The notes below the pieces were generated by a model. The model was not told where the DNA came from. It saw nothing but the letters and a program-made list of their open reading frames with translations, and did not search any database. Below, one piece after another: positions 1 to 64,000 of a stretch of DNA of 64,000 nt (its first letter is position 1; each line of letters begins with the position of its first letter). This stretch comes from Lingula anatina (lineage: Eukaryota; Animalia; Brachiopoda): assembly GCA_051362555.1 (NCBI GenBank), contig CM120642.1, forward strand, positions 23,746,001-23,810,000, read 5' to 3'. Position numbers and translations under genes: made by a program.

Positions 1-919
1 TTATTAGTTAAATAATGAGACTGTTAACATGCCTAATAATTGAATCTGAAGACATGTGAAAAAACAGTATAACTTCTAAAATAATGGCCCGATTATGCTG
101 ATTTTCGAACTCATCCTGCGTTTTAGTAAGATTGACCACTCCTGTGAGTATAATTACAATTGGCCAATCCGTTTTTCTTATATTGTGCTATCAGTGTTGC
201 ATTTATATTGAAAATAGTGAATAAACAGCATAAATTCCCTAAAAATGGCCCAATCATGCTGATTTTCGAACTTGACCTGCGTATTATGAATATTCATCAG
301 TTCTGTAAGTTTCAAGTCAAAAGGTAAAATGGTTTTCTACTTATCGTGTTATCGGTGCTGCATATATGCTGAAAAAAGTGAAAAAACAGCATAAATTCCC
401 TAAAAGTGACCCAATCATGCTGATTTTCGAACTCGACCTGCGTATTATGAATATTCATCAGTTCTGTAAGTTTCAAGTCAAAAGGTAAAATGGTTTTCCA
501 CTTATCGTGTTATCGGTGCTGCATATATGCTGAAAAAAGTGAAAAAACAGCATAAATTCCCTAAAAGTGACCCGATCATGCTGATTTTCGAACTTGACCT
601 GCGTATTATGAATATTCATCAGTTCTGTAAGTTTCAAGTCAAAAGGTAAAAGGTTTTCCACTTATCGTGTTATCGGTGCTGCATATATGCTGAAAAAAGT
701 GAAAAAAACAGCATAAATTCCCTAAAAGTGACCCGATCATGCTGATTTTCGAACTTGACCTGCGTATTATGAATATTCATCAGTTCTGCAAGTTTCAAGT
801 CAAAAGGTAAAATGGTTTTCCACTTATCATGTTATCGGTAAAAGTGCACGGCGACGACGGCGACGACAGACGCAGATGATGGCTATATGTACAGACACAT
901 CTGTGTCTGTACATAAAAA
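1..919 (-). mobile_element. HINE/pearl-like non-autonomous Helentron-type element, copy 1 (truncated by window edge), with ~161-bp internal tandem array
   Basis: Unit marker AAACAGYATAA recurs at ~63, 223, 384, 545, 707; (CGA/CGG)n-like microsatellite 849-873; palindrome TATGTACAGACACA-TC-TGTGTCTGTACATA at 886-915 followed by an A-run. Positions 1-220 align with 7040-7260 of copy 2. Confidence 0.75.
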
Positions 920-947
920 GACGTGTTCTGTCATTTTTTTCACTCAC

Positions 948-1114
948 TCTTGTTCAATCTGTCGCAGTTTTTGTTCCGCTTGAGCACGCGCCATGTTGTT
1001 TGGCCATGGTTGCTGCTGCTGCTGCTGTTTGGTCATGTTAACATGCTGTGACATGTTCACTACATCGGCCAGACGAGCCTTGTGTTGCTGGCTTTGCATG
1101 TGTTTGGTAAATTT
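948..1114 (-). CDS. Matrin-3/ZNF638/RBM20-like zinc-finger protein, coding exon 7 (gene continues left of window)
   Basis: Acceptor ttccag at 1115, donor gtgagt at 947. Reads KFTKHMQSQQHKARLADVVNMSQHVNMTKQQQQQQPWPNNMARAQAEQKLRQIEQ and supplies H-x5-H of the matrin-type finger. Confidence 0.85.
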
Positions 1115-1374
1115 CTGGAATAATTAAATCAAAAGGTTTGTTAATTTTCCATTTAACAGCTTTAAAAGACAGTAAATGAGTGCTCACAAGTCTCAGTATG
1201 TTCCATCAGGTTCGGAATCAAAACCCTTAAATTACTCAAGAGAGTTATATGGAAATAAATACATATGCACACGTCTTAACATTTCTTCCTTTAACAGAAC
1301 TGTGATAAAATTGACCACTATACACTGGTAATTTACAGGCCTGGGCTGTTAATACAAGTCCTGGCACATATTAC

Positions 1375-1434
1375 CTCCTGGTTCTGGCATGGCACTCCGC
1401 ACACATGGCAATGAAACTTTCCCTGCCCCTCTGA
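1375..1434 (-). CDS. Matrin-3/ZNF638/RBM20-like protein, coding exon 6
   Basis: tttcag|SEGQGKFHCHVCGVPCQNQE|gtaa; with exon 7 forms C-x2-C-x12-H-x5-H. Confidence 0.85.
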
Positions 1435-1686
1435 CTGAAACACAGAACATCAACAAAAATTAAGTAAATTCTACAAGAACTTCAACATATACTCCCTCCC
1501 CTGTAATTTTCAATGCTACAACTAAAATACTTCTACGAATACAAATTTTTTTATTTTTTTTTTTTGCCAAGAAATATATAGTAAGAATGCTGCTGTTAAT
1601 TTTCTTTCCAATGTTATATAACTTTTTGAGTTTATTCTGTTACCTAATAGAGAAACAAAGGCAAAATATTACCTCTTTGGCAAAGG

Positions 1687-1719
<33 letters not shown>

Positions 1720-1740
1720 TGGTGCCTCTAATCAACTCAC

Positions 1741-1863
1741 CTTACTGTCCTTGGCTGCCTCTCTGTTAGGGATGGTCACTTTGAGATCTCCTGCTGCACT
1801 GACCTCTCTCTTACTCAACTGACCGCTATGACGTCTCTTATCTCCAGCACGGGGTTGGTCCTC
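1741..1863 (-). CDS. Matrin-3/ZNF638/RBM20-like protein, coding exon 5
   Basis: tttatag|EDQPRAGDKRRHSGQLSKREVSAAGDLKVTIPNREAAKDSK|gtgagt; 123 nt, phase 0-0. Confidence 0.8.
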
Positions 1864-2105
1864 CTATAAAACACAAACAAAACAGCACTGAATATACTGG
1901 GAGAACTGCAATGGTGGCAGTCAAATTAAAAAAATTCATATCGGGTTACTTGTTCACATTTACTTCTCACTTTTGAGGCTGAACTCTAAGTAATGACCCC
2001 TGTTTTATTTCAGATAAAATGTGACACAAACAAATCCAACAGGTGACAAGATGGTTGAAAAAAAATTTTTTTCAAGAAGGCGTCAAAGTAAAATTATACA
2101 CTTAC

Positions 2106-2161
2106 ATCTTCAGTTGGTTCAGCTGGGTCGTACACATCCGCAGATTCCTTGGCCGATTTCC
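2106..2161 (-). CDS. Matrin-3/ZNF638/RBM20-like protein, coding exon 4
   Basis: cttttag|(G)KSAKESADVYDPAEPTED|gtaag; the YDPxxPT motif is recalled from RBM20/ZNF638; phase 1-0 fits both neighbours. Confidence 0.8.
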
Positions 2162-3304
2162 CTAAAAGAGTTCAAAATTTATATCAGTATAACATCTTTG
2201 TTAAAAGTTTGCACTGAATCATGTGTTGCCCTCATTGATGCACTCCTGCAACCTGAAATGTTCCAAATAAATAATACTTAAAAAAAAAAAAAAAGAGAGA
2301 AAAGAAGAAAATACCGTAAAGGTGTGATGAAAGGACTTGTGTAGTCAAGAGGTTCAGACACACCTTGTTGACAATGCTATCAATGCATCAGGAAACTGAG
2401 GAAGAGGACAAGAATTGCAAGAAAAGAAGAGAAATTCGAGAAATTGGTTTGAGAGTAGAAAGAGAGAGGCTATCAGAGAAAAAAAAGAAAACATTTGGTA
2501 TATCCCCTGAAATAAACATAAGCTCAGCACAAGCTTTGAACTATAGTCTAACTCAGTGCTGATTCTTAAAAGTAACATTTCGAAATAAAAGGCAAAGGTG
2601 TAGTTTATACAATCATAAAAATCTAAACACTACAAAATTATAGAGGGAGCCTAAAATAAAACATTCAGGTAGTTGGGAAGGACAACATACCCAGTTCCAA
2701 CTAACATCCCAGAACTAGAAAATGTAGAAGCTTGACTTGTACAGATGGTAGAATATCACAAAATGCTTTTTTATGATCATCCCAAAGGCAATTTTATTGT
2801 GACCATCAGAAAAATCTTCAAAAGTTATGAAATATCTAAGGGGAAGTAGTATGCAAGTACAAAAAGCGTTTGAAGCACGTTACCAGTGTAATGTCCGACT
2901 CTGTTCACCATCTTCTGATTAAAATTGGACCAGCTTTAAAAAAATATTAGAAGATGTAATACACTGGACCAATAAAACAAGAACAACTTGTCAAAGCTTG
3001 TTGCTAGCTAGTCACAGGCCAGATAAGAAGAGCAATTGTCAAATATTTTATGCTTTCTGATTTGTTCCTTTCTAGGAGGTGTATCTACAGAAAAACATGG
3101 ATAAACATGTAATAACCATTCACTTAACGTAAGAAGATGCATAAGTACTTTTTCGGGCAGGGTGTTCCAAAAATGGGGAAAAAAAATACATTGCTGAAGA
3201 TAAATTAAGTACAATCGGGTCATCGGACAGAGAGAGATGCCAGAAACAATTACAACTGAAGAAAATACAAGTAGGTGTGTGTATGTATTCCCTTTTGGCT
3301 CTTC

Positions 3305-5782
3305 TAGTCCGGTTGCTTAGGGCAAAAAAATGGCCAAATCGTGACACGGCGGATAAAAGCACCAAATTTTGCATGTGGGTACCTTTTGACATACTAAATC
3401 AAATTAGAGCTGTAGCCCACGGAAAAAATTTACCGTTTGGCCAAAAAATCCAAAATGGCCGCCAATTTGTGAAATTCTGTAGAAATATATACAAACCTAT
3501 GTTGATTTTTATCAAATTAAGTATTTTCTCAATGTTTTCCACATCCTTATTACCCATATTATGCATATGTGTCAGGTAACAAAGTAGTGTCCTTGGACTT
3601 TTTGAAAAATCCAAGATGGCCGCCATATGGCATAGGAATACTAGATCTTGTACACAGGTTTTCAACTAACTAATGTCAACTAGGAAGATGCATTGCCCAC
3701 TATCTAATTGTTTTTTATTACACAAATAATATATTTGTGGTGAGTAACTAACCTTTATTCTCAGGCATTTCGAGTAAAATCCAAGATGGCCGCCATATCA
3801 AAGGAATACTAGTGTACACATAGGGCTTCTTCTGCCATGGAGATATAATATTAATTGATAAATTTGGTTTGTTTCTGAGTATTTTCCACATCTTTTTAAT
3901 TCACATAAGATATATATATATGATGAGAATGTTATGTGTATCCTTTTTGAAAAGAAAACAAAACAAAATGGCTGCCATTAGCCATAGAAGGTGGGGTTCA
4001 GTTAATACCTGCGGGAGATAGGCTTACATATAAAATGAAGCTGATTTCAGTTGTTATTCTGTTTTTTTATTATTATTATCCCATGATACATATCTGTTAG
4101 GTAATTAATGTCCATATTTTATCATTTTGGGGAAATCCAAGATGGCCTTCTTTTCCCCATAGGAAAACTGGTGCATTAGATTTTATAGGCACTTCTAAGG
4201 CAAATGAGGGTAATCATGATATTTTGTCAAAATACTTAAGGGTATACACGTTACCCACCAGATAGATATCTAAAAGTCCAAAAAGAATGTGGGAAATACC
4301 GAGAAACAAAATTAATTTTACATTGAACCCAATGTCTCTCTGGCGGTAGTTGAATGTACTATTCCTATTGTGAATTGCAGCAATCTTGAATTTTCTCAAA
4401 TGCGCAAGATGCACACTTGCTACACACCAGATTTATATAGAGTAAGATTAATAAGGATGTCAACATGTTTGAACATCAAACAGCTTTATTTCATGTTGAA
4501 ATCAATGCCTGAACTGTTCCATTAATTGACACCTATTTTCATTTGAATGATATATTCCTATGACAACTGGCAGCTATTTTGGGTTTTCTCCAAATAATAC
4601 CCAAGGATACATACACTTTCTACACACACGAAGTCTTTCATAAGGATAAATAGGATATGAAAAACATTTTAAAATGATGTAAAGTTAACTGCAATAAACC
4701 ATATGCCTCTCTAGCAGCAATTGAAACCCACCCATTTGTATTCCTATGTCAAATTGTAGCTATCTTGGATTTTCTCAGAATATCCAAGGTTGTACACTAT
4801 TTACCCACCAGATACATATCATAGGACTATTAAGGATGGGCAAAACTTGATAAGCAAACACAATTTCACCCTGGTAGTAGATGAAAAGCCATGGATGTGC
4901 AGTTGTAATTCCAGTAGTATTCCTATGGCCAATGACGGCCATCTTGGATTTTCTCAAAATGATCAAATATGCACATTTATTACCTGCTAGATATGTATCA
5001 CAGTGTAATAATTATGTGTAAAACACTAAAAAAATAAACTGAATTTGATAGTGAATTAGCTGGCATTAGTTCCAACCCTTTGTAACACTAGAAGTGTTCC
5101 TATGACATATGGCGGCCATCTTGGATTTTCTCAAAATGCCCAGGAATACAAGTTAGTTACTCACCACATACATATTGTGTGGGTGGAAAGGATGTGGAAA
5201 ACACCCAGAAACAAACTTAATTTGATAGTGGAAAATTAATCTTTCCAGTTGCCATTAGTTGAATCCCCCGTATACTAGAATTCCTGTGGCACATGGCAGC
5301 CATCTTGGATTTTCCGAAATGCCCAAGAACACTTCGCAGTTACTCACCACAAACATATTATGTGGGTGACAAAAATCTGAGAAACAGACTTAATTTGATA
5401 GTGGACAACGTATCTGTCTATAGCTGGTATTAGTTGTGCACTAGTATTCCTATGGCTGTTTCTATGGCATATGACAGCCATCTTGGATTTTTTCAAAAAG
5501 TCCAAGGGAACTTGTTTGCTATCTGACATATATGAATAAAATGGGTAATAAGGGTGTGGAAAACTCTGAGAAAATAATTTATTTGATAAAAATCAACATA
5601 GGTATGTACACATTTCTATAGAATTCCATAAATTGGCGGCCATTTTGGATTTTTTGCCAAACGGTAATTTTTTTCCGTGGGCTACGGCTCTAATTTGATT
5701 TAGTATGTCAAAAGGTACCCACATGCAAAATTTAGTGCTTTTATCCGCCGTGTCACGATTTTTTCCTTAAGCCACCGGACTA
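3305..5782. mobile_element. Foldback-like non-autonomous DNA transposon (~2.5 kb) with long TIRs and internal ~175-185-bp subrepeats
   Basis: Begins TAGTCCGGT and ends ACCGGACTA; 3305-~3640 is the near reverse complement of ~5450-5782. Motif CAARATGGCYGCC at ~3452, 3611, 3781, 3965, 4137 and inverted at ~4938, 5111, 5295, 5476, 5636. No transposase ORF. Confidence 0.85.
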
Positions 5783-5911
5783 TTCATAGTTTACCTGTCT
5801 AACCAATAACACAGAGAACAGGAGCACAAGGCTTGCAATGTAAAAGCGGCAGTCTATATAACAAATGGGTTATGCCAATCGGTAAGCAACAAGTTTTAAG
5901 TGTTAAGAAAA

Positions 5912-7499
5912 AACAAGGCAGCAAAGCTGTCAAATGTACAGACAAAAAGCAGGAAATAACAAAATAGGCTACTGTCAATTCTGATGCAAAAGTACATTAT
6001 GTTAAACTGCAAATTCAACATCAAATTTTAATTATGCTCAACAGGTAATACCAATGTAAGCTTCAGGCCCATGTAAAACTTCCAGAAAAAGAAGTCAATT
6101 AGACTGCTTTTCCAACTCAGGCTGCATTTTAGTCCTGTATTTCTTTTTTGAAAGTTTGGCAATCATAAGTAACATGGTTTTCCCATAATGGTCATCATGG
6201 CTGCAGCACCCAAAATTGTGTTTTCTTCTATTCTGATGCAGTATTACATAATGGTTAACAGCACAATGACAATCAATTTTTAATAACAAAATATATGTAT
6301 CATGGATTTTCAGAAAATGTGACTAGCCTGGGTCTTCAAGCCTGTGGAACTTCAAAGTCACACCTTGAAAATGCCAATATGTGAAAAATTAAATTTTCAC
6401 AAAAAAACTGTTTATCTGGCATATTGCATTGCCTACTGAAGCTGTATTTTAGTCCCATGTTTCTTTCCTGTAAGTTTGAGAACAGTAAGTGACATGGTTT
6501 TTCTTAAAAGGTAATCATGGGAGCAGTGCCCAAAATAGGTTTTTTTCAAATTTTGATGCAATATTACATAATGTTTAACAGCATAATGACCATCAATTTT
6601 TAATAATAAAATATTAGTATCATGGATATTCAGAAAATGTGACTAGCAAAGGTCTTCAGGCCCATGGAACTTCAAAGGCACAACTTGAAAATGCCAAAAT
6701 GTAAACAAGACAGCACTGTTCTGAAATGTTTTTTTCCCCATTTTTAACAATTTTTAACATAAAATTAACAGTTTACTGCCATTTTTATATGATCAACTAA
6801 GAAAATTGATGAGATGAGAAAAGTATCAATAGAGCAGTGTTAAATGTCCAATTTCTTCCATTCTGAGATTCTGAACATAGTGAATGATTGAATCTGACAA
6901 ATTGCAATGATATGAGTTTATTTCCATTTTTGAAACTTTATTACACAATACACGATAACATGTTCACCATCATTTTTACAAAATCAACTAACAATGTTGT
7001 AAAGATGCAGGAAATGTCAAACAAACACTTTCACGTATCTTATTAGTTTAATAATGAGACTGTTAACATGCCTAAAAATTGAATCTGAGGAAATGTGAAA
7101 AAACAGCATACCTTCTAAAATAATGGCACGATTATGCTGATTTACGAACTCAACCTGCATTTTAGTAAAATTGACCACTCCTGTGAGTTTCATGACAACA
7201 GGCCTATCGGTTTACCTTGAAATGTGTTAACAGTGTTGCATATATGCTAAAAAGTGAAAAAACAGCATAACTACTAAAATAGTGGCCCGATCATGCCGAT
7301 TTTCGAACTTGACCTGCGTTTTATGAATATTAGTCAGCGCTGTAAATATAAAGCCAAAAAGTAAAACTGTCTTCCACTTATGGTGTTAACGCTGAAAGTG
7401 CACGGCGACGGCGACAGCGACGGCGACATGATCGGCGACGGCGACGACAGACGCAGGTGATGGCAATATGTACAGACACATCTGTGTCTGTACATAAAA
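5912..7499 (-). mobile_element. HINE/pearl-like Helentron-type element, copy 2 (apparently complete, ~1.6 kb)
   Basis: Right end: 14-bp-arm palindrome 7467-7496 identical to copy 1, plus (CGG/CGA)n microsatellite ~7403-7455. Interior: ~160-bp units and a ~320-bp duplication (6124/6445). Left end: subterminal repeat ATGTACAGACA 5934-5944, small stem-loop GGCAGC-AAA-GCTGTC and terminal AACAAG. Confidence 0.75.
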
Positions 7500-7624
7500 A
7501 TTCAAATAAGAAGAAGACTACAAAGAGCCTGTGTGGTGCATATCTAGTGTATGTGTCTCTGGCACTGTGACAGCATAGAAAAGTAGCAACAGCCACAAGA
7601 ACCTCTTGTGCACCCGTTTTTTAC

Positions 7625-7721
7625 CTTCTGACCATCTTGATTTACGTTGTCCAGAAGAGTCCCTGTGCTGGCTATCATGGCGTCTCGTCTGCGAGCCTGG
7701 GAATTGCTGGCGAGATTGCCC
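7625..7721 (-). CDS. Matrin-3/ZNF638/RBM20-like protein, coding exon 3
   Basis: Polypyrimidine tract and ctcag|GQSRQQFPGSQTRRHDSQHRDSSGQRKSRWSE(G)|gtaaaa; 97 nt, phase 0-1, keeps the frame between exons 2 and 4. Confidence 0.75.
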
Positions 7722-8104
7722 CTGAGACGGAGATGATAAAATGGACATAAAGAATCGAGGCAAAGAATAGAGCACATAAACAATGCACTGTGCAAAGTAA
7801 TGACCCTGCATTGTTTTCAATTAGAAGCTAATTAATAAACAGGACGATTGCTGGGAAGCTTATGCTCACATGACCTAATCATCAAGGAGATAAAAACATT
7901 GCATTTGAAGTATTATTATACAATGTACTGGTGTGTCTAAGAGAGAAGATTTTTTTTACTTCTTTTGAGGATGGCAAAAACATATTACACACTATACCAC
8001 TCCCAGCAAATCTGGAGTCCACTAGAGCAACTTGATACTTAAAACAAACAAGTCCATATCACTTTCTGTGCTCATCTTTTCCTAAAAAGGTAAAGACCAC
8101 AGTT

Positions 8105-8157
8105 GGGATGGGGTGGGGGGGTGGGGGGTGGGGGGTGGGGGGGGAGGGGAACGGGGG
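8105..8157 (+). repeat. G-run tract (potential G-quadruplex)
   Basis: About eight consecutive runs of 3 or more G separated by 1-3 nt; intronic. Confidence 0.6.
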
Positions 8158-9494
8158 ACACAAAGATATCATCCGTCCCACTTTTCTTGACAAATATAAA
8201 ACTAAGAGCACATGAAGGCAATTTTACTGTTATATTTAGGGGGCAGGGATGGTAAAATGGTCTTTTGTTTCATCATGTTTTTAAATGCTTTTTATACTCT
8301 CTATCTTTCACATACACAGACACAACACACACACACATACCCACACACCTTTTTGGGTGGTGGGGGGTGGGCGCAGAGTGGGAAGGAGAAAAGACAAAGG
8401 GAATCTTTGGAGCAAGTAGAAATTGTTTCATCTTCATTATGAGTTAGGCAAGTCTGAAAACACTTAACTGGCTATGTCTTTGGTGTTCAAATTAAAGGCA
8501 GTAAGAAGTTTGTCAAAAAATTATCTCATCTTAATATAATGTAACTGATCTCCTCAACACTGTTTTTGCATGCTCAGAATGGTCTTACAGGGGTTTGGGA
8601 AGGGGAAAAGAATCCAGGGTTTGTTTTGGGGAGGGGGGGGGGGGGTAACAAACCTGAAATCCTGAAAACTTCTTCATCAAGAAGGAAAATAAACACCAGG
8701 TGGTTGTAAAAATACTGCTTATTGAAAACCATCAGACTTGGACAAATGTAAAAAATAATAAGTGTTTAAAATATAAAAACCTGTAATTCAAGAGAGCATG
8801 CAATTCATACAAAAGAGCACACACAACATCAGGGTAAAGATTTGAAAAATAAGGGCAGTGGCTGATTATTTTTTTCTCGAAATGAAGGAATGCAGGATAA
8901 ACAGATTTGGCAATTCTAAAACGGCCCTTAGTTGGTGAAAGCTAGTATTTCTTCAATTGCCCATGAGCTTACAGAGGGATTTACGAATGTATTTACTGGG
9001 CAAGGCATCCAAGTTGTATATCTTCCACCTTACATGGTGGCTAGTAAGTCTTTCATAAACCTCTAGACGATCAAGAAAAAGGTACAAAACTGGATGACTG
9101 GATGTGAAATTTCCCACTTCCTAAGGAAAATCAATTATCTAACAAGTAAATACCAACCTCTTAGGAAAAAGGGTGTTTAGAAACCGGTGTCAAGGGATTA
9201 ATTCTCCGTAAAAAAAAGAAGTGAACAATTAAAGAAAAACAATTTGGAGATTGAATTTATATCATATTTTAGTGAGATAAAAAAAGAAGTATGAGCATTT
9301 TAAAGAATCAACATCCATTGACTTCAAGAGCTGATGCATGTGTTTAGTATTAAAAATGTCAGGAACATACTTATTTCTTAACATACTGGTAAAATAAGGC
9401 CTCTTAATGCAAAATTAACAGCTAAATTTCTATTAACATTGAACAGTACATGTTCGAGGATAAAATGTTGGTTGAATTCCGCACTAATACTCAC

Positions 9495-9697
9495 CCCAGT
9501 GTCCATACGTCGCCTTTTAGGATCTGACGGGGAAGGCAGCAAACTTCTCACTGGCATAGGGGGTGGTCGCAAGGGGGCATTTCCCAGCAGACCACTGTTA
9601 CCGCCACCCCCAATGTTCCCCCTCATCCCCCCACCCATGCCGGCAGGTCTAGTCTGGTCCAAACTTAGCAAAGACGGAATGTTGTTGGCCTGGTTAC
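9495..9697 (-). CDS. Matrin-3/ZNF638/RBM20-like protein, coding exon 2
   Basis: ctgtag|(G)NQANNIPSLLSLDQTRPAGMGGGMRGNIGGGGNSGLLGNAPLRPPPMPVRSLLPSPSDPKRRRMDTG|gtgagt; NLS-like PKRRR; overlaps ORF 9378..9671. Confidence 0.85.
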
Positions 9698-10040
9698 CTA
9701 CAGAGGAAACATCATCATCACTATCTTCTGAATCTCAGGGTCATTTTAGACCACTGATAAAAATGTGGGGAATTTTCTACCTTGGTCACCAGACACAAAG
9801 AATATTATGGAGATAGGGAAAGATCGGAAGATCTGCACTACAAGAAATCTACAGTCAGGTCATTCCAATTCTGTGCTGGTCCAACATAAGTCTTTTAATT
9901 TCTATTAGTCCATGTTAACATGTGATTTATCAAGTAAAATTTTGTTTTTTCATATAAACCTTGCCAGACCAGAAGACCTGTAATAACAAATATCTTGCAG
10001 GTCTTCTGGCATTACAAGCAGTCTGTGTCACTGCCCTTAA

Positions 10041-10376
10041 AGGGATAATAACTCTTCGTATGAGATCTATATTTCACAATAAAAACATTGTGAATAACTC
10101 ATAGAAATATAATATATTCTGTTTTACCACAAAAACTGCAGTTATAGCTATTTTTTCTGATATCTGAGCTTGTCTTTAGACCACGTGACCTCCATTGATG
10201 GCTATACTCTGTTAAAATCTCTTAAGAGATTTTAACAAAAAACCAAACTTTTTAGAAAAAAAACAGGGACTAACTTTGAATGTAAAAATGGATTCATTAA
10301 CCATTGGTAAGTATGGGAAAATTGTTTACTCCAGGAAAATTCATTTTTTTGGCCGAAACGAAGAGTTATAATCCCT
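10041..10376. mobile_element. MITE with TTAA target-site duplication (Kolobok-like termini)
   Basis: TTAA|AGGGATAATAACTCTTCGT ... ACGAAGAGTTATAATCCCT|TTAA; internal palindrome TGTTAAAATCTCTTAAGAGATTTTAACA at ~10210-10237. Confidence 0.8.
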
Positions 10377-10778
10377 TTAAATATGAGATCTTGAAAAAGT
10401 TACACTTAATGGAACCTTATAGCATGAGCTAGCACAGAAAATAATGACCAAAAATAAATCGAAATTTATTTTGCTTTCAATAATTACATCTTATCATTTC
10501 CCACTACAATGGGCTAACAAATATACCAGAGCAAGTACAGATGATTGTAGAAAATCCTTCTTATTTTATTGTGCCCAATATCTTTTCGAATTAGATTCCA
10601 GTTTGAACAAGTTATCTTGGTAGAAGCTAGAATTATTAACTTTTGAGTTACTTTAAGTTTATACGTCCACTTTTTCAGAAGTATATTTTAAATCCTAAAA
10701 TACACTACATATCGAGTTTCAACATTTTAATCTATGACCCTTGTACTCAACATTTTCATCCAAGACCCTTGTACCTAC

Positions 10779-11325
10779 CTCTCTGCCCCATGCCTCCTAT
10801 CCGTCCCATGCCTCCACCCTGGTTGCCAAAACCACCCATGCCTTGGCCTTGCATTCCTTGCTCTGCAGCCATCCTATTGTTGGTAGCACCTTTGATCAAA
10901 TTGGCCACTGCCGCCAGCTGTCTGGACACATCATCCCCCATCCTGTTAGCGCCTCCCAACTGACCCATTCCACCTTCACCAAACCTAGCGCTGTTGTCTG
11001 GGCTGAGTTGACTCTCTTGGTTAAAGCGGCTCATTCCCACGCCGCCCCCATGACCTTGCATTCCCATTCTGCTCCCAACTTCCTGCTGCATTCTGCGATT
11101 GAATCCCTGCCCTCCTCCCATCATGCCTTGCTGTCCCATCCTCCCCTGGGACATGCCCATTCCAGACATCCCCATCTGGGACATCCCCTGTCCCATCATG
11201 CCTTGCCCCATCTGATTCCTGGAGCTTTTGTGGCCATAGTCAAAGGTCTGGGCTGTGTTATTATGTCCGTATTCATAGGAGTCTCCGCTGGGAGCATTTC
11301 CCAGTATTCCTTGGCCTCTGAACAT
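10779..11325 (-). CDS. Matrin-3/ZNF638/RBM20-like protein, coding exon 1 (Gly/Met/Gln-rich low-complexity N-terminus)
   Basis: Acceptor tttcag at 11337, GCCATG start at 11325, donor gtaggt at 10778. MFRGQGILGNAP...FDYGH...GMGQ repeats. Joined CDS 11325-10779, 9697-9495, 7721-7625, 2161-2106, 1863-1741, 1434-1375, 1114-948 stays in frame (~417 codons in window). Family call rests on the DYGH and YDPxxPT motifs and the matrin finger; the exact ortholog is uncertain. Confidence 0.85.
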
Positions 11326-11450
11326 GGCGTTACTGCCTGAAATAAAATGATGAATATTAAAATTAAAAAAAAAAAAACCAACTGATTTTGCACTTGGCAA
11401 AGATAAAGCAAAGAAATGTGGAAAAAAAGTTTAAAACAATAAAAGACCTG

Positions 11451-11593
11451 GCCCCCGTAACTCAAAAGCATTGTGTATTGCAAATAGCGATATCACATAG
11501 AGGCTACAATATTATATGGGACGAGTATGGGCGAGTTATGGAATCGAGACGAGCGCTCGGTTGCAATACGTGATGCTTTCGAGTTACGGGGCC
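11451..11593. mobile_element. Short MITE with 3-bp CTG TSD (PIF/Harbinger-like)
   Basis: CTG|GCCCCCGTAACTCAAAAGCAT ... ATGCTTTCGAGTTACGGGGCC|CTG; inner GTATTGCAA/TTGCAATAC arms. Confidence 0.75.
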
Positions 11594-12596
11594 CTGGATT
11601 CAAATAAATTGTAATCATTTTTTACTGTCCTGGATGTCTTTCCTGAAACTGGTCAAAATAAGTGACAAAAAAGACAACTATGTTGAGCAGACATGGAAGA
11701 TGTACTAGTAATCCTGTGGGAGCAATGAAAGAAGTCTGTAAGAATGAGATGTGTAGGCCAGTCATTTGGATATCTTATAGTACAAACCAAACAAATAATC
11801 ATCTGTTAGTACCACTGTAATTAAAACAAGCTGTGTCCCTTTCCAGCATATCACTGTAATTAAAACAGGCTGTGTTCCTTTCCATCATAAGTGCTCAAAA
11901 ATATTACTAACATGGAGGCACAACTGTAGATGGCAAATTCACACAAAATATAGATATTGTTGATATTGTTTTGTCAAGCAACAAGACTACGCCCCCCCCC
12001 CCCCTCCATTTCCTTCTAGAACTCATTATACAGACACAGAGCCAAAACACAGTCTAAGCTGGTTCAAGATCCCTTTTCATTGCTGTAAATCTTATCTTAT
12101 ATGACTTTAAGCCTCATTTGGTGTAATTTATACTCAGTAATCCAACATACAAGGTCGAATATATTCTGTGCTGGCACCATGAATCATTTTAATGACGAAT
12201 AAATCTTTGTGATTTCCAACGAGTTTAGGATGTCCCAGTTTCACACAAAACAAGATAAGATTTTGTGGCACCCAGTTACAATAAACCAAAAGACCTCTCA
12301 GTCATACCACCTTAAAAGTGTGTGATATTGCTGGTTGACAAAAATACAGCCGTCTTGAGACAAGATATTAAAATCTGACACAGGACAACGACCTTGCAAG
12401 TCGCAAAGCTTGGTTACACGTGTCTGCATTTCCAATTTCACGAAAGCATAACTGGCTGAAACGCTCAGCAAAACAAACATTTCTATGTCTTGCAATTAAT
12501 TTTACTTTTAAACTTACGCAAGCACGTTTGCCTTTAAGTTGCAACTACTAAATCAATGCAAGCTTGAACCCAAAAAATTGTGTCAAGTGGACTCAC

Positions 12597-12910
12597 CGCT
12601 AATCCAATATGGCCACTGGAATGGCGGTCAACAGGTGCGTCGAGATTAACAAATTTATATTTTTCAGAAATTAGTAATGAATTATGAAAAATATGCTTCT
12701 GGTCGGAAAACAGTTCGACAAAAAACAAGTTTTAATTTTAGTATAAGATATTGATTACGAAAATTACACTGAAATGTAATTGATGTTTGACCTAGTTTAG
12801 AGACTAGATAGAAACCGTAAACTTTCAAAAGGTGTGCATGTCATGGAGTAGTAGTAGTAGGACGGGTGACGTTTTGTGGGGTTGAAAAACGTCTAAACCT
12901 GAACTGCAAC
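12597..12910. promoter_or_regulatory. Probable bidirectional promoter, including the non-coding first exon of the minus-strand gene
   Basis: Minus-strand donor GCG|gtgagt at 12597/12596, YY1-like ATGGCGG at ~12622, locally raised CpG; SAPCD2 ATG is at 12911 on the opposite strand. Confidence 0.55.
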
Positions 12911-13667
12911 ATGGATCACCAGCCAAAATCTACTTTAGATGGTCTTCCTAAGCAGTTCATTGCTTCGCTGAGAACTTTATTCGATATTTTAGACGACGAT
13001 AAAACCGGTTTAGTTCGACTTGGTGAGATAGAAACTCGGTGGAAAGAAGACGGCATCAAAGAGCTGCCGCGGGGAGTAATTGAAGCACTACGCAAGGTAA
13101 CACCTCCTAACGGCCTGCTCACCTTTGAACGCTTTGTGGCTGGACTCAAGATTGCCCTCTTGCGAAACAGAGGTGACCATAAGGATAAAGAAAACCAGGG
13201 TCCACTGAAATCCCAAATAAATGGACCCAGCACAAATAGGAGCAATGGTCTCACGGGCCAGAGACAGATATTCGGAGGTCAGAAATCTCACACTGCCTCA
13301 CAGAACGAAAGAACTGCTACCGTCCGACCCATAAACAATGCCATGCAACAACGTGCCCTGAGTATGCCTCATCTGGCAGACCCCGGGAAGGGGAGCAACT
13401 CGGACATGGATGAACCCACCTCGGCGCCCCTGGGACCAAGGAACGAATGGTTCGTGCAGTCTCACAACCAAATCCCCGAGCAGAACCGTTTCCACCACAA
13501 CCCTGCATTACCCAAGGATAAGACTGGTATTGTGGCCACTTTGAAAAGCTGGCAGAGAGATAAGATGGGTGGAACGTCAGTTGTACAGTCGGAGTTTCAG
13601 GGTAACCGGCCAGTAAGCACCAGTAATTTACCTGAGAGCAGGGGGGCTGTGCCAGGGGCTGCAACAG
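12911..13667 (+). CDS. SAPCD2: Suppressor APC domain-containing protein 2, coding exon 1
   Basis: AACATGG start; GLPKQFIASLRTLFDILDD...LTFERFVAGLKIAL is the characteristic SAPCD2 N-terminus; donor CAG|gtgag. Joined CDS 12911-13667, 20290-20405, 21752-21898, 22706-22807, 23096-23218, 23589-23717 = 1374 nt, 457 aa. Confidence 0.92.
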
Positions 13668-16600
13668 GTGAGAAACAGCTGTGCAAGAGACTTTTAATAC
13701 TTATAAAACTACCACTCCACTCAGCTCTGGAATAATAAAAGTTTTCTTTGAAGTTATGGAAGCTAGGTGGAAATAATTGTTTACAATAATAACAGTGTAA
13801 TATACATTGTAAATCATGTTTTTAATGTATTTTAAACATTTGTTTTGGTACACTTGACAGCTAAGCAATTACTTGTAAACACAATGTTGCAGTTGAAATA
13901 AGTATAGATTTGTGTTGTATATTAACTCATTAAAATTTACAGTGAGATCACGTAAATAACAGTCCCATCGTCACTTTAAAAATAGAAATTAAAAAAAAAG
14001 CAAAATAACTTTTAAAAAATTCTACATGCTTATTTAATCAGAGCCAGTGCTGTATGATTTTAATTGTAGTTGTAAAACAAACTGTGCCTCATTATATCAT
14101 TAGAAGTTGTGTCTGTGGAAAGATTGGTAACGGCTGGAATCTTCAAACATGAAAATTGCTTCAGTTATACTTTAGAAAGACTCATCAATCATGGGAACAT
14201 AAGAAATAAAGCTATAAAAGTCAAAATGACTTCCGTACCTCAAGCTGTTCATTTGTAAAGAAGCTAGAATAAGCTTCTGTGAAATACTGCCACAATAGTT
14301 GTTTTCAAATTTAACAATCATAAAAACCGGCACATGAAGTAAAGTGGATCATCTTTTTCTTTCCTTGGCATATATCTGACTTAAAAGTATAACCCTCACC
14401 CACTCCCCTATCCAAAATAATGTGATGTTTATGGTATTCAAAAAATTATTATTGTATGATTTTTTTTACCTTATAAAATTTTTAATGTAAAGTCATATTA
14501 CTACAGGTTATCATCAGTATCAGTATACTCACTCAGTATATTTCTGAGTCTGCCCATGTATATAATAACCCTTATATTATTCTTATTTTGTATTTTACTT
14601 TTTTTAGTCAGTTTAGTGCAACACTTGAAAAACTGTGCTATAAAATCTTTATTGTTAAATTAAATAGTGTGACTGAAGTTTATGTACAAAAATGCTACAC
14701 CCATGAAGGCATATAATTCTAATGGATGATATTATGTGACACACTCAGCTTTCAGCCTAAAGAAGTAGTACTGAACAAATTTTTTGACAGAGGTGGTGAA
14801 AATATGTGAAATATGTTATATTTTTCTGAGCTAAATAAGCAAATATTCAGCCTTTGGCTAAATTTTAAGTATGCTAAACAATCACAGGATGACATAAAAG
14901 TCGTTTCACTTTTTACATTTATTATAAGGGCAGTTGTGCAAAGACTGTTCCACTATCATCTGGTCCCCTCATAATTAGCCACCATGGCTGATTAATGTGG
15001 TGTTATTTCAGCAGGGAGATTGTTCTATGGCACTTTGTTAAAGAACTATACAGGATTAGATCAATACTGCAGTTGGACCCCTAGACTTGATCAATGAAGT
15101 TCAATACTTGAATATGGTCTGTGAGGACAACCTGGGGGTAAAAGAGAAAGTTGGATGAAGGGTCAAAAATCTGGTATTTGTTGGGGTTACTTTTATTCTT
15201 TTTGGTAAAGAAAAGGACATTATCTTATCCTTTTTTAAAACAAAGACTTTTTATTAAAGCAACAGCCCCTAGTTTCTTTTACTAGTAATTAGTCATTAAT
15301 TTAAGAATAGAAGTGCAGAAAGAAAAAACTTCCTTGCATTGGAGGAGACAGACAAATAAAAGCACAAGATGACAAGGTTGGATAAATGTCTACTAGCTAG
15401 CAAAAACTGTTGGAAGTGGTGAAGTGTCACCCACTGTCCTGTAACAGCTGCTTGTAATGGCTGGACACTTGCTGGACCAGACTCATAAATCTGACAGGCC
15501 AGTAAGGAGTGTGTGTGTGCCCTTTTGGGCATGAAAAGATACACTCTTCAAAATATGATCCAGTTTCTATGTTCATTCAACTAATGGGGTAAAAAGTACC
15601 ACTTTTTTTTTTTTTTTTAGAAAAAGAACTCCAATTTGAAATGTCTGACTACAGGTCTGTCTGACCATGTTGTTTTCAGTAACAAGACCCTTCAAAGGCA
15701 AGTTTTAGATCTTCGGCTGATTACACGCAGTCTATTGAGCAAACAAACTCTGTAGAAACTGATACCTCAACTTTTGCTCTATAATTTCATGGACATGTAA
15801 GCTTTCATTTCAATGACAAAAAGGGAGGGAAATTTAGCATTTTTGAAATGAAACCAAACACCATACAGCTATACAAATACAGCCATTATGGGACTTGATT
15901 GGCTTGCTTTCATATGAAATCGACATTCTTTTCTCCTGAAATGAACATGTGAAATTGACATTTAAATTTATGTCTGCATGGTCCTGTTACAACAATACTA
16001 GTACTTTTATGTGGCCCTTGATGTGTTTTATTTTTTTACACAATGTGAATTGTGTATACAAATTACTGCCTTATTTGTTAAGAATAGAGGTGATCCAGGT
16101 ACAGGGCCTGAGTCACCGTGAATGGCTTAGAGTAAAATCTTTGTACTGACTTGGAGTAAAATGTTTGCATGTGTGCTGCCTTTATCATCTTCCACTAATT
16201 GAAGCCACAGTCAGGCAAGGACTGTGTTTGACCTGCAATAAGTGTCTCTAATTACACTTGTTATACTGATTTAAGGACTCTGTTAAAGATGAAAGAAAAT
16301 ATTTACCCATTAGTAATGTCATTAGATATAAGACAACGTTACTGATAAAAGACTGGATCTGTCTTTAATCTGGTACTCTGACAACTCAAGTTGGGCTGAT
16401 TTTCTGTCCTAACTAATTCTGTCTGAGCAGTCCTATGTACTTAAACAGAATCAAAATATTAGTGTTCTCCTTGATATTATGATTAATAATTTATAAACCT
16501 ACATATTTCTAATAAATCTAAATGATTGAGATCACCAAGTACATGTAGCCATTTAACTCATTAATATCAACATTTAGGATACAAATCTTGATCGAAGAAC

Positions 16601-19227
16601 AAAAAAGAAAAAAGAGATAATTGGTATATCTGTGAGGAAGAATAATAGTTTTTTCACTGAAGATTATACCATAAAGGTTTATTTAAATTTTTATGCCCAA
16701 GAAACTTAGACTGACCCACAACATCTGTGATCGGATTTTGATAAGATTTAAAGGTTTTCATAATTATCTGCTGGGTGTGTGTGACTTTTTCCAGTTAGGT
16801 TGTAAATGGCATCTTTTGTCTGAGGTTATAAGTCCTTAATTGAGTTATCTAGTTATACAGAAAAATGTTATTAGATATGTAGAGAGAATGCTGTGTTATA
16901 TTATATACATTAGATACTGTTGTACATACTAGTATCCCAAAGGTAGTGTTAAAAAATTCCATGCACACCAGGTTCCACTTTTAACATAAATTCAAAACTT
17001 CTGACTCACACACAGATGTAGAACTGTTTGGATAATGCCTAGCTTGCAATGAAAGTGTCTCAGACTCTTCTTCAGATGACCATATTATATAACTGACCAT
17101 TGTTTTTAATGTTAGGTGAGCACTGTCTGAAATATATCTCTGCAAAATATTGGGATATCTTTTTTTAAGTCTAAATATTGCACTTCAGATTGGCTTAATT
17201 CTGGTTATTTTTCTTTGATGTCTTAGCCTATTTTTGGTCTAAATCCGTCCCTATCTGCACGCCTACATGCCCCTGCTGTCAGGTATAATGCCATATTTTT
17301 TACCTGTCATGGTATTAAACAATGGTTGCATCCAATACCAGGTCTACTAAACCTGGTTTGAAAGTCACCTGTAAGAAAATGATTTGAATACCATTTTGCT
17401 TTTTAAGATTTACTTCAAGGTGGGAAGCCTTCCAGTATGTTATTGAATATAATATATATATATGTCTGTGAAGGAAGATATGCTTTCAGTGGTATTGTTT
17501 TGTAAATGTTTATAAGCAAGGTATTCTATTCTAATTGGTATAAATTTTTTCATAAAATTGCAATTCTAACTTTCAGCATAGACAACTATTTAGGATGGAC
17601 AGAAATGGGAATTGCTAACTAGTATGAATTTCATTTCCTTATTGCAGTAAACTCGGCCTTAAAGCCATATTTAATAATTTCCATTCTTTGTGCTAATTTG
17701 CGAAATTGCCTTTCACTTCCATTTTCATTTATAAAACCAAAATACATATTAAAATTAAATTAAAAATTAAATTAAAATTAATGTAGCACTGGGCAAAATC
17801 TTTATAGGCTTTTGTGACTTAACTTGGGTTGAATTCAGTTCGCTTACTGATGTTCCCCAAACAAATGTCCCATAAAGATGCCTTGGACCTGTTGTCTGTT
17901 GTTTACGGAGGGGTAAGGCCCACTGACCCTTGGTGACTGAGCACAAGCCATTTCTTACACAGCAGACAAATCAAAAGATTCCGCCTCTTCCACCTTGGAT
18001 TGTCATTTTGGTTTGCACTACTATTAAGATTGATATCTTTTTAAAGGAAGAGGGAGAGGGGTGGCTTCAATAACTTTTGAGAACCAAGTACAGTACTAGT
18101 AATAGTACTCTCATGGGTGCATGAGATATAGTTATAAAAACTATGGTACACCAATTTGAAATGTTTCATTATTCTAAATTATTGTTTTGATAAAGAATAG
18201 TGTTACTAGACAAAATTCATGTAGCAGTTGTGAAATCTGTCTGTCCTCAGAAAAGTATTTTTGTTTTTTCAAAATTGTTTTCAGTTTTTATCGTACAAAT
18301 TTTCAGCTCTAAAGACATTTTTAAAGTTTGTTTTAGATATAGTTAACAACTTCATTTTATTGAAAAAGAATAGCCAAGAATAAATTGTGTTTGAGTCAGG
18401 AAAGTGTAATAGGCACTGCACTCTATTTGACAGTGTATTTTCTGAATGCCAACTCAGTGACCTTAGCGATCAACAGGGGTCAAGGGTCAATGATCAATCC
18501 CAGATAGGTGAATTCGGCATACCTGCCAATTACTGGACTACCTGTTGTTTATGTGTTGTCTGGACACTTAGCTTATCAATTGTGTGAAAAGACCATCGAC
18601 TGGGGCTTATAAAGTCCACTAGAAAGATAGACTGTTGAATTGTATAGTCAGAAGTTGGGTTGCTTGGCTTGACTGATCTAGCCTCCACACAAATTGAGCA
18701 AAATACTACAGTACTATTTAGTAAAGAAAAATGAAGGATATGTAGATATTATCATCCTAACTTTTTATATGGGGGTAAACTTCTTATAATTGTTAAAAAC
18801 TATTTAAAATAAGCTGACATACTGATAGCACTGGGCGGGTGATGAATGAGAGAGCAATTTCTGGAAAAATAAGAAGTTTTGACGTACCAAATTACCAACA
18901 CTTTATTTGTTAAGTTTGTGACATATAATACAGGAACATCTCATCATTACACACACACTTGCATGCACACACAAAAGATAAAAAATTAACAAAGAAAAGT
19001 GTACAGACAGGTGGGCAGACTTAAAATGTGAAACGTGTGACATGCTAGTTATCATTCATTTACTATTTCACACATAGCAGAGACAATCTTATTTCCAGCA
19101 AAAATGAATAAAACAAATTAACTATGGAATAGATCAAGTTACAGTCAGGAGAATAGAAAAATTTTCAAAATTGATTAATGGATAGATTATATTATAACCA
19201 ATCGGACAAAATGAAAAAGATAAATGT

Positions 19228-19538
19228 CAGGCCTACCCAACTACCAGACTCGGCACCGAATGATCCAGAATTCACCGGTAGATCAGACCACACTACCCGT
19301 TTTCAAGGTGTATATCAGATCGCATTACACAGTATCATACCCTGAACAAATTTTGACTGGTGATGCAATGCTTTTCAACCCCGCTGTGAATCGTCACTAT
19401 CACATCGCGTACTAGGCAAGAGCGGTGTCGCGTCTGTGTAATGCGATCTGATACACACCTTGAAAACGGGTAGTGTGGTCCGATTTACCGGTGAATTCTG
19501 GATCATTCGGTGCCGAGTCTGGTAGTTGGGTAGGCCTG
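19228..19538. mobile_element. MITE with ~104-bp TIRs and 5-bp TSD (AATGT)
   Basis: AATGT|CAGGCCTACCCAACTACCAGACTCGG ... CCGAGTCTGGTAGTTGGGTAGGCCTG|AATGT; arms differ at only ~3 positions. Confidence 0.9.
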
Positions 19539-20289
19539 AATGTGAAAAAGAAAGTTTGGTCTCTGGGATGGAGGGTGTTGTCTTGCTCACTGGACATACT
19601 GGACATCAAGGAGTGACATGTGACTGTCACCTCAGTGAAGGTTCTACTCACTGGAGTAAACGTGCCACCGGTGTATTTCACTTCTGGAAACTTTTTTATT
19701 TATCGGTTTTTTATTTATTTTTACTTTTTACGAAATAATGCTCATAAAGTGAACAGTTTCATCTTCTTTGAATTAAAAAAAAACACGTGACTTGTCATGA
19801 TTTTTTTCTTCTTCAACTTAAAATTATTTTAGAAAATTGAAGGGATTAATCATTCAGAATGTGTAATAGTATGGATTACGTCTGTGTATCCCCCTCATGT
19901 GGACAGATGCTACCATTTACCAGTATCAGCTGGACATACCACAAACGCCTTTACTGCTCGGTCACATGAAAGAACAAATGTGCCAGTGACAATATGTACA
20001 TATATTTATATGTGTGTGTGACAGTGTTTTTGCCAGTAAGCATTATTTCATGCTGACTTTATTCAAAAGAAAAAGAGCAAAGGTGACACAAATTATCGTC
20101 ATTTCCACATATGCTGTATGTTTTTCAAAATCATCAGCAAGGGTTCTGCGACTCGGCAGCAATCTATGGGTCAGATTGGTGAACGTTGTCAGGCATCTTC
20201 AGTCACTGACCCGACTGCCTATAGCTGCCACATTCAGGTGTGGAAAGTTAGAGACCTTATGATGTTGAATTATCTTTGTTCTTGTTTAG

Positions 20290-20405
20290 TGAACAAGGAT
20301 GGGCAGGGGAGGACATTTGAAGATGCCATGATGCACAAGAGGGCCGTTCCCAAGAAGAAAGAACCCAGGAGGCACACATTGGCCAATGGAATTGATTATA
20401 ACATG
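20290..20405 (+). CDS. SAPCD2: SAPCD2 coding exon 2
   Basis: tttag|(V)NKDGQGRTFEDAMMHKRAVPKKKEPRRHTLANGIDYNM|gtatga; conserved EPRRHT..NG.DY motif. Confidence 0.9.
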
Positions 20406-20486
20406 GTATGATACTTTGTGATTTTTTCATATTGTACAGATCTGTAGAAATACAGCTTGAAATCGATGGAAGCAATTACACAAAAG

Positions 20487-20488
<2 letters not shown>

Positions 20489-20530
<42 letters not shown>
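20489..20530. repeat. (CT)n microsatellite
   Basis: About 21 CT units. Confidence 0.95.
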
Positions 20531-20534
<4 letters not shown>

Positions 20535-21751
20535 CTGAACTAAGAAGGTGTAAGATGTCAATAATAATAATAATTATGAGGAGAATCTTTCAACCAAATC
20601 TCATATTCTTTTTTATTCTCTCTGTGTTGGAAATCTCTAACACTGGTTTTTTGACTGACAGCCCATATCCTAATTTTCCCACTTGAAAGCCAGACACTGA
20701 ATGCAAGTGCAGTCATTGAATTGGAAAATTTTCCCCAACAATGGCCCAGTAGGAAAATTTAGGCCCATTTGCTGGATTAAAACCCCTATTAGTACCGTAG
20801 TGCCACGTGAAGTCTGAAATAACTAAAGGAGGAAAACTGATTTAATTTTTGACAGTTTTCCTCTAAAATTTTATAAAGCAAGTTTTTTTTTTTAAATTGA
20901 AAATATAGGCATGTTGGCCTATTTGAAATAACTTTGTTGTAACACAATTCTTCTAACCAAGGAAAAAAAACTACAGAATGGGCATCTTACAAATTCATTG
21001 TGAAATTTAAGAATTTATGGTACATAAACATTTTGGACTTATTAGAATAGGGTGCACATGTCTGCCTTAGTCAATATTAGGTTGGTCCACCATGTTTCAA
21101 CAGCTATATCTAAGGCAGAGAGGTGCACAAGATGAACTCTTGGGTTAAGGTAGTGTGTTTTCTTGCAACATATTTGAATTATTTGATTTAGATTTATAAT
21201 TCCTGTATGATGAATTTATTTGTGTGACTTTTCCCAATTTGCTGAAGGAAGAAGGCTATGCTTTTGTTTGGATTTTTAATAAGTTAAGACTAGATTTGGA
21301 CTAAAACCCTATTGTGAAACAAGGCCCAACTGTATCTAGCAATGGAAGCAAGAGCATGATTTGATCCAGGATTCAATTGTGCCAAGTTCAATTTTCAGAA
21401 TCAAGCTTTAATCTAAAAAGGGTACCAAGACTGCAATAGCTTTAAAGATTTTAAAACCATGTACTATAATTTTACCATATAACTTTCCAGCTTTTATGCA
21501 AAATATCTGAAAGGATTATGGTGCAGTACTTTGGAATCTCGATTATGTCTATATTTCTACCAATTATTTTACCAATTAGTATTTAATGGTCAAACAAAAT
21601 TGCCCAAAATTGTTTTTATTTATGGCTGATTTGCCAGTAAAATGTTTCCAACAGTTTGGTGAGTTTTTTTCCAAGAGTTCGAGATTTCTCCAACCTAATC
21701 ATTCAACTTTATTAAATTCCTAAATCTTTGCTCCAATTTCCAATTTTTTAG

Positions 21752-21898
21752 CTAAAGCGTATGAAGCAGTTGGAGCAGGAGCGTGATGTGTTACTACAGG
21801 GTCTGGAGGCCGTGGATAAAGCCAGGGAATGGTACCATAATCAGTTGATAGCTGTACAGGAAAAACAGAAGTACCTGGGGAAATCTACTGCTCAGTCT
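21752..21898 (+). CDS. SAPCD2: SAPCD2 coding exon 3 (Suppressor_APC domain)
   Basis: ttttag|LKRMKQLEQERDVLLQGLEAVDKAREWYHNQLIAVQEKQKYLGKSTAQS|gtgagt. Confidence 0.92.
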
Positions 21899-22705
21899 GT
21901 GAGTATTGTATACAGCATAGACCTTAGGTTAATAACTATCACTGAAAAGTTAAGTTAATGGCTCTTTGGCATGCAATTCTTGAGTTTAACTTGCCTCTTT
22001 CTCCATTTCAAAGCTCGACCTATTTTAAATGTGTACTACTATGCAGGGTGAAGATTTTTTCTTTTAACTTGTCAAATTTAGCATGGAATGGTTGGCCTGG
22101 ATTTTTGGTAAATGAAACAATGAGTCACAGGTGTGAAACATGCCATGCTATGTTAGATGCAACTTTCTCAATTGTTCATTTTAGTGATTACCTCTGCCAA
22201 TAGCAAATAATTTAATAATTTTTTTGTAAACATAGATTTTAGTTTGTTTTATTTCTGAATTTAGATAACAAATGTTATGGATTTTCTGTCTAGGGTGGAT
22301 CACAGTGATATGATAAAGCGCAGTGTGAATGAACTAATGTATCATTTTGAACAATATGTTACCTCGAGTACCAGGTGTGCTCTCTGGACATTCTAAATGC
22401 CATTCTGGTGTAGCCTGGCAATTTTTTCCTCTTAGCCAAATCACTACTTTTTCATCACATTTTTTCAAATGTTTTAAATTTGATTTAAACAAGTGAAATC
22501 AACCCTATTTTGATTATCCAGTGCAAGCATTTGGCTAATTCAGCAAGTGTTAGGGCTACACCAGACATTGGCTGGTAGACAGTGTGTTAGTTGAGCTTTA
22601 TATGCAGGATACATCTGATGCATTTATACTTAAATATAAACATTGTCATTTCACGTTAAAACTGGATTTAGAAATAATAGGAAATATAATTTTTGACAAT
22701 TCTAG

Positions 22706-22807
22706 GATTACTCCTTGGAGGCCAACCAAGAGAGGATGAATTTCCAGATGGCCAGGATATATGAAGTCAATCAGCAACTCAAGGCCCTGATTGACAGCTC
22801 AGAAAAG
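22706..22807 (+). CDS. SAPCD2: SAPCD2 coding exon 4
   Basis: ttctag|DYSLEANQERMNFQMARIYEVNQQLKALIDSSEK|gtgaaa. Confidence 0.88.
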
Positions 22808-23095
22808 GTGAAAGATTATGGCTTCATGTACTCACAAATACATATTCTCTCTCTCAAACATATGCACATTACTTGCAATGTTTCTTAGTAAAATTGATTC
22901 TCATTAAGTATGTGAAATAAATGAAAAACTTACTTTGCATAGTTTCGCAAGTTAGCCTAACGCTACATATGTATAAAAGACAAATGTGACATAAGTCAAG
23001 CAATTTTACCTCTCCCGTGACCACTGAACATTGAGGCATGTAGTGATGATAACTGATGTAAAGATTATGATTGATTTTGTCTTCTATTTCACTAG

Positions 23096-23218
23096 GGTTT
23101 TCCTCTACACATGAACCTGGCTGTTGGTGACAGATTGCCACGTACAACATCTACGTCATCTGAACAAGAACAGCATGTGACGCAGATGGTGAAGGCCCAG
23201 AACAGGATGCTTACCACA
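23096..23218 (+). CDS. SAPCD2: SAPCD2 coding exon 5
   Basis: actag|GFPLHMNLAVGDRLPRTTSTSSEQEQHVTQMVKAQNRMLTT|gtaagt. Confidence 0.88.
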
Positions 23219-23588
23219 GTAAGTTCCTGTGTGTGTGCACAAACCTATGCCTACATGTGCATTACAAACATGATATATGTGTACATAGCATATACCAATA
23301 TGTGTGTATATACTTATATGCTCATATACCGGTACACAATGGACAGGTGCATCTGTGATTTTGTCATTCTTTGTAAATTTACTTCACTGAACAGATTTTG
23401 AGGCAGCATTAAACAGACTATATAATGTTAAACAATCGGAGAAGACTAGGGAGGCAATATGCATTTAAGGTCATATAATAATATATTGGATGTGGACATA
23501 AATTTATCAGCAATAAAAGATTGAATATGTATTCAGTATCAGCACAGGATTTTAACCTACACGTAATTAAAATGTTTTCCTTTTCCAG

Positions 23589-23717
23589 GAAATTTCTCAG
23601 AAAAGTGACAGAATCACACAGTTGGAGAGAGAAAAGGCCAGTCTCATACGTGAACTATTTGAGGCAAGATCGAAAGGAGCTAAGAATGTCAACAGTGAAG
23701 ACACCACATTCATGTAA
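23589..23717 (+). CDS. SAPCD2: SAPCD2 last coding exon
   Basis: ttccag|EISQKSDRITQLEREKASLIRELFEARSKGAKNVNSEDTTFM*; conserved C-terminal coiled coil and D.TF end. Confidence 0.92.
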   Translation, partial: EISQKSDRITQLEREKASLIRELFEARSKGAKNVNSEDTTFM

Positions 23718-26169
23718 TCACCCATTTGAAGATTAAGAACATAATTCGGTTTAAAAATTGAACTACTCAGGTTGTGAACTGCAGCCGAGAAGAACTGAAT
23801 GAAAAGCAGAAAAAAACTTTATTAGTTGTAAGAATTTACAGTACATTTCCTAACCCACTCTAACATATTTTTTGTCCATTTTTAACAATCAACCCTTTAA
23901 GTTCCTTTTTTTTCTGCAAATTTGATTTGAAATTGAATTTGTTACTGGTGTAATTTTAGATGCCATCAAGGTGTTTTTATGGTGCAGACTTTGTACATTA
24001 AATGACCGTCATCTGAGTTTTAACTTATTTGGATTTTTTTTTATAAAAGTGGGGCCAACAGTGTAAATATATTAAGGCATGATAACTCTTAGAGAATGTA
24101 AGTAATATTTTAACCAGAAAATTAAATATATGACAAGAATTTTATCAAAATGCTGATGAGATAATCAGCTTTTTTTGTACAAATTTGTTCTAGTCAGCAT
24201 TGACCTGTACAAAAACTATACATGGCAGTATTATGTGTTTATGATAGCTGAAATGCAGCTTAATCATGCACTCATATTGTGAAATTACTAAAATGCGTGA
24301 ATAATTGTCTGAAACCAAACTTCTTCACTATCAATGTTTGCAAGTGGGTTAAATATGTAAGTTTGAGAGACTTAGTCTAGTAATATTAGTTAACTTGGTT
24401 AAATAAAAATTGTGTTGCCAAATTTTCTTCCTTTTGTGTCAAGGGCTGAAGGAGTAATTAAAAATGTGCCTCACCCATTCTCTGCATCCAGGATCTGAGA
24501 ACTTGTATCTTTAAAAGAGGTTTTATATCGAGACCCATTGCTGCAATTTCAAGGGTGATCTCATGTTTTTGTGAGTTTTATTGGTCATTTGATTTTATGC
24601 CTCATATTTTGAATTGTTCTTACACTGATTGAAAATGAAAACATTTTTATTTTTATGCTCTAATTTGCTTCAAATTTGACCTCTGCTTTGTAAATACCCT
24701 GCATCATATGAGGGAAATACAATAACTTTTATGCAGAACATGGTTTGTTGAACATGTATAAGACTGTCATTGGCACATTTGTACATTTCTAGGCATACTG
24801 CACATCTTTTATGACTAATTACTGGAGACCTCAACTATGATAATGGCTTTTTTGTTTTATGCAAGCTCTGTTATATGCATATACAGATCTTTGTTGTTTG
24901 ATTGGGTCAGGATTTCAGATTCAGTATGCTATAGGTTTGCGTCCAAATTTATGCAAGATCTGTATGTGCATTTAAAAAGAAAAATAAGACATATCAAGCC
25001 AGGACAGCCAAACTCTGTGAGAAGAGGTTGGGTGGTACATTATCTGATGTGTTTATCATGTTGCTGCATTTAATCATTTTTTTTTCAAGTACTATGCAAT
25101 GAGAAATATATCTAAATTTTATCATTATCATTTTTCACTGAAGTTTGCAAAATGTGCTATATTAGTCTCTTTAAACTTGGTCTCGAATGGTTTGAATCCT
25201 TGAGTGTGTGTTTGTATTGAGGATTGGCAGGGGTTGTGCAGTCCATGTAAGCTTTGTTTTTCCCCCTCACATAGTTACATCAAAAACAATAGCATTCGGC
25301 CTAACAACACCCTTGTGAAATTGGTAGCTAAGCTCCTGGCTCATTGTGTGCGTGACTTTTTCAAATTGGCATGAGATTACTGTATTTCTTTAAAGTGAAA
25401 TTACTTCTTTAAAAATAGTTTTTGAATGTGACTGTGTGTACATTGTGGTAGGAGAGAAAGGTGTTGGGCCTTGAAGCAATGAGTTGGTACTTTTGCCTTT
25501 ACTTTGATTAAATGATGTGTTGAATCCATGAAATCCCTCCATGCCTGTTAAATTGTGATTGTTCATGGAATTCCATAGGATTTGAATTTCCACTTTGTGA
25601 ACTATGTCAGGTGATGTTTTATGGGCTCAGATAAATTTTGTTTATTTAAAAATGAATTAGGAGAATGATTCATTCAGGTGCCATTACAGTTCCTGTGAGT
25701 TTGTTTTATTACATATCATGTGAGAATATTTTTTAATAATCTGAAATATTTTATTCTTTTCATCATAAATTCAAATGTCATTGCATAATGAAACATTTTG
25801 GACCATATTGTGTTATGGTTGGTAATTTTAGAATATTTTGAGATGTGAAAGTAGTGTACAAATGCATTTTCAGTCAAACAAAGCCACATAACTTTTCATA
25901 AACTGATGCAAATTTATTTTAGAAGTTATATAAGGAGATGTTAATATATATCATAAAGTAGTGAAAATACTTTTATTGCACATTAAAAAGGTTTTTACTT
26001 ACGTAACAATGTTCGTTTTATTGATTTATTTTTTATTATTTCAGAAATTGTTCTACAACTTATTTTCCACGTGATTCAAAATGAAACTTAGGACAAAAGA
26101 TGGTGGCATTCCAAAATTGCATAAAACGTATCTAAATAGCACCAATAATTTTGACAATTCACATAAATA

Positions 26170-26416
26170 TAAGGCTGCGTTCACATGAAAAATCTATTTT
26201 CTAAAAATCTATTTGCGGTATCTTGTGATCACGGTCTGTGCCCTGAATACCCCACGGCGTAATTACAGGCAGCGCGAGCCAGTTACTTTCAAAGCTGTAA
26301 TTAATTCTCGGCGCTGCCAGTAATTACGCCGTGGGGTATTCAGGGCACAGACCGTGATCACAAGATACCGCAAATAGATTTTTAGAAAATAGATTTTTCA
26401 TGTGAACGCAGCCTTA
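26170..26416. mobile_element. Palindromic MITE with ~96-bp perfect arms (Harbinger-like termini GGCTGCGTTCACA)
   Basis: TAAGGCTGCGTTCACATG...GGCGTAATTAC is the exact reverse complement of GTAATTACGCC...CATGTGAACGCAGCCTTA; TA flanks. Confidence 0.9.
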
Positions 26417-26661
26417 GCAGCCTGTTGTGCGTACAATATATATAGAGGATCTCCACAATAATTGTCCACTTAGTCGATGCCAACTCCCCAAAAACATGCC
26501 ATATCTGATATACAGTAATTTGCATAACAAGAAGTCCTTCAGCCTACTGCAAATTGGCTTCTTGACTGGTCACTTGAAAGCTGGTAGAGGACTCAAGAAC
26601 GGTGTGGTCAGGGCCTCATTCATAGTAAAACTATCGTTCGTCGTAGAACGATGATACTCCG

Positions 26662-26825
26662 CCGGTGTAACGAAACTGAGGGTCCTTGTAACAGAAAGTC
26701 CACCCTCCACATAGTTATCGGATAGTCTGTCTTAAGTGGGTCAAAATCTAGGGCGAGGCTCACCTGTATAAATGAAAATGAAGCGGACTCTCTATCATGG
26801 GGGACTCTTTGTCACGTTACACCGG
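26662..26825. mobile_element. Small MITE-like element with 11-bp TIRs
   Basis: CCGGTGTAACG ... CGTTACACCGG; TSD not clear. Confidence 0.5.
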
Positions 26826-27100
26826 GACTCTCGCTCAATGCAATGAGATTAACAAATTAACACGTCACCTCTTGGCGTTGAGTCGAACGCAGAAAGGCTG
26901 ATAATACAAGTATGTTGGAAACAAGAGGATAAAAATCATATAACAGGTGCCGCACAGGTAGTAGAAGTACTACCTCTCATATAAAAGTTGGAAGGAGTGG
27001 GAAAAGTCATGGCAGAGCTGCAAGTAAGAGGAGAACAATATGGCGTTTATTCTCTGAGTGAAATACCACCTGTCTCCCTTTTCACACACACAGACACACA

Positions 27101-27143
<43 letters not shown>
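27101..27143. repeat. (AAT)n microsatellite
   Basis: About 14 units. Confidence 0.95.
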
Positions 27144-27145
<2 letters not shown>

Positions 27146-27428
27146 CTATAAGTCAAATTTTGATTGTCGACTAAAATTTGGTTCCCTAAAAATTACTACA
27201 CCTGAAAAATTTACATGAAATTAATTTTGATCTGGGCAAAAAAGCAGTGAAAAACAACAAACCACAAGTGTGTGAAATTAATCTTTTTATTGTTAAATCT
27301 TTTCTTTATTTATCTGGTATTTTGAAAAATCTTCATTGAATGGATGCCTTATATTTGAAAGGCATCATGTCTTACCCCAAAAAGTGCAGAACAAGTGCAA
27401 TGAAATAATTTTGCAACACACGACAGAG

Positions 27429-27639
27429 CAGAGGCGGATTTGGGGGGGGGGGGGGGGGGGGGGTCAGGGGGTTTAACCCCCGCCCCCTTCGATTTCTGAA
27501 AAAATCGCACCAATGGTCCCATCATGAAATTAGATATTTGACTAGCTGAATCATAGTTTTAAACCATACCAGACGGCACTGTTCGCCCTCTTAAATACCA
27601 TACCCCACGCAAATAGGCCTAATCCTGGATACGCCCCTG
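27429..27639. mobile_element. hAT-like MITE with 5-bp TSD (CAGAG) and internal poly-G
   Basis: CAGAG|CAGAGGCGGAT ... GGATACGCCCCTG|CAGAG. Confidence 0.75.
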
Positions 27640-27987
27640 CAGAGGGATACTTGGCATTACGTACAACTGATTTTGATCGCACTTTTGACACTGTTTCCTA
27701 ATGCTTCACCCTACTAATGCTCTCCCCGCTTTATTTACTCCAAATATTGAATCAATAATGTTTTCAGATATTATTTCGAAAATCTGTTAAAACTTTTGAA
27801 GGTGATCACACATTCTAATCAGGCACAACTTTGTTACATTTTGATGCAAAAAATGTGCTATAAATCTAGCACAGGCGTTTTTTCTTTCGGACGATTCTTT
27901 TAAAGAAACACTATAACTGCATTACTGTAATACAGGCACTGGTTTTATTCAAAACCAACAGCATGTAATATAAGTACCCAAATAACA

Positions 27988-29612
27988 TTATGTCCAGTTA
28001 TATTTGAATATTTTCACCCAGCCGTCCCTCTGTCCACAGACAAGGCCGCCATTAGAAGTCGTAGAGAGGGCAACCGGTGTCTGGAGATTTTCCTTAACGG
28101 TCAGAAACTGACCTAGACTGGCCCCAGACGGAGACAGGCGATGAATGCAGTTGCTTTCCATATCGGCCACGAACACAAAACCATCCGCGTCGACGCATAC
28201 GCCGTCCACACCGTACGGTCTCTCGGGTTGCGGATATTCTTCACGCCTGTTGTATACAAAAAGCGGCTCTCCGCTCTCGTTTTGATACGAGCGCACCACA
28301 CTGTCATTTGGATCCGAGATTATCACACGGCCACTGTTCGATATTGCTATAAACGGCGCAAAAGAAAACTGGCATCTCATTTTGTAAACGAATGACCATA
28401 AAAGGGACCCCTGCTTGTCGTAACATTTTACGTCACTCGAGGTGCCCATGCTTAAGACTACTATTAAGGAGATTCCGTCCGTTGCCATGGCAACCGGTGC
28501 TACGCAGGGGAAGGAAAACCTGGCATATCCATTGACTGGATGTATTTGGATTTCTTGCGTCCGTTTGCACCAGACGGAGGTGACGATTGTCCCGTCTCGA
28601 AAATGGCCGATACCTGTCAGACCCCTCACAGTCAATTCTCGACGTTTTCTCCCGTATTTGTCGCACACGATGACACGCCCAAGTACGCTGTCACTTCCGC
28701 CACCCCTTGTGCCTAATGCCAAGTCCCCTGTCGCCATCGCGTCCAGGTAAACCAGACACTCGTCCTGCTTAGAGAAAGGCACTTTGAATTCGCGAAGTAA
28801 TTTGGGTGATAGGGAAATTGTTCCGAACGCTTTTTCAAGAAAAAATGAAGCACTGGGGCTGCATCGTAAATATAACTCCGGGCTCGGTTCTTCTAGAGTG
28901 GACATGTGCTTTTCAGATTTGTCTAGTTTGGACAAAATATCCTGCTTGTTTAAAAGTAGTTGAATATCTGAATATGAGTCGATGATTTCGGAAAATGCAT
29001 CTAGCTGAGGCCCGTTTGTTGTGTTTTTCAACGACTCGGTGCGTTTCAGTTGCGCCGATTGGATTTCTGTCCCCTTTTTGCATACACTTTTTGCAACGTC
29101 TCGCAGCAAAAGAGAGAGTTCCTCGACTCTTTTCTCAACCTGTATTTCAGCTAGTTTTGTACTTTCTTCCAATTTATTTATCACATCTGTCTGTTTAGTG
29201 TCATTGTCCTTGGCAGACGACGCTGCAGATGGCGAAGCTTTCAGCACGCTCATCCTTTGCGCGATCGACATTCTGAGTTCACTTGCCGCCTTGTTGATTT
29301 CAACGCAACTGTGATCTAAATGGTCAGAAAGCTTACACATAAGGCAGATTAACTGCCCACACTCGACACAGTAGAGTTTGCATTTTTCGTTAACGTGGTC
29401 AGTGCAACTGGTCATCTCCCTTTCTTCTTTAGCGCCCTGCAGCGTGTCCGGCGGGGCCTCTCCGATGAGATAGAGTTTGTGGTCTTTGCTTAGTTTCATT
29501 CCTCGGTGGCAGAGGGCGCATCGCTTGCACATACTCTCGTTGCATTCTACACACGTTTCCTTCGCCAGTTCTCGTCTGCCCACCGAGTCACATGGATCGC
29601 AGTAAGCTATTG
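27988..29612 (-). CDS. CARD-TRIM-NHL-like protein, coding exon 2: B-box1, B-box2, coiled coil, NHL-like beta-propeller
   Basis: Acceptor tttttctag at 29613, phase 1, in frame with ORF 27988..29583. B-box1 CDPC...CVEC...CKRC..CH...H; B-box2 CTDH...CVEC...CLMC...H..H; NHL-like repeats IAISNSGRVIISD, GVCVDADGFVFVAD; AATAAA about 40 nt past the stop (27944-27949). Confidence 0.9.
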
Positions 29613-29961
29613 CTAGAAAAAATTGAATGACATTCGTAGAATAGCGGATGATGAACTTAAAGCATTTGGAAAAGTAAAAATTTTAGGTACATCAAGAGGC
29701 ACATCGTCTTAAGGGCAAAGGGACAGATTTTTTAGTATCAAAATAAACCAAGTCCCTATTTGTCGCTGACTATTTCATAACTTTAAATTACCAAATTAAA
29801 AATCAAAAAGAAAAAGAATCCGAGAAGAAGAAGAAAAAAAGAAAGAGAAAAGAAGAGAGCGATAAAGAAGATAACACATACTAAACAAAAAATGACACAT
29901 GTTGCTTAACCAACGTAAATCTTATACATAAATGTCTTTTAAATAGAAAAAATCGACATAC

Positions 29962-30274
29962 TTAATTTATCGCCACACAAGTCCTCGGCACTGACACTAG
30001 TAGCACGTAAACATGCTGATAGATGGGGCTGGTGCTCGTCTAAAGCCCTAAGAAATTGGTGAAAAGAGTCCTTGTGGTCTCCAACCATGATTATCTCCAC
30101 TAATTTCCTGACCCGATCACCCCTGGTCACTTCGGCTTCGATTCTTTCAACATCGTCTGTTTCCAGAATACCATTTTGATACAGCAAATCCAAAATCCCA
30201 AGTTTCGGGTCTAGCATATCTTCTCGCAGACTCGCAAATCGTTTGCGCAATATCGCCCTCTGCCGTGGCTCCAT
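29962..30274 (-). CDS. CARD-TRIM-NHL-like protein, coding exon 1: CARD (death-fold) domain
   Basis: MEPRQRAILRKRFASLREDM...ILDLLYQNGIL...ERIEAEVTRGDRVRKLVEII...SFHQFLRALDEHQPHL matches the CARD pattern; donor A|gtatgt at 29961 (phase 1) joins exon 2; upstream acceptor ttcag at ~30302 implies a 5' UTR exon. Confidence 0.85.
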
Positions 30275-31103
30275 AATGGTCTTCTGCTGGTTAATTCTTG
30301 CCTGAAAATATCAATTTGACGATCAATTAAACGACAAGTTGCGGCCGGGGACATTTATCTTCACCCGTTGAATGATATTCATCCGCTTTCTTGTTCATAA
30401 TTAAGGACGACTAACGAACCGAAAAGATAAAACAATATATTAAATACAGATAGCCGCATCTCTGCATGACGCCGGATCTATGGACCGTTTTGCGAGGAAA
30501 ACGGGAAGAAAATGTGGCAAGACAAAGGTCTTTATGCCTAGAGTATTAATAAAGACTGTAAGTTTGCCCCTATTCAAACATACCGTGTTACATCAAAATT
30601 TACTTGTACTTGAATACACAAAAATGATATCAATTCAGCACACGCGTAATTTCGCTTTTTTGATTTTATAAAAGAAAAGAAAAAAGAAAGAAAAAAAGAA
30701 AAACGCACAGCTTATTTGAGAAATATTTTAACCGACAAACTTATCAAATACTGAAAACAATCACATTTGCTGATCCCATCTCAATATTGGGATAAATATA
30801 TCCATCATCAAAGAAGTTGACAATTTTATTGTTGATAACGCGTATTCTTTTTGTCTGTTGACTGTTGGGGGGGGGGGGGGGGAGGGGAACCGCAAGCGAC
30901 CTGAGAGGACTTGTTTGGGAATCCAACTAGGCACGCTGACGAGAATGTAACACGCACTTTGAAATAATTCACTGTCAAATAGGTGAAAAACAATAAAAAA
31001 CAAAGATCATTGATATTATCTGCATCAAATTACAAAATCCCGCGATCGTTTGACGCACGAGCCAGGCCAATTGACGCACGTCCGGTGTCTGAGCCCTGGG
31101 CTC

Positions 31104-31114
31104 GGGGATTCCCC
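31104..31114. promoter_or_regulatory. Consensus NF-kB (kB) site upstream of the CARD-TRIM-NHL CDS
   Basis: GGGGATTCCCC, adjacent to a candidate minus-strand donor GAG|gtaggg at 31118/31117; two TTGACGCACG copies at ~31050 and ~31071. Confidence 0.5.
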
Positions 31115-34100
31115 TACCTCCCCGAGTGCTTGACCAGTGAGTTGCTGCTGCTGGTGGTGGTGCAATAACTCAACCCTGTGACTAATGTGGTAGTCTTACT
31201 AACTTCAATACTCAAAATTATTATTACGCAACGACCAAGGGCACAGCGATAGGGTACGTGCACATGATTACATGATAAATACCACGCAGTGCCAAACAAT
31301 TTAGGCTGTCGCGCGCGCGAGTGTGTATGTGTGTGTGTGTTGGAGAGAGAGAGAGAGAGGAAGAAAGATGCGCTCTGTTTATTCTATAATGACATGCATC
31401 CCGCATTAAAAGAAGTGCCCATGACATTCGCGGCAGCGATAATTTCAATGCGTGTATCGTTGTTTTGATGCATAGACAGTGTAACTGTATCCTGTCACTA
31501 CCTGGACGTATGTTTTACAAAGCAAACATACATTGGGCATAATATAATACTGTTATGAATGAAAATAAATAAACGTGAACGTAAAGCCGATAAATAGGTA
31601 ACCTTTTATGAGCAACTGGTTTCAAATAATCGGAATACTTTCATCACCTGTGTTTATCAGTAGGATAATTTTAATCATGCAGCGTGTTTCTGAAAGGGTC
31701 AGCTATATTTGCATTCTGTTAATGTTAGTCTCCATTGACTGGCGAAAGTGTATCTATTAATTGCAAAATAATTCAGAAACAAAGTCCAGTATATATACGG
31801 CTAGGTAAGATACAGGAATAACGTGACTTAACCTATGGTATTTACCTGAATATATGGAGCTGTTCACTTTGTGCATACAGGGAAACACTTCGGCCATGTG
31901 TATATTCACCATGCAGTCACAGTACGGCTAGTGCAATACAGAGGTAAGTCTACATTGGTAACTCACGCCTGTGTGGCTTTGGTGCACCTTGGGTGAACCT
32001 GTATCTTGGTCTTGTAAGTCACAATCATTAATGAGCAGTGCTGTTTAACTAGGTATATAAACTGGTACTGTCCGTACTGTACGCTAATGTGTCGTAGATC
32101 TACGGTCAACAGATGGCCAGTATAGCCTGATATAGTGACCTTTCCTGTGGTCAGCAGGTCACTTCATACTCTCCACTGTTAATGTACACGGGATGGCTTT
32201 CTCTGGGGAATGTCCTTCCACCGTAAAATATTCACCAAGCTATTTGTCCCCAGTTCTCTCTGGCGAGTTGTAAAACGCAAACAAGCCTTATCAATCAGCA
32301 TATGTACAGGTTGCAACAGCCTATACGGCCTAAACACGCCCCTGTGTGCCTGTGCGGTAACAGACAAATAGCATGAGCACTATGTTTTGCTTGGGTATGA
32401 CTCAATACTCCACTTGACGCTATGATAAAGATGCTTTGTCATCCGAGCCACATATATTGTCGAGTTCACATTATCGGCCGGACTTGGGCTGATATGTCGA
32501 AACTGGGGAAATCTGTCATTTCGACCGAGAGGGTGAAACGCGGGTACGTTATCAGCGTGATAGCTTTCCGCAAAGCGTATGGTCCCATTTCCACTGCCTT
32601 ACTACAATTAATGCAACGCAGTTGGAAGAAATGCCTTTCAAACCACAATGACGCGGCTGAACGACCACATTCACATTAGTGAAGGGGAAAATGTTATGAC
32701 GCTTTTCTTTTTTTGTATGAATTTGAATTTAGTTTCAATAGAAAATGGATGTTTTAAACCCGGTATGAAAGCGAGCTAATTATTGTATTATATGTCGCCT
32801 TTATTCGAAGCTAGCTCGGTTGTGAAAAGTCAACTGAGTCGTAGGGGTCAGGCTGTCACCTTGTCACCTGTCATATTTACATGTGCGTAACAAAACAGAC
32901 CATTGCGCCACCTTTGTCATTATTTTAATATCATTAATGATAATCTATCATACATAAAACGTTTATGGATATTTTGGTATGGTCAGGTTGTTTGAGGAAA
33001 ATAATATAGGCCAACATGTACGTAGTATTTGTATTACTTATTATGCTAATGAATACTCCTGCCCCCCCCCCCCTCCCTCACAACCCCCGAAAAATCTTTG
33101 CAAGTGGTGCTTCTTCTTACATATGCATCCTGTCGTACATCCATGTTTTCAATATTCTCTGTCTGAAACACGCGTACGCTTAAAGAGACCGGATATTGAG
33201 TGTGTGTGTTTGCGTACGTGCATGCGAGTGCGCGTGGCAAAGGTTGAAAGAGAGAAGTCCAATTTTTTCCGTTGTGGAAACTTATTTTTTTGACGGCCCA
33301 ACGGCGTTTGCGTTCAACCTAGCGCGTCTACATCTTTACTATGTGATCATCTTCGTTATTCTTATGTGAAAATAGTTTCATTGGATCTTAGTGTTTCGAT
33401 AGTCAGAAAGTTTTCTTTTATGATAGATCCAGAAATTTGATTTACCTGTTGACTGTTTCGTCTGTTCGTTTTTTTTTTTTTTTTTTTTTTTTTTTTCGAA
33501 AAACAAATAAATGACTAACCTAGAAGTATGCCCGACGGGTGAAATCAACAGCAACTCTATTTTTGACAGGTATTGTTTTTGTTTGTGAATCAATCTAGAC
33601 GACACCACTACTTTTTGTTAATCTAAAGTAATACAAACCCCTTTCCATCCTCAGGCTTATGGGGTGTTTGGACGCTCACAGATAGACATAAAGCCACTAA
33701 TATCACGTACACATAGTTTTTAAATAATTCAGTTATGCTTAAACACTGTAAACTTGATTTATTTTTCCCGGGGGTCCAATTGCACAGCTTACGATTGCAG
33801 TATGCAGTTTGAATGCACAAACAGTTCTCCCAAGTTTGAGAAAAGAGTGCAAAAGAACAAAAACATGCTCAATATTGAGCGGTTGAAATGGTTTCGCAAA
33901 TAACTTTAGATCGAAACTTGAGCTTGACAATCATACCGAAATTGTGTTCCATTTTCTTTTAGGGTTAACAGTCAATAGCCCTCCTAAATATACAGTGTTG
34001 TAACTATTATATGTTTTAATATATAACATATAATAGTTTCAATACTGTATATTATTATATGCTATGAATCAGGCGCAGGGTTCCTTTCGATTAGCCGGCA

Positions 34101-34193
34101 GTAAATGCTCCGTGGTATCACCCAAGGGCCAAAATAAGGTGTGACAAAATCAACGTCATCTCGTTACCGGGGCGAACTCCGCATCTAAAAGTG

Positions 34194-34398
34194 CATTCCC
34201 ATAGATTAAGATCGATCCATCTAGATCGACCCAGCTCCCTGGGGGTTCAGGCTAAATTGATGTCAGCCGAGCGCGCACGGTAGTTAATTACCCTCTTTCA
34301 GCTTTTAGTAGGCGGGACAGACGCTTAAGCCGGCTAAGCTGACAGTAATCTAGTGAGACTCCCCACAGGGATAGATCGATCTAAAATCTGTGGGAATG
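34194..34398. repeat. Inverted repeat or MITE-like element within a GC-richer island
   Basis: CATTCCCATAGATTAAGATCGATCCATC ... GATAGATCGATCTAAAATCTGTGGGAATG (~28-bp imperfect arms). Confidence 0.6.
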
Positions 34399-35930
34399 GG
34401 GTCTAAAACGACAGCGCCAGGATCCTTTACATACACCAGTTTCCCTTGCATTTTTGCACTTGTCCAAGATGGTATAACAACAGCAAGATAATATTTCTTT
34501 TGTTTATGAATCTCGTTGATCTTGCACTTTCTCGGCGGTTCGTGCCTTGTGGAACATAAACGGACTGGGATAGTGTACTCTTTCAGGGACGGATCCAGAG
34601 AAATTTTCTTACAGTCTTCCAAACGATCTTTGTTCTGATCCACTCTCTATTTTTGACCGTCTTCCGACAGAAAAAAGTTAGATACTCGTCAATGTAAATT
34701 TGAAAATCTGACCGTCTTCCAGAAGACCCAGAAGACGGCAGCAATCCACTCCTGTTTTTTTTTTTCGTTTTCCTACTTTTTTTACGAGTTTTTAACCGCG
34801 TTGTCGGAAAGGGAATAATTACGACTTAGAACCCGAAATGTCAAAATGCTATTTAATTAGAAAAAACGCTTGAATGTTTTTGTAATTGGCTAACCTTACA
34901 CTCTTTGTCAATTTTTACAGAGCTCTGTGTTTACATGATAGTAATTTAAACTTGAAGGGACAAACGCTGTGTCCATATGTGTTTGACAAAACCAGGTACT
35001 AAAGAGAATCGGAAGGATAGTTTCTACACCCCCCCCCACCCGTCAATAAATTTATATCATAAATGTATGCATGGTAACTAATTAGAAAATAATATATGTG
35101 CAAGAAGCAACTGATATTTATAATTTTTTACGGTATCCTATTATAAAAATTTTATTATTTTTTATCTATTTATTTACCTAGTTTTTTTAATTAAAATTTA
35201 TGTTGTGATTATTTGTCTATTTGGATTGGTGCAGGTGAGAAAGCCCGAAGCACAGCTAACAGATTTCACAAAAAATATGCAGGGTCAAGGTCACGTATAT
35301 TCCACATTTAGTTTTAATATTGCATGTTTAGATCTGCAAGAACGACGCAAAATTCATCTCAACGTGTACTGAGGAAGTGTTGAGGCACAGTCAACGAACA
35401 CTGCTGATATTTCATGTGAAATTGTGAAGGCCTGTGTACACATATCTAGACTGGCGCAGGAAAGAGCCACAGTGACGGTCTGATTTGATCCGACTTCCCC
35501 GACTGCAGGTAACAGTATGCATTCACTGAACATGTATTTGCTCTCTCTGTGCTATCGTTGCCATCATTGTCAATCAGGAAGCAACTAGTGGATCCTTTTT
35601 GCCAAAGCAATGAAGGGGAACTGGGGCGTAGGGACGTACAGTACATTAGTCACATTTCAAAATGTATTCAATGGAAACTCTAATGCAGTCGAAATTAACC
35701 TAAAACTCTTATCAGCCGTCTTATATGTCGAACTGTTCTTATTTGAAGCCCATAAACTAAAGCAGGCATTCCACGGAACAGATGTATTTCAGACAAATAT
35801 TGACTCAACTTCTAGTCATCATGATGTGGTGGTGAGATCGGTAAGATACAAGGTCGCCGTGGAATGCTGATAAATTATGTTAATTTTTGTTGCCATGGTA
35901 TACATTTCTTCCTGGCGTTCACTTATGCGA

Positions 35931-35961
<31 letters not shown>

Positions 35962-36672
35962 CAGTTCGCGTGGAGCTCATCCACGTAAGGCTTACATTAC
36001 GTTCTACTGTCGAGATACAACGCTTCATTTCATGGTATTTTAGGGCAGCTTGTTCTCTCCTTATGAATGACAGTTTTTGTACGAATTGACTGCAATTCAC
36101 TGGCAGATCTGGGAATATGAAATGTGGTAGTAGAATGATCGCAAAAGCTCTTTGTTGCAATCAGACGGACCTTTTGGAGAGCCAAGGAGGAACACCCCCA
36201 CCCCACCTCACCATCCCCTTTTTATTAAGAACAAGCCAATTCATTTTTTCGATATATTTTTTTTAATGTAGGACGAACCCCACTGATATTCATAAGAATC
36301 ATGTTTACTGTCTATATGAAAAAAACCGAAGGTTTGAAAAATAACATGGAAATTTCCATTGAAAGTTTATCTTATTTTTAATTTTATATGTAATCTCACC
36401 AAAACGCGTGAATTTACTGCACGATTGAGGTCACGACTTCCTCCCAGTTGCCAAGTTTCAATCAGAGCCGGTATTGATACGAAATTTTCTGGCGATGGGG
36501 GTTAAAAATTGCCCTATTAACGTATTAAATAAAATGAGTTTTCAAAATGTCAATTTCATTTTTGAGAAGGGAATTTTAAAGAGGAAAACTATTACAGTTT
36601 AACTTTTTATTTTCTTTTTAGGCCTGACGAACATCAAAACTGTCGAGCTACATTACCGGGTAGCCAACCAAA

Positions 36673-38130
36673 ATGTTCAGATGGTTCTGGCCAAGGCAGG
36701 AGGAGCCACCAGAGGGTGCTTTACGCAAGCTGGGCTGGGGGGAAAGCCTATTTATTGGATTTAGCAAAATCTTCAAGGGTGGCCATTTAAAATTTACCCT
36801 ATTCATGAAAACCAAGGTTGACATCACTCATGAAACCATGTACAAGGCTTTAGTTCAGGCGGCTCGGAGACACCCTCTTCTAAAATCTAGGATCAGTTAC
36901 AAAGACGGGAAGTACTACTATGTTCCTATGTTAAACTGGGAAAGTAACCTGGAGTTGGAGACAACTGTAAGTGACGACTGGCAGGAAGCTTCTGCCAAAG
37001 GGTTTCGTAGAGGTTTTAACGACGAAATCGGACCTTTATGGCATGCTTACTTGGTCGAAATAACAAGAAAGGGACAACAGGACGATGACAGCGCCGATGC
37101 CAAACACCCCGAGACAAAGAGCTACGCCCTTGTCCTTATGTTCAATCATGCCATAATAGACGGGAAAAGCGCGGCCGTAGTTTTGAACGACATTGTTCAA
37201 AGTTTGAACTCGATAATTGATAATGTTCACAACTACAGCGCCGAGGAAGAGCTGAAAGTTGCCCCACCCCTTGAGAACGCCTTGCTTCCCGGAGTGCGTC
37301 CTGGCATATGGGATTATGTGAAAATATTCAAATTCCTACGTCAGTTCTTGTCAGCAGCTAAAAATCCGTACACTGAGCTTTATCCAGCACGTATTCTTAG
37401 AGAACCCGATGTTGACAACGATATAACTAAGATTATTGATTTCTCTGTACCTATAGACCCCCTTCTCCAGCGATGTCGGGCTGAGAAAGTCACCATTCAA
37501 GCGGCAGTGACGGCAGCTTCGTGTTTGGCCATGCTTGATCTGCTGCGTAAGAAAGCCCCAGAGACGGAGAGACTACCCGCGCCATCGAGTTACGTGGTAG
37601 ATTTTCGACGATTCTGCGAGCCAGTAATAGAACCTCAGTTCATGGGGTTTTATGCCATATCAAACACCATGCCGCCACTCAATGTTACAGGAAGTGTTAC
37701 AGACAGCAAGGCATTCTGGGACATTGCCAGAGAAGCGTCTGCTGAAATACGCCGATACATTTCAAATCCCAAGGAACCAATAAAAACATTCCGCGTGATG
37801 ACCCAACTTCTTAACTTTGAATCCCTTGGCAAGAAAATGAATGAAGCTAAGGATACTGGGTTGCGTAACGGAGAAGCTTTTGGTATTTCGAACATTGGTG
37901 ACATTGAACCCTTATTTCCCGCTGGAAGAGAGGGTGCCACTGTAGAAGCAACGAAGGTATTATGGGCTACAAATGGCGCCATGTTTTGTTCCCCCTTCTA
38001 TCATTATTTGTTGTCCATGAGGGGTTTTCTGGTTTGGAGCCTCAACTGGTATCCGAATATTTCCACGGAAGAGGAAGCAATGGCGTATGCAGAGAAAATT
38101 CAGGAAGCACTGAAGAGTGCTGTCGACTGA
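36673..38130 (+). CDS. CoA-dependent acyltransferase, condensation-domain/alcohol acetyltransferase/PapA5-like, single coding exon, 485 aa
   Basis: N-terminal RKLGWGE, RHPLLKSRI, GPLWHA, catalytic HxxxDG (NHAIIDG), CRAEKVTIQAA, VDFRRF and C-terminal ISNIG motifs; acceptor ttttag at 36621 just upstream of AAAATG; ATTAAA downstream. Confidence 0.88.
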   Translation: MFRWFWPRQEEPPEGALRKLGWGESLFIGFSKIFKGGHLKFTLFMKTKVDITHETMYKALVQAARRHPLLKSRISYKDGKYYYVPMLNWESNLELETTVSDDWQEASAKGFRRGFNDEIGPLWHAYLVEITRKGQQDDDSADAKHPETKSYALVLMFNHAIIDGKSAAVVLNDIVQSLNSIIDNVHNYSAEEELKVAPPLENALLPGVRPGIWDYVKIFKFLRQFLSAAKNPYTELYPARILREPDVDNDITKIIDFSVPIDPLLQRCRAEKVTIQAAVTAASCLAMLDLLRKKAPETERLPAPSSYVVDFRRFCEPVIEPQFMGFYAISNTMPPLNVTGSVTDSKAFWDIAREASAEIRRYISNPKEPIKTFRVMTQLLNFESLGKKMNEAKDTGLRNGEAFGISNIGDIEPLFPAGREGATVEATKVLWATNGAMFCSPFYHYLLSMRGFLVWSLNWYPNISTEEEAMAYAEKIQEALKSAVD

Positions 38131-39470
38131 TATTCCGTAGTTGCAACTTTAAAACATTAACGCTCGATTCATAGAAATGATGGATCTCCTCATTTTAATG
38201 TTGTACAAAAAGTATTAAGACGCATTAAAGAAAGAGGTTGCCTGATATTAGAACTGTTGGATAACATACAACTTACAGTAGGCCTATGTCTTATTTTATG
38301 CAAGGATGTATATATACAGTATATATATGTATGTAAGTGTGAAGAGGCATTGTAAAACGCTACGTCCTGATATCATTTACAGTCACCAAAAGACTTTAAA
38401 AATTATACCCTTTGTGTGTGAAACTGATATGCATATATAAACATGTATAATATATACCCGTAGGCCTACGTGTTTTAAAGAAACTACTTCCCATTGCTGT
38501 TACAGTGTATTACGAAGGCTAGATTTGTTAGGTGATTATGTACCTTTTCCATGCTTGCAGGATGTCCCAAGCTTATCATTAATTTATAAACCTTTGTAGT
38601 AAGAAGATGAGTTTCACTCTGAGTTTCCTCGTTCACTTTTCCGTGTTCCGTCGTCAAACTGACTGTTAAACTGATAGCCCGTAGGCCAGTATAGTCTATA
38701 CTTCCCCCCTTTAGCTAATTTCATTCATGTGCTTCATGTGCTTTTCTGATAGTTTAGCCCTTTGTCTGAGGTGGATAAAGAGTAAGTAGTGCTGGTCACT
38801 GATACTGGTATTGCTCATTAAAATGTAGTGTATAATTTCTAATGTGATTTCTGTAAAGTTGCGAATGATTTGAATTATTTCTTATTGGAAGTGTAGAATG
38901 TGGATAATTACGTAGAGTAGCCCCTAAAGCCGATGTAGTTATGATCCATATATTTCTATTGAAGATTTAACCTCTTTAAAGCCAGTTTGGACCTTTTTGA
39001 TTGCCTAAAATAAAAAAAGTGGGAAATGACTTGGGATTCATTGATGTACGTGTTCTGTCCTCTAAAGGTCAGGTGTAAACATATTTTAAAATAATTTAAA
39101 ATATGTTACTCCAAATAACTAAATGCGTTTGCAAATTTCTCTTTGATAAAATTTGAATTAAAGTATTGTTTAAAACAATTCTTGAGGTATTTTCGTAAAG
39201 CTGAATACACAAACTCAGAAGAAAGCATTAGTGGACAAGTATGCGTACGCGTATTCCCATAAAAAGGAGCAAAACCTTGCCGATGCTGGTAGTAATTATT
39301 CTGTTCGCGGTTTTTGCTTATCAACACGCCTTTGTTACGAAGAGAAAAAGTTGTCAAAATTCAGATGTGACAAACGCATCAAAGGATACTATTCATGAAG
39401 ATATGAAGCAGAAGAATAGGAAGCCAGAGTCTGAAAGTTGTGCACCTGATTACCCTATCCATCTCCATCC

Positions 39471-39473
<3 letters not shown>

Positions 39474-39536
<63 letters not shown>

Positions 39537-39541
39537 GTGTG
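39474..39541. repeat. Compound (CT)n(GT)n microsatellite
   Basis: Seen directly. Confidence 0.95.
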
Positions 39542-41165
39542 TTGGTGAATTTTCCGTGCATGCGGAAATATGGTAGCATTTGCTCATCGACGCTCTCCAT
39601 TTGCACTTGTAGTCTGCGGCGGTGGCCAATTGTGCTAGTTGAGACACACTGGTTGTGATCACCGGTTTTTCTGGCAATTTGTTGTCACCCGAATGTGATC
39701 CAGAACGCAACAAAACAATTTTTGTGCTGTGCATTTTTCTATAGATATCACCAAATCTGCTCTTATGAATCACGCTTTTTGACGGGAGTTGGTTTTAGTT
39801 TACCCCTCTTGCAGCATGTTAATTGTGGGTGGTGACTTATGCAACTTGCAAAATTACCTCGTGAGTCGTGAAAGGATAGACATAATAGGCATGGAACAAA
39901 AGGTCTCATATTGGCAACTTGAGCCTTGATCCTGCGATTTAACATGACAATACACCAAAGATAACAAATATTCCCCAGACTAGTTATATCAGCGATTTGC
40001 AGATAAGTGGTTTTGCCTTAGTAATTTTTCATTGATTGTAAAATTTCTTTTAAGTTTACTTTAAAATTAGATCACGTGACCACGTCAACCGCGCGTCCCT
40101 TGAAACCTGCAAGCTGGCAATGCAGTAATAAAATAGTCTGTGCTATTTCCACTCACAATGACAAAAGCATGTTCACAAATAGAATGAATCAGATGAAAGC
40201 GCTTGCAGTCCTGTGAAGGCGTTTATGTGTTGTGACCTCGACCAGGGTTCAGGGAAAGCAACGTGAACATCATGACCACCTGAAAGAGCTGCAATTGGTT
40301 TACGATGACAGACAAATGAAATATTAACCCAGTAATGTGGCTGTCGTTTTTTGTCATTACTAGGAGACGCGCATTGACGAAAAACGTGATCAAGTAAAGA
40401 TTCAACAGTGAAAACCCGCACAATATGCAACAATGGATGGAGCACAAAGACATCTTGGTAAGTGAATTGTTTTATAGTCGCTTCATTTCAGCTGATGGTA
40501 ATGATCGTCTATTACTGGTGCGGTATATCCTGGCGCTTCTTTTAAACCATATTGTCTGGCAATTTTTATCTTCTTTAATTTTGGGTATTTTCATCGCAGT
40601 ATCTTTACTTAGTACTATACTTTTGTGTATTTCTTTTCCTTTTCGTATCGACCAGGATTAATAAGTCATAGTTATTATCTCTTTCTCTTAATTATGTACA
40701 TGCTCATTTGGATAGGCCGAGGTACAAATGAACTTCGATCATTCAATAAACCAAACAGACTGGACTAGACAAGTTATATCAGTTCCTTTGAGCTTCAATA
40801 AAGAGGCATCAAAGGTAACGGATAGATTTATCGTCTTTGCGCAACCAGCGTGATGCGTACCTGAACGACACAGACGAGTGTCTACATATCTTGTAATACA
40901 TGTGCACGCCGTCTTATGAGAACATTTCTGTTGCATAACAAACATGGTGCTATTCGTATTTTATCTGATGAGTTGAGTTCCTCCACTGAGGATGATTTTC
41001 CTGTATTTTATGATCTACTTTTCGTACATTCCGTATTGTGGTCATTTTATCTTGCTGCAGGCGCACTGGGTGCGTATCCCTTAACGGTGGCAAGCTTAAA
41101 TCACAAACAAACAATTACTAACCAGAAAAACTAGTCATGGTTGTTTAACTAAAAAACTTTTTTTT

Positions 41166-41196
<31 letters not shown>

Positions 41197-44100
41197 TTTA
41201 ATTTTTGATGGCGCAAATATTTTTTTGAGATTCTTTCGTTCACCAATGATTGTTATTAGGCCAATCAAAATAGCTGAAAAAATATAGTGGTTGACTGAAA
41301 ATTTAAAATTCATTTTGAGTGGTAGGAATGTCTTTTTCAAAACGCCATAATAACGAATGTTGTTTTTTATACACAGTGTGTTTAGTTCAATACGAAGTTT
41401 TCTGTAAAAGCAAAAAGTCCCATGAAGTGTATAAAAGTGAACAAACACATATGTACAGATAAGTCCAATTCTTTCATTTTCCAATACAGTACAACTGATG
41501 CACGTGGCATACTTAAAAGACATTTTTTTGCGGTAAGTTTCAAAATGTGCACATCCGGAGTCAAAATATATACTTTTAACATTAAATCTATAAATAAAAC
41601 TTTGACACAGTCATTTTTAGACATAACCTTTACTTGGCAATTTTTACACGAAAACTTATATCATGACCGGAAGAAGATAATTGCCAACCATAGCAAAGTA
41701 AATCTTATTCCACACTATCATAATGCCATTATGCTAACAGTACAATTTACAGACTACCTGTAGCGGCATCAAGAACAACAATTTCCAGTTTCTGAAAATC
41801 ATGTTGAGATGACAGTCGCCTTGTATTTTAACAATGACCAAATTTGCCTGCGATTATCCCTGATAATCTCACGCCAACATTCTCTCCCTTTGGTGTGTAA
41901 CGTTAAAATACAGAACCTTTGTGGCAATATTCAAGAAACCTCATGGAATTTGTTTTGATCTCTTTGTCGATTATGTCTTGATATGAGGACATGTCTAACT
42001 CCAAATGGCGACCTTTGACCTTTGATAATAAGATTGGTTAAAATGTATCATTGTTTTTACCAAGATGATGATACCACAAAACTATATAGCAGGGATTTGC
42101 CCAATGCATTTTAAAAGATGTCTCAAATTGAAGCAAATCTTCAGCCATGAGGATGATATACATGTATATTACGACTGGCCAGGTTGATCTTTCTTCACTT
42201 TGTCATGCCATGTCTCCAACATCTGTTTCTCTTTCTTTAATGTCCCTCGTTAATTACCGTAAACGGTCAGTTTTAAGGAAACGCGCTCTGGTCTTTCCTC
42301 ACATAATTTTTGGATGGATGCAATTACATAATCTTAATGTGATATATGTGTGATTGCATCATGTCTTCAAGCATTTGTGTATTTGATCTTTAAGGGATCC
42401 ACTACAAGTCCAAATTAACACGTGGCAAGATTAAGTGTCGGTCCAATAAGTATTAATAGTTTTGCTTTATTTTGTTTCTTAGTAATTAACTTGATGCTGC
42501 AGTCAGTGATTACTCAGTGACCAGGATTAGATCGCATAATTTTCAGTTGATTTTGTTTTTTTAAATATGTTCCGTGAGTGCAATTTTTTCAGTCTAAACG
42601 AGCGTAGTTAGTTTGTTCTTTCTTGCGTAGAACTCCGCTATAGACTAACATGTATACGTAATGCGATAACCTACATTTCTTGTCTAAGGGATTTTTTTTG
42701 TCGCGCATTGGCTTTTCACCTATGTGGTGGGCATTAGCTACAAGGTACCATGCATATTTAACACTGTATACTATTATATTATTTCCCATAAGTTCAATTT
42801 GTGCTATACTTATACCTGTTAATCTATAATCTATCTTCCTCAATGTCTTTGCAATTTCACTTCCTTATTGGAATAATTCGTGTTGCACTACACACGTGTT
42901 TATATTATAATATCTTATTTAGCCTTTTGATAAATATTGTAAATTCCATCGCCGGTCTGCTTCTTGTTTTCCTTCTTTTCCTCTTTAGTACATGTTAACC
43001 AGGAAAATCATAAATTAGATTTTAATGGGTAATTAATACAAATTATCATTTGCTATTTTTGAAAACTTATAATACGATAATTATAAAAAAAGTCCTTGTG
43101 CTTTCAACAGCTATTGTTCGGAGGTATTTAGAAAATGCAGATAAATCATGCGTTTCATATTCAGGTTTTCATATTTTTCTACTGACTATTCTCTCTTTTT
43201 CTGTCTGATCAACTGGACTCTTTCATGTTTGACCAGAGCAGAGACGAACATCTGTTATTATACTCTGATAATTTTATTACCGACTCTTTTTGTGGACGTC
43301 TTGGTAAATATACGTGCATAGAAATATAAATATCGATATTTTCAGACTGAAATAAAATTGCAATAATTCTGATGGGAAATTTCATCATGTCATCCTCACA
43401 AATAACCCTAGCAAACTTTTAATTGTATAATTAAGTGCAGCTCTGTAAATATGTCTCATTGTGCAGTTAACGATAAACTTACTTCTGAATTTTTCACTGT
43501 CATACAGTGTATCAAAGATATGATTTAGATAGTTACATTAAGTATTTACACACCTTAACAACTAACACGTGACAATTATAGGACAAAATGAGAAACGGTG
43601 TATTCATTCATGCATCCATTTATCATATAGCCAAATAAATCAAATAAACACAAAAATGTCACAAATACATACATTAGATAACTAGTCGTGGATAGCAAAA
43701 TGATAATTTCTCATAAAGTCAGTTAAGCTGTATTTTTCAAAATTCTCAACTGAGTGTACAGTGACAGAGAGAACTTACATGTATATCAGCCAATGGAGTG
43801 CACTGTAGCAGTAGTAGTATGGATTATTCATTCGTATTGAAGGCTACGTGTATGCAGTGCAATGTTGAGTAGCCTTCTCAACAACTACTCAGATGAACTT
43901 ACATGTTCAAAGTCAGTTATACGTAGTTTTTTTATCTATATCCGTATTTTTTGGCTCCTTTATCTCAAATTATCGAAAACATTCACACTATCAAGTGAAC
44001 AATATCGATGGAAATATCGATATTTATAATATTTCTATGCAACATGGGATATTGATTGTTCGAGAATTTTATTTGATAACCCTACTAAGACATTTTCTTG

Positions 44101-47100
44101 GAAAATTACTTTGACGTTGTACCAAATTATTGCCATTTTTAAATGTTATGATCATTAGGATTAAAATGTATTTCTGTCAGAGATACAATGGTGCTTTTCA
44201 TTTTATTCTGCTTGCATTTGAGGCGGTGTATTTACAATATGTCCTTTTTTCAAGTATATTTACCTTCTTCCTTTATGGTAAGTAACTATAAACCTTGCAA
44301 ATGTAATTATATTTTTTCTTTGACAGACATGTTAAATTTAAGAAAGTACACAAATTATAAAAAGTAGCTTTGCAGGAATTTTTTAGTAATTCTCGGCCAA
44401 TTTTTGCTGAGATTCGTCATATTAATTTTGTTGGATTATTCTAGAGAGGCATTCATTATTGAGTGATTTAGCCAATGAAATATTAATAATTCACTCCACA
44501 GTTTCTAAAATATTCAGTGAAATACATGTATGCAATACAGTTGTTTACAATACAATCTTACTTCCAAAACACACTATTAACGTAGATGAAAAAAGCATAT
44601 ATATTCCAAACATAAAGAAGACTCTTCACTGTTCTTAATGAATCTTAAATCTAATGATTTGATGGCAATGTGATCTATGATTAACGTTTTTTTTTTAAGT
44701 GCAAGTAATAATCTCTCGCTGTATACACGTTGTGGTAGAAAATGCACCGAGTAACCTCGGTCGTGTCAGCGTCAGCGGTACGCCTGTCCCCTGCGGCCCT
44801 TGCGGGCTACGCTATTTACATCATCAAATACCTCTTCTGTCACGCAACGGGAGAGATTTAGATTGGGGAGGGGGGGGAGAGACAGAGAGAAGGAGGAAGG
44901 ATGGGTAGAGGAAGCAGACAGTGACACGCAGAGAGAGAGAGAGAGAGAGAGAAACATAGAAGCGTTGGCAGTTATGAGGTTATTTTTGTTTTTACTCATT
45001 GAATTGAAAAATATATTTTCTGTTATGTATACAATAATTAGTGATGGTTGTCAGTGTTTGTGGTTAAAAAAACTCAAGTGCTATTTACCTAGAATTCATG
45101 AATGTCCTCTCATCATATGTCGCTAGACATAAATATTACAGATAATTTTTCCTCCCGCCATCGGGATATAAGTGATTGACGCGAGGTGTTACCTGTCAGT
45201 GTCAAATGTCGCTACCTACTGCCCTTGATGTCTGAAATAATTTTAAATTTATCTCTGCACGTTATATGTTGTGACCCATATGTTAGGTCCACAACCATAT
45301 TTTTTTATCAAAACGAAAATTGACCCATAGTTCAGCGCATTATTCCAAAAACAGAAAGACCAAAGTCATTAAATATCTATTAATAGCCGAATAATGTACA
45401 TTGTTTTCGTCTTAATAATTGTTTTCATTCATATTGGTCCCTATCGGAGAAACAGCCAGGTGGAGTCGTGCCCCAGCTCTGTGTCTGTGTATAAAAATCT
45501 CCAAAGATACCAACGGTTGGGATGACTTTTTCATCTGCCGCAAGAGAACTTTAGTAATCAATGCTAACATGAGGGAAAATAGTATTTTATTCATTATATT
45601 TATCAAAATCCAATGTCACAACAAATAATGATTAACTGACGCATGTGACATAACATATTATGCAGTAATGATATATATCATTCCATCACGCGACTAAAAA
45701 CAGAAACGGCTCATAAATCCCTATCGTTTGCCTAGCTTCTGCTTCAGTCGTTTGACCTAGATAAAAAAATGCACCGAGTGAACCCTTGCGTGATTTCGTG
45801 CCGATCTATTAACGTTGTACTTGACTATACCGCAGAGGACGTACTGAAACACCTTGTTACCGCCGCTCCAGGCCATACAAAATAACTTAGTTTTTGGAGA
45901 TTTTATACTGCAATAGAAAAGGGTATTCCAATCACAGGGGCGAACGGTGTCTTGTATTGTTTGGTGCTGCATAATCCGTGTTTAGGTGAACGTGGCATCG
46001 CGCTTATGTCTACGTTTCGTTTGACTAAATGCGTAGGCGTTGACTCTCTAGAAAAAAAAGCATGTTTGTAAATTGGCATGGATGCCATATGTTTTTACAT
46101 ACTGCACTCATGTACTGAGACATACGCAGAGTTTAAGGTGTGCACAGAATTTTTTGTCTCTGAACGCGCTCGATATCTGTCAATATGTAACGACCTCACT
46201 TAATTTTGCATATCTTGTTTTTGCCCAAGTATATCCTCATTCTAAAGAGAAATCACATGGAAATATTTTACATAGAAATATTTTGGTTGGTGAATAGAGT
46301 TTAATTATAAGTTTTAATTTCCTTTTTTTTCTCTCTCTCACATTTTGTACTAAAGCTCAAGCAAAACTCAAAATTTTGAGTTTTCTGTGCATATTCGATG
46401 ACAACATAGAATACTTTTGAGTTTTATTTAGCGTTTTAAAACCCAGCTGTCCTCCCAACTGTTTTGCAAGATATGAGTTTATAAAATATAGGAAAAGACC
46501 TTTTCGAAAGGAAGCGAATGGTATGCAATTTCTTTTATACAAAAATGAATTCAACAGTAAAATCAATCTGCAATGCAATTATGATTATATGTCTATACCC
46601 CTGCCAAGATTAATTTTTTCAAACTGTTAATATAGCCATCTGTATATTGGTATTGAACTACAGAATGGGAGTGATTCACTTGATTTTTATTAGATATATG
46701 TATCAGATCTTTCCCATTTATGTGATTATTTACTCCCCAACCACATGTTGACCCGGATAGCAAATTTCCTATTTTTTACAACAAAGATGAAGGTAGCTCT
46801 CTTTCCGAGAAATGCATGGTCTACTACATTTAGTTTTTCAAGGAGTATACTTATTTTTCAGAATATGTGCACGTCATACACACGCCCATAGACTGCTACA
46901 TGTTCAATTATTATTTAAAGAATACACACTCAAATAAAATATGATCCATATTTTTTTAATTCGAATCAATAGTAATGGTGTCCTATTAGTGTAAACATTT
47001 TTTATTTCTGAATGAAAAAAATATTCACATTTGATAGTCTGAATAAGTGAGAAACAAGTACTTACCTGGTCCTACCCTCACTAAAGATACGAAGCATGTT

Positions 47101-47613
47101 TGAGAGACGAAAAAAGTGAAACCAAATAATTTATTTATGCTTATTTGTATTTATTTCTGAATTTTATGCAATGAAAATGTATGATTCATGAATAATTTAT
47201 GCTATACAAATGCAAGAGATACACGCTAAGAAATAACAATTTGATTGTTTTAGCATAATTATGCAGTGCAGTGATAAATAAATGAATAAATAAATACGTC
47301 AAAAATTGGTAGAGAACAAACCACATATGCGCAAAATGGCCCATACCTGTATATCATGAAACCCCAAAAAACATAAACTTACTTATCTATCGAATACTTT
47401 TTTCTCAAAATGTACGTCTTAAGATTTTTAATCCAGTTTAGGACTTTTCTCACACCAAAGGAACATGATGCATTTTCCTTCATAAATTGTATCCTGTATC
47501 CTTTTTCAAACAAACAAAATTATACCTTAAAATTTGAATAACAAATTTTGCGTGTCTCAAACTATATATTATAATTTGAAAAGTTTATATCTAAGAGCTT
47601 TATTACCTCTCAT

Positions 47614-47615
<2 letters not shown>

Positions 47616-47651
<36 letters not shown>
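47616..47651. repeat. (CA)n microsatellite
   Basis: Seen directly. Confidence 0.95.
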
Positions 47652-47653
<2 letters not shown>

Positions 47654-48904
47654 CAATTTGAATCAAATCTGAGATATGGAACAAACTGAGCAGCTATCAA
47701 TCACTTTGCTTGGCAACAATGATCCTCCAGCCACTCCTCTCTCCTCAAACGAGTTCATCGATTTCAAACTGTTTCATTAGCCATGGACCAGTACCAGTAT
47801 ATCATGCCCTGTCCCCACTCTAATGACTGTCCCTCCCTTTCCCTTAAGTTCATTCCGTTCATAATTATATTCCGATATATTCTTTGATTGAGTCATTTCC
47901 GAGACATGCAAAAAGCATGTCTGACAAAAACGCTTGGGTTCAGTTGGAGTCAGGTTTAATGAGTGCAAACTGGTCGGGACATGTCGACTCAGGTGTCCTA
48001 GGCTGAGAGGTCAACCTATAAAAACCAGGGTGTCTGGGGAACGGAGATAAGCTTAGAATTATTGGGGATGCTTAGTTGTATGCCCTAAGTAAAATTGGTC
48101 ATTTTCCTTTTGTGTTTTTTATGCAAGTGAATTAATTGGATGCCAAGAAAATACTGTAAGATGAGATGATACTTGCAATTAAAGCAAGGTTAACTATGAA
48201 AAAGAAAAAAAAAAACAATGCAAAAAAAAAATTGTTTGTCAAATGTGAAGCACCGAGGAAATGTGCCGTGAACATATATTCTATGGTCTTTTGTACCAAC
48301 AGCTTTCAATAAAGAAATAAAGAAATGCTTTTAAGAGCCATTCCACGAAGGGTTCCACTTTCGAAAAAAAACCTGTCGCAGTCTATTTTCAGCAATAAAC
48401 GTGTATGGAATATTGCAATTTTCAGTGTTTTACAATGAGATTGTTGTTGGTGACATGCCAAATTATCCAAAATGTCAACAATAGAGATCCCAAGTGTTCT
48501 CTTTATTAAAAAAAAAGCAATTCACAGTAGAACTCACCTTGACGGGGATCCTGAGCGTCTATATGCCACGAAAAGCACAATTATGTCGTGTTGCTTTAGT
48601 AATATAGTTAATATGAGGCAAGAAATCTTTTATACGTTTCCACCTTTTTTGCGTTGTTTGTCCTTATTTAATTTGCATACATGTTTCTTTTTGTTAAACC
48701 TGGTAAATAAATCAGCAACCCCTCACCTCCGAAACATTTTAAAAATAAAGATAAGAAAAGTCATAATGCTTATGAATGACATTTTTGTCCTTTTCTTTAA
48801 TTCATAAAACATTTACTTAAAAAAATAGTGGTACTTTTTCATTATATACAATGTGTACACACCATACAGAATGTTATAAACAGAAGTTGAGATGTTACAT
48901 TTCA

Positions 48905-50322
48905 GAGCCTAATTTGAAAAAAAAAACTTAGACAGTTAAAATGTTCATTTCTGATGGCAAATGATCAACTCCTTTCTAAAAAAATTCTCAATTGATCAGC
49001 AAGTGGATCCTGGGAATATTACTTAATTAAGAATGCATGAAGTAAAAAGAACTTTCGACCCATGGCATGATTGAAAGACATGTATAACCCAATAATGCTA
49101 TTACCTAACATCCGTACCGAAAAATAGTATACTGCGTTTACACTTACATTATTATTTCTTTAATAGAGAAGTAACGGTGTGGGTAAAAAAAATCTCTGTT
49201 ACTATCTGAATATATTTTCTGAAGAAAAATATAAAAAAGCTATATTTTTGCACTTCTTGTTTTGGAATTGAAACCTTTTTCTTGGAATATCCGTTAACCG
49301 TTATCTTTCCTTTATCACCAGCTAAATTTATTCCTTTGTATACTCACAGAGCCTAACCTCAGTTATTTGCAAAAAAAAAAAAAACTGTAGACAGTCAGTA
49401 TGCTCATTTCTGATGGCAGAGGATCAACTACTTTCTAAAACAAATTCTCAATTGTTCAGCAAGTGGACCCTGCGAATAATACCTAATTAAGAATGCATAC
49501 CACCTATTTTTGTTACCTCCTTTACAAAAATTATGAATTGCAAAAAAATTTACTCTAGCCCCTTATTAATTTAACTTGCGCATCTGTAAGTATACACGAA
49601 TGCTGCTTCCAAAGTTAGCTTTTATCTAAAAGCTATGGTATCATTTTAACTTGACCTCCGTTACGAAATTGCAATTTTTTCACCTGCAAATTAGATGTGT
49701 CCTGCTGATTGAATAAGGTCTGTTTCATACTTTATTGATAGGACTATATACAAAAACATTTCTTATGACATTAAAACATGTCCGTCCCCAGTGATTTCTA
49801 AAATATTAAAATTATAATATTACAAGTTTTGTTTTCTTATTATAAGTGTGACTTAATACCAAAATGTTTGCACCGTAATTCTTATACGTTGGACAGTAAA
49901 TCCAAAGGTGGCAATAATATTTTCTGACACATACAGAATCTTAGTTAAATAAGTAAAAAAGAACTTTAGACCCGTGGCATAATTGAAATACACGTATAAC
50001 CCAATAATAATATTGCTTAACATCCGTAACGAAAAAAATAGTATACTTCGTTTACACGTACATTTTTTTAATAGAAGTAATGATGTGGGTAAAGCATCTC
50101 TGTTACTCTCTGAATACATTTTCTTTAGAAAGATATTTAAAAAGTTTCCCAGTTTTGCAAAGTTCATATTTAGACAAATATAAAAAAAGTTCATATTTTT
50201 GCATTTCTCGTTTTGGATTTGAAACCTTTTTCGTGGAATGTCCGTTAAACGAACATTGCCACGCTTTACACCGTAATCTTTCTTTTATCACCAACTAAAT
50301 TTATTCCTTTGTTTACTCACAG
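48905..50322. repeat. Diverged local duplication (A-B-A'-spacer-B')
   Basis: 48905-49038 resembles 49348-49498; 49040-49349 resembles 49950-50322. Confidence 0.75.
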
Positions 50323-51911
50323 TTCTGCTTTGATATCAATAACAAAGTGATTAATTTACATATATTACACCAAATTGCTACGTTGTCACATGTTGGATAC
50401 TCAGTTAAAGATTTTTTTTAAACCTGCAAAAAGACTTTAAAAAAATGTTAACAGCTTTCAAAGTTGTCCAGCAATATCCGGTAACCAACTAAATTATTCT
50501 TTTAAACATTATTTCAAGTAAACCTTTGGAAAATTAGTGGGTATAATTGATGAGCATATCCTTATAATCGAAGTTGAAGGATATGTAAGTTAGACCGGAA
50601 GCACTTTGCATTTTGGTCCGCTTTTAATCGCATTGTTTTCTTTTTAAACACCCAGTGATCGTATTCAGAAGTCATGTAAATTCTATTATTGAAAATGAAA
50701 ATAGCACTCTTCGTAAAAATGTCACTTTTTTCTTTAAAGTCAAGTAGAGAAAAAGTATTCCTAAAAATACATGTGTGAGGTTTATAGTTTGAACTGGTAA
50801 TCGATGAAAATAATTGGCAACGTTTTTTTCTAGATGATAATAAATTAGTACTTGATTGTTTCCTTTACGATATCAGTAAAATTTATAAAACATAAAAAAT
50901 TAATAGGGATATATACATATACCTGTCTGAAAAGCAACATTACGTAATTCAGATTATATAAGCTTTCATTTGCAATCCCTTGCGGTTAAGTCTATACTTT
51001 ATTACTCAATTCAACGTTTTGAAACTTTTCTTGGAAGTCAAGTTTTGGAAAAAGGAGACAAAGGAGACAAATGTTTTTAAAAATAATTAAAAGTGAATAC
51101 TATACGTTAATTTCCAAAATCTTCCCATCATTTCCAAATCTAATACTACGGTAACATTTCTATGATATAATATTCAAACAAGCGATCTTTCAAAATGAGA
51201 AATTAAAATCTTATCCTATACAAAAAAGTCGTTTTTTTATCAGCCAATCAACATGCGTTAAAAGCTATTTTGAACGTCTCTGACTCATGCTGATTTGCAG
51301 GAAGTATATTTTAAAGGAGGACAGAACATTTTCAGTTGTGAAAAAGATGGAACAATTTCAATTGTAAAAGTGATGAAACGACGGGCAAATAGCATTATAA
51401 AAGCCGTGTGTCAAGTATTTTTTTCAATTGCTGATTTCATAAGAAAGAAATATTTTAACAAAATAAAAAGAGCAAATATAAAAAGTAGACTTCAATGACT
51501 AACTTCAACAACTAAAATCTTTCATGATGATTCAATGAAATACTTTTCTTTATGAATTCTTTGTAATTCCTGTGGTACAATGAAGTTTTGAATTACGCCT
51601 TTTGCAACATCCCTGTAATGACCATTTCAAATGTCAGATTCAAAAAGCGATATGCCGTAATTACGCATTTTAGAGTATCTGATATCTCTCAGAAAAATCT
51701 TTTTAATTTGATTTCTGCTCACATACTGTGATTAATCTAATACAGGAATAAATTGAATTGAATTCATAACCTTCAATCGGAGATTAATAAATAAACAAAT
51801 AACTTGGAAAATGTCATAACTCTCCTGATATTCTAAGTAGAAGCAGTGACATAATGAGGCACTTATACACCCAACGTCTGATCATGGAAAGTCAATTCCC
51901 AGGCCAGAGTT

Positions 51912-51912
<1 letters not shown>

Positions 51913-51965
<53 letters not shown>

Positions 51966-51966
51966 T
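51913..51966. repeat. (TAA)n microsatellite
   Basis: Seen directly; similar tracts at 52651-52693, 54557-54609 and 59394-59418. Confidence 0.95.
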
Positions 51967-52649
51967 TGTTACGCAGATGATAGCATACGACGTACACTAA
52001 AGATTAGGAAACTGTATTGGCCCCACACAAGAAAAATTTTATTTTATCCAATTTATCCAATAAAAAGCTGAATTTGTTTCACTTTGATTACTTCATATTC
52101 CACTAGCCTTCAGCCAGCCTTCGTAATATGATACTTTGATGCATTACAAAAAAGTTATTTGCTTTTGGACTGAGTCAATTTCTATAGTGAACGAGAGATT
52201 TAATACGAAGCACGGTTGCCCATCATACATATAAACAAATTACTTACAGCAGTAATTGTAAAAAAAGTGCTTCAAGACCAGGCCCAAAAGACTACATTAG
52301 CACAAATGAACTGGAGAAAAGGTACACATCTGGGGTCATCTATGACTTGTGTTTGATTATGTCATATATTCTTGATTTAACATTATTCCAGGAAAAAATT
52401 TCTTCAAATAGATAAGAATATTATTTGAATAGATAACAACAATTGTAAAAATCAATAGAAGGCATATCGCCGAAGGGCAGTTCTTTTAAAGATAAAAATG
52501 ACACCCGGTTGACAACAGATGCATCAAATTCACTTTTCTGTTTTGTTATTATTTTTTGATAGTCGTCAGATGTGAGCGCACAGTTGCCAAACACGATGCG
52601 CGTGTTATTCATTTGCTAGTTTATATTTTTTGTTAAGTAACCTGTATTC

Positions 52650-52694
<45 letters not shown>

Positions 52695-53246
52695 TGACGT
52701 CCTTCCACGGGCAAGGATTTGGAATTGCGTTAGTTGTGCTGTGTGCATTTTTCTATTTGTCAAAACGTCGTTCCTAGATGCGGATGTCCAATTTTGCAAT
52801 TAAGACCTCAGCAACTAGACATCCGTTGCAACGGTAGGGACAGTGCCCTCATCCTTAGCACCGTTACCTCTATTTCAGTGAAATCCTGTTTTCCTCTTCC
52901 ACTTGACGTCGATATGTCCATAGTCTCCAAAAGCTTGTTTTGTTGGTATAGTAAAGTTTAGAGTAAAGAAAGACATGGTAGTGCTCATTGCGATCCACAG
53001 ACAATCAGAAAGCTCCGGAAATAAGTTGTTGTTGAACGTCACCTGGAGTCGAGCTAAGAAATAATATTTTTCAAAACATTTCTTTTGATTTTACAAAAAA
53101 ATCCAAAAGGAATCATTTTTTTAAACTATTTTGAATAAATAATACAGTAAAAATAATAAAGTAAATTAATATATATATATATATGTTAATTTACTCTGTA
53201 AATAGTGTTCTGAGGTTTAATGATGCTATTCTGACTAGTTTCTAAA

Positions 53247-53730
53247 CGTGACTTAATCCTTGCCCCTGGGTTCTAGTGGCAGCACTGGCCATCAAAGGTG
53301 AACGAATTTAACTTTTTTGAAAATATACTAAACATCGCTACAGTGTACGAATTATTCCACTTTGAATGCCCATCTTTACGTCCCTTCTTCCTGAGCCATG
53401 GCCTTTTTTTATATTTTCACATTCTATTAAGACAAATAGTTTGGGCTGACTTGCTGATATGGATGGACAATATCACTTGTTACTTAATTTTACTTTCGGT
53501 TTTCCACCAAACGGTGTCCGCTATGCAGCGTGGTCTCTGGTAGCTTATGTGTTCGAGGTTTGCTTTGGCATGAACATCTATCCCCACAGGCTGTTGGTTA
53601 CACTCTGTTTGTATCAAGTGTGCCAGGAATGGTGGTCCTAGGAATGGAAGTCCGGGATCCCAAATGATCAGTGCAGGTTAGGTTGTTGGAGTTTTGGGGT
53701 TAGGACATGGGACAAGTGTCACCTGTGACA
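53247..53730 (-). mobile_element. Degenerate 3' fragment of an RTE-clade LINE
   Basis: Minus strand shows disrupted remnants resembling W-x-W-I-G-H ... W-T-P-x-G-K-R-K ... G-x-P-K, followed by TGATGGCC...AGGGGCAAGGATTAAGTCA, like RTE 3' ends; stops and frameshifts throughout. Confidence 0.5.
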
Positions 53731-54555
53731 TAAACAGTCCTTAAATGTCTCCTGAATGTATAATGTCAGATTTACAATTGACAGAAACAGAAAATGTTAT
53801 TTTTATGCTGTTATTTCCATAAAACATGTTTATTTTTGATATGATTGCCCTTCAAAATAAGAACTACAAGAAATGGCATGTATTAGTATGCAATGCACTC
53901 TTATGACTGCCCTTCAAATTAAATTCAGTCATTTGATACATAAAAATTTAACTTCTGTCCAGTTACATTGCACTTTTGTAATAAACTAAATAATTATTGA
54001 AAAATCCTTGAAAATTAAACTATCGGGCACTACGACATTTTTTGGGGGATAATAAAAGCAGTAATACGCATCCTCCTGTCGTTGATTAGAATACACAGAA
54101 GCTGGTGAAAAAAGAGGGGAGTCAGTCAGTTAATCTGCTTGCATTCAGCAAGAGTCCCCGTGGAGTTAGTGCGCAGTAGCTGGGTCGTTCAAATCATTGT
54201 GCACGGCAACTGTCAAACTGTTGGAGTAAATGAGAATACTTAAGTGACTTAAAGATACTTATGACCACTTGGTGGGTGAAAAATGCAAATGCACAATGTG
54301 CAAAAAACTTCCAGTTTTTTTTTTTTTATCTGAAATACAATTTTTTTTTCTTATAAATATACGCTTATGTTTGATATCGCTCTAAGAGCCGTTAATACCT
54401 CATGTTTTATTGTTAAATACATACCGATGAAAATAAAACTTACATCAATATTTCCAAAGAAACATACTGTTTATTACCATTTATTTTATTATAAATTTAT
54501 CTTATTTTGTTTATTTATTATTTTTCATTAATAATAATAATATTTTAATAATGAG

Positions 54556-54609
<54 letters not shown>

Positions 54610-54853
54610 GCTAGTCGCTAACGTAAGATTAGTACAAGAGTAGTATAAACGTTTGTCCAGGATTGCGGAAATATAAAAATCAAATTTCGATAACCGCTTA
54701 GACTAACTGTATGGGATTTTCTTCGAACAACGGCAGACATTAACTACTAGCAATTATTAACACAACGTCATACTTTAAAAATTGAAACATGAGGCGGTAA
54801 AATTAATGGAGTTTTTTTTTATTTGATAAATTAACTATTCGATAATAAATGCA

Positions 54854-54855
<2 letters not shown>

Positions 54856-54924
<69 letters not shown>
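54856..54924. repeat. Compound (CT)n(CA)n microsatellite
   Basis: Seen directly. Confidence 0.95.
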
Positions 54925-54929
<5 letters not shown>

Positions 54930-56925
54930 AACACAGAATCCTTCTTCCGTCACATTTTGTTCTTGTACAAAATTAACCATCTTTTTATTAGATAAAAAGC
55001 TTCATCAAGAGTAAGTAAATTTTAGTATAAAACTATTGATCTTTGAAAAGCAAGCATTGTTTTCTTTATATATTTCCCTTTGCTTCTTTTTTTCATTTTT
55101 CTTGTGCACAACTTTCCGTCTCTCGCACTACCTTTTCCTATTAACATGTGACTCTTTCGCCAGCTCTGCGTAGTAACCTTGGGCGACATTTGGACATTGA
55201 AATGACCATCAACTTTACCATCTTTGTGGTCACGGCTCCTTCACGCTGAAATGGCCCGTCATAGATGTTCATAAACCCCCACATTATTAACATACTGACC
55301 ACAGCAATGTGATGATAGCTATTTGTCTACTCAATGTCAATAACAACTTTGAGGTAAAGTACATGTTTTGAAAGGAAAATAATTCCTTCATGTCCAAACG
55401 CGGTCATTATCAAATTTCAAAATGAATAAACACAAATTTCAAATGGGAACATTTTATGCGTTTTTGCCAGTAACAAAACTGGGATATGTTAAGATAAGTT
55501 GAGATAAGATAAGAGTTTATTCGGCCAATATATATAGAAGTTAAAAATCCACATATTCAAGGTTACAATATGTAAGGTGAAAGCAACTATTTCAAGAATA
55601 TAGATGCAACAAAGCTCTCGTCTTACATGATGTAAAGATCACCTCTGTTACATCTTAATTTAGAGATAGCAAATCTAATGTGAAACATTTTCTTTGAGAT
55701 AGAAAATTTTAGGGGCCCCAGAAAAATATTGTATTTTCCCCCTTAAAACCCCGCGGGCAGTCCCCACCTTCGTAAAGCGTTATCTACTTTTTTTAAATAA
55801 CGCAGTTGTCACTCCCTCCTGCTTTCAAGCATGTGCTACCCGGCGTCCACCAGTCTCGTGACGATGGCCATCACAAACCCCGATGACCGCTCCCCGACCC
55901 TGATCTATATTGTGGTCTGGTCACCCCAGATGGCCCAGACTTAGCCGTGGCCAGTTACGCCCATGTGTTACCGTCCACTGAGCACGGGTCAAATGCAGTC
56001 TCTCACACGGACAGGGAGTTGTAGATAATTTTTTTATAACAATACGTTTATTATTGCCCATTTTGGATCGGACTTGGAACAAATTTTGATCCACTCTGAG
56101 TATTGTGAAATCTAGAGCGAACCATATTCGCTCTCCAAGCTGTCGCAAATGTGGTGTAACACAGGGTTAAATGATATTAAGATTTGTTAAGGAGCTGCAC
56201 ACCAATGTAAAGATAAATAAATCGATAGATGTGCATTACACAAGGATGATTTTCATAATTTTTATAGTGTAAAGGGCAAAGGGCCCCACAAATTAAGAAA
56301 ACGTGTCATTCTACTGGCGTAATTAAAACTTTGCAATCTGAATCAATCAAAGCTTGGCCTGTATGTTGCGTATTTCCACACCATCTGGCCCCAAGTCGTT
56401 AACAATTGAGCGACATTAACTACCAACTACTTTTGATATATTTATATATATCACATAATGCAACGATTACTTATGCAAAATTACAAACAGCTACAAATCG
56501 TCTTAATGTCTTTTTCCCCGCTACAGTGGGTAAACACTGACCATCTGATAACTGACCATCACTCACTAATCCACCGTCATTGTGGTCAGTTGCTCGCTGG
56601 TCAGATGAAAAATATTTGGTCGGCCGTGTAATGAATTTCTTTATCCACTACCCTGTAAAAATGCCGATCCTTTTGAAGAGGTGGTTTAAAATATGTGATA
56701 AGTGCGGTTTATGTGCTATCGCTAATGTTTTTTATTAAATCTCAGTTTAGGGTTACATGTATTTCTGTAATTATAATTTTGGTTACAAAAGACGAAATAC
56801 GCATCTTTGCATTAGTAAACAACATTTCTCTTGCCCATAAGCATGAAGGACTCTACCCCATCCCAGCCCATTATAGGACCCCTCAAACACACACGCACAA
56901 TCAAACAGACTGGCGCGAGCGCATG

Positions 56926-56930
56926 CACAC

Positions 56931-56968
<38 letters not shown>
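56926..56968. repeat. (CA)n microsatellite
   Basis: Seen directly. Confidence 0.95.
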
Positions 56969-56970
<2 letters not shown>

Positions 56971-58209
56971 AAACGTTCGCAAACAAACACACACAAGCTC
57001 TCATGACACTAATTTTCATATCTATATGAGAATATTTTTTGTAACAATGTAAAATCTTATTTAACGTAAGTCAAAATCTACCAGAATAATTTAATAGTTC
57101 TCACACCGCATCAAACCAAAGCTCTGCGTACTTTTAGGAGCACAAGAGATCTTAAACAATATTGAACGTTCCGCGACATGTCAATACAAAGCCTAGGGTG
57201 ACTGCGGTCAAGGGAAATTTGTGTATCAAAGACGTAATAGTGGTATCTGCGGCTATGTGAATTTTAGTATGTTTGGTCGATGCATAATTTAAGTTAAAAG
57301 ATGAGATTGGCCAACGTCCGTTAAAGCAATGAATCATATTTTTGCCTACTAGGTGAATAATTATTCCATGTACCACGTCGAATTGATTTCCACCTGCATA
57401 AGTAAATCATTATATGTGTTTCTTTCAAGTTGATCCAGTAAAACATAAGGTAGAGCACGTGCTTTTTTTTTTTTTTTTTTTGCTACATACAGTTCACACA
57501 GAAGTTGTATGCCTAAAAATCACCTAGCAATTCTGGTACTATTTGTTTTAGTAATACATTAAATATTAAATATATCTTTGCACCAATTTTAACTTTTTTC
57601 AAATCTAAACATTAAATATTTCCGTTACCGATGTGCAGACTCGTCTTTCTATTGTAACAATAACCTTATAAATTCTTTGACAACATCGCCTTGTATCAGT
57701 AACAAAGGATGAATCTTTATTTATATTATTTTCTGGGCTTATTTTATGGTGTTACTTGTTACAAACGTGTAAAATACACGTGCAAAACTTAGAATAACAA
57801 TAGCAAATAGGATATGCAGTTTAGTTCCTTGTTCATTTCGTTTTAATAATGTTCCTGCATGAAATTCATAAATTTGAGTTTTTCAGTCACGGTCGATCTT
57901 TATCAGATTAACCCCCGCCTTTTTTCGCTTAGCATCATAATGTCTACGATCAAAACACAGTGAGTTAAAGATATTCGGTCACTTTCGGTCATACTCGGTG
58001 ATATACGGCCAACCCGCGTGCTAGGGGTTACTTCATACATAAATATAAAGTTAAGCACAGTGACAATACTTCGCTTTGTGGCATCATAAACCGCGGCAAA
58101 AAGACACACAGCGTCGGTAACAGATACCGCAGACTAAGCTGTTGTAGTTAGAAGTTTATTGTTCACCGGTCACTCAAAACCAGCAAGTGGTCTACATCAG
58201 GCTCGTAAG

Positions 58210-58285
58210 ATGTCCGTCGATAATAACGAAGTGGACAGTGGGCAGCGGAGTGAGAAGACAGCACAGCTGGACATTCAATATTCAG
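58210..58285 (+). CDS. Probable first coding exon of an unidentified gene continuing rightwards
   Basis: AAGATG start, MSVDNNEVDSGQRSEKTAQLDIQYS, strong donor CAG|gtgag, inside a CpG-richer island (57.9-58.4 kb); no downstream exon identified. Confidence 0.5.
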
Positions 58286-61136
58286 GTGAGACGAAGTGAC
58301 GGCGCGCAGCGCGAACATTTAGAGTGCAGCGCACGTGTGTTGTCCGTTAATGACGTACACAATTCTACGTGCGTACTTTAATGTGTACTTCGTATGTGTT
58401 AAAGCAATGCGCGGATCTAAACAAACCTTTGAATTCGTTTAAGCTATAAAAAGACGGACTTACAGTGTCGACCGTCTGAGGTTGTTATTTAATAGACATA
58501 TATGTGACAAATATGGGTAAAGACTTTGATACACGGTCAGGTGTTGGGGGAAAATCTACCATAAAGGTTACACATAGAGCTTACATGATCATCCTCGAGG
58601 GGAGTCTAAGCTATTTGTAAAATGTGTGCTTTGTCTGTGAAAGCGTTTAAATTTAGACCTAATGCTTTTTTTAACTCTTTGCTTCCCTGTAACGCATGAA
58701 AAATGTCTCTTCACAGCGTGGGATGGAATGGGTTTAATTGGTTTCCAAATATTGTAGTGGCGAAGTCAAATATTTTTAGTAATGGGTTTTATACTTCAAT
58801 GGTAAATGAATGTTCCGCGTAGAAAATGCTACTAAAGAAATCAAAGGATGTCAAGTCAAAGTGTAGTTAACCAGAGCTCATAAATGTAAGCACAAATGCC
58901 CAATAAAGTATTTTTGATCTCTAGAAATATTAGATGATATTAAGGTAATGAAATTTCATTTTGCAAAGTCAAGCATTCGAAATTAATACCAAAGTTACTT
59001 CGTAACCATGGTTTTATCTTGAAAATGCGGCAAACATTTTGTCTTAATTTACTCACATGAAAGATTATTTCTTACCTAATTGTGTTGGATTTAATGATTT
59101 TAATCGTATCTGTAACTAAAGAACATATCTGTAACTAAAGAATCACTATTTAAAAATAACGACTCGTTAGTCACAGACATGTTCTATGGTGAACCCGAGC
59201 GTGAACTTCGTATTCTTTTTCATATTTGATAAAAATTCAAAATGCAAACTCAAACTCAAGCAATTTGTTTGAGAGCGGAACGTTCACTTTGATTTTTAAT
59301 TTTTAGCATGCAATTTTTTTTTAGCATTTTAGAAAACCTTTTGTGATACGTTTTTCTTGATTTTCCAAAGGAAAACGTTGGCCAATCATGCCATTATTAT
59401 TATTATTATTATTATTATACTCAAAGGATTCAAATCACAGACTTAGCATGATTGACTTGAGTTATCAAAAATTAAACTCAATTCGAAAAATGTACCCATG
59501 TTACTTCTGCAGCTGATTCAGAACAATTTTTGCAATTTTCCATTTGAAAAATCTCGGAAAAGAGACCCTTTTCTCAAAAATAATGCTGATAGTTTTTAAA
59601 ACATTTCGAAGTCCATCGACCCTACAAACCGGTAGGTGTTGAAGGTTTTTTTTACTGTTGTTGTGTTGCATGCTATCTATTAAAACGCAAACAACTATTT
59701 AATTAGACCAAATCAGAAAGATGTGGTATAGCGCCTCGTTTTTAAATCGTCTTTCTAACAAATATTGTAACTGAGAGTTTGAGATCCTGTTTGGACTTTT
59801 AACCAATTTTGTATTGAGAAATTGATTATTATTGAGCGTTGCAAATTTGGTGACATACCATAATAACCGTGATGGCCTTTTTACTGTAAAACATCGCCTA
59901 AATGGAATCTATAGAGATTACATAACCAATTTCGTTGATCTATTTTAGATGCCAATTAGACTTAATTTTTTTGTAATATTTGGTTATATTTATGATTGGT
60001 TTCTTGCACGAAAAAATGTGCTTTTTGATTACAAACTTAATCTAAATAAATTGGAAACGATCTAATACGTGAGAGGCATTCTTTTACAATATACTTACGT
60101 GGGATTAATGAGTCGCTTAATCAATATTTCATTACCTAGAAAATGAACTGAAATCAAATTTATCCTCGTTCAAAAGGATCTTGTGAATGTGATTTCTTCC
60201 AAGAGTTGCAGGAATAACTGATTGGTAAACACGAGGCTTACTTTGTGTTTCCTGAGAAATAAAATTGAAAAGAAGCAGTTTTGGGTACCTTCTTGTTTTA
60301 TTTTTCTTATTTTTCTATTTTTGCACCATAATTTAAAAAAGGAGTAATTATTTGCAGCCCTTTTTTCGGACGTGTCTTCGACTGCTGCTAATAAATAAGG
60401 ACATATCCGTGAACGTGAAATTGCAATTTATGCAAATGTCCCATTGTACTGAGTAGACTGGTCAAAAACACCCATCGCTTAAAACCTACATGATTAGAAT
60501 TGACAAGTTTAAAAGAACGTTTATGTTTATGGTTCATAAGTGAATGTCGTACCAGCGAGTGCCGCGAGAGAAGTCGATAAATTTTTCAACTGTTAAGGTG
60601 CACTCGAGTGGGAGGAGCTTGTCTCTCAAATTCCACTTTGAGACTTCGTTACGTGACTACGCTTTTGTGACCTTCTGGTATGCCTTAGCTCCAACCGCGG
60701 CTCAAAATTAACTTTTTTTGGTTCAATGACTATTAATTTATTACCCGGAAGCAAAATTTGCTCATTACTCTCTTAAGTAGAACAAAATTATTCGGTTCCA
60801 TTTCTGAAACCGATGTTTTACAAGAAATAGACGTTTCGACGTTTCGAAATTTGGCAATTTAAATTCGATAGTGATTGCTGATTACATATACTTTGAATGT
60901 TTATTTCTTGACATTTGGATCACTAATATCCTTGCATGTAATTGCTAATTTGATAACCACACCCTTAAAGATTTTAATTTTGTGTTAGACACAAGAAAAA
61001 GATTATATATCTTCGGCAATTTTTTAAAGGTTATGAACACACAATAATCTGCCAAGAACTTAAATATTCGATTTCATTCACCTATGAAAGATACACAAAA
61101 TCTTGAAAAAATAAAAATCCAAGAAACTATACCTCA

Positions 61137-61137
<1 letters not shown>

Positions 61138-61179
<42 letters not shown>
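61138..61179. repeat. (TG)n microsatellite
   Basis: Seen directly. Confidence 0.95.
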
Positions 61180-61180
<1 letters not shown>

Positions 61181-64000
61181 GGTTCAATCATATGCTTTCA
61201 ATTTTTTAAAAATGACAGGGAAGGGAAAAGCTAAGGTTGCTTTCATACAATTGCTCATATCATTTAAATTGCAACTATTGCAACTATTTTAGTTAATTTA
61301 TTTATCTAACGATAGCTGACTTATGGGAAATATAGACAGAAACATAACAAATACTATAACTTAAAAACGAAGTCCCATTCTCAGGACCCTGCTTCCATCC
61401 AGCTCTTTGGGGACTGCAAATCAGTAATGACGTTTCAAAAAAATGCTGACGTGGTCGTATTTGATTGGTCCAGCCGTGCCAGAGTTGATTCCAAATTTCA
61501 TTACATTACAAGTTGTTCTCATCTCGAGCTTGTGAAAGAGGGTTGGGTGTTGCTGACATCCAAGTGCAATGTAACGCATACTTTCGGTTGTCCAATTAAC
61601 TCTTGGCATTACACCATCCACCGGGGTTGGTACGATATGGCACTGAATTAAACATTCAAAAGTGGGCTTGACATTGAAGAGCAGATTAAAATTGAGTAAA
61701 CACTCAAAATGTGATTTATTGCTCTGGAAGATATTTCTGATTTATGACTTATTCCGAGTAAGTAATTGCGTAAAGATTTTTAATGTGTGAAATATGTTCT
61801 AATAACTCATGGGAGTGCTTGTCTCCAAAAGAAAATACTTCGTCTCTAAAAGTAGGGTTTCTTTGCCACCACATTCTTCGGTTTCATCGACTCATTTGTG
61901 AAACTGTCGTTAATCTTTCTTGCGAACGTAAAAATTATAAGGGAGCTTTTTTTAGTAATATTTGTGGAGAAAATAAATCAGAAGGGATATTTCGGTTGGA
62001 TATAGTGGGCAACGGGAAAAAGTGTATATTGTAGCTAAAAAAAATACAAATATCTACATACCAATGTTGCAATAAAATTCAGTTTGGAAATTTATAGACA
62101 TTCAGTTTGTCCAAAATGGATTGTTTTTATTTCTGCTTTCTTTTCACGAATCTTTTGAGTTGAATTAAATACCAGTTAAATTTGTCATAATACAGAAAAC
62201 GTGGCTAAATAAAAAAAAAAGATACTTAGGATTTTTTTTTCTCCTTAGCTGCGATCGAAACTTAAACTGTTTTGTGGTTTTGTAGTACATGTCATGGAAT
62301 TAATTGTCCATTTGAGGTTTTCTAAAGTTTAAGTATTCAACTCCGAGACGTTCACCTGGTATATGCGTGCACTTGGCGTAGGTTTATGTACTTTTAAATC
62401 ATGGCTGTGGTTATGCACCGTGTGTCTTACTTTCGTCCACTAAAATTGTGTAAATCAGAGTTTTTTTACAATATCCAACCAACGCCGAGTTAAAATTGAG
62501 ATACCGTTTGTTTGACGTATTTAGAATAATTTAATAAATGCTTCTAAGCCCATTTCAACGAGTCGCCAATTATGAAGAATTGAAGATATCAACCGTTATT
62601 GCTGATACAGGTGTAAATATGTATAATTATGATTAGCCGAAACAAGAGAGAATAAAAGAAAGGGAAAGAAACTAATGACTGCCAAGCATCTGTGTAGATA
62701 ATTGAAATAAATACATTTAATCATGTCAAAAATAGCATGATATTATGTATGGCATAAGCAACCGGTAAGGAGCAATTTTCAAACGATCTCAGCAGCATTT
62801 ATTGTTAAAACTTTCATTTATTCATATCTGATTTTTCTGTCAAACACAAGAAAAACGTTAGTTGCCCTAGGTAATATTTCTAAGATCATAATGTCGCAAG
62901 AACTTAAATGGTCATATTTTTTTCTTTGTCAAATGTATTAAAATATTTTGGATGTGTTTATTGGGTAAATAACCATACATATATATGTATAAGTAACATA
63001 GGTGGCTTTTGCCACTTAAAAAAATCATTGACCAGTTTGAACTTTGTCGCTTAAAATGCTCCTGATTTTTAGGCAAAGTTCTCTACAAAAGAGAAGGCGA
63101 GAAAGATTAATTAAATTATATGAGCTCCACTTATCTTTCCTTTCAACTCGTTATTTTATCAGCTTCTTGATATATTTTGAAAATTATATAATATTCTACT
63201 AAACTACAAATCTGTGTTCATTTTACAATGTTTTTGTATATGTACAGTAATAGTATATATACATATACTATACATATACAAAACATTGTATATGTACAGT
63301 ATATAATCTATAAAATCTTGACGTGTGTCATGGTGTATTCTGAAAAAAAAAGATAATATGTATATTTTTGGAAGGGGATGGGCGAAGATGAAATATGACA
63401 AAGGGATATGTATGCCTATTCAAGTCAAGGGTGGCGTCCATCTTTTCCTCAAAGCAAGATTTCTAGCCCAGATAAGTAAGGGTTGTTGACTCTTATTTAA
63501 CCTGGGAAATGTCCGTAATTTTTTTTTAATTTAGCGCGCGCGATATTCCTTTTCAAAGACAGCGGAGGAAGGTTTTTATCATCAAAATAAACGGCGCTTT
63601 TGTGAGTGATTATGAGTTAACATAAATCTGTCACTTTTACTTATTTCAACTAATCCGATTGTAAAAAAAATTAAGCAAATAAAAAGCACAAAAAATGGAG
63701 ATAACTCAAGGAGGCAAATGATAATGGCAGGGGATGTCTCTGGCCCTCTATTTGTGACTGATAACCATCGGATGACTTAGATTTGCCATATCAACAACTC
63801 TATCTGTATTGGTTGTAAATTTAAAAAAAAAAATACCAGAGAGATCAAGATTAAGCTTGGAGGGCCACAGTATCATGTGATGACGATGAATTCCGTTCTG
63901 GCGGAACTAATTTCTATTTACAAAAAAAAAACTATTTTGGATACAATGATTGATCGAGGGGGTAAAAAGGACAGATGGGAGTTTCCATTAAGATAAAACT

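What the first reader, a model, noticed from the sequence alone, without database searches (positions are those of the whole stretch)
27988..30274. CARD-B-box-B-box-coiled coil-NHL gene: a RING-less TRIM-NHL with a death-fold head (pyrin-analogous candidate immune sensor)
Seen: the ORF track shows two separate ORFs, but a 349-nt GT-AG phase-1 intron (29961-29613) joins them in frame into ~645 aa and completes B-box1 (CDPC). A CARD-like domain sits where TRIM proteins normally carry the RING. Established: vertebrate pyrin (TRIM20) replaces RING with a PYD death fold and nucleates an inflammasome; NHL propellers in Brat and LIN-41 bind RNA or protein. Inference: an independently assembled invertebrate receptor in which the propeller senses ligand, the B-box/coiled coil oligomerises and the CARD recruits a caspase or adaptor. 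The CARD occupying its own exon fits exon shuffling. I cannot tell whether this architecture is already described.
Basis: partly seen in the sequence, partly recalled or inferred. Interest (0 to 1): 0.8.

Follow-up and report, generated by a model that had tools for sequence, protein, structure and literature searches.

The report
CARD replaces RING in brachiopod TRIM-NHL
This lamp-shell (brachiopod) gene is spliced into one reading frame that has a caspase-recruitment (CARD) domain where its closest relatives have the ubiquitin-ligase RING finger, so it likely works as a clustering scaffold that recruits a cell-death or immune partner, a layout that amphioxus appears to have built separately.

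Summary
The 349-nt intron is spliced in RNA reads from 3 of 7 runs laid. The 645-aa product is identical to an existing Lingula anatina RefSeq model labelled 'TRIM71'. The head is a CARD by Pfam and by fold. It is followed by two B-boxes, a coiled coil predicted to form an antiparallel dimer and an NHL propeller. No RING was found upstream, but the first exon was not mapped. One paralog (28% identical) has the same layout, and the two nest inside RING-bearing TRIM-NHLs, so CARD likely replaced RING once. Amphioxus has a CARD-B-box-NHL family whose propeller is rejected as one clade with them (p-AU 0.005), which points to convergence. The propeller lacks the LIN-41 RNA pocket (2 of 24 basic columns) and looks constrained (13 non-synonymous vs 24 synonymous differences), which argues against a fast-evolving pathogen receptor. 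Best reading: a clustering-activated CARD scaffold. Ligand, partner and immune role are untested. I found no description in ten open-library searches, but could not read the main Lingula immune survey.

The parts
29962..30274 (-). Coding part of the CARD exon (ATG at 30274; aa 1-104 plus one base; phase-1 donor follows)
   Evidence: RNA depth and joint
30005..30274 (-). CARD (aa 1-90), helical death fold
   Evidence: Pfam CARD 39.6 bits; PDB sequence hits RAIDD, CARD8, NLRP1, Apaf-1 at E 0.002-0.03; model pLDDT 73.6; Foldseek TM 0.65-0.78 to CARD8, Apaf-1 and apoptosome CARDs
29613..29961 (-). 349-nt GT-AG phase-1 intron
   Evidence: sequence; spliced reads in X7, X8, X6
27988..29612 (-). Body exon: aa 105-645 and stop codon
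   Evidence: continuous RNA depth in X6, X7, X8
29479..29601 (-). B-box1 (C109-H149), eight Cys/His positions conserved
   Evidence: Pfam ANCHR-like B-box, below cut-off; invariant or near-invariant columns in A1
29311..29406 (-). B-box2 (C174-H205)
   Evidence: Pfam zf-B_box 28.2 bits, cut-off 24.1
28903..29298 (-). Coiled coil and return helices (aa 210-341), predicted antiparallel homodimer
   Evidence: helices in model; TRIM28 sequence hit over 9-265 of the exon-2 query; dimer model score 0.53 vs best control 0.00
27997..28809 (-). NHL beta-propeller (aa 373-643), without filamin domain and without the LIN-41 basic pocket
30275..30303 (-). Likely splice acceptor (AG 30303-30302) and 27-nt leader, in frame and open up to the ATG
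   Evidence: RNA depth ends in bin 30216-30324; the joint itself was not listed
31844..32100 (-). Candidate upstream exon ending at a CAG|GTAAAT donor (GT 31845-31844); a stop lies 6 codons upstream in the CARD frame, so it would be untranslated. Not proven; the upstream limit is arbitrary.
   Evidence: donor scan; trace depth 0.12-0.21 in bin 31844-32177 in X1, X7, X9 and zero in the bin below
27600..27987 (-). Transcribed 3' untranslated region with AATAAA at 27949 and 27735

Best explanation
This is an expressed, spliced, RING-less TRIM-NHL gene with an N-terminal CARD, likely born when a CARD head replaced the RING of a brachiopod RING-B-box-B-box-coiled coil-NHL gene, and it likely acts as a clustering-activated scaffold that recruits a CARD-bearing caspase or adaptor. 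Shown: splice, domain order, CARD fold, NHL fold, no RING in the 645 aa, one paralog of the same layout. Predicted: the coiled coil forms an antiparallel dimer, which would hold the two CARDs at opposite ends of a rod. Inferred from TRIM biology (my own knowledge of TRIM5/TRIM21-type activation, not from a call): when propellers bind a repeated or aggregated target, B-box contacts join dimers and bring heads together. In RING TRIMs this switches on the ligase; here it would seed CARD-CARD assembly. Inferred: the partner would be a CARD caspase bound directly, since Lingula is reported to have CARD caspases and GSDME and ASC is listed only for Craniata in the passages I read. The constrained, non-LIN-41 propeller suggests that the ligand is more likely a conserved host or microbial protein (guard-like) than LIN-41-type RNA hairpins or a fast-changing pathogen surface.
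For: Splice and expression. CARD. NHL fold nearest TRIM3/TRIM2/Thin, E 1e-16. Paralog P0003 aligns end to end, 28% identity, with CARD + B-boxes + NHL. Tree of the body without heads: the two CARD genes are sisters (96/95) inside a 100/99 clade whose other four members carry RING. Dimer model: score 0.53, best of 3 controls 0.00, runs agree in at least 85% of contacts, pLDDT at least 74, antiparallel register (263-278, 256-285, 252-289). The mark was reached by 21 of 30 solved homodimers and 0 of 23 monomers in the microbial test, and by 7 of 16 animal pairs; TRIM coiled-coil dimers are solved, so the pass may be from memory. Constraint: 13 non-synonymous vs 24 synonymous among 37 listed coding differences, omega about 0.16-0.22, p at most 1e-5; CARD 1 vs 3. 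Recurrence: 9 Branchiostoma proteins carry CARD + B-box + NHL and 7 carry CARD + B-box, among 120 listed hits; one clade with the Lingula pair is rejected on the propeller, p-AU 0.005. Downstream parts: PMC11508797 (passages) predicts CARD caspases, CARD-NLRs and GSDME in Brachiopoda. PMC8998645 (passages) reports death-fold exon grafting onto Lingula RLRs.
Against: No binding, assembly, caspase or infection data exist here; no partner CARD was tested. Only two Lingula genes were found, and the propeller is not hypervariable in the partial list (5 non-synonymous vs 13 synonymous), unlike an arms-race receptor family. Expression is low (12-135 reads laid per run; almost none over the body exon in X1), with no tissue or challenge labels. 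The first exon was not mapped, so a coding upstream exon is not excluded. Both CARD genes are long branches (1.7 and 1.2), so their sister status could be inflated, and the propeller test used a quick tree with a long amphioxus stem. The pyrin analogy is loose: pyrin is a RhoA guard controlled by PKN/14-3-3, and mouse pyrin lacks its C-terminal domain (PMC6698799, passages).
Confidence: 0.5

Rival explanations
1. Inhibitor or decoy: the protein holds a CARD partner (caspase, CARD-NLR or RLR) in a spaced, non-signalling state, like CARD-only inhibitors, and the propeller sets where or when it is released.
For: The predicted antiparallel dimer keeps the two CARDs apart. There is no catalytic domain. 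ICEBERG and ARC, both inhibitors, are among the fold matches. Low copy number and purifying selection fit a regulator.
Against: The best fold matches are activating CARDs (CARD8, Apaf-1 and its apoptosome partner), though fold rank does not tell function. An inhibitor does not need two intact B-boxes and a propeller.
Confidence: 0.22
2. Substrate adaptor for a RING paralog: it pairs with a RING-bearing TRIM-NHL relative and uses the CARD to bring CARD proteins to ubiquitination or autophagy.
For: Its closest body relatives in the same species carry RING (P0293, P0022, P0058).
Against: It is only about 25% identical to those relatives, and the homodimer model passes. No heterodimer was tested.
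Confidence: 0.13
3. RNA-binding or developmental TRIM-NHL like LIN-41/TRIM71 or Brat (the database label), with the CARD as an accessory head.
For: Source label 'TRIM71'. NHL fold matches include Brat, Mei-P26 and LIN-41. The propeller is mildly basic overall (pI 8.3). Brat binds RNA with a surface unlike LIN-41 (PMC5908797, passages), so RNA binding is not excluded.
Against: It keeps 2 of 24 R/K columns shared by five TRIM71-type proteins, has no filamin domain and lies outside the TRIM71 clade. The paralog's propeller is acidic (pI 5.2).
Confidence: 0.1
4. The main isoform is longer: an upstream coding exon (RING or another domain) joins at the phase-0 acceptor at 30302, so the protein is not CARD-first.
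For: The acceptor is strong and the frame is open to the ATG. The paralog's model has 49 extra N-terminal residues.
Against: No full RING pattern in any of the six frames of the window, and no RING core on the minus strand between 30300 and the next gene at 36664. The best-supported upstream donor has an in-frame stop 6 codons before it. The RefSeq protein starts at the same Met.
Confidence: 0.05

Closest known systems
Pyrin / TRIM20 (PYD - B-box - coiled coil - B30.2)
   Same: RING-less TRIM body with an N-terminal death fold; B-box and coiled coil proposed to oligomerise (PMC6698799, passages).
   Different: CARD not PYD; two B-boxes; NHL propeller not B30.2. The head sits about 18 aa from B-box1, with no long phospho-linker and no R-x-x-S-x-P-type motif there. 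Separate origin, from a TRIM-NHL clade.
RING-B-box-B-box-coiled coil-NHL proteins of Lingula and other invertebrates (XP_013381606.2, XP_013382276.1, XP_013410437.1)
   Same: Same body, 24-26% identity, same clade.
   Different: CARD in place of RING, so no E3 ligase domain.
Amphioxus CARD-B-box-coiled coil-NHL proteins (XP_035691998.1, XP_019626341.1, XP_066292619.1; auto-named TRIM32-like or uncharacterized)
   Same: CARD first, no RING hit, B-box, helical stalk, NHL propeller.
   Different: One B-box directly after the CARD and a long acidic linker. The CARD gave no BLASTP hit to the Lingula CARDs at E below 1, though it aligns at 20-29%. The propeller is in another clade. There are several copies, some without NHL.
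TRIM71/LIN-41, TRIM2/3, Brat, Mei-P26 (TRIM-NHL)
   Same: B-boxes, coiled coil and NHL propeller.
   Different: No RING, no filamin, no LIN-41 basic pocket.
CARD-headed sensors that bind caspases directly (NLRC4, CARD8, NLRP1, Apaf-1)
   Same: CARD fold, TM 0.57-0.78. A propeller sensor plus an oligomerising middle recalls Apaf-1 (my knowledge).
   Different: No NACHT, NB-ARC or FIIND; assembly would rest on a TRIM coiled coil and B-boxes.

Membership tests
CARD domain | Pfam CARD above curated cut-off | tested here: met
   39.6 bits vs 23.9
CARD domain | Helical death fold | tested here: met
   Model pLDDT 73.6; the Foldseek list is almost all CARDs, TM up to 0.78, probability 1.00, best E 2e-3. 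The alignment used held amphioxus CARDs.
CARD domain | Homotypic CARD-CARD binding | not testable with these tools
   No Lingula partner sequence was in hand
TRIM/RBCC E3 ligases | N-terminal RING finger | tested here: not met
   No RING in Pfam at E up to 1; no RING pattern upstream; first exon unmapped
TRIM/RBCC E3 ligases | One or two B-boxes with Zn ligands | tested here: met
TRIM/RBCC E3 ligases | Coiled coil forming an antiparallel dimer | tested here: met
   Model only; may reflect likeness to solved TRIM dimers
TRIM-NHL | C-terminal NHL propeller | tested here: met
   Pfam NHL 24.7 bits vs 20; Foldseek TRIM3/TRIM2 E 1e-16
TRIM71/LIN-41 | Filamin domain before the NHL | tested here: not met
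   No Filamin hit; helices run into the propeller
TRIM71/LIN-41 | Basic RNA-hairpin pocket | tested here: not met
   2 of 24 R/K columns kept; pocket described in PMC5908797 (passages). The columns were defined by conservation, not mapped on a structure.
TRIM71/LIN-41 | Clade membership | tested here: not met
Pyrin/TRIM20 | PYD head | tested here: not met
   The head is a CARD
Pyrin/TRIM20 | B30.2/PRY-SPRY tail | tested here: not met
   The tail is NHL
Pyrin/TRIM20 | PKN/14-3-3 phospho-linker between head and B-box | tested here: not met
   Linker about 18 aa; the only motif match lies in the propeller; simple pattern recalled by me
Pyrin/TRIM20 | Nucleates an inflammasome | not testable with these tools
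   Needs a cell or reconstitution assay
Amphioxus CARD-B-box-NHL family | Common descent of the propeller | tested here: not met
   AU test rejects one clade, p 0.005, log-likelihood 42 lower, 47 rows x 270 columns, quick tree

The most novel reading that the evidence does not exclude
Invertebrates have repeatedly turned TRIM-NHL ubiquitin ligases into NLR-independent inflammasome sensors by swapping RING for a death fold. In Lingula the propeller binds a clustered target, the TRIM rod assembles, and the CARD directly activates a CARD caspase that cuts GSDME, paralleling pyrin, with a second, separate invention in amphioxus.
Probability: 0.25. Interest if true: 0.8.

Novelty: new variant of a known kind. 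Interest (0 to 1): 0.52.

Why it matters
TRIM proteins turn clustering on a target into a signal, normally ubiquitination. A CARD in the RING slot would turn the same clustering into caspase or adaptor recruitment. Pyrin is the one example of a death-fold TRIM that I recall from the literature. Finding the swap inside a brachiopod TRIM-NHL clade, with RING sisters still in the genome, and a second build in amphioxus gives a natural, testable pair of cases for how inflammasome-like sensors can arise without an NLR. It also corrects the database label, since this is not TRIM71 and has no E3 domain. Until a partner or phenotype is shown it remains a domain-shuffling variant of the kind common in marine invertebrate immune genes.

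Tried and rejected
No whole genome is held for this window, so there is no genome-wide paralog count and no gene structure for the paralog or the RING sisters. No RNA holder was listed by the index; raw-read runs of the same species label were laid instead. Word-based homolog searches with the body exon and with aa 1-215 returned only the protein itself, plus one bacterial propeller for the body exon; they missed the known 28% paralog, so they say little. The ESM Atlas gave B-box/NHL clusters and listed none with CARD; it only holds clusters of 50 or more. tblastn of six proteins found no second TRIM or CARD copy in the window. The upstream joint was not listed in either lay (three reads per run are needed). 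In the full-length model the CARD had low confidence (pLDDT 40-63) because the alignment was mostly RING proteins, so it was refolded alone. Intron retention (stop about 7 codons into the intron) is rejected as the main form, since intron depth is zero. A second in-frame AG 6 nt downstream of the acceptor was not seen in reads. Artefact or pseudogene is rejected: open frame, spliced reads, no coding indels listed, synonymous excess. Earlier-finding look-ups by the full word set and by sequence found nothing. Ten literature searches listed no paper whose title, abstract start or passages I read describe CARD + B-box + NHL. In five held supplements of PMC2575513, 'NHL' was absent and zf-B_box appeared once in a sea-urchin domain list whose context I did not read. 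Gerdol et al. 2018 on Lingula immunity and the 2008 Genome Research amphioxus immune survey (recalled) were not held; they and their supplements could already list this architecture.

Full report
Observation. On the minus strand an ATG at 30274 opens an exon that ends at 29962 with one spare base. A 349-nt intron (GTATGT to TTTTTTCTAG) follows, and the frame continues from 29612 to the stop at 27988. The product is 645 aa with one terminal stop, and it is identical to P0001, a RefSeq model of Lingula anatina, XP_013387785.1, labelled 'E3 ubiquitin-protein ligase TRIM71'. Seven different RNA runs of the same species label were laid. The joint 29612/29962 was read in X7 (5 reads, 5 starts), X8 (3, 2 starts) and X6 (2, 2 starts), and not in X5, X1, X4 or X9. 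Intron bins 29671-29888 have zero depth in the four runs. In X4, X5 and X6 the first mate lies almost only on +, as expected for a minus-strand transcript in most stranded libraries. Expression is low. The reads differ from the window at many places (X7 and X8 are 90-99% alike), so they come from other alleles or populations; a very close paralog is not excluded.

Anatomy. The first exon scores Pfam CARD at 39.6 bits (cut-off 23.9), and its best PDB sequence matches are RAIDD, CARD8, NLRP1 and Apaf-1 CARDs. Folded alone with an alignment that included amphioxus CARDs it gives a helical bundle at pLDDT 73.6, and its Foldseek list is almost all CARDs, TM up to 0.78, best E 2e-3. The body exon has B-box1 (C109-H149) and B-box2 (C174-H205), with Cys/His positions conserved across 19 aligned relatives, long helices at 210-341 and a propeller at 373-643 whose closest solved folds are TRIM3, TRIM2 and Thin NHL domains. 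Two copies of aa 105-372 were modelled as an antiparallel dimer: score 0.53, best of 3 controls 0.00, at least 85% contact agreement, pLDDT at least 74. That mark was reached by 21 of 30 solved homodimers and 0 of 23 monomers in the microbial test, and by 7 of 16 animal pairs. TRIM dimers are solved, so the pass may only show likeness. CDPC lies wholly in the body exon, so the splice does not complete B-box1.

Is there a RING upstream? An acceptor at 30303-30302 lies 27 nt before the ATG with an open frame, and RNA depth stops there. No full RING pattern occurs in any frame of the window, and no RING core lies on the minus strand before the next gene at 36664. A CAG|GTAAAT donor at 31845 coincides with trace depth in three of four runs and has an in-frame stop 6 codons upstream; five upstream ATGs in the 255 nt examined would all stop before the main ATG. 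This suggests an untranslated first exon, but the joint was not listed, so it is unproven.

Relatives. phmmer against 1.84 billion representatives gave 5486 hits and listed 150. I scanned 85 of the 149 non-self hits with Pfam, leaving out mostly long NHL-repeat proteins, and all 153 proteins then held with a two-sequence CARD profile. Among the first 66, 44 have RING, 21 neither RING nor CARD, and 1 has CARD. In all, two non-self proteins have CARD. P0003 (XP_013391267.1, Lingula) aligns end to end at 28%. P0073 (CAH1272998.1, Branchiostoma lanceolatum) has three CARD-B-box units and NHL repeats. Searching with the last unit of P0073 gave 180 hits, 120 listed; 9 carry CARD + B-box + NHL and 7 carry CARD + B-box, all labelled Branchiostoma. 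More distant death-fold TRIM-NHLs could be missed by these searches.

Origin. In a careful tree of the body without heads (16 rows, 546 columns; P0151 went in whole because the cutting pattern failed), the two Lingula CARD genes are sisters at 96/95 inside a 100/99 clade whose other members (P0293, P0004, P0022, P0058) all carry RING. Both are long branches. In a quick propeller tree (47 rows, 270 columns) the Lingula pair sits with those RING proteins (98), and the amphioxus family sits in another group with TRIM71, TRIM3-like and an amphioxus RING protein (95). Holding all eight CARD rows together is rejected, p-AU 0.005. The two Lingula CARDs match each other (27%, E 1e-11), while neither gave a BLASTP hit to four amphioxus CARD proteins at E below 1. 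The simplest history is one RING-to-CARD swap in the brachiopod line and a separate build in amphioxus, which has a single B-box. The trees are midpoint-rooted and the sampling is what the searches returned. Grafting of death-fold exons onto Lingula RLRs is published (PMC8998645, passages), so the process is known in this animal. The exon here is not a symmetric 1-1 module, and I could not see the sisters' intron positions.

What the propeller is not. LIN-41 binds RNA hairpins through a basic pocket (PMC5908797, passages). Of 24 columns that are R or K in all five TRIM71-type proteins, this protein keeps 2 and its paralog 3. There is no filamin domain. The 'TRIM71' label is therefore wrong on RING, filamin, pocket and clade. 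Brat-type RNA binding is not excluded. Of 37 coding differences visible in the lay tables (40 rows shown per call; 100 and 97 further rows hidden), 13 are non-synonymous and 24 synonymous, with no stops: omega about 0.16-0.22, p at most 1e-5; in the propeller 5 vs 13. The gene is constrained, and this partial sample shows no arms-race signal.

Mechanism. I commit to a clustering-activated CARD scaffold (0.5). The predicted antiparallel rod would keep the CARDs apart at rest. Binding of propellers to a repeated or aggregated target, with B-box contacts between dimers, would gather CARDs and recruit a CARD partner. The clustering logic is from my knowledge of TRIM5/TRIM21-type proteins, not from a call. 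A computational survey reports CARD caspases, CARD-NLRs and GSDME in Brachiopoda and lists ASC with Craniata (PMC11508797, passages), so a CARD head could bind a caspase directly. Ligand, partner and outcome are all inferred. Rivals: decoy or inhibitor (0.22), adaptor for a RING paralog (0.13), RNA-binding regulator (0.10), longer isoform (0.05).

Comparison and novelty. It works like pyrin at the level of layout but is not a member: PYD, B30.2 and the phospho-linker are all absent (pyrin features from PMC6698799, passages). It is a TRIM-like NHL protein without RING. Ten searches of the open library and passages of PMC3503706, PMC8195603, PMC3137616, PMC2575513, PMC9334734, PMC12373286 and PMC8662601 showed no description of CARD + B-box + NHL. 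Two key surveys were not available, and the precomputed Pfam lists already carry these domains for the public records, so the architecture is visible in databases. Earlier AI notes of this scan mention a sea-urchin DEATH-headed TRIM-NHL, annelid CARD-NHL proteins and a TIR-coiled coil-NHL gene; I did not test them. If right, they make head-swapping on this scaffold a recurring theme and this gene less singular.

Verdict. Real, expressed and constrained; a new variant of a known kind with a clear, testable mechanism and evidence of convergence, but no functional data. Interest 0.52.

Noticed in passing
window 36664-38130 (+): A single 488-codon open frame with condensation/acyltransferase-type Pfam hits (PapA_C 30.4 bits at cut-off 30; Condensation 23.1 bits, below cut-off) and no PDB sequence hit at E 0.01. 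It lies head to head with the CARD gene, about 6 kb away. It may be an intronless acyltransferase; its origin was not examined.
   Followed up: partly
window 12821-13735 (+): Exon with the SAPC2 (SAPCD2) N-terminal EF-hand-like domain, 132.7 bits.
   Followed up: no
window 34182-34849: A highly transcribed dispersed repeat: depth up to about 130 with many different loose ends, and a part shared with 26670-26760.
   Followed up: no
P0073 (CAH1272998.1) and P0173-P0190, Branchiostoma: An amphioxus family of CARD-B-box-coiled coil proteins with and without NHL, auto-named TRIM32/TRIM71-like although no RING is listed. P0073, with three CARD-B-box units, may be a fused model of tandem genes.
   Followed up: partly
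P0003 (XP_013391267.1): The paralog has a 49-aa N-terminal extension before a Met that aligns with this gene's start codon, and an acidic propeller (pI 5.2 vs 8.3), which hints at different ligands.
   Followed up: partly
window 10738-11430: Overlapping open frames of 200 (+) and 224 (-) codons with no Pfam hit.
   Followed up: no
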